Numbered from the stretch's first letter, positions 1 to 60,422 are shown. The stretch: 60,422 nt of DNA from Bacilli bacterium (GCA_049419605.1 JBMSKF010000006.1:1-60422), one strand, 5' to 3'. The notes: generated by a model from the letters alone, not told the origin. Program-made: numbers and translations.

Positions 1-998
1 TGGCCGCTGATAAAGGCGCGCCAGAATTAGTCGAAGGTGTCAAATTATTTTTAGCACGTAATCCTGGTGATTACCGTTTAGTCGCTGTCGGTAAACAAGA
101 AGAACTCCAAGGTTTAAAAGGGATTGCGGAGATTGTCGATGCTCGAGATGTTGTTCCCATGGAAGCAGGCGCACGCGATGTGTTAAGAATGAAGGAATCG
201 TCCATGATGAAGGCGATTGATTTATATGAAACGCTCAAAGCCGATGCGATGATTTCTTGTGGTGGCACCGGTGCCTATTTATCGGCCGCAACTTTAAAAT
301 TAAAACTTATTCCTGGTGTGGAACGTGCGGCTTTGATTGTTCCCATGCCCAATGCGATTGGTAAAATTACCAACGTTTTAGATATTGGCGCAAGTAATGA
401 AAATAGTGCTGAACATTTAGTGCAATTTGCAGAGATGGGTCGTTTATTTAATCAAGCTGTGTATGGAAATAAAGTGCCTAGAGTTTATGTGATGGCCAAT
501 GGCACTGAACATAAAAAAGGATCACCTGAAAGTAAAAAGGCTTTAGAAATGTTAAAGGCAATGAACTTTCCTGGTCTCCAAGGCAATATTGAAGGAAGAG
601 AATCTTTAAGTGGGATTGCTGATGTCATCGTCACCGATGGTTTCACCGGTAATGTCTATTTAAAGACCACAGAAGGTGTTTTTAAAATCATGTCGAATGA
701 AATTAAGAAAATCTTTAAACGGAATATTTTCTCGATGCTTGGTTATCTCTTTGCAAAAAAAGGTGTCAAACTCATGCAACATCGGTGGGATTATCGGACC
801 ACCGGTGGGAGCATGTTACTCGGACTTAATGGTGTCATTGTTAAAGCCCATGGTAGTAGTGACCGCGTCGCGTTTTCTTACGCGATGGAAGTGGGTAAGA
901 AATTAGCGGAAGCGAATATTGTCGAAACGATGAAGAAAGGATTTGCGAATGCGACCAGTTCAACAACTTCTGGATCAACTCCAACTTCAGCCACATAA
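1..998 (+). CDS. plsX: Phosphate acyltransferase PlsX (5'-truncated by window edge)
   Basis: Frame is open from position 3 (AADKGAPELV...). PlsX motifs LDIGASNE, GNIEGRE, DVIVTDGFTGNVYLKT and LLGLNGVIVKAHGSS are present. Confidence 0.95.
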   Translation, partial: AADKGAPELVEGVKLFLARNPGDYRLVAVGKQEELQGLKGIAEIVDARDVVPMEAGARDVLRMKESSMMKAIDLYETLKADAMISCGGTGAYLSAATLKLKLIPGVERAALIVPMPNAIGKITNVLDIGASNENSAEHLVQFAEMGRLFNQAVYGNKVPRVYVMANGTEHKKGSPESKKALEMLKAMNFPGLQGNIEGRESLSGIADVIVTDGFTGNVYLKTTEGVFKIMSNEIKKIFKRNIFSMLGYLFAKKGVKLMQHRWDYRTTGGSMLLGLNGVIVKAHGSSDRVAFSYAMEVGKKLAEANIVETMKKGFANATSSTTSGSTPTSAT

Positions 999-1635
999 CT
1001 TAGGGCTTTATCAACTAGCCTTTACCCATACTTCTGTGAATGCCTCAGGCAAAAGTATCGGTAAAGACTACGAACGATTAGAGTTTATGGGAGATGCATT
1101 TATTTCCATGGTCGTTGCCGACCTTGTGTTTAAACTTCATCCAGAATGGTCCCAAGGGGAATTGAGTAAGACGCGTGCTAAATTTGTCCAGACCAATAGT
1201 CTTGTAATCATTGCTAGAGACTTAAAGATTTCAGAATATGTCACGATTGGACCGTCTATTAAAAGAGAAATGGTTGAACAAAGTGACAAGATTCTTGAAG
1301 ATATTTTTGAAGCTTTTGTTGGCGCGATTTATTTGGATTTAGGGTTTGAAAAAGCTTATGCCTTTGTCAGTTCCTTTTTCCAACCTTTAATTGTCGGTGT
1401 CAGTATGGACGATTTAACGGACTATAAAACAAGATTACAAGAAGAAATGCAAGCAGAATTCCGTGAAGCGGTCACGTATGAGAAGGTCGATGAATCAGGA
1501 CCTGCTCATGATAAAAGTTTTACTTTTCAAGTGAGTTTCAATGGGATTGTTTTAGGAACTGGCACAGGTCCAAGTAAAAAGAAAGCAGAACAAGCAGCGG
1601 CTAAACAAGCTTTAGAAAAGAAAGTAGTAAAATAA
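949..1635 (+). CDS. rnc: Ribonuclease III
   Basis: ERLEFMGDA signature, DIFEAFVGAIYLD and a C-terminal dsRBD (DYKTRLQE...GPAHDK...SKKKAEQAAA). SD AAAGGA lies 7 nt before ATG 949. Confidence 0.97.
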   Translation: MRPVQQLLDQLQLQPHNLGLYQLAFTHTSVNASGKSIGKDYERLEFMGDAFISMVVADLVFKLHPEWSQGELSKTRAKFVQTNSLVIIARDLKISEYVTIGPSIKREMVEQSDKILEDIFEAFVGAIYLDLGFEKAYAFVSSFFQPLIVGVSMDDLTDYKTRLQEEMQAEFREAVTYEKVDESGPAHDKSFTFQVSFNGIVLGTGTGPSKKKAEQAAAKQALEKKVVK

Positions 1636-1638
1636 GGT

Positions 1639-1878
1639 ATGGGATTTTTTGTAAGTTTACTTATTTTTATTGCCATCGATGCACTCGTAAGTAGTGTGCT
1701 CGTTGCCTTTGGTGTCGCCTTACCGATTGTGGATTTAGTGGTATCGTTCACCGTTGCCTTTGTTTTCGCTTACATGAACAGTCAAAAGCCAGTGTTAAGA
1801 AATATTCAATTTCACAAAAACTTTGCCTTTATCTTTGTGGTGTTACTCTTAATGCGTTACTTATTTAACTATGCCTAA
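1639..1878 (+). CDS. Hypothetical small membrane protein (about 3 TM)
   Basis: 79-aa hydrophobic ORF that fills the gap between rnc and ylxM and overlaps the ylxM start. Family not recognised. Confidence 0.6.
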   Translation: MGFFVSLLIFIAIDALVSSVLVAFGVALPIVDLVVSFTVAFVFAYMNSQKPVLRNIQFHKNFAFIFVVLLLMRYLFNYA

Positions 1879-2191
1879 ACTGAATACCTTGGCCGCCTTT
1901 AGTGACATCAATGCTTTATTTGATACGTATGGCAAACTTTTGACCACGCATCAACAAAGGTTGATGTCAGATTACTATCGATTTAATTTATCGTTAAAAG
2001 AAATTGCCGATCAACAAGGGATTAGTCGAGCAGCGGTTTCTGACACGTTAAATAAAGCAAAAAAAAGTCTCTATCATTTTGAAAAAATCTTGCAAATGAA
2101 ATCGATCCAAGATCAACTCAATGCAATCATTGAAGATGTAAGTTTACCCTCACCACTCAAGAAAAAACTATTAAATATTTTAAAGCGATAG
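1871..2191 (+). CDS. ylxM: YlxM/UPF0122 family DNA-binding protein
   Basis: LFDTYGKLLT..Q...YY..NLSLKEIAD..GISRAAVSD.L sigma-70 region 4-like HTH typical of YlxM. Confidence 0.9.
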   Translation: MPKLNTLAAFSDINALFDTYGKLLTTHQQRLMSDYYRFNLSLKEIADQQGISRAAVSDTLNKAKKSLYHFEKILQMKSIQDQLNAIIEDVSLPSPLKKKLLNILKR

Positions 2192-2998
2192 TAAAGCGAG
2201 CAGAAGGGTAAAGGTTCCAACCCCGACTAGATAATAACCAAACCATTTGAAATGTTTTAGGTTTAAAAATTGAAAGACCAATTTAAGTGTAATCAAGGTG
2301 ACAATGCTGGAAACAATCGTCGCGATGATGGAATAGGCAAGCAACGTTGAATCAAAACCATCAATCCGATCAAATGAGACGACAAAGCTTCCTAATGTAA
2401 TTGGGATAAATAATAAGAACGCAAATTCTTTTGCTTTGGCTAAGGTTAAACCACCCAATAAACCTCCTAATAAGGTTGATCCGCTACGAGAGACGCCTGG
2501 TAAAATACCGAGAACTTGAAATAGTCCACTGATGAATGTGTTTTTCAACGTATATTGACCATAACTTAATTTGGCGAAGCGCGGAATAATGAAGAGTAAG
2601 GATGCTGTAAAGTAAAAACTTACGCCAACAATCCATAAGGACTGAAATAAGTCATCAATCCAATCTTTGATGAAGTAGCCTGCAAGGGCTGCGGGGATCG
2701 TTGCAATCACTAAGTAAACAATCAGCATCATGTCATCTTGAATTGCATCATTTCGTTTCCCTGCTACGAATTGAATCAAATGGATAACTAATCGCCACAT
2801 GATTGGAAAGAAGAACAATAAAAAAGCAAATAAAGACCCTACGTGCAATAGCAAGGCGAAGATGGCTTCATTGCCTGCATTGGTGTTCAGTAATGCTTGA
2901 AAGAGGGCTAAATGACCGGAACTTGAAATCGGTAAGACTTCACTAATGCCTTGAATGATTGCTAATAAAAGGTAACGCAAAAGATCGATGATATTCAT
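2180..2998 (-). CDS. uppP: Undecaprenyl-diphosphate phosphatase
   Basis: QGISEVLPISSSGHL and LPGVSRSGST motifs of the BacA/UppP family. Confidence 0.95.
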   Translation of the reverse strand: MNIIDLLRYLLLAIIQGISEVLPISSSGHLALFQALLNTNAGNEAIFALLLHVGSLFAFLLFFFPIMWRLVIHLIQFVAGKRNDAIQDDMMLIVYLVIATIPAALAGYFIKDWIDDLFQSLWIVGVSFYFTASLLFIIPRFAKLSYGQYTLKNTFISGLFQVLGILPGVSRSGSTLLGGLLGGLTLAKAKEFAFLLFIPITLGSFVVSFDRIDGFDSTLLAYSIIATIVSSIVTLITLKLVFQFLNLKHFKWFGYYLVGVGTFTLLLALLSL

Positions 2999-3765
2999 CG
3001 TTTTGTAAACTTCCTTCCTTTTTCAATCGCAGCGATTTCCCAATCTCCAATGCGATGCTCTTCAAGTTCTTGGATTAAACTTTTCATTTCTTTGGTGAGC
3101 ACTAATTGCTGAAATAAATCAGGGCGATGTAGTTTAGTTAACCTTAGCGATTCTTTTAACCGCCATTTACGAATAGCCTCATGATTGCCAGAATATAGAA
3201 TATCTGGCACCACTTGGTTTTCTAATAATCTTGGTTCGGTATATTGAGGGTACTCTAATAGTCCATGTGTAAAGGATTCTTCATTTAATGATTCGGCTTC
3301 AATCACGCCTGGCAATAGGCGAATAATCGCATCTAAAATTGCCATTGCAGCAATTTCTCCACCCGTCATTACAAAATCTCCTAAGGAAATGGATTCATCG
3401 ACTTCCGTATAGATTCGTTCATCAAAGCCTTCATAATGACCACAAATTAATGTGATGGATGCTTCTTTACTTAATCTCACTGCGTCTGCTTGTTTAAATG
3501 TTTTCCCACGTGGTGTGAGTAAGATTTTTCTTCCTGGTTGTGAAATGGATTTAAGCGCATCTGCAATAGGTTGATATTTTAAGACAAGTCCGGCACCACC
3601 ACCAATCGGAGGGGTATCAACGCGACGATATGGGTCTTTGGTAAAGTCACGAAATTGTACCAATTGAATGGATGCCTTCTCTTCTCCAAGGGCGCGCTTC
3701 ACTATTGAAGTTTGCATCATCCCTTGAAACATGTCTGGAAATAAAGTTAGAACATGAAATTTCAT
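2995..3765 (-). CDS. trmD: tRNA (guanine-N1)-methyltransferase
   Basis: VLTLFPDMF, LICGHYEGFDERI, SLGDFVMTGGE and LLEYPQYTEP motifs. Confidence 0.97.
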   Translation of the reverse strand: MKFHVLTLFPDMFQGMMQTSIVKRALGEEKASIQLVQFRDFTKDPYRRVDTPPIGGGAGLVLKYQPIADALKSISQPGRKILLTPRGKTFKQADAVRLSKEASITLICGHYEGFDERIYTEVDESISLGDFVMTGGEIAAMAILDAIIRLLPGVIEAESLNEESFTHGLLEYPQYTEPRLLENQVVPDILYSGNHEAIRKWRLKESLRLTKLHRPDLFQQLVLTKEMKSLIQELEEHRIGDWEIAAIEKGRKFTKR

Positions 3766-4274
3766 TACATGCCCTCAATCAAATGCACTTGAATCGTTTT
3801 TGTCTCAATATTGACGTTACGAATAAAGACGTCTAAAAAAGGAATAAGCATGATCGTTTGATCGACTTTTTTAACCCTTAAATTGACACGATTGGCGATG
3901 CGTTCAACGGCAAGTACCTCACCATAAAGGTGTTGATTCGAATCCTGAATGACCTTTGCACCAACGAGATCTTCATAAAAATAGTGACCATGCTTTAACC
4001 GTAGATCAGCTTTGGGGGCATAAAGGTAAAGGTTCATCCAATCTTGAACAAGGTTGATATTCTCAAAACCTTTAAATTGAGCAAAATCGATGCCTGGCTG
4101 GTGATGAGCATGCTTCACGACAAGAGGAATATATTCACCATTTTTTTCTAAAAAAACTGTATTGCCTTTTCGGTACCGTAGCATTGGAAAATCAGTTAAG
4201 GAAGCGATTTTTAGTTCGCCTTGTAACCCTCTAGTATTGATGATACGACCGATGGTTAATAATTTAGTTTCCAT
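3765..4274 (-). CDS. rimM: Ribosome maturation factor RimM
   Basis: IGRIINTRGLQGELKI N-terminus and a PRC barrel (LIPF). Lies between khpA and trmD. Start taken at ATG 4274. Confidence 0.93.
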   Translation of the reverse strand: METKLLTIGRIINTRGLQGELKIASLTDFPMLRYRKGNTVFLEKNGEYIPLVVKHAHHQPGIDFAQFKGFENINLVQDWMNLYLYAPKADLRLKHGHYFYEDLVGAKVIQDSNQHLYGEVLAVERIANRVNLRVKKVDQTIMLIPFLDVFIRNVNIETKTIQVHLIEGM

Positions 4275-4293
4275 AGAAAAAAACCGAGGATGA

Positions 4294-4560
4294 TTATTCC
4301 TCGGTTGTGGTCTTCTCAAAAGTTTCGAATTTAAGATGAACGCGTCGATTATCTATTTTTCCTGCAATCGAGAGGACTTCTCGAAGTGCATTGGCAATAA
4401 TACCTTTACGCCCAATTAATCTTGAGGTGTCTTCGCCTTCAGCAACAACTAATAAAGTTAAATCATAAGGATTGTCATTTTTTAATTCTCGAATTAAAAT
4501 AGCATCCTTATTTTCAACGAAATCATCAACAAATGCGTGAATGATCGCTGCGTAATCCAT
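4294..4560 (-). CDS. khpA: KH-domain RNA-binding protein KhpA (YlqC)
   Basis: DTSRLIGRKGIIANALR GxxG KH motif, directly after rpsP. Confidence 0.9.
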   Translation of the reverse strand: MDYAAIIHAFVDDFVENKDAILIRELKNDNPYDLTLLVVAEGEDTSRLIGRKGIIANALREVLSIAGKIDNRRVHLKFETFEKTTTEE

Positions 4561-4562
4561 AC

Positions 4563-4835
4563 TTATTTACCTTTTTTAGTCGCGATAAATTTAGCAATGA
4601 TCCCTTTGTGTTTGAAAATGGTGCGAACTGTATCGGAAACTTGAGCACCTAAGCCTAACCATTTTAAGGCAATCGTTTCATCGATAGTGGCATCAGTTGC
4701 AGGTTTTTGTGGATTATAAAAACCGATTTGTTCAACATAACGACCATCACGAGAATACCGTGAGTCTGCGGCAACGATTCGGTAAGAAGGATCTGAGTGA
4801 CGACCGGTACGAGCTAAACGAATTTTAACAGCCAT
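4563..4835 (-). CDS. rpsP: 30S ribosomal protein S16
   Basis: MAVKIRLAR...YRIVAADSR..RDGR..EQIGFYNP. Confidence 0.98.
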   Translation of the reverse strand: MAVKIRLARTGRHSDPSYRIVAADSRYSRDGRYVEQIGFYNPQKPATDATIDETIALKWLGLGAQVSDTVRTIFKHKGIIAKFIATKKGK

Positions 4836-4861
4836 ATAGTTCTCCTTTTTATGACTTCTTT

Positions 4862-4890
4862 AATGTATCGTATGAGCTTTTATCTGTCAA
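4862..4890 (-). promoter_or_regulatory. SigA promoter of the rpsP-khpA-rimM-trmD-uppP operon
   Basis: Minus strand TTGACA-17 nt-TACATT. Confidence 0.75.
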
Positions 4891-4923
4891 GTTTTTTTAC
4901 TTTACATCGTTAAAGAAGAATCG

Positions 4924-4952
4924 TTGCAACTTCAACTTGGATTTGATAATAT
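4924..4952 (+). promoter_or_regulatory. SigA promoter of rplS
   Basis: TTGCAA-17 nt-TAATAT with an extended -10 TGn. Confidence 0.55.
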
Positions 4953-4972
4953 GGAAAAGCGTTAAACGCTAG

Positions 4973-5010
4973 AAGTGGTCCGCTATGGTCACAATCCACA
5001 AGAACACTTT
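4973..5010 (+). ncRNA. L19 ribosomal protein leader (cis-regulatory RNA)
   Basis: AAGTGGTCCGCT...AAGAACACTT stem in the rplS 5' UTR resembles the Bacillota L19_leader pattern (GTTCCGCT...GAAC). Confidence 0.7.
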
Positions 5011-5039
5011 GACAAACATTATGAAGGAGGCAATCGATC

Positions 5040-5390
5040 ATGAATCTAAAACTCGTCGATCAGATTAATGCCGAGCAGCTCAAGAAGGATGTTCCAAGTT
5101 TCAAATCCGGTGACACTGTGAAAGTCATGGTGCGCATCATTGAAAGTGGTAAAGAACGTTTACAAGCTTTTGAAGGGATTGTCATTGCCCGTAAGGGAAG
5201 TGGCATCAATGAAAGTTTTAAAGTTCGTAAGGTTTCAAATGGCATTGGTGTCCATCGTATTTTTCCAATCCACGCGCCAACCGTTGCCAGCATTGAAGTC
5301 TTAAAGAAGGGTAAAGTTCGTCGTAACAAACTTACCTATCTCTCTAAGTTATCTGGTAAAGCCGCTAGAATTAAAGAAGTTCTAGAATAA
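5040..5390 (+). CDS. rplS: 50S ribosomal protein L19
   Basis: PSFKSGDTVKV, KERLQAFEGIVIA and GKVRRNKLTYL motifs. SD AAGGAGG. Confidence 0.98.
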   Translation: MNLKLVDQINAEQLKKDVPSFKSGDTVKVMVRIIESGKERLQAFEGIVIARKGSGINESFKVRKVSNGIGVHRIFPIHAPTVASIEVLKKGKVRRNKLTYLSKLSGKAARIKEVLE

Positions 5391-5422
5391 ACCATTATTT
5401 TATTAATCCATTGTGACAACTT

Positions 5423-5445
5423 AGATTCCTTCGGGAATCTTTTTT
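5423..5445 (+). terminator. Rho-independent terminator after rplS
   Basis: AGATTCC-TTCG-GGAATCT followed by a T tract. Confidence 0.85.
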
Positions 5446-5479
5446 GTTGTCATCAATGGAAGTGTTTATAATAGTGAGG

Positions 5480-6109
5480 ATGAAATATTTACCGAGTTGG
5501 CTTAAAAAACTAATATCCGTTTTATCACAATTACTCTTTATTGTTCTTATCTTAACGGGTGGACTGGTCATTTTTCATAATTTTTATTTTACGCCGATTA
5601 AGATTGTTGGCAGTTCGATGGAACCCACTTTAGTGAATCAAGAGTTTGGTGTGATGGATCAAAATCCACAAACGCTAAAAAACCTTGAACGATTTGATAT
5701 TGTAATTGTTAAACAAAATCCTACCGTTGACCGTTATTTGATTAAGCGTTTAATTGGGCTTCCCGGTGAAACGATTGCTTTACAAGAAGATGGAACGTTA
5801 CTCGTAAATGGTTTAATCGTTGATCAACCATTTCTACCCGAAGTGGGTTATCAAGAACGGACTTGTTCAAATGCAAATGCTATCGGTTGTATTCCTTTAA
5901 CGCTCGATGATGAAAGCTATTTTGTGATGGGGGATAATCGTGGATTTTCCACAGATTCAAGAGTTTTTGGGCCGATTCAAACGGATCAATTAATTGGGAA
6001 ACTGTTTGCTATTGAAGGGATTTGTCAGGGTCATACTACAACTTCTGCAAATGATGATCCTGATACATGTGGGACGCGTCAATATTTTTGGCCAAGGATA
6101 TTTGCATGA
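5480..6109 (+). CDS. lepB: Signal peptidase I
   Basis: TM helix followed by GSSMEPTL (Ser), IKRLIGLPG (Lys) and YFVMGDNR..STDSR. Confidence 0.95.
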   Translation: MKYLPSWLKKLISVLSQLLFIVLILTGGLVIFHNFYFTPIKIVGSSMEPTLVNQEFGVMDQNPQTLKNLERFDIVIVKQNPTVDRYLIKRLIGLPGETIALQEDGTLLVNGLIVDQPFLPEVGYQERTCSNANAIGCIPLTLDDESYFVMGDNRGFSTDSRVFGPIQTDQLIGKLFAIEGICQGHTTTSANDDPDTCGTRQYFWPRIFA

Positions 6110-6945
6110 ACCAAAAACAAACCCATTGGTATCCTGGCCACATGAACAAAGCAATCCAAGCAATCCAAGAAAAATTATCATGGATTGATTTGGTGATCGT
6201 TGCAGTCGATGCTAGAGCAATGGATGCTTGTATGCATTTACCATTTCAAACCCAAAAACCTACAATTTATGTGGTCAGTAAAACTGACTTAGCTGATCCA
6301 GAAGCTACGAAGGTCACGATCAATCGCTTGATTAAATTAGGTCATTCCGTTGTTTTAAGCAAAGGTAAAAGTATAGAATCTCGAAGTAAAATTCTTAGCG
6401 GCATGATGACATTAGGTGAACCAATCTGGCAAAAACAAGAAAAAAAAGGTTTTAAACGACAACCATTAAAGTCCATGATTATTGGTGTTCCGAATGTTGG
6501 AAAATCAAGTTTAATCAATTTGCTCGCTAAACAACATCGCGTGGCAACGGAAAATCGACCAGGGTCAACGCGCGGTCAACAATGGATCAAATTAGATGCA
6601 TGGTTTATGTTGTTAGACACCCCTGGAATTTTACCCCCACGGTTTGAAATGAAAGAGATATCTTTTCAACTTGCACTCATTGGTTCGATGCCTTTAAAAC
6701 AACTACCTCAAGAATTATTAGCCCATCATTTATATGATTGGATCACCAAACAATATCCAGAAATTTTAGTCAAACTTCATGGATCAATCCCACTTTCTCG
6801 GCAAGCTTTTTTTTATCAATGGGGTATGAAACGTGGTTGGAAAAAGCAAGATGAAGTCGATCTTGGACGTGTCTATGAATCTTTTTTAAAAGCATTCCAA
6901 GATGGAGAATTAGGTCCAATTTCTTTAGCTAATCTATCTTTATGA
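6106..6945 (+). CDS. rbgA: Ribosome biogenesis GTPase RbgA (YlqF)
   Basis: WYPGHMNKA, GVPNVGKSSLIN and LLDTPGIL circularly permuted GTPase motifs. Confidence 0.95.
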   Translation: MNQKQTHWYPGHMNKAIQAIQEKLSWIDLVIVAVDARAMDACMHLPFQTQKPTIYVVSKTDLADPEATKVTINRLIKLGHSVVLSKGKSIESRSKILSGMMTLGEPIWQKQEKKGFKRQPLKSMIIGVPNVGKSSLINLLAKQHRVATENRPGSTRGQQWIKLDAWFMLLDTPGILPPRFEMKEISFQLALIGSMPLKQLPQELLAHHLYDWITKQYPEILVKLHGSIPLSRQAFFYQWGMKRGWKKQDEVDLGRVYESFLKAFQDGELGPISLANLSL

Positions 6946-7565
6946 AAAAAAATGTTGATTCTACGTATTATCAACAAGGATATCAACTCATTGCCGGATG
7001 TGATGAAGCTGGTCGAGGTCCGATTGCAGGTCCTGTGGTTGCGGCTGCTGTAATTCTTCCTCAAGACTTTTTTGATCCACGCATTCATGATTCTAAACAA
7101 TTAAATGCCACGATTCGCACTGAATTGTTCTCATTGATTCAATCGAAGGCATTAAGCTTTGCAGTCACGGTTATTGATGTAGACACGATTACTAAAATTA
7201 ATATTTTAGAAGCTTCTAGACTTGCAATGCAATTGTGTTTAGAAAAATTAACAATCGAATATGATTTGGTTCTATCGGATGCGATGAAATTACCTAAACA
7301 AACCGTCAAGGTAATTCCTTTGATTCATGGTGATGCTTTATCACAAACTATTGCCGCAAGCAGTATCCTTGCCAAAGTCACCCGAGATCAATGGATGGAT
7401 AAGTTAGATCAACATTATCCGCATTATTTATTTTCCCAACACAAAGGTTATCCTACCCCTCAACATTTAACTTTATTAAAAAAATATGGACCTATTTCTG
7501 GTATCCATCGCCCCACCTTTGGTCCAGTTAAAAAAATCATTCAGCAAAAAGTTTCTCTTTTTTAG
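6942..7565 (+). CDS. rnhB: Ribonuclease HII
   Basis: AGCDEAGRGPIAGPVVAAAV, DSKQL, AASSILAKVTRD and HKGYPT motifs. Confidence 0.97.
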   Translation: MKKNVDSTYYQQGYQLIAGCDEAGRGPIAGPVVAAAVILPQDFFDPRIHDSKQLNATIRTELFSLIQSKALSFAVTVIDVDTITKINILEASRLAMQLCLEKLTIEYDLVLSDAMKLPKQTVKVIPLIHGDALSQTIAASSILAKVTRDQWMDKLDQHYPHYLFSQHKGYPTPQHLTLLKKYGPISGIHRPTFGPVKKIIQQKVSLF

Positions 7566-7610
7566 TTGATGTTTAAGATTTGACCTCTATTGATAGATAG
7601 AGGACAAGTT

Positions 7611-8444
7611 ATGATCAAAGGTCGTGACATTATTATTTACTTAGCAATGAAGTATGCTGGAGATTGGAATGCGATTTACCAAGCGATAAAGCAAAAAGAA
7701 ATTGTTGATGAGACGTTGGTGAGGTCAGAACTTGAGTCAATCAAGAGTTCAGTTGTAACCATCATCGATGAAAGTTATCCAGAATCATTAAAGAAAATAT
7801 ATAAACCCCCTTTTGTCTTGTTTTACTATGGGGATCTAAATTTAATATATCGCTTAGAAAAAACCATTGCTGTGATCGGCAGTCGACACCCTTCAGCATA
7901 CGGTTTAGAAATGACTGAAACCATCACAAAATCTTTAGTGGATGAAGGCATCATGATTGTTTCTGGCCTAGCATATGGTGTTGATATTAAGTCGCATCAG
8001 ACAGTAATCACCCATGCAGGTAAAACAATAGGGGTATTAGGATCAGGCATCGATGTTTGTTATCCCAAAGAACACATAGAAACCTATGAAGTAATGAAAA
8101 AAGAACATCTCGTTATCAGTGAATATCCTAATGCAACGCCACCAAATAAAGATCATTTTCCTTGGAGAAATCGCTTGATTGCTGGTCTTGCTAGAGGTGT
8201 ATTTGTTGCTGAAGCAAAAAAAAGAAGTGGGACGTTGATTACGGTTGGTTATGCACTCTATTTAGGAAAAGATGTTTATGTGCTTCCCCATCAGGCCAAT
8301 ACAGACAATTCAACTAATCAATTGATAAAAGATGGCGCAGTGTTGGTGGAATCTGGCCAAGATATTTTAGAGCATTTATTAGGAAGTCAGGAGAAAGAAA
8401 AAACACTACTGCAACATCCTGAACCAGAAAAAAAGTTTATTTGA
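7611..8444 (+). CDS. dprA: DNA-processing protein DprA
   Basis: PPFVLFYYG, IAVIGSR, VSGLAYGVD, FPWRNRLIAG and SGTLIT motifs. Confidence 0.95.
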   Translation: MIKGRDIIIYLAMKYAGDWNAIYQAIKQKEIVDETLVRSELESIKSSVVTIIDESYPESLKKIYKPPFVLFYYGDLNLIYRLEKTIAVIGSRHPSAYGLEMTETITKSLVDEGIMIVSGLAYGVDIKSHQTVITHAGKTIGVLGSGIDVCYPKEHIETYEVMKKEHLVISEYPNATPPNKDHFPWRNRLIAGLARGVFVAEAKKRSGTLITVGYALYLGKDVYVLPHQANTDNSTNQLIKDGAVLVESGQDILEHLLGSQEKEKTLLQHPEPEKKFI

Positions 8445-8531
8445 ATTTTCTAAAGAAAAAGTAAGGTTGTAAGTTTTTTGATTTGACAATTTTACTTTTC
8501 ATAAGATAATGAACTATGTTTAGGAGCAACC

Positions 8532-10718
8532 ATGAATATTTTAATTATTGTCGAATCTCCCACGAAGGAAAAGAGCTTTGCCAAATATCTAAAAGACCAA
8601 AAAGACAAATATATTATTACGTCGAGTAAGGGCCATATTCGTGATCTTGCCACATCAGGAAAAGGTGGTTTAGGGGTTGATATTGAAAATGGATTTAAAC
8701 CCACTTATCGTATTTCTCGTAAACAAGATAAAGATAAAGTTGTCAAAGAATTAGAGTCTGCAGTTAAGAAAGCGGATAAGGTTATTCTTGCTACCGATCC
8801 TGATCGCGAAGGTGAATCGATCGCTTGGCATTTAGCGGACACGTTAAAACTAGATGTGGAAAAAACAGAACGGATAGAATTCTTTGAAATTACCAAAGAA
8901 AAAATATTAGCCGCCTTGCAAAATCCTCGAAAGATTAACATGGATATGGTGCAATCCCAAGAAGCAAGACGGATTTTGGATCGCATTGTTGGATTCATGT
9001 TATCTAAAATTCTCAATAAAAAAGTTCACGCTCCAGCAGGAGGTCGTGTTCAGTCTGTTGCCTTGCGTTTTGTGATTGAAAGAGAAATGGAAGTCCTTGC
9101 CTTCAATCCGCAAACCTACTTTACGATTGAAACCGAACTCACTACATCGAAACAACCTTTACCTTTAGAATTAATCGCATTTCAAAACCAATCCTTAAAA
9201 AATACAGATGATAAAACCGATCCAAATGGATATCGGAAGATCATACCATTAGCAACCGAATCCATTGCAAAAAGCTATCTTGAAAAATTACCTCAAGAAG
9301 TAACGCTTAAAGAAGTCGTGATTACTTCTAAGAAAAAGGAATCAAAAGCAGCCTTCCGAACTTCCACACTCCAACAAGAAGCAAGTAGTCATAAGGATTT
9401 AAGATTCTCTCCGCAAAAAACTCAATCAGTTGCACAGTCCCTATATGAAGGGGTTTCAATCGGTGAGGAAACGGTGGGTTTAATCACTTATATTCGTACG
9501 GATTCAGATCGACTTTCTGATGCATTCGTTAATGAAGCTTCTGATTTTATTTCAAAAACTTATGGTCCTGAATACCTCTCTGATAAACCAAAAGCAAAAA
9601 CTGCCATCTTGCAAAGCCAAGATGCCCATGAAGCGATTCGCCCTACTTCATTATCACGTACCCCTGAAATGATGTCGCCCTATCTTGACCCTGACCAACT
9701 CAAACTGTATCGGTTAATTTATGCACGAGCAGTTGCCTCACTCATGACTGCTAAGAAATATGATGTGACGACTTACACATTCCAAGGTGGAGACTTCACC
9801 TTTAAAGCCCAAGGTTCTGTGGTGACCTTTGAAGGTTATACCAAAGCTTATCCAGTTATTGAAGAAGATGAAGGTAGCCAATTACCACAATTATTTAAAG
9901 GGCAAAATTTTCCCCTTGTTTTTAAAGAATTGAAATCACACACCACCTCAGGTCCTTCTCGATATTCTGAAGCTAAATTAATTCAAGAAATGGAATATCG
10001 TGGGATTGGTAGGCCTTCTACGTATGCTGCTACGATTTCTAGATTAAAAGATCACCATTATGTAAGTGTAAAAAATCATACGCTCTATCCGAATCCTGAA
10101 GCCCATGCTGCGATGAAATATTTGATGACGTATTTCCAATATTTAGTCAACCCAACTTATACTTCAGAGATGGAATTAAAACTTGATGAAGTCAAAGATG
10201 GTGAAGTCACCCGCATCGATTTGTTAAATGATTTTTATCAACACTTCAAAGAACAATATGATAAAGCAGGTGATTTACCAAAAGATGATCCCGCGCTCCA
10301 CTTTTATGGAAGTTGTCCGAAATGTTTAGAAAATAATCGACAAGGGACAATCATTCCCCGTCGATCTAGATTTGGCGTGTTTTTAGGTTGTGATCAATAT
10401 CCGACTTGTGATTTTGTCTCTAATGATGTTCCGTTACCTTGGGAAAAAGAAAATCCAAGCGAAAAAGAAGATGAAGATGAAAATGGTAAAGCTGTTTTCA
10501 AATCTACAAAAATTCCTGCAGAACCGATAGGCAAGGATTGCCCAAAATGTGGAAAGCCTTTAATGAAACGCTTTGCCAAACGTGGCGGTCGACCCTTTGT
10601 AGGTTGCTCGGGTTACCCTAACTGTAAGCATCTAGAAAATTTAGATGGCACAGAAATCATTCTTAAAGAACGACCCAATAAAAAATTCGCCAAAACGAAA
10701 AAGACGAAAAAAGCTTAA
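8532..10718 (+). CDS. topA: DNA topoisomerase I
   Basis: Toprim (IVESPTK, ATDPDREGE), GRVQS, catalytic LITYIRTDS, GIGRPSTYA and two C-terminal Zn ribbons. Confidence 0.98.
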   Translation: MNILIIVESPTKEKSFAKYLKDQKDKYIITSSKGHIRDLATSGKGGLGVDIENGFKPTYRISRKQDKDKVVKELESAVKKADKVILATDPDREGESIAWHLADTLKLDVEKTERIEFFEITKEKILAALQNPRKINMDMVQSQEARRILDRIVGFMLSKILNKKVHAPAGGRVQSVALRFVIEREMEVLAFNPQTYFTIETELTTSKQPLPLELIAFQNQSLKNTDDKTDPNGYRKIIPLATESIAKSYLEKLPQEVTLKEVVITSKKKESKAAFRTSTLQQEASSHKDLRFSPQKTQSVAQSLYEGVSIGEETVGLITYIRTDSDRLSDAFVNEASDFISKTYGPEYLSDKPKAKTAILQSQDAHEAIRPTSLSRTPEMMSPYLDPDQLKLYRLIYARAVASLMTAKKYDVTTYTFQGGDFTFKAQGSVVTFEGYTKAYPVIEEDEGSQLPQLFKGQNFPLVFKELKSHTTSGPSRYSEAKLIQEMEYRGIGRPSTYAATISRLKDHHYVSVKNHTLYPNPEAHAAMKYLMTYFQYLVNPTYTSEMELKLDEVKDGEVTRIDLLNDFYQHFKEQYDKAGDLPKDDPALHFYGSCPKCLENNRQGTIIPRRSRFGVFLGCDQYPTCDFVSNDVPLPWEKENPSEKEDEDENGKAVFKSTKIPAEPIGKDCPKCGKPLMKRFAKRGGRPFVGCSGYPNCKHLENLDGTEIILKERPNKKFAKTKKTKKA

Positions 10719-10735
10719 TCATCTATAATAAAGTT

Positions 10736-11647
10736 GTGAATCAACCGATCCAAAACTTTTTAGAATATTTAACGCATACGCGTCAATTTTCTCCGCAGAC
10801 CGTGAAAGCGTATCAACATGATTTAGAAATTTATTTTCGTTATCTTTTTCAACAATCATGGTTGTTTGATCGTGTTCAGTTAAAAGAAGCGCGAGCATAT
10901 TTAGTTGATCAAATCCAACAAGATTTACATCCTAAAACGTTAAAGAGACGGGTCGCAACTCTCAAACATTTTTATCAATATTATGTTGAAGAAGGTTTGA
11001 TCAGCATCAACCCCTTTGCCTTAGTTCGCACCCCTAAAATTGCCAAAACTTTACCAAGAACCATTGATGAGCCGCAAGTCCAACAAGTCTTGCATCATCC
11101 CTTAGAATCCTCTTCACAATTGATGATAAGGGATTTAGCATTGGTTGAACTTTTATATGGGTCTGGATTACGGGCAAGTGAAGTGGTCAATCTTACTATT
11201 CAGGATGTAAATTTACCTCAACGAATATTACGTATTCTTGGAAAAGGGAATAAACAAAGATTAGTTCCCATTACTAAACCTTGCCAACAAAGTCTTTCGC
11301 TTTATCTTAAGGATGTTCGCCCTATTTTAATTAAGGCAATTGACGCTAGCCAGCTCACCAATCATGTTTTTTTAAATCATCATGGACAAAAACTCACAGT
11401 AAGGGGATTGGAGTATATCCTTTCCCAATTAGCGAAACGATCGGGGATTGCCCTTCATCTTCATCCACATCAGCTCAGACATACCTTTGCCACTCAACTC
11501 CTTGATAATGGAGCTGATTTGAGGACCATTCAGGAGTTACTGGGACATGCTTCCATTAATACCACTCAAATTTATACCCATGTATCCAGAGAGGCCTTGC
11601 AGAAAGAATATCGGGCCGCTCATCCTCGAGCCTTAAAAAAGAAGTAA
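10736..11647 (+). CDS. xerC: Tyrosine recombinase XerC/CodV
   Basis: LLYGSGLRASE, GKGNKQR, HPHQLRHTFAT and LLGHASINTTQIYTHV. Canonical position after topA. Confidence 0.9.
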   Translation: MNQPIQNFLEYLTHTRQFSPQTVKAYQHDLEIYFRYLFQQSWLFDRVQLKEARAYLVDQIQQDLHPKTLKRRVATLKHFYQYYVEEGLISINPFALVRTPKIAKTLPRTIDEPQVQQVLHHPLESSSQLMIRDLALVELLYGSGLRASEVVNLTIQDVNLPQRILRILGKGNKQRLVPITKPCQQSLSLYLKDVRPILIKAIDASQLTNHVFLNHHGQKLTVRGLEYILSQLAKRSGIALHLHPHQLRHTFATQLLDNGADLRTIQELLGHASINTTQIYTHVSREALQKEYRAAHPRALKKK

Positions 11648-11654
11648 TCTTTAT

Positions 11655-11682
11655 TTGATATTCAACTAAATTGTGCTAAAAT
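11655..11682 (+). promoter_or_regulatory. SigA promoter of rpsB-tsf
   Basis: TTGATA-16 nt-TAAAAT with an extended -10 TGn. Confidence 0.65.
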
Positions 11683-11684
11683 AA

Positions 11685-11792
11685 CCCTGCTCTAGCGAAA
11701 GTTAGGGACAACACACATCATGAATTCAACTACCATGTCTAACTACGGTTAGGGTGGTTGTCCGAAGTGGTGGAGGCAAAACAAATAGGAGG
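11685..11792 (+). ncRNA. Structured rpsB (S2) leader, probable autoregulatory element
   Basis: CTAGC-GAAA-GTTAG hairpin, then ACACAC (11711-16), then a CAACTACC/GGTGGTTG stem capped by a c(TACG)g hairpin, then GGAGG (11772-76). Resembles Bacillota rpsB leaders. Confidence 0.6.
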
Positions 11793-11800
11793 TTTCACCG

Positions 11801-12850
11801 ATGAGTGAACAAAAAAAGGAAGGCGTTTTACCTGCGGTCAATAGCACCGAAAACAAAGACGCAATGGCTGATGTCGTACGTTCTTCTACTGAACCGATTA
11901 TCTCGATGAAAAAGCTTGCTGCTGCTGGGGTCCAATATGGTCACCAAATGCGGAAGTGGAATCCAAAAATGGCAAAGTATATCTATACTTCTGACCGTGG
12001 GATTTACATCGTTGACTTAAAAAAGACTGTTACCAAGATTGAAGAAGCTTATAACAAATTAAAAGAAATTGTCACCAATAAAGGCACTGTTTTATTTGTT
12101 GGTACCAAAAAACAAATTCAAGTTGTCATTAAAGAAGAAGCTTTACGTTCTGGCTCCTTCTATATTAATACCCGTTGGTTAGGTGGAACCTTAACGAATT
12201 TCCGCACCATTTTGGGTCGTATCCGTTACTTAAAAGATTTAGAAGCTCAAGAAACCAATGGCACTTTGGATTTATTACCAAAGAAGGAAGCCAATGGTCT
12301 TCGTAAGATGAAAGAAAAGCTTTTAAAGAACCTAGAAGGTATTAAAGAAATTCGTGGTTTACCCAAAGCGGTCTTTGTTGTTGATCCTACCATTGACCAC
12401 AACGCTGTTGCCGAAGCTCGTAAATTAAACATCCCTGTTTTTGGTATCACTGATACTAACTGTGATCCAGACTTAGTGGATTACCCAATTCCTGGTAACG
12501 ATGATGCGATTGGTTCAGTACGTTTGATCGTTCAAACGATTGCTGACGCAATTGTTGAAGCCAAGGGTGGTGTGACCGTGGTTGCCTACACGAAGGATGA
12601 AGATTTTATTGCTAAAATCGCAGCCTTAAAAGAAGCAACCAAACCCCAAGAAAGGACCTATAGTCCTCGACCAGATTATCGCCCTAATACATCAGCGCCA
12701 GTGACCTCAACGCCATCGGCACCCACCGCTCCAGCAAGTAAACCTGCTCCAACTCCAGTTGCGACGGAAGCCCCAGTTGCATCAGCTCCAGTAGTTGAGA
12801 AGAAACCTCGTGCCCCTCGCAAGCCAAAAATTGAAGCGAAGGAAGAATAA
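11801..12850 (+). CDS. rpsB: 30S ribosomal protein S2 with N- and C-terminal extensions
   Basis: [23 protein letters not shown] and [17 protein letters not shown] motifs. Confidence 0.98.
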
Positions 12851-12852
12851 AC

Positions 12853-13731
12853 ATGGCCGACATAATCGCGTTAATTAAAGAATTAAGAGAACGCACCGGT
12901 GCCGGGATGATGGACTGCAAAAAAGCTTTATTAGAATCCAATATGGATGTCGAAAAGGCTCAAGCATGGCTTCATGAAAAAGGTGTTTTAAAAGCTGCAA
13001 AGAAAGCTGATCGTGTTGCTGCGGAAGGATTATCTTTTGTGTTTATTGAAGGCCAACAAGGTTTGCTCCTTGAAGTAAACTGCGAAACAGATTTCGTTTC
13101 TCGTGGTGATGCCTTTCGTAAACTGGTCAATGATACCGCTGCCATTTTACTTAAGCAAAAACCTGCAACATTAGAACAAGCAAATGCGTTAACTGCTAAT
13201 TTATTTACGGAAGCAACCGTGAAAATTGGTGAAAAGTTATCATTAAGAAGATTCTCATTATTATCAAAGCAATCGCAACAATTCTTTGGACAATACGTCC
13301 ATATGAATGGCGTTGTTTCTTCGCTTGTTGTTGTCGATGGCGGTTCCCAAGCCTTTGCCGATCAACTTGCCATGCACATCACGGATCGCAATCCTTTATA
13401 TCCAAGTTTAGCGGCTGTTCCAGCGAATTTAATTCAACAAGAAACGACTAAACAACAAGCATTAGTGAAAGAAGATCCAAAATACGCGAACAAACCTGAA
13501 GCCATCTTATCCAAGATTGTTGAAGGGAAAGTGAATACGTTATTTAAAGAATCATCCTTAGATATGCAACCCTTCATGTTTGCAGAAAATGAAGAACCTA
13601 CTAAAGTCTTCCTTGAAAAGCATCAAGCGAAAGTCCTACAATTCGCCCGATACAAAGTTGGCGAAGGTATTGAGAAAAAAGTTGTCGATTTCGCAAGTGA
13701 AGTCATGTCTCAAGTAAAAAACACTCACTAA
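12853..13731 (+). CDS. tsf: Elongation factor Ts
   Basis: IKELRERTGAGMMDCKKAL and EVNCETDFV motifs. Confidence 0.98.
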   Translation: MADIIALIKELRERTGAGMMDCKKALLESNMDVEKAQAWLHEKGVLKAAKKADRVAAEGLSFVFIEGQQGLLLEVNCETDFVSRGDAFRKLVNDTAAILLKQKPATLEQANALTANLFTEATVKIGEKLSLRRFSLLSKQSQQFFGQYVHMNGVVSSLVVVDGGSQAFADQLAMHITDRNPLYPSLAAVPANLIQQETTKQQALVKEDPKYANKPEAILSKIVEGKVNTLFKESSLDMQPFMFAENEEPTKVFLEKHQAKVLQFARYKVGEGIEKKVVDFASEVMSQVKNTH

Positions 13732-13743
13732 GAGTGTTTTTTT
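13716..13743 (+). terminator. Rho-independent terminator overlapping the tsf stop
   Basis: AAAAAACACTC-ACTAA-GAGTGTTTTTTT. Confidence 0.8.
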
Positions 13744-13762
13744 CTCATATAATGGAGGAAAT

Positions 13763-14476
13763 ATGAAACGAATCGTCATCAAGTTATCAGGGGAAGCCCT
13801 TGCAGACACCAAAGAAAAAACCATTTTAGAGGCTTTGCATTTATCCACCGTTGCAAAAGCAATTAAAACCATTCAATCAAAAGGTTTGGAAGTTGCGGTT
13901 GTCATTGGTGCTGGTAATATTTGGCGCGGGAAACTTGCTAAATCGATTGGCATTGAATCCTCGACCGCAGATTACATGGGTATGTTAGGTACCATCATTA
14001 ATTCATTAGCCTTACAAAGTGCCTTAGAAAATGAAGGAGTCCAGTGCCGCGTTTTATCGTCCATCCATGTTGAACAAGTTGCAGAAAATTATATTCGTCG
14101 TCGCGCTATTCGCCATTTAGAGAAAGGGCGCGTGGTCATTTTTGCTGGGGGAACAGGAAGTCCTTATTTTTCCACCGATACTACCGCTTCATTAAGAGCG
14201 ATGGAAATTCATGCTGACACCATTTTTATGGCAAAAAACGGCGTAGCGGGGGTTTTTGATGCTGATCCTAAAACCAATGGTAATGCCAAATTAATTAAGC
14301 ATTTAACCTTTGATGAAATGCTAAATAAAAAACTTGCCGTGATGGACTTAACTGCAGTTTCATTAATCAAAGATTCTGCAATTGTGATTCGTGTCTTTGA
14401 TATGAAAGATACCCATAATCTGGTGAATGTCATTCAAGATGACTCTATCGGGACGACCATTAAAAAAGGAGTTTAA
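13763..14476 (+). CDS. pyrH: Uridylate kinase
   Basis: KLSGEAL, ADYMGMLGT and PYFSTDT motifs. Confidence 0.97.
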   Translation: MKRIVIKLSGEALADTKEKTILEALHLSTVAKAIKTIQSKGLEVAVVIGAGNIWRGKLAKSIGIESSTADYMGMLGTIINSLALQSALENEGVQCRVLSSIHVEQVAENYIRRRAIRHLEKGRVVIFAGGTGSPYFSTDTTASLRAMEIHADTIFMAKNGVAGVFDADPKTNGNAKLIKHLTFDEMLNKKLAVMDLTAVSLIKDSAIVIRVFDMKDTHNLVNVIQDDSIGTTIKKGV

Positions 14477-15025
14477 TTGAGCATGGAAGCATTAGCACTA
14501 GAAGCCAAAGCCGCGATGGAAAAAACTATCGTTGCCCTACAAGCCCAATTCAATACATTAAGAACTGGAAGAGCCAATGCCGCTTTATTAGATCGAGTGA
14601 TGGTGGATTATTATGGGGAACCTACTCCGATTAACCAAATAGCAAGTATTGCCGTTCCAGAACCAAGACAACTCTTAATCAAACCTTATGACAAAGGTGA
14701 TTTAAAGGCGATTGTTGAAGGCATCAATAAAGCAGAAATTGGGATTAATCCTATTGCTGAAGCTGATAGCATTCGTTTGGTCCTTCCTGCTTTAACAGAA
14801 GACCGTCGCAAAGACCTTGCCAAGCAAGCAAAGCGAATGGCGGATGAAGCTAAAGTTGCAATCAGAAATGTTCGTAAAGATTTTTTAGCACTCGTCACCG
14901 ATGATGAATATACAGAAGATTTAAAGAAGCGAATTGAAGGAGACATGACCAAGGTCCATGACCAAGTCATTGCCCAAATTGAAGCTTTATATTTAGGTAA
15001 AGAAAAAGAAATTTTAACGTTGTAG
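14477..15025 (+). CDS. frr: Ribosome recycling factor
   Basis: LRTGRAN, VDYYG.PTP, LTEDRRKDL and KVAIRNVR motifs. Confidence 0.97.
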   Translation: MSMEALALEAKAAMEKTIVALQAQFNTLRTGRANAALLDRVMVDYYGEPTPINQIASIAVPEPRQLLIKPYDKGDLKAIVEGINKAEIGINPIAEADSIRLVLPALTEDRRKDLAKQAKRMADEAKVAIRNVRKDFLALVTDDEYTEDLKKRIEGDMTKVHDQVIAQIEALYLGKEKEILTL

Positions 15026-15071
15026 TTTGGTTTCAATTCAACTCAATGGGGGGAAGTTGTATAATTTACTT

Positions 15072-15797
15072 ATGCCTAAAAATTTAAGCAATCAACAAGT
15101 ATCATCCTTGCAACATCTTGCGATCATTATGGATGGAAACGGTCGTTGGGCCAAGGCAAAAGGTTTACCACGTTTACGGGGTCATCAAGAAGGCGCAAAA
15201 CGGGTCATGGAACTTGCTCAATCTCTTAAAAAGTTAAACATTCCATATTTATCTTTATTTGCTTTTTCAACGGAAAATTGGAAAAGACCCATTACTGAAG
15301 TCAATGGATTATTTAAACTACTGAATGAATTTGTGCAAAACCATTTAAAAACCTTACATGAAGATCAAGTAAGATTGATCATTTCCGGCGAGTTAGAAGC
15401 CTTACCGACCTTAACAAAAACGTTGCTTACCCATGCGATTGAGGCCACTCAACATTATCGAAAATATACTTTAAATATTTGCGTCAATTATGGCGGACAG
15501 GATGAAATTGTTCGTGCCTCTAAAAGAGCAATGTATGCGATTGAAAAAGGAACAATAAGCGAAAAGGATTTGACACCAGCATCCTTTCATCAATTCCTTG
15601 ATGCACCCACCTTACCTCCCATTGATTGCGTTGTGAGAACTTCTGGAGAAGAAAGAATATCCAATTTCATGTTATTTCAACTCGCCTATGCAGAATTAAT
15701 TTTTGTCAGCAAAACATGGCCAGAATTTACTGAAAAAGAATTAATGAAAGTTATCAAAATCTTTGGTGAAAGAAAAAGAAGATTTGGACAAGTATGA
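15072..15797 (+). CDS. uppS: Undecaprenyl/polyprenyl diphosphate synthase
   Basis: HLAIIMDGNGRWA, FAFSTENWKRP and RTSGEERISNFML motifs. Confidence 0.96.
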   Translation: MPKNLSNQQVSSLQHLAIIMDGNGRWAKAKGLPRLRGHQEGAKRVMELAQSLKKLNIPYLSLFAFSTENWKRPITEVNGLFKLLNEFVQNHLKTLHEDQVRLIISGELEALPTLTKTLLTHAIEATQHYRKYTLNICVNYGGQDEIVRASKRAMYAIEKGTISEKDLTPASFHQFLDAPTLPPIDCVVRTSGEERISNFMLFQLAYAELIFVSKTWPEFTEKELMKVIKIFGERKRRFGQV

Positions 15798-16762
15798 ATC
15801 AAGTTCAACCTGAATTTCAAAAACGATTTTCTAACCGGGTTATCGTTGCCCTGATTCTTGCAGCAATCGCCATCCCTTCTATTGTTGTGGGTGGTTGGTT
15901 CATCATCATTTTTGCCCTTATTGGACTATTATTTGCAACGCAAGAAATGCTAAATGTGAAGGTAGATTCCACTTATCCATTACCTATTCGTATTTTTGTT
16001 TATTTGATGATGGTGATGATGATTTATTATGTGTTTATTTATAATAATTTTATTTCCGTAGGGTTTGATTTTTCCCAATGGTCATTTGCAACGGGTTTGA
16101 ATAAACTCGAACTGCCGACGTTGATCTTAACCATTTTAGCGTTGACGTTATTTTTATCTTCCATCACGGATGTCCGATTCAAAGTACCTGATGCCACTTA
16201 TTTAATCACGATGTCATTAATGTTATCCCTGAGTTTCCAATCCTTTCTCTTTTTAAGATTTTTTCCAGATTTTATTTTTGCAGATGTATCCAGAACGTTG
16301 ATTGAAAATTCACTCCTATTACTATATGCAGGTATCGGCACTTTTAGTACGGATATCGGCGCATATATGATTGGTACGTTTTTTGGGCGGCACAAAATGA
16401 ATGTACGCGTTTCTAAAAATAAAACTTGGGAAGGTTTTGTTGGTGGCCTCATCAGTTCCTTTATTGTTTCAATATCGTTTGCCATCATCGCCGATGCTTT
16501 AGGAAGTCCATTATTGCCGTTCTTAACGATTGATGAATGGTATTGGCTAGTCTTATTGTCCATCAGCATGCCATTGGTTGCGACTTTAGGAGATTTTACT
16601 TTTTCTTTAATTAAACGTGAATTCGGCATTAAAAACTTTTCCAATATGTTAGGAGAACATGGTGGCATTTTAGACCGTGTAGATTCTTTTTCGATGGTCG
16701 TTCTCGTTGTGACCTTAATTATTTCTTTTATTTTTGATTTCGTTCAAACTTTACCGATTTAA
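15794..16762 (+). CDS. cdsA: Phosphatidate cytidylyltransferase
   Basis: DIGAY..G..FGRHK, SKNKTWEG, KREFGIKN and HGGILDRVDS motifs. Confidence 0.95.
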   Translation: MNQVQPEFQKRFSNRVIVALILAAIAIPSIVVGGWFIIIFALIGLLFATQEMLNVKVDSTYPLPIRIFVYLMMVMMIYYVFIYNNFISVGFDFSQWSFATGLNKLELPTLILTILALTLFLSSITDVRFKVPDATYLITMSLMLSLSFQSFLFLRFFPDFIFADVSRTLIENSLLLLYAGIGTFSTDIGAYMIGTFFGRHKMNVRVSKNKTWEGFVGGLISSFIVSISFAIIADALGSPLLPFLTIDEWYWLVLLSISMPLVATLGDFTFSLIKREFGIKNFSNMLGEHGGILDRVDSFSMVVLVVTLIISFIFDFVQTLPI

Positions 16763-16826
16763 CTTCACCTTACCTACATGATATTTGTTAAAATAAAAGG
16801 GTCTTTTTGTATCCAGGAGGTCACCG

Positions 16827-18008
16827 ATGCAGGCTATCATTTCTACCATACTATTTCTGATCTCTTTAGGGGTATTAATTTTAATTCATGAACTTGGCCA
16901 TTTTTTAGTGGCAAAAGCATTTGGCGTTTATGTCAAAGAGTTTTCAATTGGTTTTGGTCCTGTGCTCCTTTCTTGGAGCAAAGGTGAAACAAAATATTCT
17001 CTTAAAGCATTTCCATTAGGTGGCTATGTGGCCATGGTGGGAGAAGAAGTTGCAACCGAAGACCTTAAGATTCCTTTTGAAAGAAGTTTGTTGGGTATTT
17101 CTAAACCTAAACGAGCCATGGTGATGTCTGCAGGTATTATCCTGAATTTAGTGTTAGCCTTTGTTTTGTTTTTTGCTTCCAACTGGGGATTTACCCAACG
17201 CACATTGACGAATCAAATGGTAATTACTGAAACCTCCGTCGCTGCGGAAGCCGGTCTTGAAAATGGTCAGGTTCTGGTTTTCTCAAACTTAAATAATGGT
17301 TCAATTGTCGTTTCAACGAATGAAGGGTCCGCCAGTCATCGCTTGTATTTAAATGAATTTGAAACCTATGAAGATACACTTGATCAATTGCTAAAAATTG
17401 GGAACATCGTTGAAGGAACCTTTGTTCCATTTGTCATCGATTCAATTGAAGATTATGTAGAATTCCAATTACCGGTGAGAACGTATACGGATGCGACGAA
17501 TTTTACTGAAGCAAATGTTCTGATTCGATTAGATGCGATTGTCACGGATAGTGGTTATTCGTTAGAACCATTAGGGATTGGTTTTTTTGTCATCATGACT
17601 GACTACACATTTACAGAGGCAATTTCAGAAGCAGGTAGAGACTGGTGGCGTGGCGTCACCTTGATCATCAGTACGGTTGGTAATTTATTTCGTGGACAAA
17701 ACCTAGATCAAGTTGGTGGTATTGTGGCTATTTTCTCTACAACTTCTTCGATTCTAAATAATTTAGGCTTAGGTTCCTATATTTTTATTTGGGGATTAAT
17801 TTCCGTGAATTTAGCTGTCTTTAATTTGTTACCTTTCCCTGGATTAGATGGATGGCATTTATTGGTGATTACAATCGAAGGTCTATTTAAAAAAGAAATT
17901 CCTGCTTCTATTAAGAATTCAATTTCTTTGATTGGCTTTTTTATTCTTATGAGTTTAATGGTCTTTTTATTAATCAAAGATATTTTGGCATTAATATTGG
18001 TAATCTAA
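16827..18008 (+). CDS. rseP: RIP metalloprotease RseP (M50)
   Basis: HELGH, FSIGFGP, PLGGYV and FNLLPFPGLDG motifs. The PDZ region is degenerate. Confidence 0.93.
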   Translation: MQAIISTILFLISLGVLILIHELGHFLVAKAFGVYVKEFSIGFGPVLLSWSKGETKYSLKAFPLGGYVAMVGEEVATEDLKIPFERSLLGISKPKRAMVMSAGIILNLVLAFVLFFASNWGFTQRTLTNQMVITETSVAAEAGLENGQVLVFSNLNNGSIVVSTNEGSASHRLYLNEFETYEDTLDQLLKIGNIVEGTFVPFVIDSIEDYVEFQLPVRTYTDATNFTEANVLIRLDAIVTDSGYSLEPLGIGFFVIMTDYTFTEAISEAGRDWWRGVTLIISTVGNLFRGQNLDQVGGIVAIFSTTSSILNNLGLGSYIFIWGLISVNLAVFNLLPFPGLDGWHLLVITIEGLFKKEIPASIKNSISLIGFFILMSLMVFLLIKDILALILVI

Positions 18009-18009
18009 G

Positions 18010-21000
18010 ATGCAAGACCAAATGGTTCGTTTTTTACAAAGCATTGGAATTACGAATCCAGAACGTTTTGATATGCAGTTTGAAGCGGTGACGAAAAATC
18101 CACTTCAATCAAAACAATGGGACATGGTTGTGACGAAAGAAACCCCATGGACATTCGAATTACTTGAACCGTTTCTTTCCGGCATTAGCCAATTAAATTA
18201 CCCAACGCAGTTTACCTTTACTTATCGGCAACCTCCGACTTTGGCTTCGATGTTACAGTTGATGTTGGATTGGTATCGTGTTCAATTTAGACAACCTTAT
18301 GGTAGGTTGCCATTGCTCAACGGCAACTCCATTACCATTACGTATCCTGACCAACAAGCTTTTGATGATGAAAAAGCGATGTGGACTCAAGTGAATGACT
18401 TATTCATTTTTTTGCAATATCCATTAGTTTTTAAACATAAAGTTTTACCAAGTGCTCCGACTATCAATCAAGAAAAAGTCGATCAATTGCAAGAGCAAGT
18501 GAAAGCAGTCATTGCCTCTCGTATCGAAGATGAGGAACAGGATGTTTTTGTTCGAGAACACCTGGAAAGAATTAAAGAAGCTGAAACACAACTTGCAGTC
18601 AGTTATGAACAAGATGTCAAGCAACAATTGAACATTGAGGCTAAAAAGAAACTTCGCCAAAAGGGTGATTACACACCCATGATGATTCAAGAGATCAAAC
18701 TCAATAGTGGCCATGTTGAGGTCACCGGCACGATTTACAATTTATTTCGCCGAGAATTTAATGGCAATCTCGTCATTCGTTTTGTTTTAGCAGAAGGCTC
18801 TCATGCCATCTTAGCTTCCATCAATGACCGGGATGCTGACGTGGATGCCAACCTCTTACAAAGCATACAAGAGGGCGATCGCGTTCGCATTCGCGGAGGC
18901 GTTGCTCTTGATCAAACCAATCAAGAACCGAGAATATTTATCAAAGAATTAGTCAAAGAAAAACCACTGCCGATGAGAGAAGATCATCATCCACGAAAGC
19001 GAGTAGAACTCCATTTACATACTAAAATGTCAACGATGGATGGCGTCGGCGATATTGATGTTTATTGTGCCTTAGCGAAGCACATGGGTCATGAAGCGAT
19101 TGCGATTACAGATCATGGGGTTGTTCAAGGATTTCCTGAAGCCCAAGCTGCTGCTAAAAAACATGGTTTAAAAATGATTTATGGATCTGAACTTTACATG
19201 ATTGATGAACAAATCTCTCATATCATGAATCCAAGTCAAACATCATTACAGCAAACCGATTATGTTGTGTTTGATTTAGAAAGTACGGGTTTATCTTCAC
19301 GTTATGATCGCATCATTGAAATCGGTGCTTTAAGAATTAGACAAGGGGCGATTATCGATCGCCTATCGATGCTGATTCATCCTGGAGATGTGAAGATTAG
19401 TCAAGCAGCCAGTGAGGTCAGTGGCATCACCATGGCGATGGTAGAAGGACAACCCACATTTGCCGAGGTTCATGAAAAGATTCATCAATTCTTCAAAGAC
19501 GCGATTGTCGTCTCTCATAACGCTCCTTTTGATATGGGATTTATGGTCGCTGCTTTTGAGCGTTTAACGTTACCTTTTAAACCTCCTGTGATTGATACAT
19601 TAACGCTTTCTCGGTATTTATATCCGGACGCGAATAGTCATCGATTAGGGGCGCTTGCCAAGCGTTTAGGGATCACTTATGAAGAAGATAAAGCCCACCG
19701 CGCGATCTACGATGCCGAAGTATTAGTGGCAATTTGGGAAGCCTTAAGACAAAAAATCATGGTTGATCATCGCCTCCAAATTCACCAAGATTTACAAAGT
19801 TTAAATCAAGTGAATACCTTATCTAAAAACTTAAGAAGCTACCACGTTACTGTGTTAGCTAAAAATACCAAGGGATTAAAGGCACTCTATGAATTGGTGT
19901 CAGAGAGTCACCTTAACTATTTTGCAGATATTCCGAGAACCCCACGAGATTTATTACTCAAACATCGCGAACATTTATTGTTAGGGTCTGCATGTTTCAA
20001 TGGTGAAGTCTTTGAAGTCGCCAAAACCGGTTCAAAAGAAGCCTTACAAAAAGCCATGGCTATGTATGACTTTATTGAAATTCAACCCTTGGAGCAATAC
20101 GATTATTTAATTCATGTTGGCACATTACCTTCCCGTGAGATGGTCAAGACCTTATTAAAAGAAATCATCGCTGTGGCAAAAGATTTAAAGAAAATGATCG
20201 TGGCAACCGGCGATTGTCATTATGTAAACCCAGATGACCATTTAATTCGAGATGTTTATATTTTTGCCAAGGGATTAAAAGGTGTCAATCACCCGATGAA
20301 TCCTTATTTTAGAAAAGATTTACCTGCCTTTGAAAATCCCCGTCAACATTATCGTTCGACTGAAGACATGTTAGAAGCCTTTTCCTGGTTAGGAAAAGAA
20401 GAAGCAGAATTCATGGTTGTAGAAACACCATTGATGATTGCCAACTTGATTGAAAAAATGGAACCGATTCAGGCTACCCTTCGTACACCTTCCATCGAAG
20501 GCGCTGATACAATGCTAAAAGAAATTTGCTATCAAAAAGCCCATGCGCAATATGGTAAGGTTTTACCTACGCTTATCCAAGAACGCTTAGAAACCGAATT
20601 GAATGGGATTATCAAATCGGGATATGCTGTCATCTATTACATCACCAGTAAAATCATTGCCCAGGCTAATGAAAAAGGTTTTATTGTGGGTTCACGAGGT
20701 TCTGTTGGAAGTTCATTTGCAGCAACGATGGCAGGCATTACCGAAGTCAATCCTTTACCACCACACTATTTTTGTAGTGAATGTCAGCATGTTGAATTTA
20801 ATCAAGATCCTCAATATAAGTCTGGCTTTGATTTACCGGTAAAATTATGTCCCGAATGCGGTCACGTTTTAAAGAGTGATGGACAAAATATTCCTTTTGC
20901 AACATTCTTGGGATTTAATGCCAATAAAGTTCCTGATATTGATTTAAACTTTCCCCGAGATTATCAATCTTTAGCCCATGAAGCAACAAAAATATTATTA

Positions 21001-22392
21001 GGAGATCATCAAGTTTATCGTGCAGGAACCATTGAAACTGTCGCGGAAAAAACTGCTTATGGATATGTCAAAGGTTACTTTGAAACGATGGGAGAAGATG
21101 TCACTAAACTTAAGCAAGCGGAGTTAACCTATCTTGCGAAAAAAGCAGAAGGTGTAAGAAGAACCTCAGGGCAACACCCTGGAGGGATTGTGGTTGTTCC
21201 CAAAGAATATAGCGTTTATGATTTCACCCCAATTCAACGACCTGCAGACAATTTAGAAACGAATATTGTGACGACTCATTTTGCTTTTGATTCGCTCCAT
21301 GATTCGTTATTAAAGTTTGATATGTTAGGTCACGTTGATCCAATGGCTCTCAAAATGAATGCGGATTTAACAGGAATGAAGATTGAAGATATTCCATTGA
21401 ATGATCCCGATGCTTTAAAATGCTTTGCTTCGGATAGTGTTTTACATCGTAAAGAAAAATATTTAGAAATGGTCAATGGGGCGATGGGGTTACCTGAGTT
21501 TGGAACCAATCTTGGCATGGACATTCTCAATGTCATCAATCCCAAAACTTTTAATGATTTAGTGATTATCTCCGGTCTTGCTCACGGTACTGATGTATTT
21601 AATGGCAATGCTCGTAATTTAATTACAGATAAAGTTGCTACCGTGGATGAAGTCATCGGTTGTCGCGATGATATCATGACTTATTTAATCTCCAAGGGTA
21701 TCGATGCTTTGATTGCCTTTAAAATTATGGAAGATGTGCGCAAAGGAAAAAAATTAACCAAAGAATATGCTGAATTGATGCGCCAAGTCAATGTTCCTGA
21801 GTTTTATATTGAGTCGTGCAATAAAATCAAATATCTATTTCCTAAAGCCCACGCGGTTGCCTATGTAACTATGGCGGTTCGCGTTGCTTACTTTAAAGTC
21901 CATCATCCGTTAGCCTATTATGCGACCTATTTTACCTTACGATCTAAGCAATATGATTACGAATTAATGCGCGCCTCGAGTAAAGACATCTATCAACAGT
22001 TGCAACGATTTAAACGTCAAAAGAACGAACTCAAGAAGAAACTTTCACCCAAAGAAGCGGACCTGGAAGTAACCTTGATGAATGTTTTGGAAATGAAGGA
22101 AAGAGGTTTTGAAATTTTACCCATTGATCTAGAAAAATCACAAGCAGAAACCTTTATCGTAGATCAAACTAGACAAGGCTTAATTCCTCCATTCACCGTG
22201 ATTGATGGTATCGGTGCCAATGCTGCGCTTTCAATTGTAAAAGCTAGAGAAGAACGGATGTTTGTGAGTGGTAAAGATTTAATGAATCGGACCAAGCTTT
22301 CTTCTACCAACCTTGAAAAGCTTAAAGATCAAGGTGTGTTAAAGGCCATTGAGGAAGAAGAAACCGTATCTTTATTTTCATTTGCCGATTAA
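18010..22392 (+). CDS. polC: DNA polymerase III PolC-type
   Basis: PHP (RVELHLHTKMS, AITDHG), inserted DEDDh exonuclease (VVFDLESTG), SRGSVGSS, PDIDLNF and YLFPKAHA. Confidence 0.98.
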   Translation: MQDQMVRFLQSIGITNPERFDMQFEAVTKNPLQSKQWDMVVTKETPWTFELLEPFLSGISQLNYPTQFTFTYRQPPTLASMLQLMLDWYRVQFRQPYGRLPLLNGNSITITYPDQQAFDDEKAMWTQVNDLFIFLQYPLVFKHKVLPSAPTINQEKVDQLQEQVKAVIASRIEDEEQDVFVREHLERIKEAETQLAVSYEQDVKQQLNIEAKKKLRQKGDYTPMMIQEIKLNSGHVEVTGTIYNLFRREFNGNLVIRFVLAEGSHAILASINDRDADVDANLLQSIQEGDRVRIRGGVALDQTNQEPRIFIKELVKEKPLPMREDHHPRKRVELHLHTKMSTMDGVGDIDVYCALAKHMGHEAIAITDHGVVQGFPEAQAAAKKHGLKMIYGSELYMIDEQISHIMNPSQTSLQQTDYVVFDLESTGLSSRYDRIIEIGALRIRQGAIIDRLSMLIHPGDVKISQAASEVSGITMAMVEGQPTFAEVHEKIHQFFKDAIVVSHNAPFDMGFMVAAFERLTLPFKPPVIDTLTLSRYLYPDANSHRLGALAKRLGITYEEDKAHRAIYDAEVLVAIWEALRQKIMVDHRLQIHQDLQSLNQVNTLSKNLRSYHVTVLAKNTKGLKALYELVSESHLNYFADIPRTPRDLLLKHREHLLLGSACFNGEVFEVAKTGSKEALQKAMAMYDFIEIQPLEQYDYLIHVGTLPSREMVKTLLKEIIAVAKDLKKMIVATGDCHYVNPDDHLIRDVYIFAKGLKGVNHPMNPYFRKDLPAFENPRQHYRSTEDMLEAFSWLGKEEAEFMVVETPLMIANLIEKMEPIQATLRTPSIEGADTMLKEICYQKAHAQYGKVLPTLIQERLETELNGIIKSGYAVIYYITSKIIAQANEKGFIVGSRGSVGSSFAATMAGITEVNPLPPHYFCSECQHVEFNQDPQYKSGFDLPVKLCPECGHVLKSDGQNIPFATFLGFNANKVPDIDLNFPRDYQSLAHEATKILLGDHQVYRAGTIETVAEKTAYGYVKGYFETMGEDVTKLKQAELTYLAKKAEGVRRTSGQHPGGIVVVPKEYSVYDFTPIQRPADNLETNIVTTHFAFDSLHDSLLKFDMLGHVDPMALKMNADLTGMKIEDIPLNDPDALKCFASDSVLHRKEKYLEMVNGAMGLPEFGTNLGMDILNVINPKTFNDLVIISGLAHGTDVFNGNARNLITDKVATVDEVIGCRDDIMTYLISKGIDALIAFKIMEDVRKGKKLTKEYAELMRQVNVPEFYIESCNKIKYLFPKAHAVAYVTMAVRVAYFKVHHPLAYYATYFTLRSKQYDYELMRASSKDIYQQLQRFKRQKNELKKKLSPKEADLEVTLMNVLEMKERGFEILPIDLEKSQAETFIVDQTRQGLIPPFTVIDGIGANAALSIVKAREERMFVSGKDLMNRTKLSSTNLEKLKDQGVLKAIEEEETVSLFSFAD

Positions 22393-22412
22393 ATAGGTAA
22401 AATAGATTGACT

Positions 22413-22489
22413 CGGGATGTGGCGTAGCTTGGTAGCGCGCTTGGTTCGGGACCAAGAGGTCGTGGGTTCGAATCCCATCATCCCGACCA
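22413..22489 (+). tRNA. tRNA-Pro (CGG)
   Basis: Cloverleaf CGGGATG/CATCCCG, anticodon arm CTTGG-TTCGGGA-CCAAG, TTCGAAT and encoded CCA. Confidence 0.96.
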
Positions 22490-22497
22490 TGAAAGTC

Positions 22498-22523
22498 AAA
22501 GAGTGAAACATCACTCTTTTTTT
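22498..22523 (+). terminator. Terminator after tRNA-Pro
   Basis: AAAGAGTGA-AACA-TCACTCTTTTTTT. Confidence 0.85.
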
Positions 22524-22558
22524 ATTTTTCATTAAATCGCTATAATGGTCTAGGTTTT

Positions 22559-23839
22559 ATGATGATATTGATTGTAATCACGACGCTTTTATTCATGATG
22601 ATGAGTTTATTGTGGTTTCCCACTATTTCTCTATTTGGGAAAAAAATCCAAGCTTTCTGGTTGATGAGTTTGATTGGTGCAATCACCTTATTATTGCTAC
22701 ATCCTGACCCTATTCACTTCATTCAATCCGCATGGTTTGGCAACGGTTCCATGAATCCCATCCGCATCCTTGGATTATTTTTTTCATTTACCATCCTTGC
22801 TATTTTTTTAGATGAAGTTGGCTTGATTAAGTATTTAGCCTATCAAGCCATTCATCAGGCAGGTTACTCGCAAAAGCGTTTATTTTTCATTTGGTTTTGG
22901 GTCGTTGCGATTGCGACAACATTAACAGCGAACGATATCGTGGTATTAACTTTGACTCCATTTATCATTTATGTTGCTCGTCATGCGAAGGTTTCACCTT
23001 TGCCGTATTTGATCAGTCAGTTTGTTTCCGCGAATACTTGGAGTATGTTACTGATCATTGGCAACCCGACTAATATTTATATTGCACGGATGTTTCAAAT
23101 TGACTTTATGAATTATCTTCAAGTCATGGCCCTACCCACCTTGGTGACAGGATTGAGTAGTCTAGCGATTTTGTATCTCATTTTTCATCACCATTTAAAA
23201 CAACCGATAAGTAAACCGAATATGATAATCAATCCTCCACACGATAGTTACCGACTTGGTTTATGGATGCTTTTATTCGCAATTGGCTTTATGATTGTCT
23301 CTCAATGGATCGGTATTCCCATGGACGTGTTAACGATTTTGTCTGCGTTGATCTTGATAAGTTTACTCCTTATTTTTTATCCCCGTGACACGCATCTTGC
23401 CAATACGATACGGCGATTGCCTTATGAGATGTTGCCATTCTTTTTAAGTATGGCTATTTTAGTAAAAGTATTTGATTACGTTGGATTTACTGTTGAATTT
23501 GGTCTTTGGTTAGAAACATTCCCAACCCTTTATAGTTATGGATTCACTAGCTTTATTGCAAGTAATTTCATGAATAATATTCCGATGAGTTTATGGTTCT
23601 CCAATTTGTTAATGGCAACAGAATCTCTTCATGTTCCTGCTATGTATGCTTCAATTATCGGTTCTAATTTAGGCGCGATATTAACGCCTGTTGGTGCATT
23701 GGCTGGATTAATGTGGATGCGCATCCTTAAAGAAAAACAAGTGGAATTATCGTTTGGTCAATTCGTGGTGTATGGCATTACGCTTGGCCCAATATTATTA
23801 ATGATTGCCCTTTTCACGTTAGATTTAATTTATCGATAA
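22559..23839 (+). CDS. ArsB/NhaD (IT superfamily) membrane transporter
   Basis: About 11 TM. ANDIVVLTLTP, ANTWSMLLIIGNPTN, NNIPM and GSNLGAILTPVGALAGLMW are ArsB-like motifs. No arsR or arsC nearby, so the substrate is unknown. Confidence 0.8.
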   Translation: MMILIVITTLLFMMMSLLWFPTISLFGKKIQAFWLMSLIGAITLLLLHPDPIHFIQSAWFGNGSMNPIRILGLFFSFTILAIFLDEVGLIKYLAYQAIHQAGYSQKRLFFIWFWVVAIATTLTANDIVVLTLTPFIIYVARHAKVSPLPYLISQFVSANTWSMLLIIGNPTNIYIARMFQIDFMNYLQVMALPTLVTGLSSLAILYLIFHHHLKQPISKPNMIINPPHDSYRLGLWMLLFAIGFMIVSQWIGIPMDVLTILSALILISLLLIFYPRDTHLANTIRRLPYEMLPFFLSMAILVKVFDYVGFTVEFGLWLETFPTLYSYGFTSFIASNFMNNIPMSLWFSNLLMATESLHVPAMYASIIGSNLGAILTPVGALAGLMWMRILKEKQVELSFGQFVVYGITLGPILLMIALFTLDLIYR

Positions 23840-23860
23840 AACTTGATAAAATAAAGTGAT

Positions 23861-23936
23861 GCGGTTGTAACTCAGTGGATAGAGTATCTCACTCCTAAGG
23901 AGAAAGTCGGACGTTCGAATCGTCTCAACCGCGCCA
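23861..23936 (+). tRNA. tRNA-Arg (CCT)
   Basis: GCGGTTG/CAACCGC acceptor stem, loop CTCCTAA, A20 in the D loop and CCA. There is a 31-39 mismatch. Confidence 0.92.
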
Positions 23937-23989
23937 CGGTTAATATATTGTTTTTTAGCAATTAATTTGATAAAGTGTAAAAGCAATTT

Positions 23990-24065
23990 GGGGCTGTAGC
24001 TCAGCTGGGAGAGCGCCTCCATGGCATGGAGGAGGTCGCGAGTTCAATCCTCGTCAGCTCCACCA
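23990..24065 (+). tRNA. tRNA-Ala (GGC)
   Basis: GGGGCTG/CAGCTCC with G3:U70, loop ATGGCAT and CCA. Confidence 0.96.
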
Positions 24066-24075
24066 AAGCGCAAAT

Positions 24076-24104
24076 AAAAAACCCTTCATCATGAAGGGTT
24101 TTTT
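24076..24104. terminator. Bidirectional terminator between tRNA-Ala and the aldo-keto reductase
   Basis: AAAAAACCCTTCA-TCA-TGAAGGGTTTTTT. Confidence 0.85.
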
Positions 24105-24107
24105 CTA

Positions 24108-24935
24108 TTAACGATAATCAAGATTCTCTAGCTCAAGTAAGGCATGAATATCGGTTGGATCAAGTTTAAAATCTAACATGCCGTTTTCGCGAATGCGTTC
24201 AGGATGTGTGGATTTGGGTAGCGTAATGGCACCTAAGTCTAGGGTAAATCGAATGGCAATTTGGGCTGGCGTTTTTCCATATTTTTTGGCAAGTTCATTT
24301 AATAATTCCAGTTTAAAAATTCGACCAGTTGCAAGTGGCGAATAAGCTTCAATGGCAATCTTTTTTTCTTCACAATAGGCTCTAAGATTTTTTTGCGGAC
24401 GGCCAATCCATAAAGGGATTTGGTTGACATGGGGAAGAATATGAATGCCTTTAAAGAGTCTTTCTAAATGTTCAATTTCAAAATTAGACACACCGATAGA
24501 ACGAATTTTCTTTTCGCGATAAAGTTCTTCCATTGCTTTCCATGCGGCGATATTTCCTGCAGCATAATCAGGATTGGTTCGCCATTCACTCCAAGGCCAA
24601 GGAGCATGAATTAAATAAAGGTCAATATAATCAACGCCTAAACGTATTCTGGATTGTTCAAATTCAGTAAAGGTTTGTTGGTAATCTTTTAAATGAGATT
24701 CTAATTTCGTTGTAATAAAAATTTGATTTCTTGGAATCCCTGAATCTTTTATTGCTCGACCAACTGAGGTTTCATTTCGGTAAGCGGCTGCCGTGTCAAT
24801 ATGACGATAACCAGCTGTTAAGGCTGCTAAGGTTGAACTATATGCATCTTCACCTTCTTTGATTTGCCAAGTTCCAAAACCTAACAATGGAATCACAACC
24901 CCATTACTAAGGGTTTTTGTTTCTTTGAATACCAT
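24108..24935 (-). CDS. Aldo/keto reductase (2,5-DKG reductase-like)
   Basis: LGFGTW, GYRHIDTAAAY, DLYLIHAPW, IGVSNF and LPKSTHPERIREN motifs. Confidence 0.93.
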   Translation of the reverse strand: MVFKETKTLSNGVVIPLLGFGTWQIKEGEDAYSSTLAALTAGYRHIDTAAAYRNETSVGRAIKDSGIPRNQIFITTKLESHLKDYQQTFTEFEQSRIRLGVDYIDLYLIHAPWPWSEWRTNPDYAAGNIAAWKAMEELYREKKIRSIGVSNFEIEHLERLFKGIHILPHVNQIPLWIGRPQKNLRAYCEEKKIAIEAYSPLATGRIFKLELLNELAKKYGKTPAQIAIRFTLDLGAITLPKSTHPERIRENGMLDFKLDPTDIHALLELENLDYR

Positions 24936-25036
24936 GCGTATCTCCTTAAATTTATTATAACCAAATCTAAAGCATCCTCAATCTTTAAATACTAAAATTG
25001 TTTATAATAAAGATGCTCAAAGTAAGAGGTAAAAAA

Positions 25037-25534
25037 ATGAAAACTATTTATTTGGCAGGTGGATGTTTCTGGGGTGTTGAAGCTTATTATAAAAAATTAA
25101 AAGGTGTTACCGATACTCAAGTTGGGTATGCTAATGGTAATTATCCTAACCCAACATATCAAGAAGTTTGTGATGAAAAAGCTACGCATGCTGAAGCAGT
25201 AAAAGTAGTCTTCAATGAAACCCAAATTACATTAGAAAAACTTTTAGAACATTTATTTCGCATCATTGATCCAACCTCAGTTAATAAACAAGGTCATGAT
25301 GAAGGAATTCAGTATCGAACAGGGGTCTATTTTGAAAACAAAGAAGATGAAGTGGTGGCAAGAAAATATGTTCAACTTCGACAAAAAGATTATCGTAAAC
25401 CCATTGCATTAGAAATCCAACCGCTTCGAGGATTTTATGACGCAGAAACGTATCATCAGGATTACTTAGATAAAAATCCATTCGGATATTGCCATGTTGA
25501 TTTTCGTGTTTTAAGGCCTGAGGAAAAGAAGTAA
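25037..25534 (+). CDS. msrA: Peptide-methionine (S)-S-oxide reductase
   Basis: LAGGCFWGVE, QYRTGVY and AETYHQDYL..NP.GYCH motifs. Confidence 0.96.
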   Translation: MKTIYLAGGCFWGVEAYYKKLKGVTDTQVGYANGNYPNPTYQEVCDEKATHAEAVKVVFNETQITLEKLLEHLFRIIDPTSVNKQGHDEGIQYRTGVYFENKEDEVVARKYVQLRQKDYRKPIALEIQPLRGFYDAETYHQDYLDKNPFGYCHVDFRVLRPEEKK

Positions 25535-25989
25535 TGAATAAAGACGTAGAATATCAATCTTTACTTTCAGCTACACGAGGTTTGTTGGTCGATAAGCAAA
25601 ATGAGGTTTCGATATATGCTAATCTTTCCGCATTATTAAAACAAACGCTTTCCAATATTTCATGGGCAGGTTTTTATTTGTTTAATGGCACAGCACTTTA
25701 TTTAGGACCCTTTCAAGGCAAAGTGGCTTGTGTAGATATTACCCTTGATCGTGGCGTTTGTGGCAAAGCCGCAAGGGAAAGAAAAACTGTAGTCGTGCCT
25801 AATGTTCACGAATTTCCAGGTCATATTGCCTGTGATGAAGGCAGCAATAGTGAGATTGTCATTCCGATCGTAAAAAACCACCAGCTTATTGGTGTCCTTG
25901 ATATCGATAGTTATCAATATGAGCGTTTTGATAAAATCGATCAGCAACATTTAGAAGCGTTTATTACTTTACTCGTTAACGCGATTTAA
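25534..25989 (+). CDS. msrC: Free methionine-(R)-sulfoxide reductase (GAF domain, fRMsr/MsrC)
   Basis: WAGFYL, LGPFQGKVAC, GVCG, FPGHIACD..SNSEIVIP and GVLDIDS motifs. Confidence 0.88.
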   Translation: MNKDVEYQSLLSATRGLLVDKQNEVSIYANLSALLKQTLSNISWAGFYLFNGTALYLGPFQGKVACVDITLDRGVCGKAARERKTVVVPNVHEFPGHIACDEGSNSEIVIPIVKNHQLIGVLDIDSYQYERFDKIDQQHLEAFITLLVNAI

Positions 25990-26030
25990 TTATTCTTACA
26001 TTTCAAATTGAAGTATGGTTTAATTTTCTC

Positions 26031-27740
26031 ATGAAGAAATTGATTAAACCTCAACATGCCATGTTCATCACATTGCTTTTGTCCTCTTGTGAATTTACAT
26101 TACCTTCCCTGAGCATCCATCCATCAAATAATTCAAGTACCACTACCAATGCTTCTGATCCAACGAATAGTTTTTTCAACCCATCCATTCAAAGTCCAGT
26201 TGATTTTACTGAACCCCCTACCATCCCAAATTTAAATTTACCAGCAGGAACTTGTGAAGCGAATAGTCAACCAAGAATCAGTTTAAATACCGACGAAGAA
26301 TATCGATTATTTTTTCATCCAACAACAAAAGTGATGATTGATTTTCACATCAGTAATGCCAATCTTTTACTTATGAATGAATACGGTAATCGTACAGCCG
26401 ATCATGATCGTTATGTCAATGCAGCGATGCGAATTGATGTGACACCTCAAAATGCACAAGTGATTTCCTATTGTTATCCAGTCGTTGGCATTCGGATGAA
26501 AGGGAATACATCAAGAACTGATTTTATAGAAGAAAATGGTGCATTCACAAATTTTATGAATTTGAAAGTCTCATTCTCCACGGATGATCCTACCGATGGA
26601 CGCATCCCCAATCAACAATTCATTGGGATGACAAGAATGGATTTAAAATGGAATCGTAATTTTGATCACACTTATGTTCGGCAAATTTTTGCCCACAAAC
26701 TTTATGGCGCGTATTTACCTTTTGCACAAGAAGCTACTTTAGGGGGGATTCGGTTCTTACAAACTGGTGTTGCCCAGGAATTTCAAAATAATTATTTGGG
26801 TTTGTACACGATCACTGAACCAATGGATCGTCGATTTTTCGCAAGACGCCTTGGAGATAATGCTGAAGCAGATGGGAATCTTTATAAAGTTTTATACTCT
26901 GCAACTGGGGCTGCGGATTTAACAAAATTCAATGCAGTCAACAGTGATGGAACCAATCACTTTCGCACGGGTAACAAAATCGGTGTTGAAGATAATGCGG
27001 CCAATTATCATCCAAGTTATGATTTGAAGACCAATACAACCATTCCTAACTTCACTGATATCGTCAATCTCATTGGAGAATTGAACGCGAGTCAGGACGT
27101 TAATCTACAAGCTTATCGTCAACGCGTCGAAGCGGTCATTGATATTCCCACGTTCTTATGGATGGAAGCCATTGCATATTTTGTTGGCAATCCCGATGAT
27201 TATCGAAATAATGCAAACAACCTTTATTTATATTTTTTACCAAGTACAGGAAAGGCCTATCCAATTCCTTATGATCTTGATCGTGGTTTTGGTAGTAACG
27301 GGGATTGGGATCCCACGCTTAATCCATTTGATCAATATGGACCGAGTATGACCAAAGCGACCCCTTTTCAAGACGCTTTATTAAAAGACTGGAATCAAGG
27401 AAGACTGAATCCATTGCATCGATTAACCATTTATCAAAATGCGTATGCGGGTTATCAAAACCAATATCGCGACCATCTTCAAACTATTCATGAAAGTGGT
27501 TGGATAGATTCGGTCAGTAATGGAACAGGAAATTATGAAGGATTATTTTATACCCTTCATCGCCAATATCGTGCAACCTATTATCCCCAATCTGGACAGT
27601 ACCAATTCATCCAACCAACTTCCCCTGCGCTTCGAGATGTCTTTGTTATCTTCTCTTTAAATCAAAAAGTAATGGCAAACTTAACCTTTCATGAGTATAT
27701 TTCCGCAAAGGTAAGCACTTACATTTCTTCGGTTTCATAG
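26031..27740 (+). CDS. CotH-family atypical kinase, predicted lipoprotein
   Basis: Lipobox LLSSC, a Ser/Thr/Pro linker, then GIRMKGNTSR, YLGLYTITEPMD, GNLYK, NPDDY.NNANNLYLY and IPYDLDRGFG. Confidence 0.82.
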   Translation: MKKLIKPQHAMFITLLLSSCEFTLPSLSIHPSNNSSTTTNASDPTNSFFNPSIQSPVDFTEPPTIPNLNLPAGTCEANSQPRISLNTDEEYRLFFHPTTKVMIDFHISNANLLLMNEYGNRTADHDRYVNAAMRIDVTPQNAQVISYCYPVVGIRMKGNTSRTDFIEENGAFTNFMNLKVSFSTDDPTDGRIPNQQFIGMTRMDLKWNRNFDHTYVRQIFAHKLYGAYLPFAQEATLGGIRFLQTGVAQEFQNNYLGLYTITEPMDRRFFARRLGDNAEADGNLYKVLYSATGAADLTKFNAVNSDGTNHFRTGNKIGVEDNAANYHPSYDLKTNTTIPNFTDIVNLIGELNASQDVNLQAYRQRVEAVIDIPTFLWMEAIAYFVGNPDDYRNNANNLYLYFLPSTGKAYPIPYDLDRGFGSNGDWDPTLNPFDQYGPSMTKATPFQDALLKDWNQGRLNPLHRLTIYQNAYAGYQNQYRDHLQTIHESGWIDSVSNGTGNYEGLFYTLHRQYRATYYPQSGQYQFIQPTSPALRDVFVIFSLNQKVMANLTFHEYISAKVSTYISSVS

Positions 27741-27754
27741 TAAAATACCCATGT

Positions 27755-27841
27755 GCAGTCGTGGCGGAATTGGCAGACGCGCTAGATTCAGGGTCTAGTA
27801 CCTTCACCGGTGTAGGAGTTCAACTCTCCTCGACTGCACCA
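27755..27841 (+). tRNA. tRNA-Leu (CAG)
   Basis: GCAGTCG/CGACTGC acceptor stem, loop TTCAGGG, long variable arm and CCA. Confidence 0.96.
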
Positions 27842-27937
27842 AATCTTTGAAAACAACTTTATTTTTTTTTCTTGAGTGATATAATTTCTTTTGGAAAATT
27901 GGGTCGCAAATATTGACTCAATTCAAAGGGAGAAAAA

Positions 27938-28879
27938 TTGTCTATGAACGCACCAAAAGTGTCGAAGTTCAAAGCGATGGATCGCAACATGAAATTGCTT
28001 AATCTATCACTACTGACTTTAGTACTCGCAGGGACGGTGATTTTTGGCATTCAAGTGTTATTTTTAACCTTGACTGTGATTATCGTTGATCTCATCTTAG
28101 AAATCATCTTTGCCTATTTTCGCAATAAACAGATAGATGAGGGTTGGCTCTATAATGCGCTCATCCTTGTTTTAATATTGCCACCAACAGTACCACTATG
28201 GATTGCAGCCGTAGGTGCAGCATTTGGTGCATTCTTTGGCAAACTTGTGTTTGGCGGTTATCCTAAATATGTTTTCAATCCTGCAGTGGTAGGCGTCATC
28301 TTCTTGATGATTTCCTTTCCTCAGTATTTAAATACGCAATGGTTAAATCCAGTTACCGGTGTTGTGGGTACAGGAACACCCATTGGTTCATGGTTACGTG
28401 GCCAAGATGTTCTTGCAACGTATCCATTAATGAATTTATTTTTAGGAACAGCTCCCGGTGTTGTGGGTGAAGTTTCTAGAGGACTCGTCATCTTATTAGG
28501 TTTCGTATTGATTATCAACAAAGTGATTGATTGGAAAGCACCTCTTGTTTTCTTGGTTTCATTTTTAATATTTGGATATCTTGGACAAGTCTTAGGTTTA
28601 GCAGGATTTTATGATCCGTTTATTGCGGTTATCGTTGGCATGGTTGTCTTCGGTGCTTTCTTTATTATTACGGATAAACCAACCCTACCTGTGACCACAG
28701 GTGGTCGCATTGTCTATGGCATCCTATTTGCATTCTTTACAGTTTTAATTCGGGTATTTGCAGCATGGCCAGAAGGTGTGTTATTTGCGACGATTATTAT
28801 GAACGTCCTCTCACCTTTATTGGATGCAACCATTTCTCGCAAACCTATCGCTAGCATTCTCACAGCGGAGGTTAAATAA
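27938..28879 (+). CDS. nqrB: NqrB/RnfD-family subunit (short form, lacking the NqrB N-terminal extension)
   Basis: IDEGW (NqrB-like EG), KLVFGG..VFNPA, GTGTP (flavinylation Thr), GVVGEVS, ITDKP, WPEGV and NVLSPLLD. Confidence 0.8.
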   Translation: MSMNAPKVSKFKAMDRNMKLLNLSLLTLVLAGTVIFGIQVLFLTLTVIIVDLILEIIFAYFRNKQIDEGWLYNALILVLILPPTVPLWIAAVGAAFGAFFGKLVFGGYPKYVFNPAVVGVIFLMISFPQYLNTQWLNPVTGVVGTGTPIGSWLRGQDVLATYPLMNLFLGTAPGVVGEVSRGLVILLGFVLIINKVIDWKAPLVFLVSFLIFGYLGQVLGLAGFYDPFIAVIVGMVVFGAFFIITDKPTLPVTTGGRIVYGILFAFFTVLIRVFAAWPEGVLFATIIMNVLSPLLDATISRKPIASILTAEVK

Positions 28880-28880
28880 C

Positions 28881-29510
28881 GTGAATAAATATGTTCGAAT
28901 GATGTTATTTGTCGCGGTATTAGGAACAGTGTCTGGTGGTTTACTTTTTGGCACAGGTGCAGTCACAAATACTCTAATTGAAGCAAACGAAGATGCGTTA
29001 TTAAAATCAGAGGTACTTACCTCTCATGGTATCGAATACAATTTTTCCAATATCCATGAAGTATTTGCAGAAACCACTTCCGTTATCACTGTGGATGGAG
29101 AATATGAAGGCGAAGATTACACCTATACGTATTACCAAGATAACGCCAATGGCACCATTACCTTCGGTTTTGGTCCAACCTTCGGTGGTGGTGTATGGGG
29201 ACCTATCATTGGATTACTTTCACTAGAAAGTGATTTCACGACCATCGTAAGAATTTCAGTTTTACAACAAGGAGAAACCCCTGGACTTGGTGGGATTGTT
29301 GCCACTCGGACTTACTTAGATACTTTCAATGGAAAATCAATTGGGATTGGTGATGATGCATTGGCTATCATCAAAGATTTAGATCCAGCGACCGCGGAAG
29401 CGAATGAAGTTCGTTCCATTACGGGAGCAACGCGTACTTCCAATCAATTCAATATTATTCTCAATAATGCTTATGTTGCACACCGCTTGGTGTGGGAAGC
29501 GAGGGCTTAA
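28881..29510 (+). CDS. nqrC: NqrC/RnfG-family FMN-binding subunit
   Basis: N-terminal TM, GVWGPI.G, GETPGLGG and ITGATRTS flavinylation motif. GTG start with SD GGAGG. Confidence 0.85.
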   Translation: MNKYVRMMLFVAVLGTVSGGLLFGTGAVTNTLIEANEDALLKSEVLTSHGIEYNFSNIHEVFAETTSVITVDGEYEGEDYTYTYYQDNANGTITFGFGPTFGGGVWGPIIGLLSLESDFTTIVRISVLQQGETPGLGGIVATRTYLDTFNGKSIGIGDDALAIIKDLDPATAEANEVRSITGATRTSNQFNIILNNAYVAHRLVWEARA

Positions 29511-29512
29511 GG

Positions 29513-30145
29513 ATGAAGAAATTTTTTGCTCGGTTAAATTACACAAAATCCTTTAACGTTTTAAAACGTGGATTTTGGTTGGAAAACCAAGTTGCGATTG
29601 CAGTCTTAGGGATTTGCTCTTCGTTAGCGATCTCAAATAAAGTTGAAAATGCGATTGCAATGGGTCTTGGGGTAACCTTTGTTACCATGGCCTCTTCGGC
29701 TTTTATCGCGTTAATTCGTAACTTCATACCTTCTCAAGTGAGAATGGTGACGTACATGGTTATCATCTCTACCTTTACCATTGTTGTTCAAATGTTCTTA
29801 AAAGCTTACTTCCCAGCCCTTGCGAATCAACTTGGTGCTTATGTTGGTTTAATTATCACCAACTGTATTGTTATGGGTCGCGCGGAAGCTTATGCAGTGA
29901 AAAATCCTGCTCAGTATGCTCTTGTGGATGCGTTTGCATCAGGCATGGGTTATATGATTGTGCTAGTTTCTGCGGCAACCATTCGAGAAATCTTAGCCTT
30001 TGGAACTTGGCTCAATATGCCTGTGATGGGTGAAGGGTGGGTCCCATGGACCATTATGGCCTTAGCTCCAGGTGGTTTCTTTATCATTTCTTTATTTGTT
30101 TGGTTTATTCGTGAACGTCAACAATTCCAAGAAGGGAATCAATAG
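29513..30145 (+). CDS. nqrD: NqrD/RnfE-family subunit
   Basis: VLGICSSLAI, IRNFIPSQVRM, GLIITNCIVMGRAEAYA and LAPGGFF motifs. Confidence 0.88.
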   Translation: MKKFFARLNYTKSFNVLKRGFWLENQVAIAVLGICSSLAISNKVENAIAMGLGVTFVTMASSAFIALIRNFIPSQVRMVTYMVIISTFTIVVQMFLKAYFPALANQLGAYVGLIITNCIVMGRAEAYAVKNPAQYALVDAFASGMGYMIVLVSAATIREILAFGTWLNMPVMGEGWVPWTIMALAPGGFFIISLFVWFIRERQQFQEGNQ

Positions 30146-30155
30146 GTAAACTACT

Positions 30156-30740
30156 ATGAATTTAATCGAATTATTTATTGCTTCCATCCTCAATCACAAT
30201 ATCGCGCTTGTTTATATTTTAGGTATGTGCCCATTAATTGCAATTTCTACCAACGTAAAAAATGCAACCGGCATGGGTGTTGCTGTTGTCTTGGTGACAG
30301 GTTTAACTGCGGTCATCAACTGGCCAGTTTATGAATTCTTAAAAAGTACTGGAACAGAAGATTTATCTTTATTAGTTTTCATGATTACGATTGCTACCAC
30401 CGTTCAATTTTTAGAAATCTTAATTGAAAAATATTTACCATCTATTTATAGCACCTTTGGTATTTATTTACCCTTGATTACCGTCAACTGCATCGTCCTT
30501 GCAGTTTCATTATTCTTTGTGAACCGTGATTATTCATTTGCGGAAACTGCTGTTTATGGTTTCGGTAGTGGTTTAGGCTGGATGATCGCAATCATCCTTT
30601 TAGCTGCCATTCGCGAAAAAATGTTTGTTCGTTCCGATTTACCTAAAGGTCTCATGGGTAAAGGTATCGCCTTTATCTTACTCGGCATTATTGCGTTAGC
30701 ATTCATCGGATTTACCGGAATTGCCAACGTCACCGCATAA
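30156..30740 (+). CDS. nqrE: NqrE/RnfA-family subunit
   Basis: LGMCPLIAIS, VQFLEI, YLPLITVNC and GSGLGW..AI..LAAIREK motifs. Confidence 0.88.
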   Translation: MNLIELFIASILNHNIALVYILGMCPLIAISTNVKNATGMGVAVVLVTGLTAVINWPVYEFLKSTGTEDLSLLVFMITIATTVQFLEILIEKYLPSIYSTFGIYLPLITVNCIVLAVSLFFVNRDYSFAETAVYGFGSGLGWMIAIILLAAIREKMFVRSDLPKGLMGKGIAFILLGIIALAFIGFTGIANVTA

Positions 30741-30752
30741 GGAGATAGACAA

Positions 30753-31835
30753 ATGGATTTTACTACCCCCTTAATACTCTTAGGTGTCTTACTCGCGGTC
30801 ACACTTTTGATTGTGATCTTTGATATGGCCTTTGGGAATAATGCAGCCCGGGCTGTCATCGTCAATGGCAAAAAAGAAATACCCGTTACGAGTGATGAAA
30901 CGTTACTCAATATTTTATCGAGTCAAAAAATCTTCGTACCTTCTGCTTGTGGTGGAAAAGCAACCTGTGGTTTTTGCAAGTGCACCGTTACTGAAGGCGG
31001 TGGTGACATCAAACCCACCGAATTAGCCTTCATTAAACCAGAAGATGCTGCTAAAGGCGTTCGCTTATCTTGCCAAGTTAAAGTGAAAGGCAATATGAAA
31101 GTAGAAATTCCTGAAAGTATGCTCTCAGCAAAAGAATATAAAACGGTTATCACCGAACTCAAGGATTTAACTTACGATATTAAATTAATTCGCTTTAAGT
31201 TAATTTCTCCATCCACGATGGACTTTAAACCCGGCCAATATGCCCAGTTAAAAGTTCCTGGTATTGATGTGATTCGCGCTTACTCCATTGCCTCAAACCC
31301 AAGCGTAAAAGATTCCATTGAAATGATCGTACGTTATGTACCTAATGGTGCGGCGACAAGCTATGTCTTTAATGCCCTTCAAAAAGGCGATAAGGTGACG
31401 ATAACCGGACCTTATGGTACCTTCTTCTTACAAGAACAATCCAAACGTGACATTGTCTGTATCGCTGGTGGTTCAGGAAAAGCACCGATTCGTTCGATTT
31501 TAGCACGTTTAAAAGAACAAGGCATGACTCGAAAAGTTCGCTATTTCTTTGGAGCAAAAGCGGTTAGGGATTTATATTACACCGAAGAAATGAAGCAATT
31601 ACAAAAGGAATATCCCAACTTCGAATATATTCCTGCTCTTTCTAATCCATTACCACAAGATAATTGGGATGGGGCTACAGGATTAATTACTGATGTTTTA
31701 GATCGTATGACAGGTGATTTAGCAGAGTCAGAAGCTTATTTATGCGGATCTCCCGGTATGATTGATGCATGTATTAAAGTATTGAATAAACATCAAATTA
31801 AGCCGGCCAATGTCTTCTACGATAAATTTGCTTAA
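30753..31835 (+). CDS. nqrF: NqrF NADH-oxidising subunit (TM + 2Fe-2S + FAD/NAD)
   Basis: TM helix, SACGGKATCGFCKC...RLSCQVKV, RAYSIAS, GGSGKAPIRS and YLCGSPGM. Confidence 0.88.
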   Translation: MDFTTPLILLGVLLAVTLLIVIFDMAFGNNAARAVIVNGKKEIPVTSDETLLNILSSQKIFVPSACGGKATCGFCKCTVTEGGGDIKPTELAFIKPEDAAKGVRLSCQVKVKGNMKVEIPESMLSAKEYKTVITELKDLTYDIKLIRFKLISPSTMDFKPGQYAQLKVPGIDVIRAYSIASNPSVKDSIEMIVRYVPNGAATSYVFNALQKGDKVTITGPYGTFFLQEQSKRDIVCIAGGSGKAPIRSILARLKEQGMTRKVRYFFGAKAVRDLYYTEEMKQLQKEYPNFEYIPALSNPLPQDNWDGATGLITDVLDRMTGDLAESEAYLCGSPGMIDACIKVLNKHQIKPANVFYDKFA

Positions 31836-31847
31836 ATAAACTAAATG

Positions 31848-31879
31848 AAAAACCTCAGTAATGATACTGAGGTTTTTTT
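31848..31879. terminator. Bidirectional terminator after nqrF
   Basis: AAAAACCTCAGTA-ATGA-TACTGAGGTTTTTTT. Confidence 0.88.
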
Positions 31880-31887
31880 ATTTTCCT

Positions 31888-32211
31888 TTAGCGTTTGACC
31901 CAAGTACAGGAACCACCAGAAGGTACACCTTCTTTAGGATCCCATAGATGCTGATATTGGGGGTTTTGTAAAACCTTAACTGCAAATGAGCAAAGTGGAT
32001 AAATATATCTTTTTTCTTTGGTTGCTAATTTTATGACTTGATCCAAGAGTTGGTTTGCTAAACCTTTACCACGATGCGTAGGATTGACGAATGTATGGCT
32101 AACCACATAGCGGTTATCTTGATCAAGGTGATAAGTAATTTCTCCAATCATTTGTTGTTGATCATCAGCGATCCAAAAGCGATTGGGTTCTTGATTAATC
32201 TTGTACTCCAT
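31888..32211 (-). CDS. Small GNAT acetyltransferase (YjdJ-like)
   Basis: HTFVNPTHRGKGLA...IYPLCSFA. SD AGGAG. Confidence 0.85.
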   Translation of the reverse strand: MEYKINQEPNRFWIADDQQQMIGEITYHLDQDNRYVVSHTFVNPTHRGKGLANQLLDQVIKLATKEKRYIYPLCSFAVKVLQNPQYQHLWDPKEGVPSGGSCTWVKR

Positions 32212-32250
32212 AAACTCAACCTCCTATCTATATTATAGCTACCTTCAGGA

Positions 32251-32279
32251 TTGAGAAACCTCTTTGGAGTGCGTATAAT
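32251..32279 (+). promoter_or_regulatory. SigA promoter of tRNA-Leu/tRNA-Arg (and possibly the V-ATPase operon)
   Basis: TTGAGA-17 nt-TATAAT. Confidence 0.75.
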
Positions 32280-32288
32280 GATTTCGTT

Positions 32289-32375
32289 GCCTCCGTGGTG
32301 AAACTGGTAGACGCAATAGACTCAAAATCTGTCGAGCGTGAGCTCATGTCGGTTCGAGTCCGACCGGAGGCACCA
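32289..32375 (+). tRNA. tRNA-Leu (CAA)
   Basis: GCCTCCG/CGGAGGC acceptor stem, loop CTCAAAA, long variable arm and CCA. Confidence 0.96.
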
Positions 32376-32384
32376 ATCGCACTT

Positions 32385-32462
32385 GCGCTCGTAGCTCAGC
32401 TGGATCAGAGTACAACCCTCCGAAGGTTGGGGTCGCACGTTCGAATCGTGCCGGGCGCGCCA
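32385..32462 (+). tRNA. tRNA-Arg (CCG)
   Basis: GCGCTCG/CGGGCGC acceptor stem, CAACC-CTCCGAA-GGTTG and CCA. Confidence 0.96.
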
Positions 32463-32501
32463 AACATATCTCAACAATCATGGGAAAGATAAGGATTAAA
32501 T

Positions 32502-32816
32502 ATGGAAAAAAACATAATTCAAAAACTGATTAATGAAGATAAAAAAGCGAGGGAAAAAATTGAAAATTTAAAAAAGAAACACGAAATATTTTTATCACAG
32601 CTATCTGAATTAAAAAAGAAAAATGAAAAAAAACATCAAAAAAAGTATGATTTAGAAATTGAAGCAATCGAAAATAAATTTAAACAACAATTAGAAGCAT
32701 TAACAATTCGACTTAATCAACATGGACAATCAGATTCAGAGAAAATCGCATCATTAGATAAAAAAGAAATTGAGCAATTAATCTCAAAATTATTCAATAA
32801 AATTAAGCAAGGTTAA
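32502..32816 (+). CDS. Probable V/A-type ATPase peripheral stalk subunit G/H
   Basis: 104-aa Lys/Glu coiled coil (IIQKLINEDKKAREKI). First gene of the V-ATPase operon. Confidence 0.65.
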   Translation: MEKNIIQKLINEDKKAREKIENLKKKHEIFLSQLSELKKKNEKKHQKKYDLEIEAIENKFKQQLEALTIRLNQHGQSDSEKIASLDKKEIEQLISKLFNKIKQG

Positions 32817-32820
32817 ATAC

Positions 32821-33864
32821 ATGAGTAATGACGCTAATAATGCCATTGTTGCCAAAAGTAAAGCAATTTATGGTAATAATTTAAAGGCTCAACAGTTCAT
32901 TGAGTTAAGTGAAAAAAAATCTTTGGCGGATTTTGTTTTAACACTGAAAAATCATCCTCAATTTAAAGAATCCTTTTCGGGAATTCAAGAACAATTAATC
33001 CGAAGAAACCAATTAGAAACGATTTTAAAAAAAATATCTCTACAACAAGTTATTCGAATTATGAAATATGCGGTTGGTAAAGAACAACCTTTTTTTTATC
33101 AACCGATTATGTCACTTGAAATTGACTTCATTTTATCGATGATTCGCTATTTTTTCGATACGAGTGAAGATAAAAAGGTTCCTTTGCAAGATATTCCAGT
33201 TTTTGTTATTCAACATAGTAAATTACCCTATGATGACCTAATTAAAGCAACAAAATTTAGTGACTTTATCAATTATTTAAAAGGCACTATTTATGAGTCC
33301 ATCCTCAATCCTTATCGTTTAGCTACTTCTGACAATTTTCCATTTTCATTGATTGAAGGAAAGTTTTATGAATTACGCTACGAAGTTATTTTTGAACATA
33401 TCCAACACTTCTACACTGGTCAAACTAACCATAATTTAAAAAAAATGTATCAAATCAAGATTGAATTGGATAATATTTCTAAAATTTATCGTTTAAAGAA
33501 ATTCTATCAAGCAACTCCGGAAATGATTAAACCCCTTTTAATGCTTAATTATTCCAGGATAAAACCATCCATTTGGGATGAAATTTTGGCGATTAAGGAT
33601 CCTGAAAAAGTATTAACATTTTTAAGGCAATCTTCATTCTCTACCTTAAAAGGTGATGATGAGTATGTTTATGTGGAATATGATGTGGAAAGAATTAAAT
33701 TTAATCTTGCAAAAAGGTACCTTTATTATTCCTCAAATCCTGCAGAAGTATATGCTGCATTCTTAATTCTTGAAGAAATTGAACAAATTAATTTGACTAA
33801 TATTATAGAAGGAATAAGATATAACTTGGATTCAAATGATATAAGGAAAATCTTGATCTATTAA
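32821..33864 (+). CDS. V/A-type ATPase subunit C (AC39/d)
   Basis: NAIVAKSKAIYG N-terminus and EQINLTNIIEGIRY C-terminus. Confidence 0.85.
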   Translation: MSNDANNAIVAKSKAIYGNNLKAQQFIELSEKKSLADFVLTLKNHPQFKESFSGIQEQLIRRNQLETILKKISLQQVIRIMKYAVGKEQPFFYQPIMSLEIDFILSMIRYFFDTSEDKKVPLQDIPVFVIQHSKLPYDDLIKATKFSDFINYLKGTIYESILNPYRLATSDNFPFSLIEGKFYELRYEVIFEHIQHFYTGQTNHNLKKMYQIKIELDNISKIYRLKKFYQATPEMIKPLLMLNYSRIKPSIWDEILAIKDPEKVLTFLRQSSFSTLKGDDEYVYVEYDVERIKFNLAKRYLYYSSNPAEVYAAFLILEEIEQINLTNIIEGIRYNLDSNDIRKILIY

Positions 33865-33865
33865 A

Positions 33866-35797
33866 ATGGCAATTTCAAAATTAAAATTAATTACGATAAC
33901 TGCAAATGCTTCATCTTTACAAGATGTTATTTTTGAATTTGTTCAACTAAAAAATTTTCACCCTATCAATGCTTCCACCTTTATCAATGCTGTTCATGGT
34001 CTAAAATCTTTACAAAGTGAAAATTCTAATAATTGGTTGTTACAATTATTGAAAGAAATTGAAAAAGATTTGGCGATGGAAATTCCAGTTGTTAAATTTA
34101 AAGATAAAGGCATTCAATTAAACTTATTAGAAGAAACAACAAAAGCGATTCGGCAACAATTAAGTAATTTTGAAGATAATTTGAAATCTCTTGTAACTAA
34201 AAAGCAAACCCTCACAGAAATTTTAAATCAAGTTAAACACATTGAAAAACTTGAGGTTTCTCTAGATGATTTATTTACGTGTAAATTTGTACATGCACGC
34301 ATCGGAAGAATTCCAACCGATAATCTTGAAAAGTTAAAGTACTATCAAAGTCGACCATTTGTTATTAAAACTTTTGAAACTGACGAACATTTTAGTTGGT
34401 GTATATATTTGACTACCTCTGAATATGAAAGAGAAGTGGATAATCTTTTTTCTTCCTTATTCTTTTCTCGAATCCATATACCAGACTATGTTCATGGTAC
34501 ACCAAGTATTGCGATCAAACAGCTTGCAAAAGAAATCTCTGATAATGAAAATTCGATCAATGACATAAAAGAAGCTAAAATTAAATTCATTCAAAAAAAC
34601 TTGAAACAATTATCTGAAATTAAGGGACAATTATTGTTCAATCAAAGGATGGTTGCTGCAAAACAATATGTAGTTGGCATTGGCGATAGAATCACAATTA
34701 ATGGATTTACTGAAGATTTCTCCGTTGATGAAGTTGTGAAGGCCTATCGCGGTTATGATGGGGTTAAAGTTGAAATTAAGGATGCTGAAGCAGACCGTCG
34801 TATTTTACCTCCAACAAAACTTAAAAATAACCTAATATTTAAGCCTTTTGAAATGTTTGTTGAAATGTATGGTTTGCCTAGCTACCATTCAATTGACCCA
34901 ACCCCATTTCTTGCGATTGCTTATACCTTACTTTTTGGAATGATGTTTGGAGATCTTGGCCAAGGATTATTGTTATCTTTAATGGCATGGGTCATGTCTA
35001 AGTTTAATAAGAAAAATCGTTTATATCGTGTGGGTATACGCTTGGGTTTTTCATCTGCCTTCTTTGGTTTGCTATATGGGTCTGTGTTTGGGAATGAAAC
35101 TTGGTTAAATCCCTTCTATGAAAACATTTTAGGTCTACCTAACAAACCAATCGAAGTTCTATCTCCTGAGTTTACCCTTACGTTACTTGGTGCTGCAATA
35201 GGTGTTGGTGTATTGTTACTTTTGACTTCAATCATTTTAAACATTTATGTTAAGTTTAAAAATCGTAATTTTATTGAGGGTTTATTGTCACATAATGGAT
35301 TTGCAGGGATTTTTCTCTATGGTTTCTTAGTCATGGGTTTTGGCTTAAATTTAATGGGTGCACCATCTATTTTTAACACTTTAACCATTTCCGCATTTGT
35401 ATTTTTCCCCCTTATTTTAATTTTTTTGAAAGAACCCATCCATCGTTTGATGCATGGAGAAAAAGCATTTCCACAAGGTTTTGGATCGTATTTTACAGAA
35501 GGTTTTTTTGAACTTTTTGAAGTTTTATTGTCTTATATCACAAACACAATGTCATATTTAAGGGTTGGCGGTTTCATTCTATCTCACGCAGGCATGATGT
35601 TAGTCGTTGCCACCTTAATGAACATGGTTGGAAATGCTTCCTTACTCGTGTTTATTTTGGGAAATTTATTTGTAATGGCCTTAGAAGGCTTAATTGTAGG
35701 TATTCAAGTTTTGCGCCTACAATTTTATGAAATGTTCTCTCGCTATTACGAAGGAAATGGAACCGCCTTTTCGTCATTATTGACGGAAGAAGCATAA
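33866..35797 (+). CDS. V/A-type ATPase subunit I (a)
   Basis: PPTKLKN, MYGLPSY..IDPT, FGMMFGDLGQG, NTMSYLRVGGF and RLQFYEMFSRYYEG motifs. Confidence 0.95.
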   Translation: MAISKLKLITITANASSLQDVIFEFVQLKNFHPINASTFINAVHGLKSLQSENSNNWLLQLLKEIEKDLAMEIPVVKFKDKGIQLNLLEETTKAIRQQLSNFEDNLKSLVTKKQTLTEILNQVKHIEKLEVSLDDLFTCKFVHARIGRIPTDNLEKLKYYQSRPFVIKTFETDEHFSWCIYLTTSEYEREVDNLFSSLFFSRIHIPDYVHGTPSIAIKQLAKEISDNENSINDIKEAKIKFIQKNLKQLSEIKGQLLFNQRMVAAKQYVVGIGDRITINGFTEDFSVDEVVKAYRGYDGVKVEIKDAEADRRILPPTKLKNNLIFKPFEMFVEMYGLPSYHSIDPTPFLAIAYTLLFGMMFGDLGQGLLLSLMAWVMSKFNKKNRLYRVGIRLGFSSAFFGLLYGSVFGNETWLNPFYENILGLPNKPIEVLSPEFTLTLLGAAIGVGVLLLLTSIILNIYVKFKNRNFIEGLLSHNGFAGIFLYGFLVMGFGLNLMGAPSIFNTLTISAFVFFPLILIFLKEPIHRLMHGEKAFPQGFGSYFTEGFFELFEVLLSYITNTMSYLRVGGFILSHAGMMLVVATLMNMVGNASLLVFILGNLFVMALEGLIVGIQVLRLQFYEMFSRYYEGNGTAFSSLLTEEA

Positions 35798-35811
35798 AAG
35801 GAGGAATATTT

Positions 35812-36261
35812 ATGTTTTTAGATGTGGTGTTCTTAGTATTGCCGATCGTCGCAATTACGTTGATTACGTTACCTTTGTTGCCTGTATTTAAAGGTAAATT
35901 GAAAGGAACGCCAGCAAAACAAAGACTTTTCATTCATATTGGCAGCTTCTTTGGTGTAGTCTTTCTATCCTTTTTAGTACCTGCCATCGTTTCTCAAAAT
36001 GTTTATGCTGTGGATGGTGAAGTTGTAGATTTATTAACAGGGACTATTGCTCAGGGGTTAGGATTTGTTTCTGCGGCATTAGCCACTGGACTTTCATCTT
36101 TAGGGGCTGGTATTGCGGTTGCAGCAGCAGCACCAGCAGCAATTGGCGCCTTTTCAGAAAATGAAAAGAATTTCGGTAAGGCATTAATCTTTGTGGCATT
36201 AGGTGAAGGGGTTGCAATTTACGGATTGCTGATTTCGATTTTAATAATCAATCAACTCTAA
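35812..36261 (+). CDS. V/A-type ATPase proteolipid subunit K (c)
   Basis: GLSSLGAGIAVA...FGKALIFVALGEGVAIYG: a single c hairpin with an N-terminal 2-TM extension. Confidence 0.92.
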   Translation: MFLDVVFLVLPIVAITLITLPLLPVFKGKLKGTPAKQRLFIHIGSFFGVVFLSFLVPAIVSQNVYAVDGEVVDLLTGTIAQGLGFVSAALATGLSSLGAGIAVAAAAPAAIGAFSENEKNFGKALIFVALGEGVAIYGLLISILIINQL

Positions 36262-36267
36262 AAAAAC

Positions 36268-36576
36268 ATGAAATTCTTTCTCCTCAGTGACAATACTGAT
36301 ACCCAAATGGGATTAAGACTCGTTGGAATCGAGGGTCTCGTGGTCCATGAACGAGCTGCTTTTCTCAATGCTCTTGAGACTGTCATTGAAAAGGAAGATA
36401 TTGGCATTATTCTTATTACGACTAAACTTGTTAACCTTGCTCCTGACATTATTTCTGAGCTCAAATTAAAAAATCATCATCAAATTATCATTGAAATTCC
36501 AGATCGAAAAGGTAATTCAAATATTGGTGCTTCAATTGATAAGTATGTTTCGGAAGCGATTGGAGTGAAATTGTAA
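36268..36576 (+). CDS. V/A-type ATPase subunit F
   Basis: LSDNTDTQMGLRLVGIEG, DIGIILIT, IEIPDR and YVSEAIGVKL motifs. Confidence 0.93.
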   Translation: MKFFLLSDNTDTQMGLRLVGIEGLVVHERAAFLNALETVIEKEDIGIILITTKLVNLAPDIISELKLKNHHQIIIEIPDRKGNSNIGASIDKYVSEAIGVKL

Positions 36577-37173
36577 ATGGAAAATCATTTAAATGAAGAT
36601 GCAATTTTAAAATATTTTGAAAAACAAATTGCAGGAGAATCGAATCAAAAAATAGAGGAAATGCAAAAAGATTTTTCAGCAATTGAAAACAGTTTGATTC
36701 AAAAAATGGATGAGGAATTACAAGCCAAATATGCTTTAAAATTAGAACTTTCAGCAAATGAATTAAAGTCTAGTTATGAATTGAAATCAAGAGAAATCGA
36801 ATCCAAGTATCGGCAAAATATATCAAAGAAACGTCAATCTATTATTGAAAAAATCTTTTCAGGTTTAGATGTATTAATTCACCAATATGCTGAATCGAAT
36901 GACTATCTTCAATATCTAAATTTGAAATTTCAAGATTTTAAACTTCCCGATAACCAAACAATCATCATTACATATAATCCGAAAAACGCGCTTTTGAGGA
37001 AGTTTTTATCCTCGAAATTTCAACATGCGACGCTTCACCAGGATCTTTCTATTCGTTATGGTGGATTTTATCTACAAATCAATAGTCAGTCTTTCAGGCA
37101 CGATTTCACACTTGATTCCAAAGTAAAGCAAGTGCAATCTGAATTTTATGAAAGTGGTTTGTTCCATGGCTAA
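36577..37173 (+). CDS. V/A-type ATPase subunit E
   Basis: Coiled-coil N-terminus and IRYGGF...DFTLD C-terminus, located between subunits F and A. Confidence 0.8.
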   Translation: MENHLNEDAILKYFEKQIAGESNQKIEEMQKDFSAIENSLIQKMDEELQAKYALKLELSANELKSSYELKSREIESKYRQNISKKRQSIIEKIFSGLDVLIHQYAESNDYLQYLNLKFQDFKLPDNQTIIITYNPKNALLRKFLSSKFQHATLHQDLSIRYGGFYLQINSQSFRHDFTLDSKVKQVQSEFYESGLFHG

Positions 37174-38926
37174 AAATTCAATCATTTATGCAATTAATGG
37201 ACCTGTGATTACGGTCAAAAATACCGATCAATTTTTTGTTCTTGAGATGGTCTATGTTGGAAATCTCAAGTTACTTGGTGAAGTCATTTCCATTAACCAA
37301 AATTTTACGATCATTCAAGTTTATGAATCTACAACCGGTTTGGGTGTAGGTGAACCCGTTTTGGGAACTGGGCAATTATTAAGTATCCCATTAGGTCCAG
37401 GTTTAATCACCAATATATATGATGGTATTGGTCGTCCTTTAAAAGATTTATCCAAAATCAATAACAGTCCTTATTTAAAAACTGGTAGTCAAGCATTCAC
37501 GTTAAATCAAGAAAAACTTTGGCCGATTAAATTCTTTGTATCTATTCAAGATTCAGTTGTACCCGGACAAGTTATTGCGGAAATTCAAGAAACCAAATCT
37601 ATCAAACATCGATTAATGGTGCCACCGAATGTTGAAGGAAAAATCATTTTTAAAACTGAAAACAAAGAAATTAAAATTTCCGACACCATTATTAAGATAA
37701 ACACCAATCAAGGAGAAGAAATTAGCATTTTTGGTTTTCAAACATGGGCAATAAAAAAAGCTAGACCCGTTTATCGTCGATTACCGCTTTCAATTCCTTT
37801 AATCACAGGTCAACGGATTATTGATAGTTTATTTCCTATTGCTAAGGGCGGCGCTGCTGCCATGCCAGGTGGTTTTGGCACTGGTAAAACGATGATGCAA
37901 CACCAATTAGCGAAATGGTCCGATGCTGATTTAATTGTGTATATAGGTTGTGGAGAACGCGGAAATGAGATGACCCAAGCCCTTGAAGAATTTTCGCAAA
38001 TTAAAGACCCTAGGACAGGACAATCACTCTTAGATAGAACTGTGCTAATTGCAAACACCTCTAATATGCCTGTAGCTGCCCGTGAAGCAAGTATTTACAC
38101 TGGTGTAACGATCGCAGAATATTATCGTGATATGGGTTATCATGTTGCAATTATGGCTGATTCGACATCTCGATGGGCGGAAGCATTGAGAGAAATTTCG
38201 GGTCGTTTAGAAGAAATGCCAGCTGAAGAAGGTTTTCCAGCTTATTTATCGAGTCGAATTTCACAATTTTATGAAAGAGCGGCATTCGTTGAAACGTTAA
38301 ATCATGACCATGGTTCTGTGACCATCATCGGTGCAGTTTCGCCTCAAGGTGCTGATTTTTCTGAGCCTGTGACACAAAATACAAAACGCTTTGTTAGAGC
38401 GTTTTGGGCACTCGATAAAAATCTGGCATATGCTCGCCATTATCCATCTGTTAATTGGACTTTATCCTATTCTGATTATAATCATAGTTTATTAAGTTGG
38501 TATAACCAAAACGTGGATGTAGAATTTATCCCCACACAAAAGAAGATTGCATCTTTATTATCAGAAGAAGGTAAACTTTTAGAAATTGTAAAATTGATTG
38601 GTCAAGATGTTTTACCAGATGATCAAAAATTAATTATTGAAATCGGAAAAATCATTCGCGAATCTTTCCTTCAACAAAATGCTTATCACAAAGAAGATAG
38701 CTATGTGCCTTTGAATAAACAACTCAAAATGATGCAAGTGATACTATATTTATATGAGACTTTAAAACAATTGATTCAAAACAATCAACCATTAGCCACA
38801 GTAATGCATGATTCAGTTTTTGAAAAAATTAATAAAATGAAGTATGACATTTCAAATCAAGATTTAACACCTTTTGACGATCTCTTGACTTCAATTGATC
38901 AATTGGCATCGAGGAATAAAGTATGA
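37166..38926 (+). CDS. V/A-type ATPase subunit A
   Basis: PGGFGTGKT Walker [10 protein letters not shown] and [30 protein letters not shown]. Confidence 0.98.
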
Positions 38927-40380
38927 GCAATACGATACAAATCGAGTATTTAGGAATTCAAGAAGTTAAAGGGCCACTTATTTTTATTGATGGCGTCAAG
39001 GATGTTAAAAACGAGGATGTCGTTGAAATCACAATGGATGGAAAAGTTGTAAGGCATGGCCGTATTGTCCAAATGATAGGGGATCGCGTTGCTATTCAAG
39101 TTTTTGAGGGTACTGATGGCATATCACTTACCAATACAAAAACTAAATTTTTAGGTCACCCAGTTGAACTCAAACTATCCCAAGATATGCTAGGTAGAAT
39201 TTTTAATGGTGCTGGGGAACCAATTGATGGCTTTGGACCGATTTTTTCTGATACTAAAAGAGACATTAATGGCCAACCATTAAATCCAGTTACCCGAGAA
39301 TATCCTAGAAATTATATTAATACTGGTATTAGTACAATTGATGGTTTGATTACTTTAATTCGAGGTCAAAAATTACCGATTTTTTCTGGTGCTGGATTGC
39401 CGCACAATGAACTTGCCGCACAAATTGTAAAATATGCTAATATCTCGGATAATAAAAATCCTAACTTTTGTGTTGTTTTCGCTGCGATGGGTGTAAAAAA
39501 TGATGTTGCAGAATTTTTTAAACGTACATTTTATGAAGCAAATGTTATGGATCGTGTTGTCATGTTTACTAACTTAGCTAATGACCCAATTATTGAAAGG
39601 CTATTAACGCCAAGATCAGCTTTAACGGCTGCAGAATATTTGGCGTTTGAAAAACATATGCATGTATTAGTGATTCTCACGGATATGACTGCATATGCTG
39701 AAGCCTTGAGAGAATTTTCATCCAGTAAAGAAGAAATACCTGGAAGGAAAGGTTTTCCAGGTTATTTATATTCTGATTTGGCTTCTATCTATGAACGTGC
39801 TGGCATTGTAAAGGGAATTGAAGGTTCTTTAACGCAAATTCCAGTTTTGACTATGCCTAATGATGATATTACGCATCCAATTCCTGATCTTACAGGTTAT
39901 ATAACGGAAGGACAAATTGTTTTGGACCGAGAATTACATCAACGTAACATTTTTCCACCCGTCGGTATATTACCTTCATTATCTCGATTGATGAAAGATG
40001 GAATTGGAGAAGGTTTTACTAGAGCCGATCATGCCTCTTTAGCTAATCAGTTATTCGCATGTTACGCAAAGGTAATTGATATACGGTCGCTTGCATCAGT
40101 CATTGGAGAAGAAGAATTATCCACATTAGATAAATATTACCTAATTTTTGGTTTACATTTTGAGAATTCATTTATTTCCCAAAGTACTAATTCAAATCGG
40201 AGTATTTTAGAAACCCTACAACTAGGTTGGGATTTGCTTTCAATTTTACCTAAGTCAGAATTAAAGAGGATTCAAGATTCATATATCCAATTGTATTACA
40301 ATCACGATAAAGCCATGACTCGCTTTGCCTTAAAAGAATTTACGAATACGAATCTCGTCACAAAAATGAAAACGAAATAA
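38923..40380 (+). CDS. V/A-type ATPase subunit B
   Basis: [21 protein letters not shown] and [19 protein letters not shown] motifs. Confidence 0.98.
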
Positions 40381-41000
40381 TGAGAAATTGGATTCCCACA
40401 AAAGGTAATTTGCTTCAATTAAAAAAACAAATTTCGCTTGCAAAAATGGGTTACGAACTGATGGAGCGTAAACGTGTCGTTTTAGTCAAAGAAATGACAT
40501 CCTTATTACAAGAGGTTAGAAAAATTAGAAATGAATTTGAAAAAATATATTCCAAAGCCTATTTAGCCCTTCAAGAAGCGAATATTACCCTTGGGGTCAT
40601 CACAGAAATAACGAAATCTATTCCTATTGATAATGGTATTTTGCTAAAACATCGAAGTGTGATGGGAGTAGATATTCCCAAAATTGACTATCAAAAAAAA
40701 GAGGTTTCCCTCGCTTATGGTATCGGTTCTACGAATACAAAGTTTGATTTTGCCTATCATGCGTTTTTAAAGGTAAAGGAATTCACCTTGTTCTTAGCGG
40801 AAATTGATTCGAGTTGTTATCGGCTGGCAAATGAAATTATTAAATCTCAAAAAAGAGCTAACGCCCTTAAAAACATCGTGATTCCAGAATACGAAAAAGC
40901 TTTTTCGTATATTGAGAATGTTTTGGAAGAAAAAGATCGAGAAGAATTTGTAAGGAGCAAGGTAATTAAGAAAAGACAATCAAAAACATCAATCTTGTAA
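40380..41000 (+). CDS. V/A-type ATPase subunit D
   Basis: PTKGNL..LK, GYELMERKR, KRANALKNIVIP and LEEKDREEF motifs. Confidence 0.95.
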   Translation: MRNWIPTKGNLLQLKKQISLAKMGYELMERKRVVLVKEMTSLLQEVRKIRNEFEKIYSKAYLALQEANITLGVITEITKSIPIDNGILLKHRSVMGVDIPKIDYQKKEVSLAYGIGSTNTKFDFAYHAFLKVKEFTLFLAEIDSSCYRLANEIIKSQKRANALKNIVIPEYEKAFSYIENVLEEKDREEFVRSKVIKKRQSKTSIL

Positions 41001-41023
41001 AGATTTTTAAAATTAGATATGAT
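40995..41023 (+). promoter_or_regulatory. SigA promoter of tRNA-Thr/tRNA-Val
   Basis: TTGTAA-17 nt-TATGAT. Confidence 0.65.
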
Positions 41024-41049
41024 TAATCTTGCTGATTCAAGGAATTGAT

Positions 41050-41125
41050 GCCGACGTAGCTCAATTGGCAGAGCAACTGAATCGTAATCAGTAGGTTGTA
41101 GGTTCGATTCCTATCGTCGGCACCA
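41050..41125 (+). tRNA. tRNA-Thr (CGT)
   Basis: GCCGACG/CGTCGGC acceptor stem, ACTGA-ATCGTAA-TCAGT and CCA. Confidence 0.96.
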
Positions 41126-41133
41126 GCAAATTT

Positions 41134-41209
41134 GGATGTTTAGCTCAGCTGGGAGAGCATCTGTTTGACGTACAGAAGGTCGGGGGTTCGATCCCCTCAG
41201 CATCCACCA
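41134..41209 (+). tRNA. tRNA-Val (GAC)
   Basis: GGATGTT/AGCATCC acceptor stem, TCTGT-TTGACGT-ACAGA and CCA. Confidence 0.95.
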
Positions 41210-41220
41210 GAAATTAAAAT

Positions 41221-41243
41221 AACTGCGAAATCGCAGTTTTTTT
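41221..41243 (+). terminator. Terminator after tRNA-Val
   Basis: AACTGCGA-AA-TCGCAGTTTTTTT. Confidence 0.8.
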
Positions 41244-41287
41244 ATTCAAATCGAAAAATATTTGTTAAAATTAAAAAGGTGAATCTT

Positions 41288-42070
41288 ATGAACGTATCAT
41301 ATTTATTCTTTACAACCAACAATTGGATTGATTTATCCATTGGCGGAATCTTATTAATGGCATTAAGTATTTATATTTTTACATTTGTAAGAAGAAAAGC
41401 TTATGGAATTTTATTTATTGCTTTGTCGCTATCGATTTCGCTGAGCTATTTTTTACAAAGCTTTTCATTTTTAACAGTGACTTTAATTGCTATTTATATT
41501 ATCTTAATTAATGTTTTTGTTGCCCTCAACACAACAGAATTAAAAGCCCGTATTGATCAAATGTTTCGTTTCGGAAAAAACCAAAATGTTTCGAATTCAA
41601 TTAATTATGATAAAGAAATGATTTATGAACTTATCTATGATGCAGTTTCATTTATGTCGAAAAATAAAATTGGTGCCCTAATTACAATTGAAAGAACTAC
41701 AAAACTTGATAATTACACAAAAAACGGTGTTTTACTAAATGCACCATTAACTTCAGAAATGCTGACGACTATTTTTTATCCAGGAACAAGATTACATGAT
41801 GGCGCAGTGATTATTCGTGGAAGTTTTATCCTTGCAGCCAATGTCTATTATCAACCGACAACAAAACCAGTTTTAGGTAAATTAGGATCGCGTCATCGGG
41901 CGGCGATTGGTATTTCTGAAGCAACAGATGCAGTGACGATTGTCGTATCAGAGGAGTCAGGAAGGTTGTCGTTGACATATGGGGGTCAACTTGAACCTGT
42001 TTATTTGGACACGTTTAAACAAACGTTAGCCAACTATATCGAGAATAGGCCTCATTTTGAAAATAATTAA
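41288..42070 (+). CDS. cdaA: Diadenylate cyclase CdaA (DacA)
   Basis: 3 N-terminal TM, IGALITIER, LHDGAVII (DGA), LGSRHRAAIG (RHR) and VVSEESG. Confidence 0.93.
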   Translation: MNVSYLFFTTNNWIDLSIGGILLMALSIYIFTFVRRKAYGILFIALSLSISLSYFLQSFSFLTVTLIAIYIILINVFVALNTTELKARIDQMFRFGKNQNVSNSINYDKEMIYELIYDAVSFMSKNKIGALITIERTTKLDNYTKNGVLLNAPLTSEMLTTIFYPGTRLHDGAVIIRGSFILAANVYYQPTTKPVLGKLGSRHRAAIGISEATDAVTIVVSEESGRLSLTYGGQLEPVYLDTFKQTLANYIENRPHFENN

Positions 42071-43410
42071 TGGGGAAATATTTTGGAACTGATGGTTTTC
42101 GGGGTTTGTATGGTGAACAACTGCAAACCCATCACGCTTATCGAATTGGTCGCTTTTTAGGTTCAATTTTAAAACCTAACGAATCTATTTTTATAGGTCA
42201 AGATACTCGCATTTCTTCGCCAATACTTGCAAATGCTTTTATCGACGGTGCACTCAAATCTGGTGCACGTGTGGTTGATTTAAGTGTTGTGACTACACCA
42301 TCGATTTCCTTTTTTTTACAACAAACAAAAAAAGGTTTTGGCGTGATGATTTCTGCTAGTCACAATCCTTATCAAGATAATGGCATTAAAGTGTTTAACC
42401 ATGAGGGTGAAAAACTTTCTGCTGACATCGAAAATGCAATTGAACAATATCTGGATGCACCTGTGGATAATCTTCCCATTAAGACTGGAAAAGACATGGG
42501 TACTATAGATCCAAATTCAAAATTATACCTTTCTCAATACATTGATTTTTTAGTCAAACGACATCAACCTAAACTTCGTCGCAATCTAAAAATCTTGGTG
42601 GATACTGCAAACGGTGCCGCATCCAATATCGCAAAAGTTTTATTTGATCACTTAGGTGTTCAAGCCACATTTATCAATGCCTTACCTAATGGTAAAAATA
42701 TTAATGAGCAATGTGGTGCAACCTATCTCCAAACCTTAAAAACCAACATTTTAAAAGGCACATTTGATTTAGGAATCGCCTTTGATGGTGATGCAGATCG
42801 AATGTTGGCGATGACATCGGATGGCCAAGAGGTCAATGGTGATGCTCTGATTTATTTAAATAGTTTGGATTTATTTACAAAGCGACCTGATTTAGAAAGA
42901 AAAGTTGTGATTACTCAAATGAGTAATTTTGGGTTAAAGAAGGCTTTAAAGGAACAAAAAATCAGTTATCTAGAAACCCAAGTTGGTGATAAGTATGTAC
43001 AAGCCGCGCTCAAAAAAGAACAATTAATTTTAGGTGGAGAGCAATCAGGCCATGTTATTTTTTTAGATGAACTGAATACTGGAGATGGATTATTGTCTGC
43101 AATTAAGTTATTGAATATCCTTCAATCCACGACAAAGTCTTTATCAGAACTTGTGGTATCATTAAAACAATATCCTCAAGTGTTAAAAAACATTAAGGTT
43201 AAGAATAAAGATGAAGTAATGTCACATCCTTCACTCTTGGATTTAATTAAGGATATTGAAAAACGACTTGGACAAGAAGGACGAATTTTAGTTCGACCCT
43301 CAGGGACAGAATCTTTAATTCGAATCATGGTTGAAGCACTGCAACCCCAGCACTGTAAAGACTATGTTCAAGAAGTAGTTCAATTCATCGAAAACACGTT
43401 TATACATTAA
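42070..43410 (+). CDS. glmM: Phosphoglucosamine mutase
   Basis: KYFGTDGFRG, MISASHNP, FDGDADR and GGEQSGH motifs. Confidence 0.96.
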   Translation: MGKYFGTDGFRGLYGEQLQTHHAYRIGRFLGSILKPNESIFIGQDTRISSPILANAFIDGALKSGARVVDLSVVTTPSISFFLQQTKKGFGVMISASHNPYQDNGIKVFNHEGEKLSADIENAIEQYLDAPVDNLPIKTGKDMGTIDPNSKLYLSQYIDFLVKRHQPKLRRNLKILVDTANGAASNIAKVLFDHLGVQATFINALPNGKNINEQCGATYLQTLKTNILKGTFDLGIAFDGDADRMLAMTSDGQEVNGDALIYLNSLDLFTKRPDLERKVVITQMSNFGLKKALKEQKISYLETQVGDKYVQAALKKEQLILGGEQSGHVIFLDELNTGDGLLSAIKLLNILQSTTKSLSELVVSLKQYPQVLKNIKVKNKDEVMSHPSLLDLIKDIEKRLGQEGRILVRPSGTESLIRIMVEALQPQHCKDYVQEVVQFIENTFIH

Positions 43411-43423
43411 GGGGGCTTAAAAA

Positions 43424-45211
43424 ATGTGTGGCATTGTTGGTACCGTTGGTGAAACAAAATTAAGAGAATATTTAATTAGTGGTTTACGAAGCTTAGAGTA
43501 TCGTGGATATGACTCTGCTGGAACCGCTTTTTTAACCAAAGAAAAAATTGAAGTTTTTCGTTTGCCTGGACGGATTGATGATCTCAGTAAAGTAGTTCCT
43601 GCAACCATGCATGGTGCCGCAGGTATCGGGCATACGCGTTGGGCAACCCATGGTGAACCTAATTTTGTTAATTCCCATCCTCATAGTTCTCAAAAATCAA
43701 TCTTTACCATTGTTCATAATGGTGTCATTGATAATTTCAAATCGCTAAAAAAGAAATTACAAAACCAAGGTTACCAATTTCAATCCGATACGGATACAGA
43801 GGTCGTTGCTAATTTAATGGAAATGCATTACTTCAAGGATGCTAAAGAAAACCCCCTGTTAGCGATTAAAAAAACAATTGAAGAGTTAGAAGGTTCTTAT
43901 GCGCTTGCTATTTTGTTTAAAGGTGATGATAGCAAAGTTTATTTTGCAAAATTGCATTCTCCCCTCGTCATTGGTAAAGGGCAACACACGAATTATTTAG
44001 CCTCTGATTATGTACCGATGCTTGATTATGCAACCTCGTACTATATTCTTGATGATTATCAATATGGTTACATTAGTCAAAAAGATGTCGTGGTGAAGCA
44101 CCTTGATCCCAATGAAGAAAAACCCTTGGTATTTCATCAAACGGATATCAAAGTTTCAGATATTAGTTTGAATGGGTATCCCCATTACATGCTCAAAGAA
44201 ATCGAAGAATCACCCGAAGTCATTCATCGACTCATTGATAATTACGTGGATGGTAATAATTTCCTACTTGATGAAGTGTTAATTCAAAAACTCCACCAAG
44301 CAGATCAAATTATTTTTTTGGCATGTGGAACGAGTTATCACGCTGCCTTAGTGGGCAGGCGTTATTTTGAATCAATTGGTAAAACTAGCCGAGTTTATAT
44401 AGCCTCTGAATTTGCATATTATCCTGAAGTCAAAGGCAAAAATCCCTTATTTATCTTTATCTCACAAAGTGGTGAGACTGCTGATTTAATTCGCTGTGTC
44501 AAAATTATTCAACAACAAGGTAGTCCAATTCTCACCATTACCAATACAAAAGGTTCCTCGCTTGATCGCGCAAGTGATTTTACGTTGTTATTATATGCGG
44601 GTATGGAAATTGCCGTTGCTTCTACCAAAGCCTATATTGCCCAAGTCGCTTTACTTGCTATCTTAAGAGCGGCAATCATTAGTAATACCGAAGTCATTAC
44701 CGATTTAATTGAATCGATCAAAGCGATGAAAAATTTAATTGGCGCAAAGCAAGAAATTAAAAATATTGCTGAAGTGATTGCCAATCAACCTAACGTCTTT
44801 TTCTTAGGAAGAGGATTCGATTATGATGTGGCACTTGAAGTTTCCCTTAAATTAAAAGAAATCACTTATATACACTCTGAAGGTTTACCAGGTGGAGAAT
44901 TAAAACATGGTCCCATTGCCCTGATCAAACAAGATGTACCAGTTATCGCTTTTGTCTCTGATCAAATTACGGCTGCGGCAATTCGTTCAAACTTGCAAGA
45001 AGTATTAGCCAGAGGTGCCAAAGTATTTGTCATTAGTAATTTAGCACTAGCAAAAGAAGAAGATGCCTTTGTCACGAGCAATACAAAAGTTTATTTATCC
45101 CCTTTTATCAAAGCAATGGTCGGTCAATACCTTGCCTATTATGCTGCGTTATATTTAGGAAGAGATATTGATAAACCGAGAAATTTAGCAAAATCCGTTA
45201 CGGTAGAATAA
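43424..45211 (+). CDS. glmS: Glutamine--fructose-6-phosphate transaminase
   Basis: MCGIVG, LEYRGYDSAG, GHTRWATHG, SQSGETAD and DKPRNLAKSVTVE motifs. Confidence 0.98.
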   Translation: MCGIVGTVGETKLREYLISGLRSLEYRGYDSAGTAFLTKEKIEVFRLPGRIDDLSKVVPATMHGAAGIGHTRWATHGEPNFVNSHPHSSQKSIFTIVHNGVIDNFKSLKKKLQNQGYQFQSDTDTEVVANLMEMHYFKDAKENPLLAIKKTIEELEGSYALAILFKGDDSKVYFAKLHSPLVIGKGQHTNYLASDYVPMLDYATSYYILDDYQYGYISQKDVVVKHLDPNEEKPLVFHQTDIKVSDISLNGYPHYMLKEIEESPEVIHRLIDNYVDGNNFLLDEVLIQKLHQADQIIFLACGTSYHAALVGRRYFESIGKTSRVYIASEFAYYPEVKGKNPLFIFISQSGETADLIRCVKIIQQQGSPILTITNTKGSSLDRASDFTLLLYAGMEIAVASTKAYIAQVALLAILRAAIISNTEVITDLIESIKAMKNLIGAKQEIKNIAEVIANQPNVFFLGRGFDYDVALEVSLKLKEITYIHSEGLPGGELKHGPIALIKQDVPVIAFVSDQITAAAIRSNLQEVLARGAKVFVISNLALAKEEDAFVTSNTKVYLSPFIKAMVGQYLAYYAALYLGRDIDKPRNLAKSVTVE

Positions 45212-45216
45212 GTAAT

Positions 45217-45248
45217 AAAAAAACCTCTAGATTGACTAGAGGTTTTTT
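45217..45248. terminator. Bidirectional terminator between glmS and the SPFH gene
   Basis: AAAAAAACCTCTAG-ATTGA-CTAGAGGTTTTTT. Confidence 0.88.
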
Positions 45249-45258
45249 GTTGAATTAG

Positions 45259-46203
45259 TTATTCGCCCTTTTTCTTTGCGACTGGTTTTTCTTCTGTGAT
45301 CACTTCTTTGAGCGAGGCAATTAAGCCAGTAACGTTTTGGATTTCAGAAGGGATAATTAACTTTGTCGCGGAACCGTTTGCTACTTTTTCTAATGCTTCA
45401 AAACCTTTGAGCGTTAAGAATGCCGCATCAGGTTTAGAACGATTAATTAATTCTACCCCTTTGGCTTGAGCTTCAAATATGCGAAGGATAGCTTCCGCTT
45501 CCCCTTCGGCTTCTGTTATTTTTTTAATTTTAACCGCTTGGGCTCTTAACACTGCGGATTCTTTTTCCCCTTCGGCTGTCAGAATGGCTGCTTGTTTTTT
45601 ACCTTCTGCTTCAAGAATGGCTTCACGCTTTTGCCGTTCTGCACGCATTTGTTTTTCCATTGCTTCTTGAATATCACGAGGTGGAATAATATTCTTTAAC
45701 TCAACACGATTAACTTTAATTCCCCAAGAATCTGTCGCTTCTTCAAGGGTTTCCCACATCTTATGGTTAATGGTGTCACGGGATGTTAAAGTTTGATCGA
45801 GTTCAAGGTCACCAATTAGGTTACGGAGTGTTGTTGCAGTTAAGTTTTCCATTGCCGATAATGGGCGTTCAACACCATATGTGAAAAGTTTAGGATCGGT
45901 GACTTGGAAATAAACCACGGTATCGATTTGCATCGTAACATTATCCTTGGTGATCACAGGTTGAGGTGGAAAGTCATAAACTCTTTCTTTTAATGAGATT
46001 GTAGCAACCTTAGAGTCAATCACCGGAACAATAATGTGAATCCCTGCGGCTAAGGTTTTGTGATATTTACCTAATCGTTGAACTAGCACGGTTGTTCCTT
46101 GTGAAACAATCACAATCGAACGAATCAATATAATTAAGAGGACAAAAAAGATGATGCCTAAGAAGAATAAGCCTACGCCTGCAGCCGATGAGTACAATGT
46201 CAT
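45259..46203 (-). CDS. SPFH/stomatin-like (QmcA-type) protein
   Basis: TM helix, PQPVITKDNV, WGIKVNRVELK and MEKQMRAER..R..ILEAEG. Confidence 0.93.
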   Translation of the reverse strand: MTLYSSAAGVGLFFLGIIFFVLLIILIRSIVIVSQGTTVLVQRLGKYHKTLAAGIHIIVPVIDSKVATISLKERVYDFPPQPVITKDNVTMQIDTVVYFQVTDPKLFTYGVERPLSAMENLTATTLRNLIGDLELDQTLTSRDTINHKMWETLEEATDSWGIKVNRVELKNIIPPRDIQEAMEKQMRAERQKREAILEAEGKKQAAILTAEGEKESAVLRAQAVKIKKITEAEGEAEAILRIFEAQAKGVELINRSKPDAAFLTLKGFEALEKVANGSATKLIIPSEIQNVTGLIASLKEVITEEKPVAKKKGE

Positions 46204-46204
46204 A

Positions 46205-46672
46205 TTATTTTCCTTCTTTCTTTTTGGTAACAATTAATTTATTACCATCTATCGATTGGATGGTCGCATACTCTCCAGCTTTAAAGGTAACGTCTTGATG
46301 ACTTATGAGTTTCCATCTCACATCACCATGCATGCCCATGCCAGATAATTTAGGACCAAAACCTTTTTCAATCAAAATATCTTGCCCAATCAATGCATCC
46401 GCATTGGTAGGTACAGTAGGCCGATTTGTCACTTTCTTAACGAGTGGTTTTGTTAAGGCTAGTAGCAAAACGCTGGTAAAGGTAAAGATCAATACTTGCC
46501 AAATTAACCCTACTTGGAAAAGCGTAGCAAAAAGTAATGCAATTAAAGCCCCACCCGCAAACCAAAGTGAAACAAGTTGTGGTTCTAAGGATTCAACGAT
46601 CACAGCAACAAAAAACACAACGACCCATAAAATAATTCCAACTAATTGTAAATCAAGCGCAGTTAAAATCAT
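46205..46672 (-). CDS. NfeD-family (short, YbbJ-like) membrane protein
   Basis: 3 TM, TNADALIG and an OB-fold C-terminus (GDVRW...IDGNKLIV). Sits upstream of the SPFH gene. Confidence 0.88.
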   Translation of the reverse strand: MILTALDLQLVGIILWVVVFFVAVIVESLEPQLVSLWFAGGALIALLFATLFQVGLIWQVLIFTFTSVLLLALTKPLVKKVTNRPTVPTNADALIGQDILIEKGFGPKLSGMGMHGDVRWKLISHQDVTFKAGEYATIQSIDGNKLIVTKKKEGK

Positions 46673-46758
46673 TGATAATCCTCCTTTGAAATAACAATAT
46701 CATTTTTTAATTTTTTTATATAGTTATTTCTTGTAAATTTTAGAGTAAAATAAATAAG

Positions 46759-47376
46759 ATGAAACCATCCAAAAACCTAGCGTTCTATGAATTTATTTTA
46801 AAGGTTCAAGCGATCAGTAAAATTGGTTTGACCTATTCTAAAGATGCCTATGCGCTTGAAAACTATGAAGAACTCAGTGAACTATCCTCTAAAATGCTTA
46901 AAAACTTCACTAAAACTAATTTTAAACGGCCTCAGTATTTTGCAAGGGACTTGTATCCAACACCCAACGTTTCTGTAAGAATGATTGTATTCAATGAAAA
47001 ACAAGAGGTTTTATTAGTTAAGGAAAAAGTAGATCAAGGTTATACATTACCCGGAGGATGGGCGGATTTATTTGAAAGTCCCGTTGAAGCAATTACAAAA
47101 GAGTGTTTACAAGAAGCGGGTGCAGACGTCAAAGTAACTCAGTTAACTGGAGTATATCATTACGATTTTCAACATCGAGGTCATGCTGAAAGTCAATATG
47201 TCTTAGTATTTAAAGGAGTTCTAAAAGGACCATTAAAAGCGTTTGGTCATGAAATTTTAGATGTCCAATTTTTTCCAATTCACCGTTTACCTAAACAACT
47301 GTCATTTAAAATTGAAAGAAAAGATTTAATAAAAATGATTTCGGATGCTCAACAAGGAGAAACCTTCTTTGAATAA
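46759..47376 (+). CDS. NUDIX hydrolase with N-terminal Nudix_N domain (YjhB-like)
   Basis: QAISKIGLTYSKDAY..E.Y, YPTPNVSVR and the Nudix box LPGGWAD..ESP..AI.KEC.QEAG. Confidence 0.88.
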   Translation: MKPSKNLAFYEFILKVQAISKIGLTYSKDAYALENYEELSELSSKMLKNFTKTNFKRPQYFARDLYPTPNVSVRMIVFNEKQEVLLVKEKVDQGYTLPGGWADLFESPVEAITKECLQEAGADVKVTQLTGVYHYDFQHRGHAESQYVLVFKGVLKGPLKAFGHEILDVQFFPIHRLPKQLSFKIERKDLIKMISDAQQGETFFE

Positions 47377-49072
47377 AACTAGACCATGGTGGCAACACGC
47401 CATTGGATATCAAATTTATCCTCGTTCTTTTTACGATAGTAATCAGGATGGAATTGGCGACCTTAACGGCATTCGTTTAAAACTACCTCACCTGCATCAA
47501 TTAGGGGTGAATTTATTATGGATATGTCCCTTTTTTGCTTCACCCATGGATGATTATGGGTATGATGTGAAAGATTATTTCCAGGTCGATCCAATGTTTG
47601 GAAGCCTTGAAGATTTTCAAGCACTACTTAAAGAAGCTCACTCCATGGGAATTCGAATCATTATTGATTTGGTTCTTAATCATACCAGTGATGAACACCG
47701 CTGGTTTATGGAAGCAAGGAAAAATCAATATTCTAAATACCATCAATATTACATTTGGAAAGATCCGCGAAAAACTGAAGAAGGTCAATTACTACCTCCA
47801 ACCAATTGGAGAGGGTATTTTTCTGATAGTGCATGGCATTATGATGATACGGTCAAACAATATTACTTAAAAATATTTTCTAAAAAAATGCCTGATTTAA
47901 ATTGGGAAAACAAAGCAATGCGTCAAGATATGTACGACGTCGCGAAGTTTTGGTTAGATCTTGGGGTGGATGGTTTTCGTTTAGATGCGTTGGCCCATTT
48001 AGCAAAAGACTTAACATTCACAAATTCAACATTACCTGTAGATCCTGATGGAATGGTCCTTGATGCGAGTAAATTTTCATCATTAGCAAGAGTGTTTGAT
48101 TACCTCAAAGAATTTAAAGAAGAAGTGTTAAGCAAATATCCAGAGGCATTTACGATTGGTGAAGTAGGAGGCGGTGTATCCCCTGACCAGTCCTTACAGT
48201 ATGTTCATCCCCAAAGGGGTTACCTTAACATGGTATTTAATTTTGATACCTGTTGGGAAAATGGCGCGTTTGGATCTGACCTTAAAGCTGATCATGAAAT
48301 TAAAACTAATGTAATCCAGCTTAAACAAAATTTTATGAAATGGTATGAAATTGTTTCTCCACAAGCCGCACTTCCAGTCTACTGGTTGAATCATGATCAT
48401 CCTCGGGTTGTTTCCCAATATGGTTCCATTCGTTATCGTAAAGAATCGGCTACAATGCTTGCGACCACCTTGCTATTTTTATATGGCACTCCGTTTATTT
48501 ACAATGGTGAAGAAATCGGAATGAGTAATGTGGATTATGAGAAACTTATTCAATTCAAAGATGTCTCCGCATTACAATATGCCAAGCAAGCCTCAGATCG
48601 AATGGATGAATCGACTATTCTTCGGTTTTTAAGACGAACCTCAAGGGTGAATGCTCGGACCCCGTTTCAATGGAGTGATGAACCCTTTGCAGGTTTTTCA
48701 AAAGTAGAACCAACGTTACAAGTTAATGGAAATTATCGCGAAGTCAATCTTGCAAAGCAAAAATTAGACCCTAAATCGATCTTTAATTTTTATCGTAAAG
48801 CAATTGCCTTAAGAAAAACACCTCAAATAATGGAAACTGTCTTAGAAGGAAAATTATCACTTGTCGATCCAATGAATCCTGATGTTTTTGCTTATATCCA
48901 TGAAGGTAGACCTTCGCTATTAGTGGTCAGTAATTTTAGAGCATTTGAAGTTGAATTTAAGGTTAATTATCTTATTAACAAGGTGTTACTCCATAATTAT
49001 TCTACGATTGAAAAACGTGGTTTAAATTTAATCTTAAGACCATTTGAATCCTATTTATTTGAAGTAGAATGA
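47369..49072 (+). CDS. GH13 alpha-glucosidase / oligo-1,6-glucosidase
   Basis: YQIYPRSF.DSN.DGIGDL, DLVLNHTSDEH, GVDGFRLD, TIGEV and NHDHPR. TTG start chosen from SD AAGGAG; the alternative is ATG 47345. Confidence 0.92.
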   Translation: MNKTRPWWQHAIGYQIYPRSFYDSNQDGIGDLNGIRLKLPHLHQLGVNLLWICPFFASPMDDYGYDVKDYFQVDPMFGSLEDFQALLKEAHSMGIRIIIDLVLNHTSDEHRWFMEARKNQYSKYHQYYIWKDPRKTEEGQLLPPTNWRGYFSDSAWHYDDTVKQYYLKIFSKKMPDLNWENKAMRQDMYDVAKFWLDLGVDGFRLDALAHLAKDLTFTNSTLPVDPDGMVLDASKFSSLARVFDYLKEFKEEVLSKYPEAFTIGEVGGGVSPDQSLQYVHPQRGYLNMVFNFDTCWENGAFGSDLKADHEIKTNVIQLKQNFMKWYEIVSPQAALPVYWLNHDHPRVVSQYGSIRYRKESATMLATTLLFLYGTPFIYNGEEIGMSNVDYEKLIQFKDVSALQYAKQASDRMDESTILRFLRRTSRVNARTPFQWSDEPFAGFSKVEPTLQVNGNYREVNLAKQKLDPKSIFNFYRKAIALRKTPQIMETVLEGKLSLVDPMNPDVFAYIHEGRPSLLVVSNFRAFEVEFKVNYLINKVLLHNYSTIEKRGLNLILRPFESYLFEVE

Positions 49073-49647
49073 AAACGGAAAATTGTTTCTATCTGGTTTG
49101 CCAATCACCTTTTAATGATGAGCCTTTTCGTAAAACCATTGAAGATGTGATTGGTAAGCGGATTCGCTGGCAACGATTACATCAAGATCAAGTTGCCTTC
49201 TTTACAAGTGTGGATAGTCGGGCAACATTACAAACTTATCTTGATACTTATCAACAAGAATACAATTTAAAATTTCACATACTTAAAACATACCGACTCC
49301 ACCCATTAGGGGAATCTGCTTCGCGTATTGCGATCCGGAAAAATCCTGGCAAAGTGGATAGTCTTGGTGATTTAATTTTACAACTCATGTTTGATGGCAA
49401 TAAGGTCTTATTGCCTTTGATCGTGAAGGAGTTTTCCTCGGTCCCTCGTCACTTAATGCAAACTGCATCGATGTTGCTAGCGTGCGACTTAAAAGCAACT
49501 CTAGCCAGTGAACGCTTATATGTCCATCGTAATACTTTTGCGTATCGCCTTAATCAGTTTGTAAATTTAACGGGACTAGATATTCGTCAGCACGATCATG
49601 CTTTACTTTTTTCCTTGGTTGAGAAAATCATGAGTCAACAAGGTTGA
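49069..49647 (+). CDS. PucR/CdaR-family HTH transcriptional regulator
   Basis: C-terminal ASERLYVHRNTFAYRLNQF...TGLDIR (PucR C-terminal HTH), upstream of msmX. Confidence 0.85.
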   Translation: MKTENCFYLVCQSPFNDEPFRKTIEDVIGKRIRWQRLHQDQVAFFTSVDSRATLQTYLDTYQQEYNLKFHILKTYRLHPLGESASRIAIRKNPGKVDSLGDLILQLMFDGNKVLLPLIVKEFSSVPRHLMQTASMLLACDLKATLASERLYVHRNTFAYRLNQFVNLTGLDIRQHDHALLFSLVEKIMSQQG

Positions 49648-49669
49648 TTTGTGCATTATGCACAAATCA
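49645..49669. promoter_or_regulatory. Perfect inverted repeat, probable operator upstream of msmX
   Basis: TGATTTGTGCA-TTA-TGCACAAATCA with no T tail. Confidence 0.65.
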
Positions 49670-49711
49670 TGGTAAACTAACCTTGATATAATTTTTTCAA
49701 GGAGAAAACAA

Positions 49712-50809
49712 ATGGCAGAAGTAGTATTGAAGAATATTAACAAGATTTACGACAATAAGGTTCAAGCCGTTTTTGATTTTAATCTTGAAGTGAAAGATAA
49801 AGAATTTATTGTTTTAGTCGGACCTTCAGGTTGTGGTAAATCAACCACACTTCGAATGATTGCTGGCTTAGAAGATATTACCAATGGCGAACTTTATATT
49901 GACGGGACGCTTCGTAACGATACACCACCTAAAGATCGTGATATCGCCATGGTGTTCCAATCCTATGCTTTGTATCCTCACATGACTGTGTTTGATAATT
50001 TAGCTTTTGGTTTGAAAATTCGCCATATCAATAAGGAAGAAATTCGTGAACGCGTTTACCGCGCTGCTAAAATTTTAGAAATCGAAAAATTATTAGATCG
50101 CAAACCAAAGCAACTTTCTGGTGGTCAACGTCAACGTGTTGCCTTAGGTAGAGCCATCGTAAGAAATGCAAAAGTGTTTTTAATGGATGAACCTTTATCA
50201 AACCTTGACGCTAAACTTCGGGTGCAAATGCGCGCTGAAATTATCAAACTCCATGAAAGTATTGGTGCAACCACCATCTATGTTACCCATGACCAAACCG
50301 AAGCCATGACGATGGCAAGCCGTATTGTGGTCATGAAGGGTGGCTATGTGATGCAAATTGGCTCACCGATTGAAATCTATAACAACCCAGCGAATTTATT
50401 CGTTGCCGCTTTTATAGGATCTCCTGCGATGAATTTGATGGATGTAAAGTATAAAGATGGTCATATTTATTTTGCAGATGGTTTAAAAGTTGAACTTCCA
50501 GAAAAATTTAAAAAAGCCTTAAAGACATATGAAAATAAAGAAGTCGTGTTTGGGATCCGTCCAGAAGATTCCCATCGTGACGACGCTGCTTTAGAAAAAC
50601 TTTATCCTACTGCAGTTTTAAAGAGCACGATCAAGGTTGCAGAATTGTTAGGACATGAATATATTATTCATACCGACCTCGCTGGTAACAATCTTATTAG
50701 TAAGATTGATGCCCTACATACCTATCGGATTGGGGATCCAATTCGCCTTGTGTTAAATTTAGAAAAAGCCCATATCTTTGATAGAGAAACACAAAAAACC
50801 ATTATTTAA
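49712..50809 (+). CDS. msmX: Sugar ABC transporter ATPase MsmX/MalK
   Basis: GPSGCGKST, LSGGQRQRVALGR, DEPLSNLDAKLR, YVTHDQ and a TOBE domain. Confidence 0.93.
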   Translation: MAEVVLKNINKIYDNKVQAVFDFNLEVKDKEFIVLVGPSGCGKSTTLRMIAGLEDITNGELYIDGTLRNDTPPKDRDIAMVFQSYALYPHMTVFDNLAFGLKIRHINKEEIRERVYRAAKILEIEKLLDRKPKQLSGGQRQRVALGRAIVRNAKVFLMDEPLSNLDAKLRVQMRAEIIKLHESIGATTIYVTHDQTEAMTMASRIVVMKGGYVMQIGSPIEIYNNPANLFVAAFIGSPAMNLMDVKYKDGHIYFADGLKVELPEKFKKALKTYENKEVVFGIRPEDSHRDDAALEKLYPTAVLKSTIKVAELLGHEYIIHTDLAGNNLISKIDALHTYRIGDPIRLVLNLEKAHIFDRETQKTII

Positions 50810-50822
50810 ACAATCTTCAATT

Positions 50823-50852
50823 AAAAAAACCATTGAAATCACAATGGTTTTT
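50823..50852 (+). terminator. Terminator after msmX
   Basis: AAAAACCATTG-AAATCA-CAATGGTTTTT. Confidence 0.8.
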
Positions 50853-50915
50853 ATCTTGGTAAAAATTGATAAATAATCGGTATAATTTGATGTGGAATTA
50901 AAAGGAGTAACGGTT

Positions 50916-52385
50916 ATGCGTACTTCAGGAATTTTATTAGCAGTATCCTCACTTCCCTCGCAATATGGGATTGGTGATTTTGGTAAAGAGGCTTATACCT
51001 TCATTGATTTATTAGTGAAGAGTAAGATGAAACTATGGCAAGTTTTGCCATTAAATCCACTTGGATATGGTAATTCCCCATACCAACCTTATTCATCAAA
51101 GGCGATGGATGAGTTGTATTTGTCTTTAGATTTACTGCATGAACAAGGGCTTATTAAAAAGCCAAAACCATTCAATGCCAATGCCACTAAAGTGGCCTAT
51201 GATACCGTTAGACAATTTAAGAGCAAATATTTCCAGGAAGCTTTTGCTAATTTTAGACCCAATACTGCTTATCTTAATTTTCTCAAAGAAAATCCTTGGG
51301 TCGAGATGTATGCAATTTTTGTTACCTTCAAAGAACAACATCAATTACAGATGTGGACTACTTGGCAAAAAGAATTTAAAACTTATGTTAAGAATAAAGC
51401 ATTAGATTTAACGCCATATCTACCGCGTATTCAATACCATCAAATGATTCAATTTCTACTTTTTCAACAATTCTACGCGTTAAAACAATATGCGAATCGT
51501 CAAGGAATTCAACTGGTTGGGGATATCCCAATTTATGTCGGTATAGACTCGATTGATGTATGGATGAATCAATCTCAATTCATGATTACTTCTGAAGGAG
51601 AACCTACTCATATCGCAGGGGTTCCGCCCGATTATTTTTCAAAAACCGGTCAACGTTGGGGAAATCCTCTCTATCGTTGGGATGTGATGGAAAAAGATGG
51701 TTTTAAATTTTGGATTGATCGCTTAGGATTTAACGCGACATTATTTGATATCATTCGCATCGATCATTTCCGTGCTTTTGATACTTATTGGAAAATTCCT
51801 GCTAGCTGTCCCACTGCAGTTGAAGGAGCCTGGATTGAAGCACCTGGTTATGCTTTATTTGATACGATTTATCAACAACTACCAAAGATCAATATTATCG
51901 CTGAAGATTTAGGTGATTTAAGACCTCAAGTGTTAGCATTACGTGATCATTATCATTTACCGGGAATGAAAATTTTTCAATTTGAATTTCCTATTTATCC
52001 TGACGGAAATGGAACTATGCCAAAACCAATTGTCCCAACTTTTGTAGACAATGCGGTGGCATATACGGGTACCCATGATAATCAAACAACGATGGGTTGG
52101 TATCAAAACCTAAAACTTTCTTCACAAGAACAGTTAAAAATCTTTTTGAAAGGTTTGCAAGGAACCATCGCTGAACAATTATGTCAATTAACGTTAAACA
52201 GCGCAGTTAAATATGCAATTTTACCGATGCAGGATATCTTGTCTTTAGATGATCAAGCTAGAATGAATGTACCTGGAACGATTGGGTCACCAAATTGGGA
52301 ATGGAAATTAAAAGATTTTACACTCTATGAAAAACGAATTAACACAATCAAAACATGGGTGGTCAATGCAAAGCGTTCTGACTGA
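50916..52385 (+). CDS. malQ: 4-alpha-glucanotransferase (amylomaltase, GH77)
   Basis: GVPPDYFSKTGQRWGNPLY, RIDHFR, IAEDLG and YTGTHDN motifs. Confidence 0.96.
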   Translation: MRTSGILLAVSSLPSQYGIGDFGKEAYTFIDLLVKSKMKLWQVLPLNPLGYGNSPYQPYSSKAMDELYLSLDLLHEQGLIKKPKPFNANATKVAYDTVRQFKSKYFQEAFANFRPNTAYLNFLKENPWVEMYAIFVTFKEQHQLQMWTTWQKEFKTYVKNKALDLTPYLPRIQYHQMIQFLLFQQFYALKQYANRQGIQLVGDIPIYVGIDSIDVWMNQSQFMITSEGEPTHIAGVPPDYFSKTGQRWGNPLYRWDVMEKDGFKFWIDRLGFNATLFDIIRIDHFRAFDTYWKIPASCPTAVEGAWIEAPGYALFDTIYQQLPKINIIAEDLGDLRPQVLALRDHYHLPGMKIFQFEFPIYPDGNGTMPKPIVPTFVDNAVAYTGTHDNQTTMGWYQNLKLSSQEQLKIFLKGLQGTIAEQLCQLTLNSAVKYAILPMQDILSLDDQARMNVPGTIGSPNWEWKLKDFTLYEKRINTIKTWVVNAKRSD

Positions 52386-52451
52386 AATTTAATATGGTAT
52401 GACGAGTTTGGTGTGATAAGATTAAATCAGTTCATTGAAGGAGAATCTTCC

Positions 52452-53159
52452 ATGGCCACACCACACATTCAAGCTACATTAGGAGACTTTGCAAAAACGG
52501 TTTTAATGCCGGGTGATCCTTTACGTGCGAAGTTTATCGCAGATACTTTTTTAAAAGATGTAAAACAAGTTAATGCAGTTAGAAATATGTTTGGGTTTAC
52601 TGGCACTTATAAAGGTAAACGCGTTTCCATCATGGCCTCTGGGATGGGAATGCCGAGTATGGGTATCTATTCCCACGAACTTTATACTTCCTTTGGCGTC
52701 GAGACGATTATTCGTGTAGGGACCACTGGTGCTTACATGAAAGCAGCAAAACTATACGATATTATCATTGCTCAAGGGGCTAGTACAGATAGCAATTGGG
52801 CTAGTCAATTTCAACTTAGAAACGGAACATTTTCTGCTTTAGCAAGTTATCCTTTAGTGGAACGTGCTGTAAACGCTTGCCGCGATCACCATTTACCTTT
52901 TCATGTAGGTAATGTTTTAAGCAGCGATGTATTTTATGATGTTGATCCAGATAAATGGAAAAAATGGGAAGCCCTTGGTGTTCTTGGCGTAGAAATGGAA
53001 GCCTATGCTTTATATGCGAATGCGGCAAGATTAGGTAAACAAGCCTTAGCCATGATGTCTGTTTCTGATTCGTTTCATTACAAAGAAATTCTTACACCTG
53101 AACAACGAGAAGTCGGTTTGAAAAAAATGCTCGAGATCGCTTTAGAAATTGCCCCATGA
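52452..53159 (+). CDS. deoD: Purine nucleoside phosphorylase DeoD-type
   Basis: TPHI, VLMPGDPLRAKFIA, GMGMPS, IIRVGT and VEMEA motifs. Confidence 0.96.
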   Translation: MATPHIQATLGDFAKTVLMPGDPLRAKFIADTFLKDVKQVNAVRNMFGFTGTYKGKRVSIMASGMGMPSMGIYSHELYTSFGVETIIRVGTTGAYMKAAKLYDIIIAQGASTDSNWASQFQLRNGTFSALASYPLVERAVNACRDHHLPFHVGNVLSSDVFYDVDPDKWKKWEALGVLGVEMEAYALYANAARLGKQALAMMSVSDSFHYKEILTPEQREVGLKKMLEIALEIAP

Positions 53160-53806
53160 ATTTTGACAATTTGACCCAAACGCAAATCGCAATTATTGCC
53201 ATCCTAGGAACTTTTATTCTCGTTTCTTTTCTCTTTTTGCTGCAACCATTTTTGAAAAGACAGTATGCGATTCGTAATCTTCATAAAATCTTTAATGAGA
53301 AAATCCATCGATATGTGACTGAAAAGGATTTTTATTTGATACCGCAAGTGAAAGTAAAATTACCTGGAAACCGTGATGTGATTATTGACCATTTAGTTTT
53401 TGGGGATAAGTATATTTATGCAATTAAGGATTTGTACTTTGAAGGTGGCTTATTAGGAAAAGGTAGCGATAAAGAATGGTCTTATTATGAATACAAACAT
53501 CATGAGCCTAAATATCGGTATATCCCTAATCCATTCATCCTGAATCGCCAACGAATCGAAAAACTCATCATGGTTACGGGATTAAATCCTAATTTATTTA
53601 TTTCAGTGATCTTGGTGAATAATGACGCCATGATTAATCGTATTCCAGTAAGTGAAGATAACCAATTTATTGTTACGATTCGGCAGTTTCCTAGATTACT
53701 TGATGCAATTGAAAGTCGTGAAACTCCACCCTTTAAATCTCAAATCCTTGATAAGGCTGTTATTGATATTAACGAAATGAATATTAAGAATAAAAAAATA
53801 AAATAG
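53156..53806 (+). CDS. Membrane-anchored NERD-like domain protein
   Basis: N-terminal TM followed by IDHLVFGDKYIYAI..Y.EG...W and NP..LN, a NERD pattern. The ExK motif is degenerate. Confidence 0.65.
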   Translation: MNFDNLTQTQIAIIAILGTFILVSFLFLLQPFLKRQYAIRNLHKIFNEKIHRYVTEKDFYLIPQVKVKLPGNRDVIIDHLVFGDKYIYAIKDLYFEGGLLGKGSDKEWSYYEYKHHEPKYRYIPNPFILNRQRIEKLIMVTGLNPNLFISVILVNNDAMINRIPVSEDNQFIVTIRQFPRLLDAIESRETPPFKSQILDKAVIDINEMNIKNKKIK

Positions 53807-53809
53807 CTA

Positions 53810-54229
53810 TTATTTTTTAGATTTCTTTTCTTTAATTAATGCGTTTAAATCTTCTGTTATTTTTTTGTTTTGGCCGTGGTGGATTGCAATCGTGATGGTG
53901 TATGCAATTAAATATATGATAATAATGAGGTAGACTAAGCCGATTATTCTAGAAAATACAGGAGAATAAATGACACGCATGATTGGTGCGATGGGTAAAA
54001 TAAGAATAAGTGAGACCATAATACTGATGATGCCGCTTCCCCATTTCATTTGATAAACTTTGATTGCAAAATGAATGAGCAGTGAGATAACTAAAGAACC
54101 CAAAACATATTCAATAAGAAAAACTTGGCCTTCAATTCTAGGAATAATGTTCGTTAAAATCCCAAGCAATCCCATGACGATGGAGACGATTGTGTATATT
54201 TTGCTAAATCCATTTAGTATGTTTTTCAT
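53810..54229 (-). CDS. 4-TM membrane protein (DUF3021-like LytTR inhibitor)
   Basis: Four TM and a C-terminal KKITEDLNALI. Overlaps the stop of the LytTR gene. Confidence 0.7.
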   Translation of the reverse strand: MKNILNGFSKIYTIVSIVMGLLGILTNIIPRIEGQVFLIEYVLGSLVISLLIHFAIKVYQMKWGSGIISIMVSLILILPIAPIMRVIYSPVFSRIIGLVYLIIIIYLIAYTITIAIHHGQNKKITEDLNALIKEKKSKK

Positions 54230-54666
54230 TTTTTCATTACTCCTAGTTTTGCTTTAATACTTTTGACATACATCCTGCTTATTTCAATGCGATCGCCATT
54301 ATCGAGCATGGCTTCCAACTTGCTATTTAATAAAGGGCGAAAACTTTGCAGAACATGGTAATTTAGGATGGTATTTTTACTCACTCTAATAAAGGGATCA
54401 CCCCAAGCCTCAATCTCGTATAATTTTTCGGGAATAAGGTAACTATCTTGTTTTGTATAGATGATAGTTTGTTCATCTTGACTTTCAATATAGTAAATAT
54501 CCATTCGTTGAATGCGAAATTGCCGATCAGCTTTTTTTCCTAATATGGTCCCTTGTGATTCAGATAAAAAGGTTTTAAGTCTCTCAACTTCGGGATGACC
54601 TTCTTGTGCTTCAATGGTGACTTCAGGTTCTATTTTATTTGGATTTTGAACAAATTTAATTTTCAT
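54226..54666 (-). CDS. Stand-alone LytTR-family regulator (no receiver domain)
   Basis: MKIK...EPEVTIEA N-terminus, IYYIES, KLYEIE, FIRVSKNTILN and L.NG.RIEISRMYVK. Confidence 0.9.
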   Translation of the reverse strand: MKIKFVQNPNKIEPEVTIEAQEGHPEVERLKTFLSESQGTILGKKADRQFRIQRMDIYYIESQDEQTIIYTKQDSYLIPEKLYEIEAWGDPFIRVSKNTILNYHVLQSFRPLLNSKLEAMLDNGDRIEISRMYVKSIKAKLGVMKK

Positions 54667-54702
54667 AAGGTAATTATAATCATTATCACAACATAACGCA
54701 TT

Positions 54703-54735
54703 TTCATTAGGTAACTTTCCTTCTTCAAGGGTTAA
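54703..54735 (-). promoter_or_regulatory. Imperfect direct repeat with 21-bp period, candidate LytTR site
   Basis: Minus strand TTAACCCTTGAA and TTACCTAATGAA (8/12 identical), 24 nt upstream of TATAAT at 54678-54673. Confidence 0.5.
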
Positions 54736-54740
54736 GATAC

Positions 54741-54766
54741 AAAAAAACCTCCTTATCGGAGGTTTT
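54741..54766 (-). terminator. Terminator after tRNA-Gly
   Basis: AAAAAAACCTCC-TTATC-GGAGGTTTTT. Confidence 0.85.
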
Positions 54767-54776
54767 TATATCAAAT

Positions 54777-54850
54777 TGGAGCAGGTGACGGGAATCGAAC
54801 CCGCGTATCAACCTTGGCAAGGTTGTGTTCTACCATTGAACTACACCTGC
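54777..54850 (-). tRNA. tRNA-Gly (GCC)
   Basis: Minus strand GCAGGTG/CACCTGC acceptor stem, CAACC-TTGCCAA-GGTTG, U73 and CCA. Confidence 0.96.
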
Positions 54851-55009
54851 AATGCTTTTATATTATAGCGATAGTTGAGATAAAGTTGCAAGAATAATTC
54901 TTTTTTCAATTGAAAAGTGTATAAAAAACAACCTTGAAATAATCTATAAATTTATTGCGTTCAATGGTATGATATGAATAGTAAAAAATACATTGGTGGA
55001 GGGTTTGCA

Positions 55010-57787
55010 ATGAAAAAATTTATTCGGCTTTTGGGGTTTGCGCTTTTCTCGGTGCTTATCGCATTTGTCGGACTTATTGCATATCAACAAAATTTTGATT
55101 TTAATGCCACCCTTCAATATTTTATTTCCTATGGTTATTCTGTTATATCACCACTCATTTTATTTGGTGAACTTAACCTCATCTTAATCGTAACTTTAAT
55201 TGGAAGTATCATTTATCTACTTCTTTCTTTATTTTTATTCGTAAAATTAATAACAAAACTAAGAATTACCAATGCAGGCATGAGCTTGATCAGTCTATTG
55301 GTCTCCTTATCTTTTATTCTCACCTCAATTAATGGCTATTATCCTGATGCCAATTCACTTGAAAATTTAGGTAACCCAGTCAATTTTATTGAAGTACTCT
55401 TGATTCCGATTCAAAATCCGAATCCTGGACTAAGAGCCTCTGCGTTTTCTGCATTAGTAGTTAGTATTGTTTTTTTCACGATTATATTTGTTTTAATGAA
55501 TATCATTGACCTTTTTAGAAACCCCTTTTCAAATCAATCTGGTCAAGTGATTCCATTTTTAAAGGAAGACACTATGATTGCCCAAGAATTATCAAAATTT
55601 GTTATTCCAAACCAAATACGACTTCCTCAAACTGACAATTCCTTACCTAATATTGATGGGAATCAAGAAAAAAAACTTGAATCTATAGGTGGGACTTCAA
55701 TTTTAGAACAAACGCCTATTGTTGTTTTGCCACAAAAACCGTCCATCCCAGATAAAGAAGAGATTGTAAAAGCTCGGCAAACCGTTTTGCAACTTAAAGA
55801 GAGAATTCGTTCACAAATCCGTTTAGAACTTTTAGAAGCAAAACAAAATTTTTCTTTCAATTCAAATATTTCATCACAAAATGTCCAGCCTACCACAACA
55901 GCACCATCTATTCCTCCCTCTGAAGAGGCGTTACCACCTGTAGATAACAAAGTTGAAACGAATCTTGATGCAAGTGCACTTTCACAAATTCAAGCAAAAG
56001 TGAATGAAGTTATCGCAGCAGAGATGTCGAAATTAGAACCTAAAACGAAAGATCAAGTTAGCACTTTAATCAATGAAGAACTAATAAAGTATGATTCTTT
56101 AAATAGAGAAGTGATGGAAAGTTTAGTTTCTGAAAAAATCGAACAAGTTAGTTCATCAAATTTTGATCAATTTAAACAAGAAATAGAAGCAACTGTAGCA
56201 AAAGCTATTCAAGAATTACAAAGTTATCAAAACCAAGGTAATGCAACTATATTACCTACAAATACTCATGAACCGACTCTAGAAATAAAAGTTCAACAAA
56301 TTATTGACCAATCAAGCCTTGCTAAAAAAATTGAATATTTAGAACAATCCATCAAACAAAACCAACCTAATAATCATCTATTACCAAGTTCAGAAGTGAC
56401 GTTGGCCCAGGTTGAAAGCTTGGTAGAAAAACATCTAGTTCCATTTTCCTCTTTATTAGAGAAAGTAAATGATTTACAAAAACAAATAGATACGTTAACA
56501 CAATCTATAACTCGCTCAGATTCAATACCATTTGTAAAACAAGAAATTTTCGATACCCAAGCAGAGCAAATTAAACAAAATCAACAACGTATTATTCAAC
56601 TTCAACAAGACTTACTTACTGCAAAAGATACCCTAGAACAGTTTCAAATAGAAACGTTATCAAGAACAAATAAAGTTCAAGAAAAAGTTTCTGCTTTGGA
56701 AACGAAACACCTACAAGAAGTTTCTCCCAATGAAGTTTTTAGTGAAGAAATATTTGTTTCGTTATTAAAAAAATATCAGCAACCCTCCAACCAATCTGAA
56801 TTACCGATGGATGTCATACAAGGCTTGATTACCAATGAAATCAAAAAACAAATCAATCAAACACCTTCGTTAACCAAAGAAGAAGTGATGAAGATGATTG
56901 ATGAAGCGTTGAACAATATTAGGAACTCCAACCCAATTCAATCGGACTTTGACGCCAATAAAATCATGGATTTGATTCAATCCAACTTACCTAAACCATT
57001 AACAGAAACCGATGTTAAAACAATTGTTCAGACTTCATTACCCGCTCACTCCAATTTAAATGAAGGTTTAGTATTGGGTATGATAACTAATGAAATCAAG
57101 AAACAAATTAGTCAAACATCTTCCTTAACCAAAGAAGAAGTCATCAAGATGATTGATGAAGCGTTTAATGGTTCTGAGATATTAGTGGCACAGAATCCGC
57201 AACCTCAGCTTACGAATAATCCTATCAATACTCAACGATCGAATTTTGATGCAAATGTTATGACGATTCCTGTAATTAAAAAGAAAAATGCGAAGGCTCC
57301 TGAAAATGAAAAACGAGCAGAACAATTTAAATCGGTGATAACTCCTGATTTAGGCATAACGAGAACGGGTAAGAAAAAGATTATTCGTATACCGTTTCAA
57401 GAACGGATGGCCAAGGCTGATCCATTAATGTTAGGTCATTATGATGAACTAAAAAATTACATTCTTAGTTATCAAGTTAAGTCACGAATTTCAAATACCG
57501 GTGATATGTTTAGATTACACAAAGAAGAATTCGTTAAAATTACCATCGCAGGCAAAAGTCTAAAATTATACTTGGCCTTAAATCCTGATGATTATAAAGA
57601 TAGTCCCATTCCTGTTGATGATGCTTCTGATAAAAAAATATACAAACAAATTCCATTAGTATTTAAGGTTAAATCTGACTTATCTTTGAAACGTGCTAAA
57701 AAATTAATCGATGATTTAATGGCTAAAAAATCTTTGCCTCAAAAAGAAATACCATTTTTACAATGGTCTAAAGCCTTCGTTAAATAG
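55010..57787 (+). CDS. Large hypothetical protein: about 4 N-terminal TM, long Q/E-rich coiled-coil/repeat region, basic globular C-terminal domain
   Basis: 925-aa ORF from ATG 55010 (SD GGAGGG). Called from composition and internal repeats; no named family recognised. Confidence 0.8.
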   Translation: MKKFIRLLGFALFSVLIAFVGLIAYQQNFDFNATLQYFISYGYSVISPLILFGELNLILIVTLIGSIIYLLLSLFLFVKLITKLRITNAGMSLISLLVSLSFILTSINGYYPDANSLENLGNPVNFIEVLLIPIQNPNPGLRASAFSALVVSIVFFTIIFVLMNIIDLFRNPFSNQSGQVIPFLKEDTMIAQELSKFVIPNQIRLPQTDNSLPNIDGNQEKKLESIGGTSILEQTPIVVLPQKPSIPDKEEIVKARQTVLQLKERIRSQIRLELLEAKQNFSFNSNISSQNVQPTTTAPSIPPSEEALPPVDNKVETNLDASALSQIQAKVNEVIAAEMSKLEPKTKDQVSTLINEELIKYDSLNREVMESLVSEKIEQVSSSNFDQFKQEIEATVAKAIQELQSYQNQGNATILPTNTHEPTLEIKVQQIIDQSSLAKKIEYLEQSIKQNQPNNHLLPSSEVTLAQVESLVEKHLVPFSSLLEKVNDLQKQIDTLTQSITRSDSIPFVKQEIFDTQAEQIKQNQQRIIQLQQDLLTAKDTLEQFQIETLSRTNKVQEKVSALETKHLQEVSPNEVFSEEIFVSLLKKYQQPSNQSELPMDVIQGLITNEIKKQINQTPSLTKEEVMKMIDEALNNIRNSNPIQSDFDANKIMDLIQSNLPKPLTETDVKTIVQTSLPAHSNLNEGLVLGMITNEIKKQISQTSSLTKEEVIKMIDEAFNGSEILVAQNPQPQLTNNPINTQRSNFDANVMTIPVIKKKNAKAPENEKRAEQFKSVITPDLGITRTGKKKIIRIPFQERMAKADPLMLGHYDELKNYILSYQVKSRISNTGDMFRLHKEEFVKITIAGKSLKLYLALNPDDYKDSPIPVDDASDKKIYKQIPLVFKVKSDLSLKRAKKLIDDLMAKKSLPQKEIPFLQWSKAFVK
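56822..57169 (+). repeat. Intragenic duplication, 93 nt x2 with 255-nt offset
   Basis: GLITNEIKKQINQTPSLTKEEVMKMIDEALN (56822-56914) versus GMITNEIKKQISQTSSLTKEEVIKMIDEAFN (57077-57169). Confidence 0.9.
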
Positions 57788-57796
57788 GAGAATGAT

Positions 57797-58372
57797 ATGG
57801 AATTAATTTCAAGACCAGGTTGGATTGAAGTCATCTGCGGACCAATGTTTGCAGGCAAAAGTGAAGAACTTATTCGAAGAATTAAACGCCTTGAGTATGC
57901 TAAAAAAAAGACCTTGGTCTTTAAGCCAGGCATCGATAATCGTTATTCTGCGGATGAAGTGGTGTCCCATTCAAACTTAAAAGCTAAATCTATTTCTATA
58001 AAAGAAAGCAAAGAAATCTTAGATTATGTCGACTCATCCACCTTTGCAATAGCGGTTGATGAAGTGCAATTCCTTGATAAAGAAATCATATATATTGCCC
58101 AACGATTAGCGCTAAAAGGAATTCGCGTGATCCTAGGTGGACTTGATACTGACTTTCGTGGAGAACCTTTTCCCATTACAGCCTCACTGATGACGATTGC
58201 AGAGGATGTTCTGAAACTCACTGCGATTTGCGTTGTATGTGGAGCACCGGCAACGAAAACACAACGAATCATTAATGGTAAACCCGCCCATTATGCAGAC
58301 CCGATTATCAAAGTTGGTGCTTCTGAAGCCTATGAACCACGCTGTCGGCATTGCCATCAAGTGACGAAGTAA
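57797..58372 (+). CDS. tdk: Thymidine kinase
   Basis: GPMFAGKSEEL, VDEVQF, GLDTDFRGEPF, AICVVCG and YEPRCRHCH motifs. Confidence 0.97.
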   Translation: MELISRPGWIEVICGPMFAGKSEELIRRIKRLEYAKKKTLVFKPGIDNRYSADEVVSHSNLKAKSISIKESKEILDYVDSSTFAIAVDEVQFLDKEIIYIAQRLALKGIRVILGGLDTDFRGEPFPITASLMTIAEDVLKLTAICVVCGAPATKTQRIINGKPAHYADPIIKVGASEAYEPRCRHCHQVTK

Positions 58373-58391
58373 TTTCCTGTATAATATAACT

Positions 58392-59402
58392 ATGTTTGCT
58401 GACCCTTGGTTGTGGTTTATTCTTCTCATTATCCTTATCTTTGGTGCTTATTTTTCTTTAGCAGAAACGGCTTTTGCTGCAGTAGATCCTATTCGCATTA
58501 AAGTGTTAGCGGAAACATCTTCGGTCGCCAAAAAAACATTAACATATATTGAAAAATTTGATCGCTCCGTTATTATTACGGTCATCGGAAGTAATATCAC
58601 CTCTGTATTATTGTCAACTTTATCAACTATCTTCTTTATCGAATTATTTCAAGATGATGGAGTTGGGACGTTAATCGCGACGATTATTTCTGCCCTCTTA
58701 TTCTACATTTTTTGTGATACGATTCCCAAAGTGATTGGCCGAGGTATGCCACTACAATCTGCATTGTTTGTAACCGTCATTTTTGATGTATTTAAAATCA
58801 TCTTTTTTCCAGTTTATGTTGTCTTTTTCAACATTAATAGGTTTTTAAAACGATTTCAAAAAGAGGAAACCCATCCAACACTCACAGAAGAGGATTTCTC
58901 CACGATTGTTGAAAAACAACATCAAGAAGGGACCTTAAATGAAAGTGAAGTAAAGTTAATTCAATCTGCGATTGAATTTTCTGATACGACCGTTAAAGAT
59001 GTCTTAACGCCCATTGATAAAGTCTTTGGTATCCCAGAATCTTCTTTACATGATGCAAATTTAGCGGAAAAATTAATTGCTTCTCCTTTTTCTAGAGTGC
59101 CTATTTATCATGAAACTCTACAACAAATTGTTGGAATTTTATCCATTCGCACTTATTTTCAATCCTTACAAAAGCATCGTGCGCATGATCCAAATTTATT
59201 GATTAAAAAACCATATTTTGTTTCTAGCAAAGTTACCATTGATGAATTGTTCGAAGGGTATAAAAAGTATCGAACCCACGTTGCCATTGTTAAAGATCAA
59301 CAAGGTCAAGTCATAGGCATGGTTACGATGGAAGATGTATTAGAAGAGATTGTTGGGCAAATGGAAGAACTCGTCAAACATACAGGAGTGATTCGTGGTT
59401 AA
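58392..59402 (+). CDS. CNNM/CorB (DUF21 + CBS pair) transporter, no CorC C-terminal domain
   Basis: YFSLAETAF, CDTIPKVIG, FSRVPIY and GMVTMEDVLEEIVG motifs. Confidence 0.9.
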   Translation: MFADPWLWFILLIILIFGAYFSLAETAFAAVDPIRIKVLAETSSVAKKTLTYIEKFDRSVIITVIGSNITSVLLSTLSTIFFIELFQDDGVGTLIATIISALLFYIFCDTIPKVIGRGMPLQSALFVTVIFDVFKIIFFPVYVVFFNINRFLKRFQKEETHPTLTEEDFSTIVEKQHQEGTLNESEVKLIQSAIEFSDTTVKDVLTPIDKVFGIPESSLHDANLAEKLIASPFSRVPIYHETLQQIVGILSIRTYFQSLQKHRAHDPNLLIKKPYFVSSKVTIDELFEGYKKYRTHVAIVKDQQGQVIGMVTMEDVLEEIVGQMEELVKHTGVIRG

Positions 59403-60422
59403 TCCTTGGATATTACTATTTTCTATGGTTGTTGCTTTATTTTTTTCAGCCTTTTTTTCAGCTTCCGAAATGGCATATACTGCCGTTAACCATCTCAAAC
59501 TAAAACGATTAATTGATCAAGGAAATCATCATGCAAAAAGGGCGTTAGCCATTGCCGAACATTATGACCAATATTCATCTGCATTATTGTTTGGTAATGG
59601 GATCGTTAATATATTTAACTCCTCAGTGACCGCGCTTTTATCGCTTCAATTTTTTGCTCCAATTCTACCCAATCCTGGTTTTGCGGCGACGATATCTGCC
59701 ATTGCAATCTTTTTCATTATTGTCGTTTTTGGAGAATTAATCCCCAAAACGTTTGGTAAGATCAACGCACTCCAATTAACGTTATGGTTCGTTTATCCTG
59801 TCATGATTCTTCGCTTCATTTTTAGCCCGTTTGTATGGTTAGTGAGCATTATCGTTTTTCCAATCCGTTCGTTGTTTGTTCAAAAACGAAAAGAAAATCG
59901 AAGTAAATATAATGACGAAGAATTAGAAACGATGGTTGATACCATTGAAGAAAAGGGCATGATTGATGAAAAGAAAGGTGATTTAATTCGCTCTGCACTT
60001 ACTTTTTCTGAAAAAAAAGCTTATGAAGTCATGACCCCTCGCGTCGATATCGTTGCCTTCAATATCGAAGATGATAGTCAAAATTTACTTTTAAACCCAG
60101 ATATATTTGGATATTCCCGTATTCCAGTTTATGACCAAACCCTCGATAAAATGATTGGAATCTTACCAACCAAAAAACTTTATAAACGATTTTTAAATCA
60201 ATTACCAATTGAATTACCAACATTATTGATTCAACCACTATTTGTTCCACGTAACCAACCCTTAAGTAAAATTTTAGGTTTATTCAAAGAACAAAAGCAA
60301 CAAATGGCGATCGTTGTCGATGAGCATGGTGGGACCGAAGGACTGATTACTTTAGAAGATATTGTTGAAGAAATTGTTGGTGAAATTTGGGATGAAACCG
60401 ATGATATTTTGCCGCCAATTAT
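59395..60422 (+). CDS. Second CNNM/CorB paralog (3'-truncated by window edge; not in the ORF track)
   Basis: GTG 59395 with SD AGGAG. FFSASEMAY, FGELIPKT, VMTPRVD, YSRIPVY and VDEHGGTEGLITLEDIVEEIVGEIWDETD. Confidence 0.92.
   Translation, partial: MVNPWILLFSMVVALFFSAFFSASEMAYTAVNHLKLKRLIDQGNHHAKRALAIAEHYDQYSSALLFGNGIVNIFNSSVTALLSLQFFAPILPNPGFAATISAIAIFFIIVVFGELIPKTFGKINALQLTLWFVYPVMILRFIFSPFVWLVSIIVFPIRSLFVQKRKENRSKYNDEELETMVDTIEEKGMIDEKKGDLIRSALTFSEKKAYEVMTPRVDIVAFNIEDDSQNLLLNPDIFGYSRIPVYDQTLDKMIGILPTKKLYKRFLNQLPIELPTLLIQPLFVPRNQPLSKILGLFKEQKQQMAIVVDEHGGTEGLITLEDIVEEIVGEIWDETDDILPPI

Follow-up and report, generated by a model that had tools for sequence, protein, structure and literature searches.

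This analysis concerns a predicted NADH-oxidising membrane complex that is encoded by an nqrBCDEF-like operon without an nqrA gene, and where electrons might leave it. The operon lies in a window, by which is meant the whole stretch of 60,422 nucleotides that was analysed, from the genome of a Bacilli bacterium, an aquatic organism with a small, streamlined genome of roughly 1 Mb.

Layout and distribution of the operon

Five tightly packed ORFs on the plus strand were called in an NqrB-, C-, D-, E-, F-like order, and their Pfam families were, in the same order, NQR2_RnfD_RnfE, FMN_bind, Rnf-Nqr (twice) and Fer2+FAD_binding_6+NAD_binding_1. Directly 5' of the operon is a tRNA-Leu(cag) (27755..27841, plus strand, ARAGORN), and 96 nt further on begins the NqrB/RnfD-like membrane subunit (27938..28879, 313 aa), which was also aligned to V. 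cholerae NqrB. It is followed by an NqrC/RnfG-like subunit that carries an FMN_bind domain behind an N-terminal membrane anchor (28824..29510), the NqrD/RnfE-like (29492..30145) and NqrE/RnfA-like (30156..30740) subunits, and an NqrF-like NADH dehydrogenase subunit of 360 aa (30753..31835), the last matched by TIGR01941, below its cut-off, as well as by Pfam. A bidirectional intrinsic-terminator-like hairpin, with a 14-bp stem and then a T-run (31847..31878), closes the operon 12 nt past the last stop. The start of B is likely the ATG at 27944, giving the 311-aa form found in databases, and that of C, judging from the genus alignment, is likely the GTG at 28881 (209 aa). Since only 96 nt separate the tRNA-Leu from B, there is no space for an nqrA or rnfC gene, and no gene of the A or RnfC type lies directly upstream in the window. 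The initial annotation had described the same packing between tRNA-Leu and a strong terminator and the same missing first gene, and the ORF calls, ARAGORN, the hairpin and the measured gap bear it out.

Of 17 other genomes of the genus, 14 had the five-gene operon, as against none of 150 sampled from the rest of the order. All 12 genus relatives that were fetched share the gene order (D was left uncalled by the ORF picker in one) and lack an A gene, so that the synteny, which the initial annotation had proposed to follow in relatives, does recur. Among 80 related loci, the A-less layout was present in 51 and an RnfC-like gene lay directly upstream of B in 23, the remainder being cut at a contig end (five) or having an RnfC-like gene with B uncalled (one). 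None of the upstream ORFs of plausible NqrA size proved to be NqrA in a Pfam check.

All five subunits scored under the NCBIfam equivalog cut-offs. In a D+E tree the window fell outside the clade of 15 canonical NQR sequences (support 100), which were drawn from two phyla only, while RNF sequences formed a separate outgroup clade (support 100), with reciprocal rooting of a joint D/E tree in agreement. The window grouped instead with the A-less operons of Acholeplasmataceae and Izemoplasmatales, with support of 100 in both the D+E tree and the B tree, in trees that left out Thermotogae and C. ultunense sequences. Scores and trees therefore agree with the initial view of an NqrF-capped complex, lacking NqrA and RnfC, that is neither Na+-NQR nor RNF, and the subunits do not branch inside canonical Na+-NQR. 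The accompanying idea of a primitive Rnf/NQR 'intermediate' fared less well: the nearest sister operons of the Mollicute A-less clade start with an RnfC-like gene, so that A-lessness is probably derived, by secondary loss, and it arose at least twice.

All five reading frames are intact and show purifying selection. None has a stop or frameshift, either here or in the 12 relatives fetched from the genus (D uncalled in one). Across the genus, identity is 66-99% for D, E, and F, and their dN/dS is 0.01-0.19. In comparison with the two closest relatives, D, E, and F gave dN/dS values of 0.010-0.026 and B and C values of 0.066-0.074, which are rough at a dS of 0.8-2.1.

Cofactor sites and the divergence of subunit B

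The F subunit has a TM helix at its N-terminus, a 2Fe-2S ferredoxin domain of the plant type, and domains that bind FAD and NAD, and the motifs C-x5-C-x2-C...C, RAYS, and GGSGKAP can be read from the translated ORF. It scored 278 bits against TIGR01941 (cut-off 295), and its 360 aa compare with 404-414 aa in 14 of 15 canonical operons. D and E, which among solved chains scored best against NqrD and NqrE, each carry two cysteines (LGICSSL and ITNCIVM in D, LGMCPLI and TVNCIVL in E), together the four of the intramembrane 2Fe-2S cluster. These are invariant wherever the D and E genes were recovered, in the genus and in the 80 related loci, and the same is true of F and of the flavin threonine of C. 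The flavinylation motif of C is S-I-T-G-A-T, its 'GAT' threonine being retained in 13 of 13 genus sequences. Acidic residues of NqrB, NqrD, and NqrE act in Na+ transport in Vibrio Na+-NQR, and their counterparts here had been noted as apparently conserved; alignment agrees, placing E55, D246, and D296 of B at V. cholerae NqrB E144, D346, and D397, D146 of D at NqrD D133, and E87 of E at NqrE E95.

Subunit B is the exception. Its alignment begins only at V. cholerae NqrB residue 130, so the N-terminal region of NqrB is absent, B being short of about 90-100 residues; this agrees with its earlier description as RnfD-sized, and its bit score is slightly higher against RnfD (124) than against NqrB (116). 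In NqrB the N-terminal extension is interwoven with NqrA and gives the inhibitor/quinone region its shape, and the riboflavin ligands are Thr162, Asn200, Asn203, and Asp346 (Kishikawa 2022). The equivalents in the window are N, Y, N, and D, so that two of four ligands are changed; hydrogen bonding by the N and Y would still be possible. The FMN site, aligned to T236, is GTGT.

Across homologues these sites vary widely. Of 93 close B homologues, 35 have T at the FMN-threonine position, 47 have N, nine have L, and two have S, and all 93 have Y as the N200 equivalent, while 17 of 19 distant homologues have T at the former and 17 have N at the latter. Five genus members have lost the FMN loop of B, and four of these carry V or L at the position equivalent to N203. 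At least three different changes at the FMN site (N, L, and deletion) indicate repeated loss. On the other hand, all 27 of the closest homologues of at least 285 aa (at least 86% identity) have T at the FMN position. The glycine at -1 of this threonine is also found in NqrC of Paracholeplasma-type loci, so that B of the window, having both residues, may still be flavinylated. Taken over the genus, the flavin sites of B are not conserved and appear to be eroded. To the initial annotation the cofactor sites had looked intact. The motifs that it named are present, in F, in the D/E cysteines, as TGAT in C, and as GTGT in B of the window, but the B sites are not conserved across the genus. Most A-less lineages outside the Mollicute clade keep all B flavin motifs, so the general A-less type probably does use B.

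Rates of change point the same way. The B/D distance ratio was 3.38 in the genus, 2.34 in other Mollicute A-less operons, and 1.46 in other A-less operons, compared with 0.96 in forms with RnfC and NqrF and 1.03 in canonical NQR; within the genus, B evolves about 3.4 times faster than D, E, and F. As the genus B sequences are monophyletic (support 96), this represents acceleration and not gene replacement. Even so, dozens of metagenome clusters contain B homologues that are still 311 aa long, the full length. The subunit that is losing its flavin sites in this genus is the one that normally returns electrons into the cell.

Redox partners and the possible route of electron exit

The genome searched is 92.6% complete, and within it NqrA (NqrA_N) was found neither in the operon nor elsewhere, which answers the earlier suggestion of looking for an orphan nqrA. 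RnfB, a UbiA-family (quinone) prenyltransferase, and cytochrome bd were likewise not found there. A canonical quinone exit is unlikely, given that neither the UbiA-family prenyltransferase nor cytochrome bd was found. NqrM had no match, a negative that carries no information, as a control search gave no match in any genome. Of the other partners that had been listed for searching, RnfC and ApbE were both present. ApbE, described earlier as absent, is indeed missing from the operon but occurs in a second Rnf-like cluster, which is located on a different contig; with riboflavin-synthesis genes also present, the genome appears to have the capacity for flavinylation. FMN_bind domains in this genome were confined to C of the operon and to RnfG, and neither an extracytoplasmic acceptor protein nor a true fumarate-reductase-type flavoprotein was found in it. 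No conserved neighbour gene fit as acceptor was seen at the Mollicute loci.

The second cluster is an RnfCDGEA operon. Its RnfC is intact, with an FMN/NAD motif and two 4Fe-4S motifs, and it has its own RnfD, with N200, N203, and D346 equivalents, and an RnfG with the motif STGAT. None of the four RnfE/RnfA cluster cysteines is present. Cysteine-less RnfE/RnfA also occur in three genus genomes without an NqrF match (71-82% complete), and two genus genomes with the five-gene operon retain four and three of these cysteines. Operons of the RnfCDGEA type, scored by an RnfD-like match, were found in 99 of the 150 genomes sampled from the order, and as NqrF was matched in none of these genomes, the complex evidently works alone.

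The reading that we tentatively favour, though with less than even confidence, is of a five-subunit, NqrA-less, NQR-type membrane complex in which electrons would pass from NADH to the FAD and 2Fe-2S cluster of F, to the 2Fe-2S cluster of D/E, and to the covalent FMN of C at the outer face. In this genus they would then exit at C, with no return via B to a cytoplasmic or quinone acceptor, B being retained mainly as a scaffold. Candidate acceptors are O2, free flavins, Fe(III)/humics, and the outward-facing flavins of the second Rnf-like complex. In the published model for Acetobacterium woodii Rnf, Na+ uptake goes with reduction of the D/E-type cluster, and Na+ release to the outside with oxidation of that cluster by the outer FMN. 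Translocation is located in RnfA/E at the 2Fe-2S cluster, and RnfD serves electron transfer only (Kumar et al. 2025); competing published models place Na+ translocation in NqrB. If the A. woodii model holds, the conserved half of the path could by itself be a Na+ pump, through D/E. Several observations speak against exit at C: B is retained at full length, under purifying selection and with its acidic residues; the window and its 27 closest long homologues have the FMN-position threonine; and an extracytoplasmic acceptor protein was not found in the genome. As a general model it also meets the difficulty that other A-less lineages mostly keep the B flavin sites, and it leaves the exit problem there unsolved.

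The purifying selection on B, the threonine at the FMN position, and the B flavin motifs of most other A-less lineages favour a full, U-shaped path. In it, electrons would continue from C to the two flavins of B, FMN and riboflavin, and from there reach a non-canonical acceptor on the cytoplasmic or membrane side, such as an exogenous quinone, a soluble flavin, O2, or an unidentified redox protein. Such a path needs no A subunit because NqrA carries no cofactor; a 2025 review gives NqrA neither a cofactor nor an assigned direct function, and lists ubiquinone with NqrB. The D346 and N203 equivalents of B are also kept. However, the FMN threonine has become N or L in 56 of the 93 close homologues and the loop is gone from five genus members, the N200 and T162 equivalents are changed, the NqrB stretch that shapes the quinone region is missing, neither prenyltransferase nor quinol oxidase was found in the genome, and the Mollicute loci offer no neighbouring acceptor gene, so that we consider a U-shaped path rather unlikely for this operon. 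A trans-encoded RnfC had been put forward as one candidate partner. It could dock on B, or the outer FMN of C could reduce the outward flavins of the RnfCDGEA complex, which lacks RnfB and the intramembrane Fe-S cysteines and would return the electrons to NAD(P)+; the outcome would be a split-loop, ion-coupled transhydrogenase. The two clusters do have complementary parts, RnfC is carried by all five named genomes with A-less operons, and sister operons include an RnfC-like gene of their own. Against this, there is no driving force from NADH to NAD+, the nucleotide-binding region of F resembles that of NADH-specific NqrF in a by-eye comparison, RnfC sits in an operon with its own RnfD, that operon type is common in the order where NqrF is not matched, and cysteine-less RnfE/RnfA also occur in genus genomes without an NqrF match, two genomes with the five-gene operon having kept four and three of the cysteines; such a partnership is very doubtful. 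It is still harder to believe that the operon is a horizontally acquired, decaying remnant whose loss began with B. Its restriction to the genus, the fast evolution of B and C, and the eroded B sites would fit, but the reading frames are open, D, E, and F are strongly constrained, B is full length in dozens of metagenome clusters, and the operon has been kept in a streamlined genome.

A more speculative extension of exit at C, and an improbable one, is that the NQR/RNF machine has been split in this genus, the five-gene complex being the pump half (F, the D/E cluster, and the FMN of C, with a flavin-poor B) and RnfCDGEA the return half (the flavins of RnfG and RnfD, with RnfC, but without RnfB or cluster cysteines). 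If so, the five-gene complex would amount to a Na+ pump in minimal form, driven by NADH and shedding its electrons at the cell surface, and to a natural demonstration that Na+ moves through D/E and not through NqrB; the two complexes might even exchange electrons via their outward-facing flavins.

Relationship to known systems

The five-gene type had been considered novel, but the layout has appeared in genome papers since 2014, although none of those complexes was characterised in them. Clusters of nqrBCDEF without nqrA were described in Thermotoga (Pseudothermotoga) thermarum and lettingae in 2014 (PMC4148951), and in 2018 in Clostridium ultunense and Alkaliphilus metalliredigens (PMC5924567) and in Ca. 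Izimaplasma ZiA1 and Acholeplasma palmae (PMC6256511), their acceptor being termed 'unknown' or 'more negative than quinone' in these reports. The operon of the window resembles them in its five genes, their order, and the lack of NqrA, and here too the genome has a separate Rnf at another site. It differs in the eroded B flavin site, the 3.4-fold faster B, and the genus-restricted spread, and in being accompanied by an Rnf without RnfB and without any of the four cluster cysteines.

With the Na+-NQR of V. cholerae (PDB 7xk3/8a1u) it shares the NqrF input module, the D/E cysteines, the covalent-FMN motif of C, and the acidic residues, but unlike NqrABCDEF it has no NqrA, lacks the N-terminus of B, has two changed riboflavin ligands and a shorter F, gives five sub-cut-off equivalog scores, lies outside the canonical clade, and comes from a 92.6%-complete genome in which no quinone-synthesis marker was found. 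The RNF complexes RnfCDGEAB of Clostridium tetanomorphum (7zc6) and Acetobacterium woodii (9eri) have a homologous core (B/D, C/G, D/E, and E/A) with an RnfD of similar size to B, and the pumping principle proposed for the RNF A/E cluster may apply to the five-gene complex; yet RNF forms a separate clade, and the operon has neither RnfB nor RnfC and takes its input through NqrF from NADH, not from ferredoxin. The flavinylation-associated, one-way 'NQR/RNF-like' systems, described along with multi-flavinylated RNF clusters, are fusions of an NqrB/RnfD membrane domain to an NqrF-type NAD-binding domain and represent the other half of the path (Meheust et al. 2021, PMC8238504). In contrast, B and F are separate genes here, NqrF is complete, D and E are present, and the half from F through D/E to C is kept. 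As 'NQR' was defined in that study by an NqrF within a flavinylation cluster, A-less operons could have been lumped with NQR. What appears to be new, as judged from sequence comparisons, is a complex outside both canonical Na+-NQR and RNF, within a Mollicute A-less clade, in which subunit B is losing its flavin sites.

The five-gene operon and its divergent B subunit

The NqrB-, C-, D-, E- and F-like genes (27938-31835, + strand) form a genuine operon, as the initial annotation had it: five ORFs lie on one strand between tRNA-Leu(cag) (27755-27841) and a 14-bp terminator hairpin (31847-31878). As listed, the ORF junctions run from -56 to +12 nt, and with the starts suggested by relatives (ATG 27944 for B, GTG 28881 for C) they are 1-12 nt. 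Pfam and NCBIfam identified B as NqrB/RnfD-like (313 aa), C as NqrC/RnfG-like with an FMN_bind domain, D as NqrD/RnfE-like, E as NqrE/RnfA-like, and F as NqrF-like (360 aa; Fer2, FAD_binding_6 and NAD_binding_1), with all NCBIfam equivalog scores under the curated cut-offs (nqrD 213 vs 235, nqrE 198 vs 248, nqrF 278 vs 295, nqrC 66 vs 144, nqrB 167 vs 414). Among solved structures, D and E were most similar to V. cholerae NqrD and NqrE (155 and 166 bits), with lower scores to RnfE and RnfA (137 and 138 bits), while B scored slightly higher with RnfD (124 bits) than with NqrB (116 bits), its alignment to NqrB beginning at residue 130. The cofactor motifs listed earlier were all found in the sequence, as were the conserved acidic residues (E55, D246 and D296 of B, D146 of D, E87 of E), the counterparts of residues linked to Na+ transport in Vibrio Na+-NQR.

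A CotH-family lipoprotein-like gene (26031-27740; signal peptide with Cys) adjoins the tRNA upstream, and in most genus relatives B is preceded by large ORFs (370-576 aa) on its own strand. Just past a downstream tRNA-Leu/tRNA-Arg pair are V-type ATPase genes (32502-36261 and beyond), including those for subunit C/AC39, the 116-kDa I subunit and a 149-aa c subunit. No RNA data set was listed as containing the stretch. In one presumed-RNA run, its library type a guess, contigs from a relative of about 90% identity covered 19 of 30 bins and one spanned the tRNA and B; contigs cannot show transcription.

Within the genus, identity to the window's proteins was 69-96% for F, 71-97% for E and 66-99% for D, and lower for B (36-87%) and C (38-86%). 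Dividing the mean corrected distance of B by that of D gave 3.38 for the genus, 2.34 for other Mollicute operons lacking an NqrA/RnfC-type first gene (A-less), 1.46 for the remaining A-less operons, 0.96 for operons with both RnfC and NqrF, and 1.03 for canonical NQR; these values are descriptive only, the kin being non-independent. The genus B sequences are monophyletic (SH-aLRT 96), so this divergence represents acceleration and not replacement.

The threonine carrying covalent FMN in V. cholerae NqrB is T236, and the window's B has T at that site (GTGT). In five genus members the FMN loop is missing completely, and four of these five show V or L at the position of the riboflavin ligand N203. 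The riboflavin ligands of the V. cholerae protein are Thr162, Asn200, Asn203 and Asp346 (Kishikawa 2022); these positions hold N, Y, N and D in the window. All 93 homologues with at least 50% identity carry Y at the N200 position; at the FMN position 35 of them have T, 47 N, nine L and two S. In a set of 19 homologues further removed, N stands at the N200 position in 17 and T at the FMN position in 17. The motif GG-x-G-[KR]-N-x-F-N-P is otherwise invariant in 80 loci, its only departures being the genus clade and three Acholeplasmataceae loci that group with it in the B tree (support 82). No such variation affects the flavin threonine of NqrC, the D/E cysteines (four in all) or the acidic residues of B, which are conserved throughout. 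The earlier description of the B cofactor sites as intact is not supported, given the variation at the B flavin sites among homologues and genus members.

Distribution, related operon types and phylogeny

At E ≤ 1e-40 the NqrF query had no match in any of 150 genomes sampled from elsewhere in the order, and was positive in 14 of 17 other genus genomes, the three misses being 71-82% complete. The A-less synteny recurs among these relatives, all 12 fetched genus loci reading B-C-D-E-F without A (D was uncalled by the ORF picker in one). The RnfD-like gene of a second, Rnf-like complex was present in 99 of the 150 other genomes, which indicates that this complex is ancestral in the order; the five-gene operon is a genus-level addition, presumably acquired by transfer.

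Alignment of B against species-representative genomes gave 80 named loci. No RnfC/NqrA-type gene stands directly upstream of B-C-D-E-F in 51 of them, among which are loci of Bacilli MAGs, Acholeplasmataceae, Izemoplasmatales, Paracholeplasma vituli, Peloplasma aerotolerans, Spirochaetes, Peptoniphilus, Thermotalea and Propionigenium; the NqrA-sized upstream ORFs of A-less loci were unrelated by Pfam, and none was NqrA. An RnfC-like gene is directly upstream of B in 23 loci, five end at a contig edge, and one has an RnfC-like gene with B uncalled.

Several other arrangements were seen. Six-gene operons of Omnitrophota, Planctomycetota and unclassified MAGs (L033, L037, L041, L051, L060, L076, and L050, cut by a contig end) begin with a cofactor-bearing RnfC-like gene (RnfC_N, Complex1_51K and two 4Fe-4S), to which BCDE and a complete NqrF are joined, and in three loci a gene for UbiA prenyltransferase or polyprenyl synthetase comes after them; these operons are a possible RNF-to-NQR transitional form. 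The first protein of L069 and L078 has NQRA_2nd and NQRA_SLBB domains together with 4Fe-4S motifs, and these loci are sister to canonical NQR (support 93). RnfC and BCDE with an 'F' of ferredoxin domain only occur in L028, L036, L043, L044, L046 and L056 (Spirochaete; 149 aa) and in L059 (Pirellulales; 317 aa); in the Spirochaete loci more genes come next, one of them for a NuoE-like 2Fe-2S protein (checked by Pfam in L028 alone), and all but one of the seven loci have a downstream protein of about 600 aa with weak similarity to RnfC. A soluble ORF of about 155 aa, without a Pfam family, is conserved directly after F in 18 of the 80 loci (for example L066:7578-8045, L086:13315-13770, L075:9596-10069), mostly 10-24 nt past nqrF, with a few up to 54 nt away or overlapping F. 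Its hosts are A-less operons of Spirochaetes, Victivallales, Propionigenium, Syntrophaceae and one Bacillota MAG, and a protein-atlas look-up gave hypothetical clusters only. It may be a sixth subunit; the window's genome had no match to it by six-frame hmmsearch (E up to 10).

Quick IQ-TREE reconstructions, with SH-aLRT values as support, were made for three data sets: the paralogous D and E families jointly, so that each half roots the other; B alone; and D+E concatenated, rooted on five RNF operons and including 15 canonical NqrABCDEF operons. In these quick searches, with canonical NQR drawn from two phyla only and without the Thermotogae and C. ultunense operons, the trees agree in placing RNF outside an NQR-type superclade (100). 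Within the superclade, canonical NQR (100), the two operons with 4Fe-4S NqrA-type proteins and the 'other A-less' operons (97) make up one side. On the opposite side (99) are a Mollicute A-less clade (100), with the genus inside it, the Omnitrophota and Planctomycetota operons of RnfC+BCDE+NqrF type, and the Spirochaete type with the 149-aa ferredoxin-only F. The window's operon is therefore neither a split canonical operon nor RNF. Each of the two A-less groups is sister to operons that begin with an RnfC/NqrA-type gene, so loss, at least twice, is the simplest account of A-lessness. The proposal of an Rnf/NQR intermediate is supported in that the complex belongs to neither canonical type, but not in the sense of a primitive form, A-lessness being probably derived. 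The trees and the RnfC+BCDE+NqrF operons suggest that NqrF was recruited while an Fe-S-bearing RnfC-type subunit was still there.

The second Rnf-like operon

The genome comprises 998 kb in 38 contigs, the window being contig C6. Searches of this 92.6%-complete genome gave no match for NqrA_N, RnfB, UbiA-family prenyltransferase (control positive in 14 of 14 genomes) or cytochrome bd. An NqrM search was also without a match, but its control was silent in every genome, so this negative carries no weight. RnfC is present, in a separate operon on contig C9 (L004:3567-12922) that reads ribD-ribBA-RnfC-RnfD(604 aa)-RnfG-RnfE-RnfA-NusG_II-PF07456-ApbE and has no RnfB; apbE, thought to be missing, is missing from the five-gene operon only. 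A Na+/H+ exchanger gene lies near this cluster.

RnfC of the C9 operon appears intact, and its RnfD retains the equivalents of N200, N203 and D346 and carries a C-terminal extension in which an extra TM helix precedes two flavinylation-like motifs (ITGAS, GSGAT). Beyond these two look-alikes, the search for flavin domains in the extension gave only a sub-threshold FMN_bind match (E 0.071). FMN_bind domains in the genome are confined to the NqrC-like protein and RnfG; as outer-face acceptors, a third match proved to be GAPDH, a false positive, and FAD_binding_2 matches were just the Rossmann N-termini of other flavoproteins.

The four cysteines that bind the intramembrane 2Fe-2S cluster are all missing from RnfE and RnfA of the C9 operon; the full set is kept in RNF operons from elsewhere, three of them Mollicute and two canonical. 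Cys-less RnfE/RnfA is common to about 10 genus genomes (L151-L163, relatives of the C9 cluster), with all four cysteines in one further genome and three in another, which places the loss inside the genus. The Rnf operons of Paracholeplasma vituli (L148), Peloplasma aerotolerans (L149) and Mycoplasmatota zrk2 (L150) retain the cysteines, have no RnfB-labelled ORF (phmmer labelling), and have two ORFs of about 180-380 aa at the expected place of RnfG.

Electron path and comparison with known systems

In the five-gene operon the NADH-input module, the ligands of the intramembrane cluster and the outer-face flavin site are intact and under selection, while B is relaxed, its flavin sites are eroded and there is no partner gene. 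Our preferred, tentative reading is that electrons would pass from NADH through F and D/E to the FMN of C and, in this genus, exit at the outer face. In the proposal of Kumar et al. 2025 for A. woodii Rnf, reduction of the A/E cluster draws Na+ in, its oxidation by the outer FMN releases Na+ outside, and RnfD serves electron transfer only. Under that model the conserved half-path would be a complete Na+ pump, and the eroding B would be the very subunit dispensable for pumping. The V-type ATPase genes, which begin 670 nt downstream of the operon, and the Na+/H+ exchanger gene fit a sodium economy but prove nothing.

A full path through B to another acceptor is rather unlikely, although the threonine is kept in the window and in the 27 closest homologues of at least 285 aa, and the erosion of the B flavin sites weighs on the other side. 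That the operon works with the complementary RnfCDGEA complex, as the annotation's RnfC acting in trans would require, is highly improbable: RnfC sits in its own operon on C9, the partnership is thermodynamically unattractive, and the distribution of the two complexes neither supports it nor bears out obligate coupling. Least probable of all is decay of the operon, with frames intact and dN/dS low.

In NQR/RNF pumps it is debated whether Na+ crosses via NqrB/RnfD or via the D/E (A/E) pair, and the role of the cofactor-less NqrA is likewise disputed. With no NqrA, B flavin sites repeatedly lost, and F, D/E and C invariant, a ready-made minimal system is at hand. If the complex still pumps Na+ upon NADH oxidation, this would strongly support the D/E model, and would mean that NqrA and the flavin chemistry of B are dispensable for pumping. 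The complex may be the main sodium-gradient builder of a fermenter of about 1 Mb without a quinone-synthesis marker, beside V-type ATPase genes.

The five-gene type is not new as a gene layout. Two genome papers give nqrBCDEF without nqrA for Clostridium ultunense and Alkaliphilus metalliredigens (PMC5924567) and for Ca. Izimaplasma ZiA1, with Acholeplasma palmae mentioned (PMC6256511). In the zrk13 paper, genes termed 'NADH-ubiquinone oxidoreductase related' rise as much as 20-fold, which may bear on expression. Full-text searches of open papers and preprints found genome-paper mentions only, and no biochemical study of the A-less type. Judged by Reyes-Prieto et al., the evolutionary account usually given therefore did not cover the type. 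Meheust et al. 2021 describe 'NQR/RNF-like' systems that differ, being an NqrB-NAD-binding fusion. To the known layout the genus adds an eroded-B variant and a complementary Fe-S-less Rnf, and the two together make the sodium-path question experimentally approachable.
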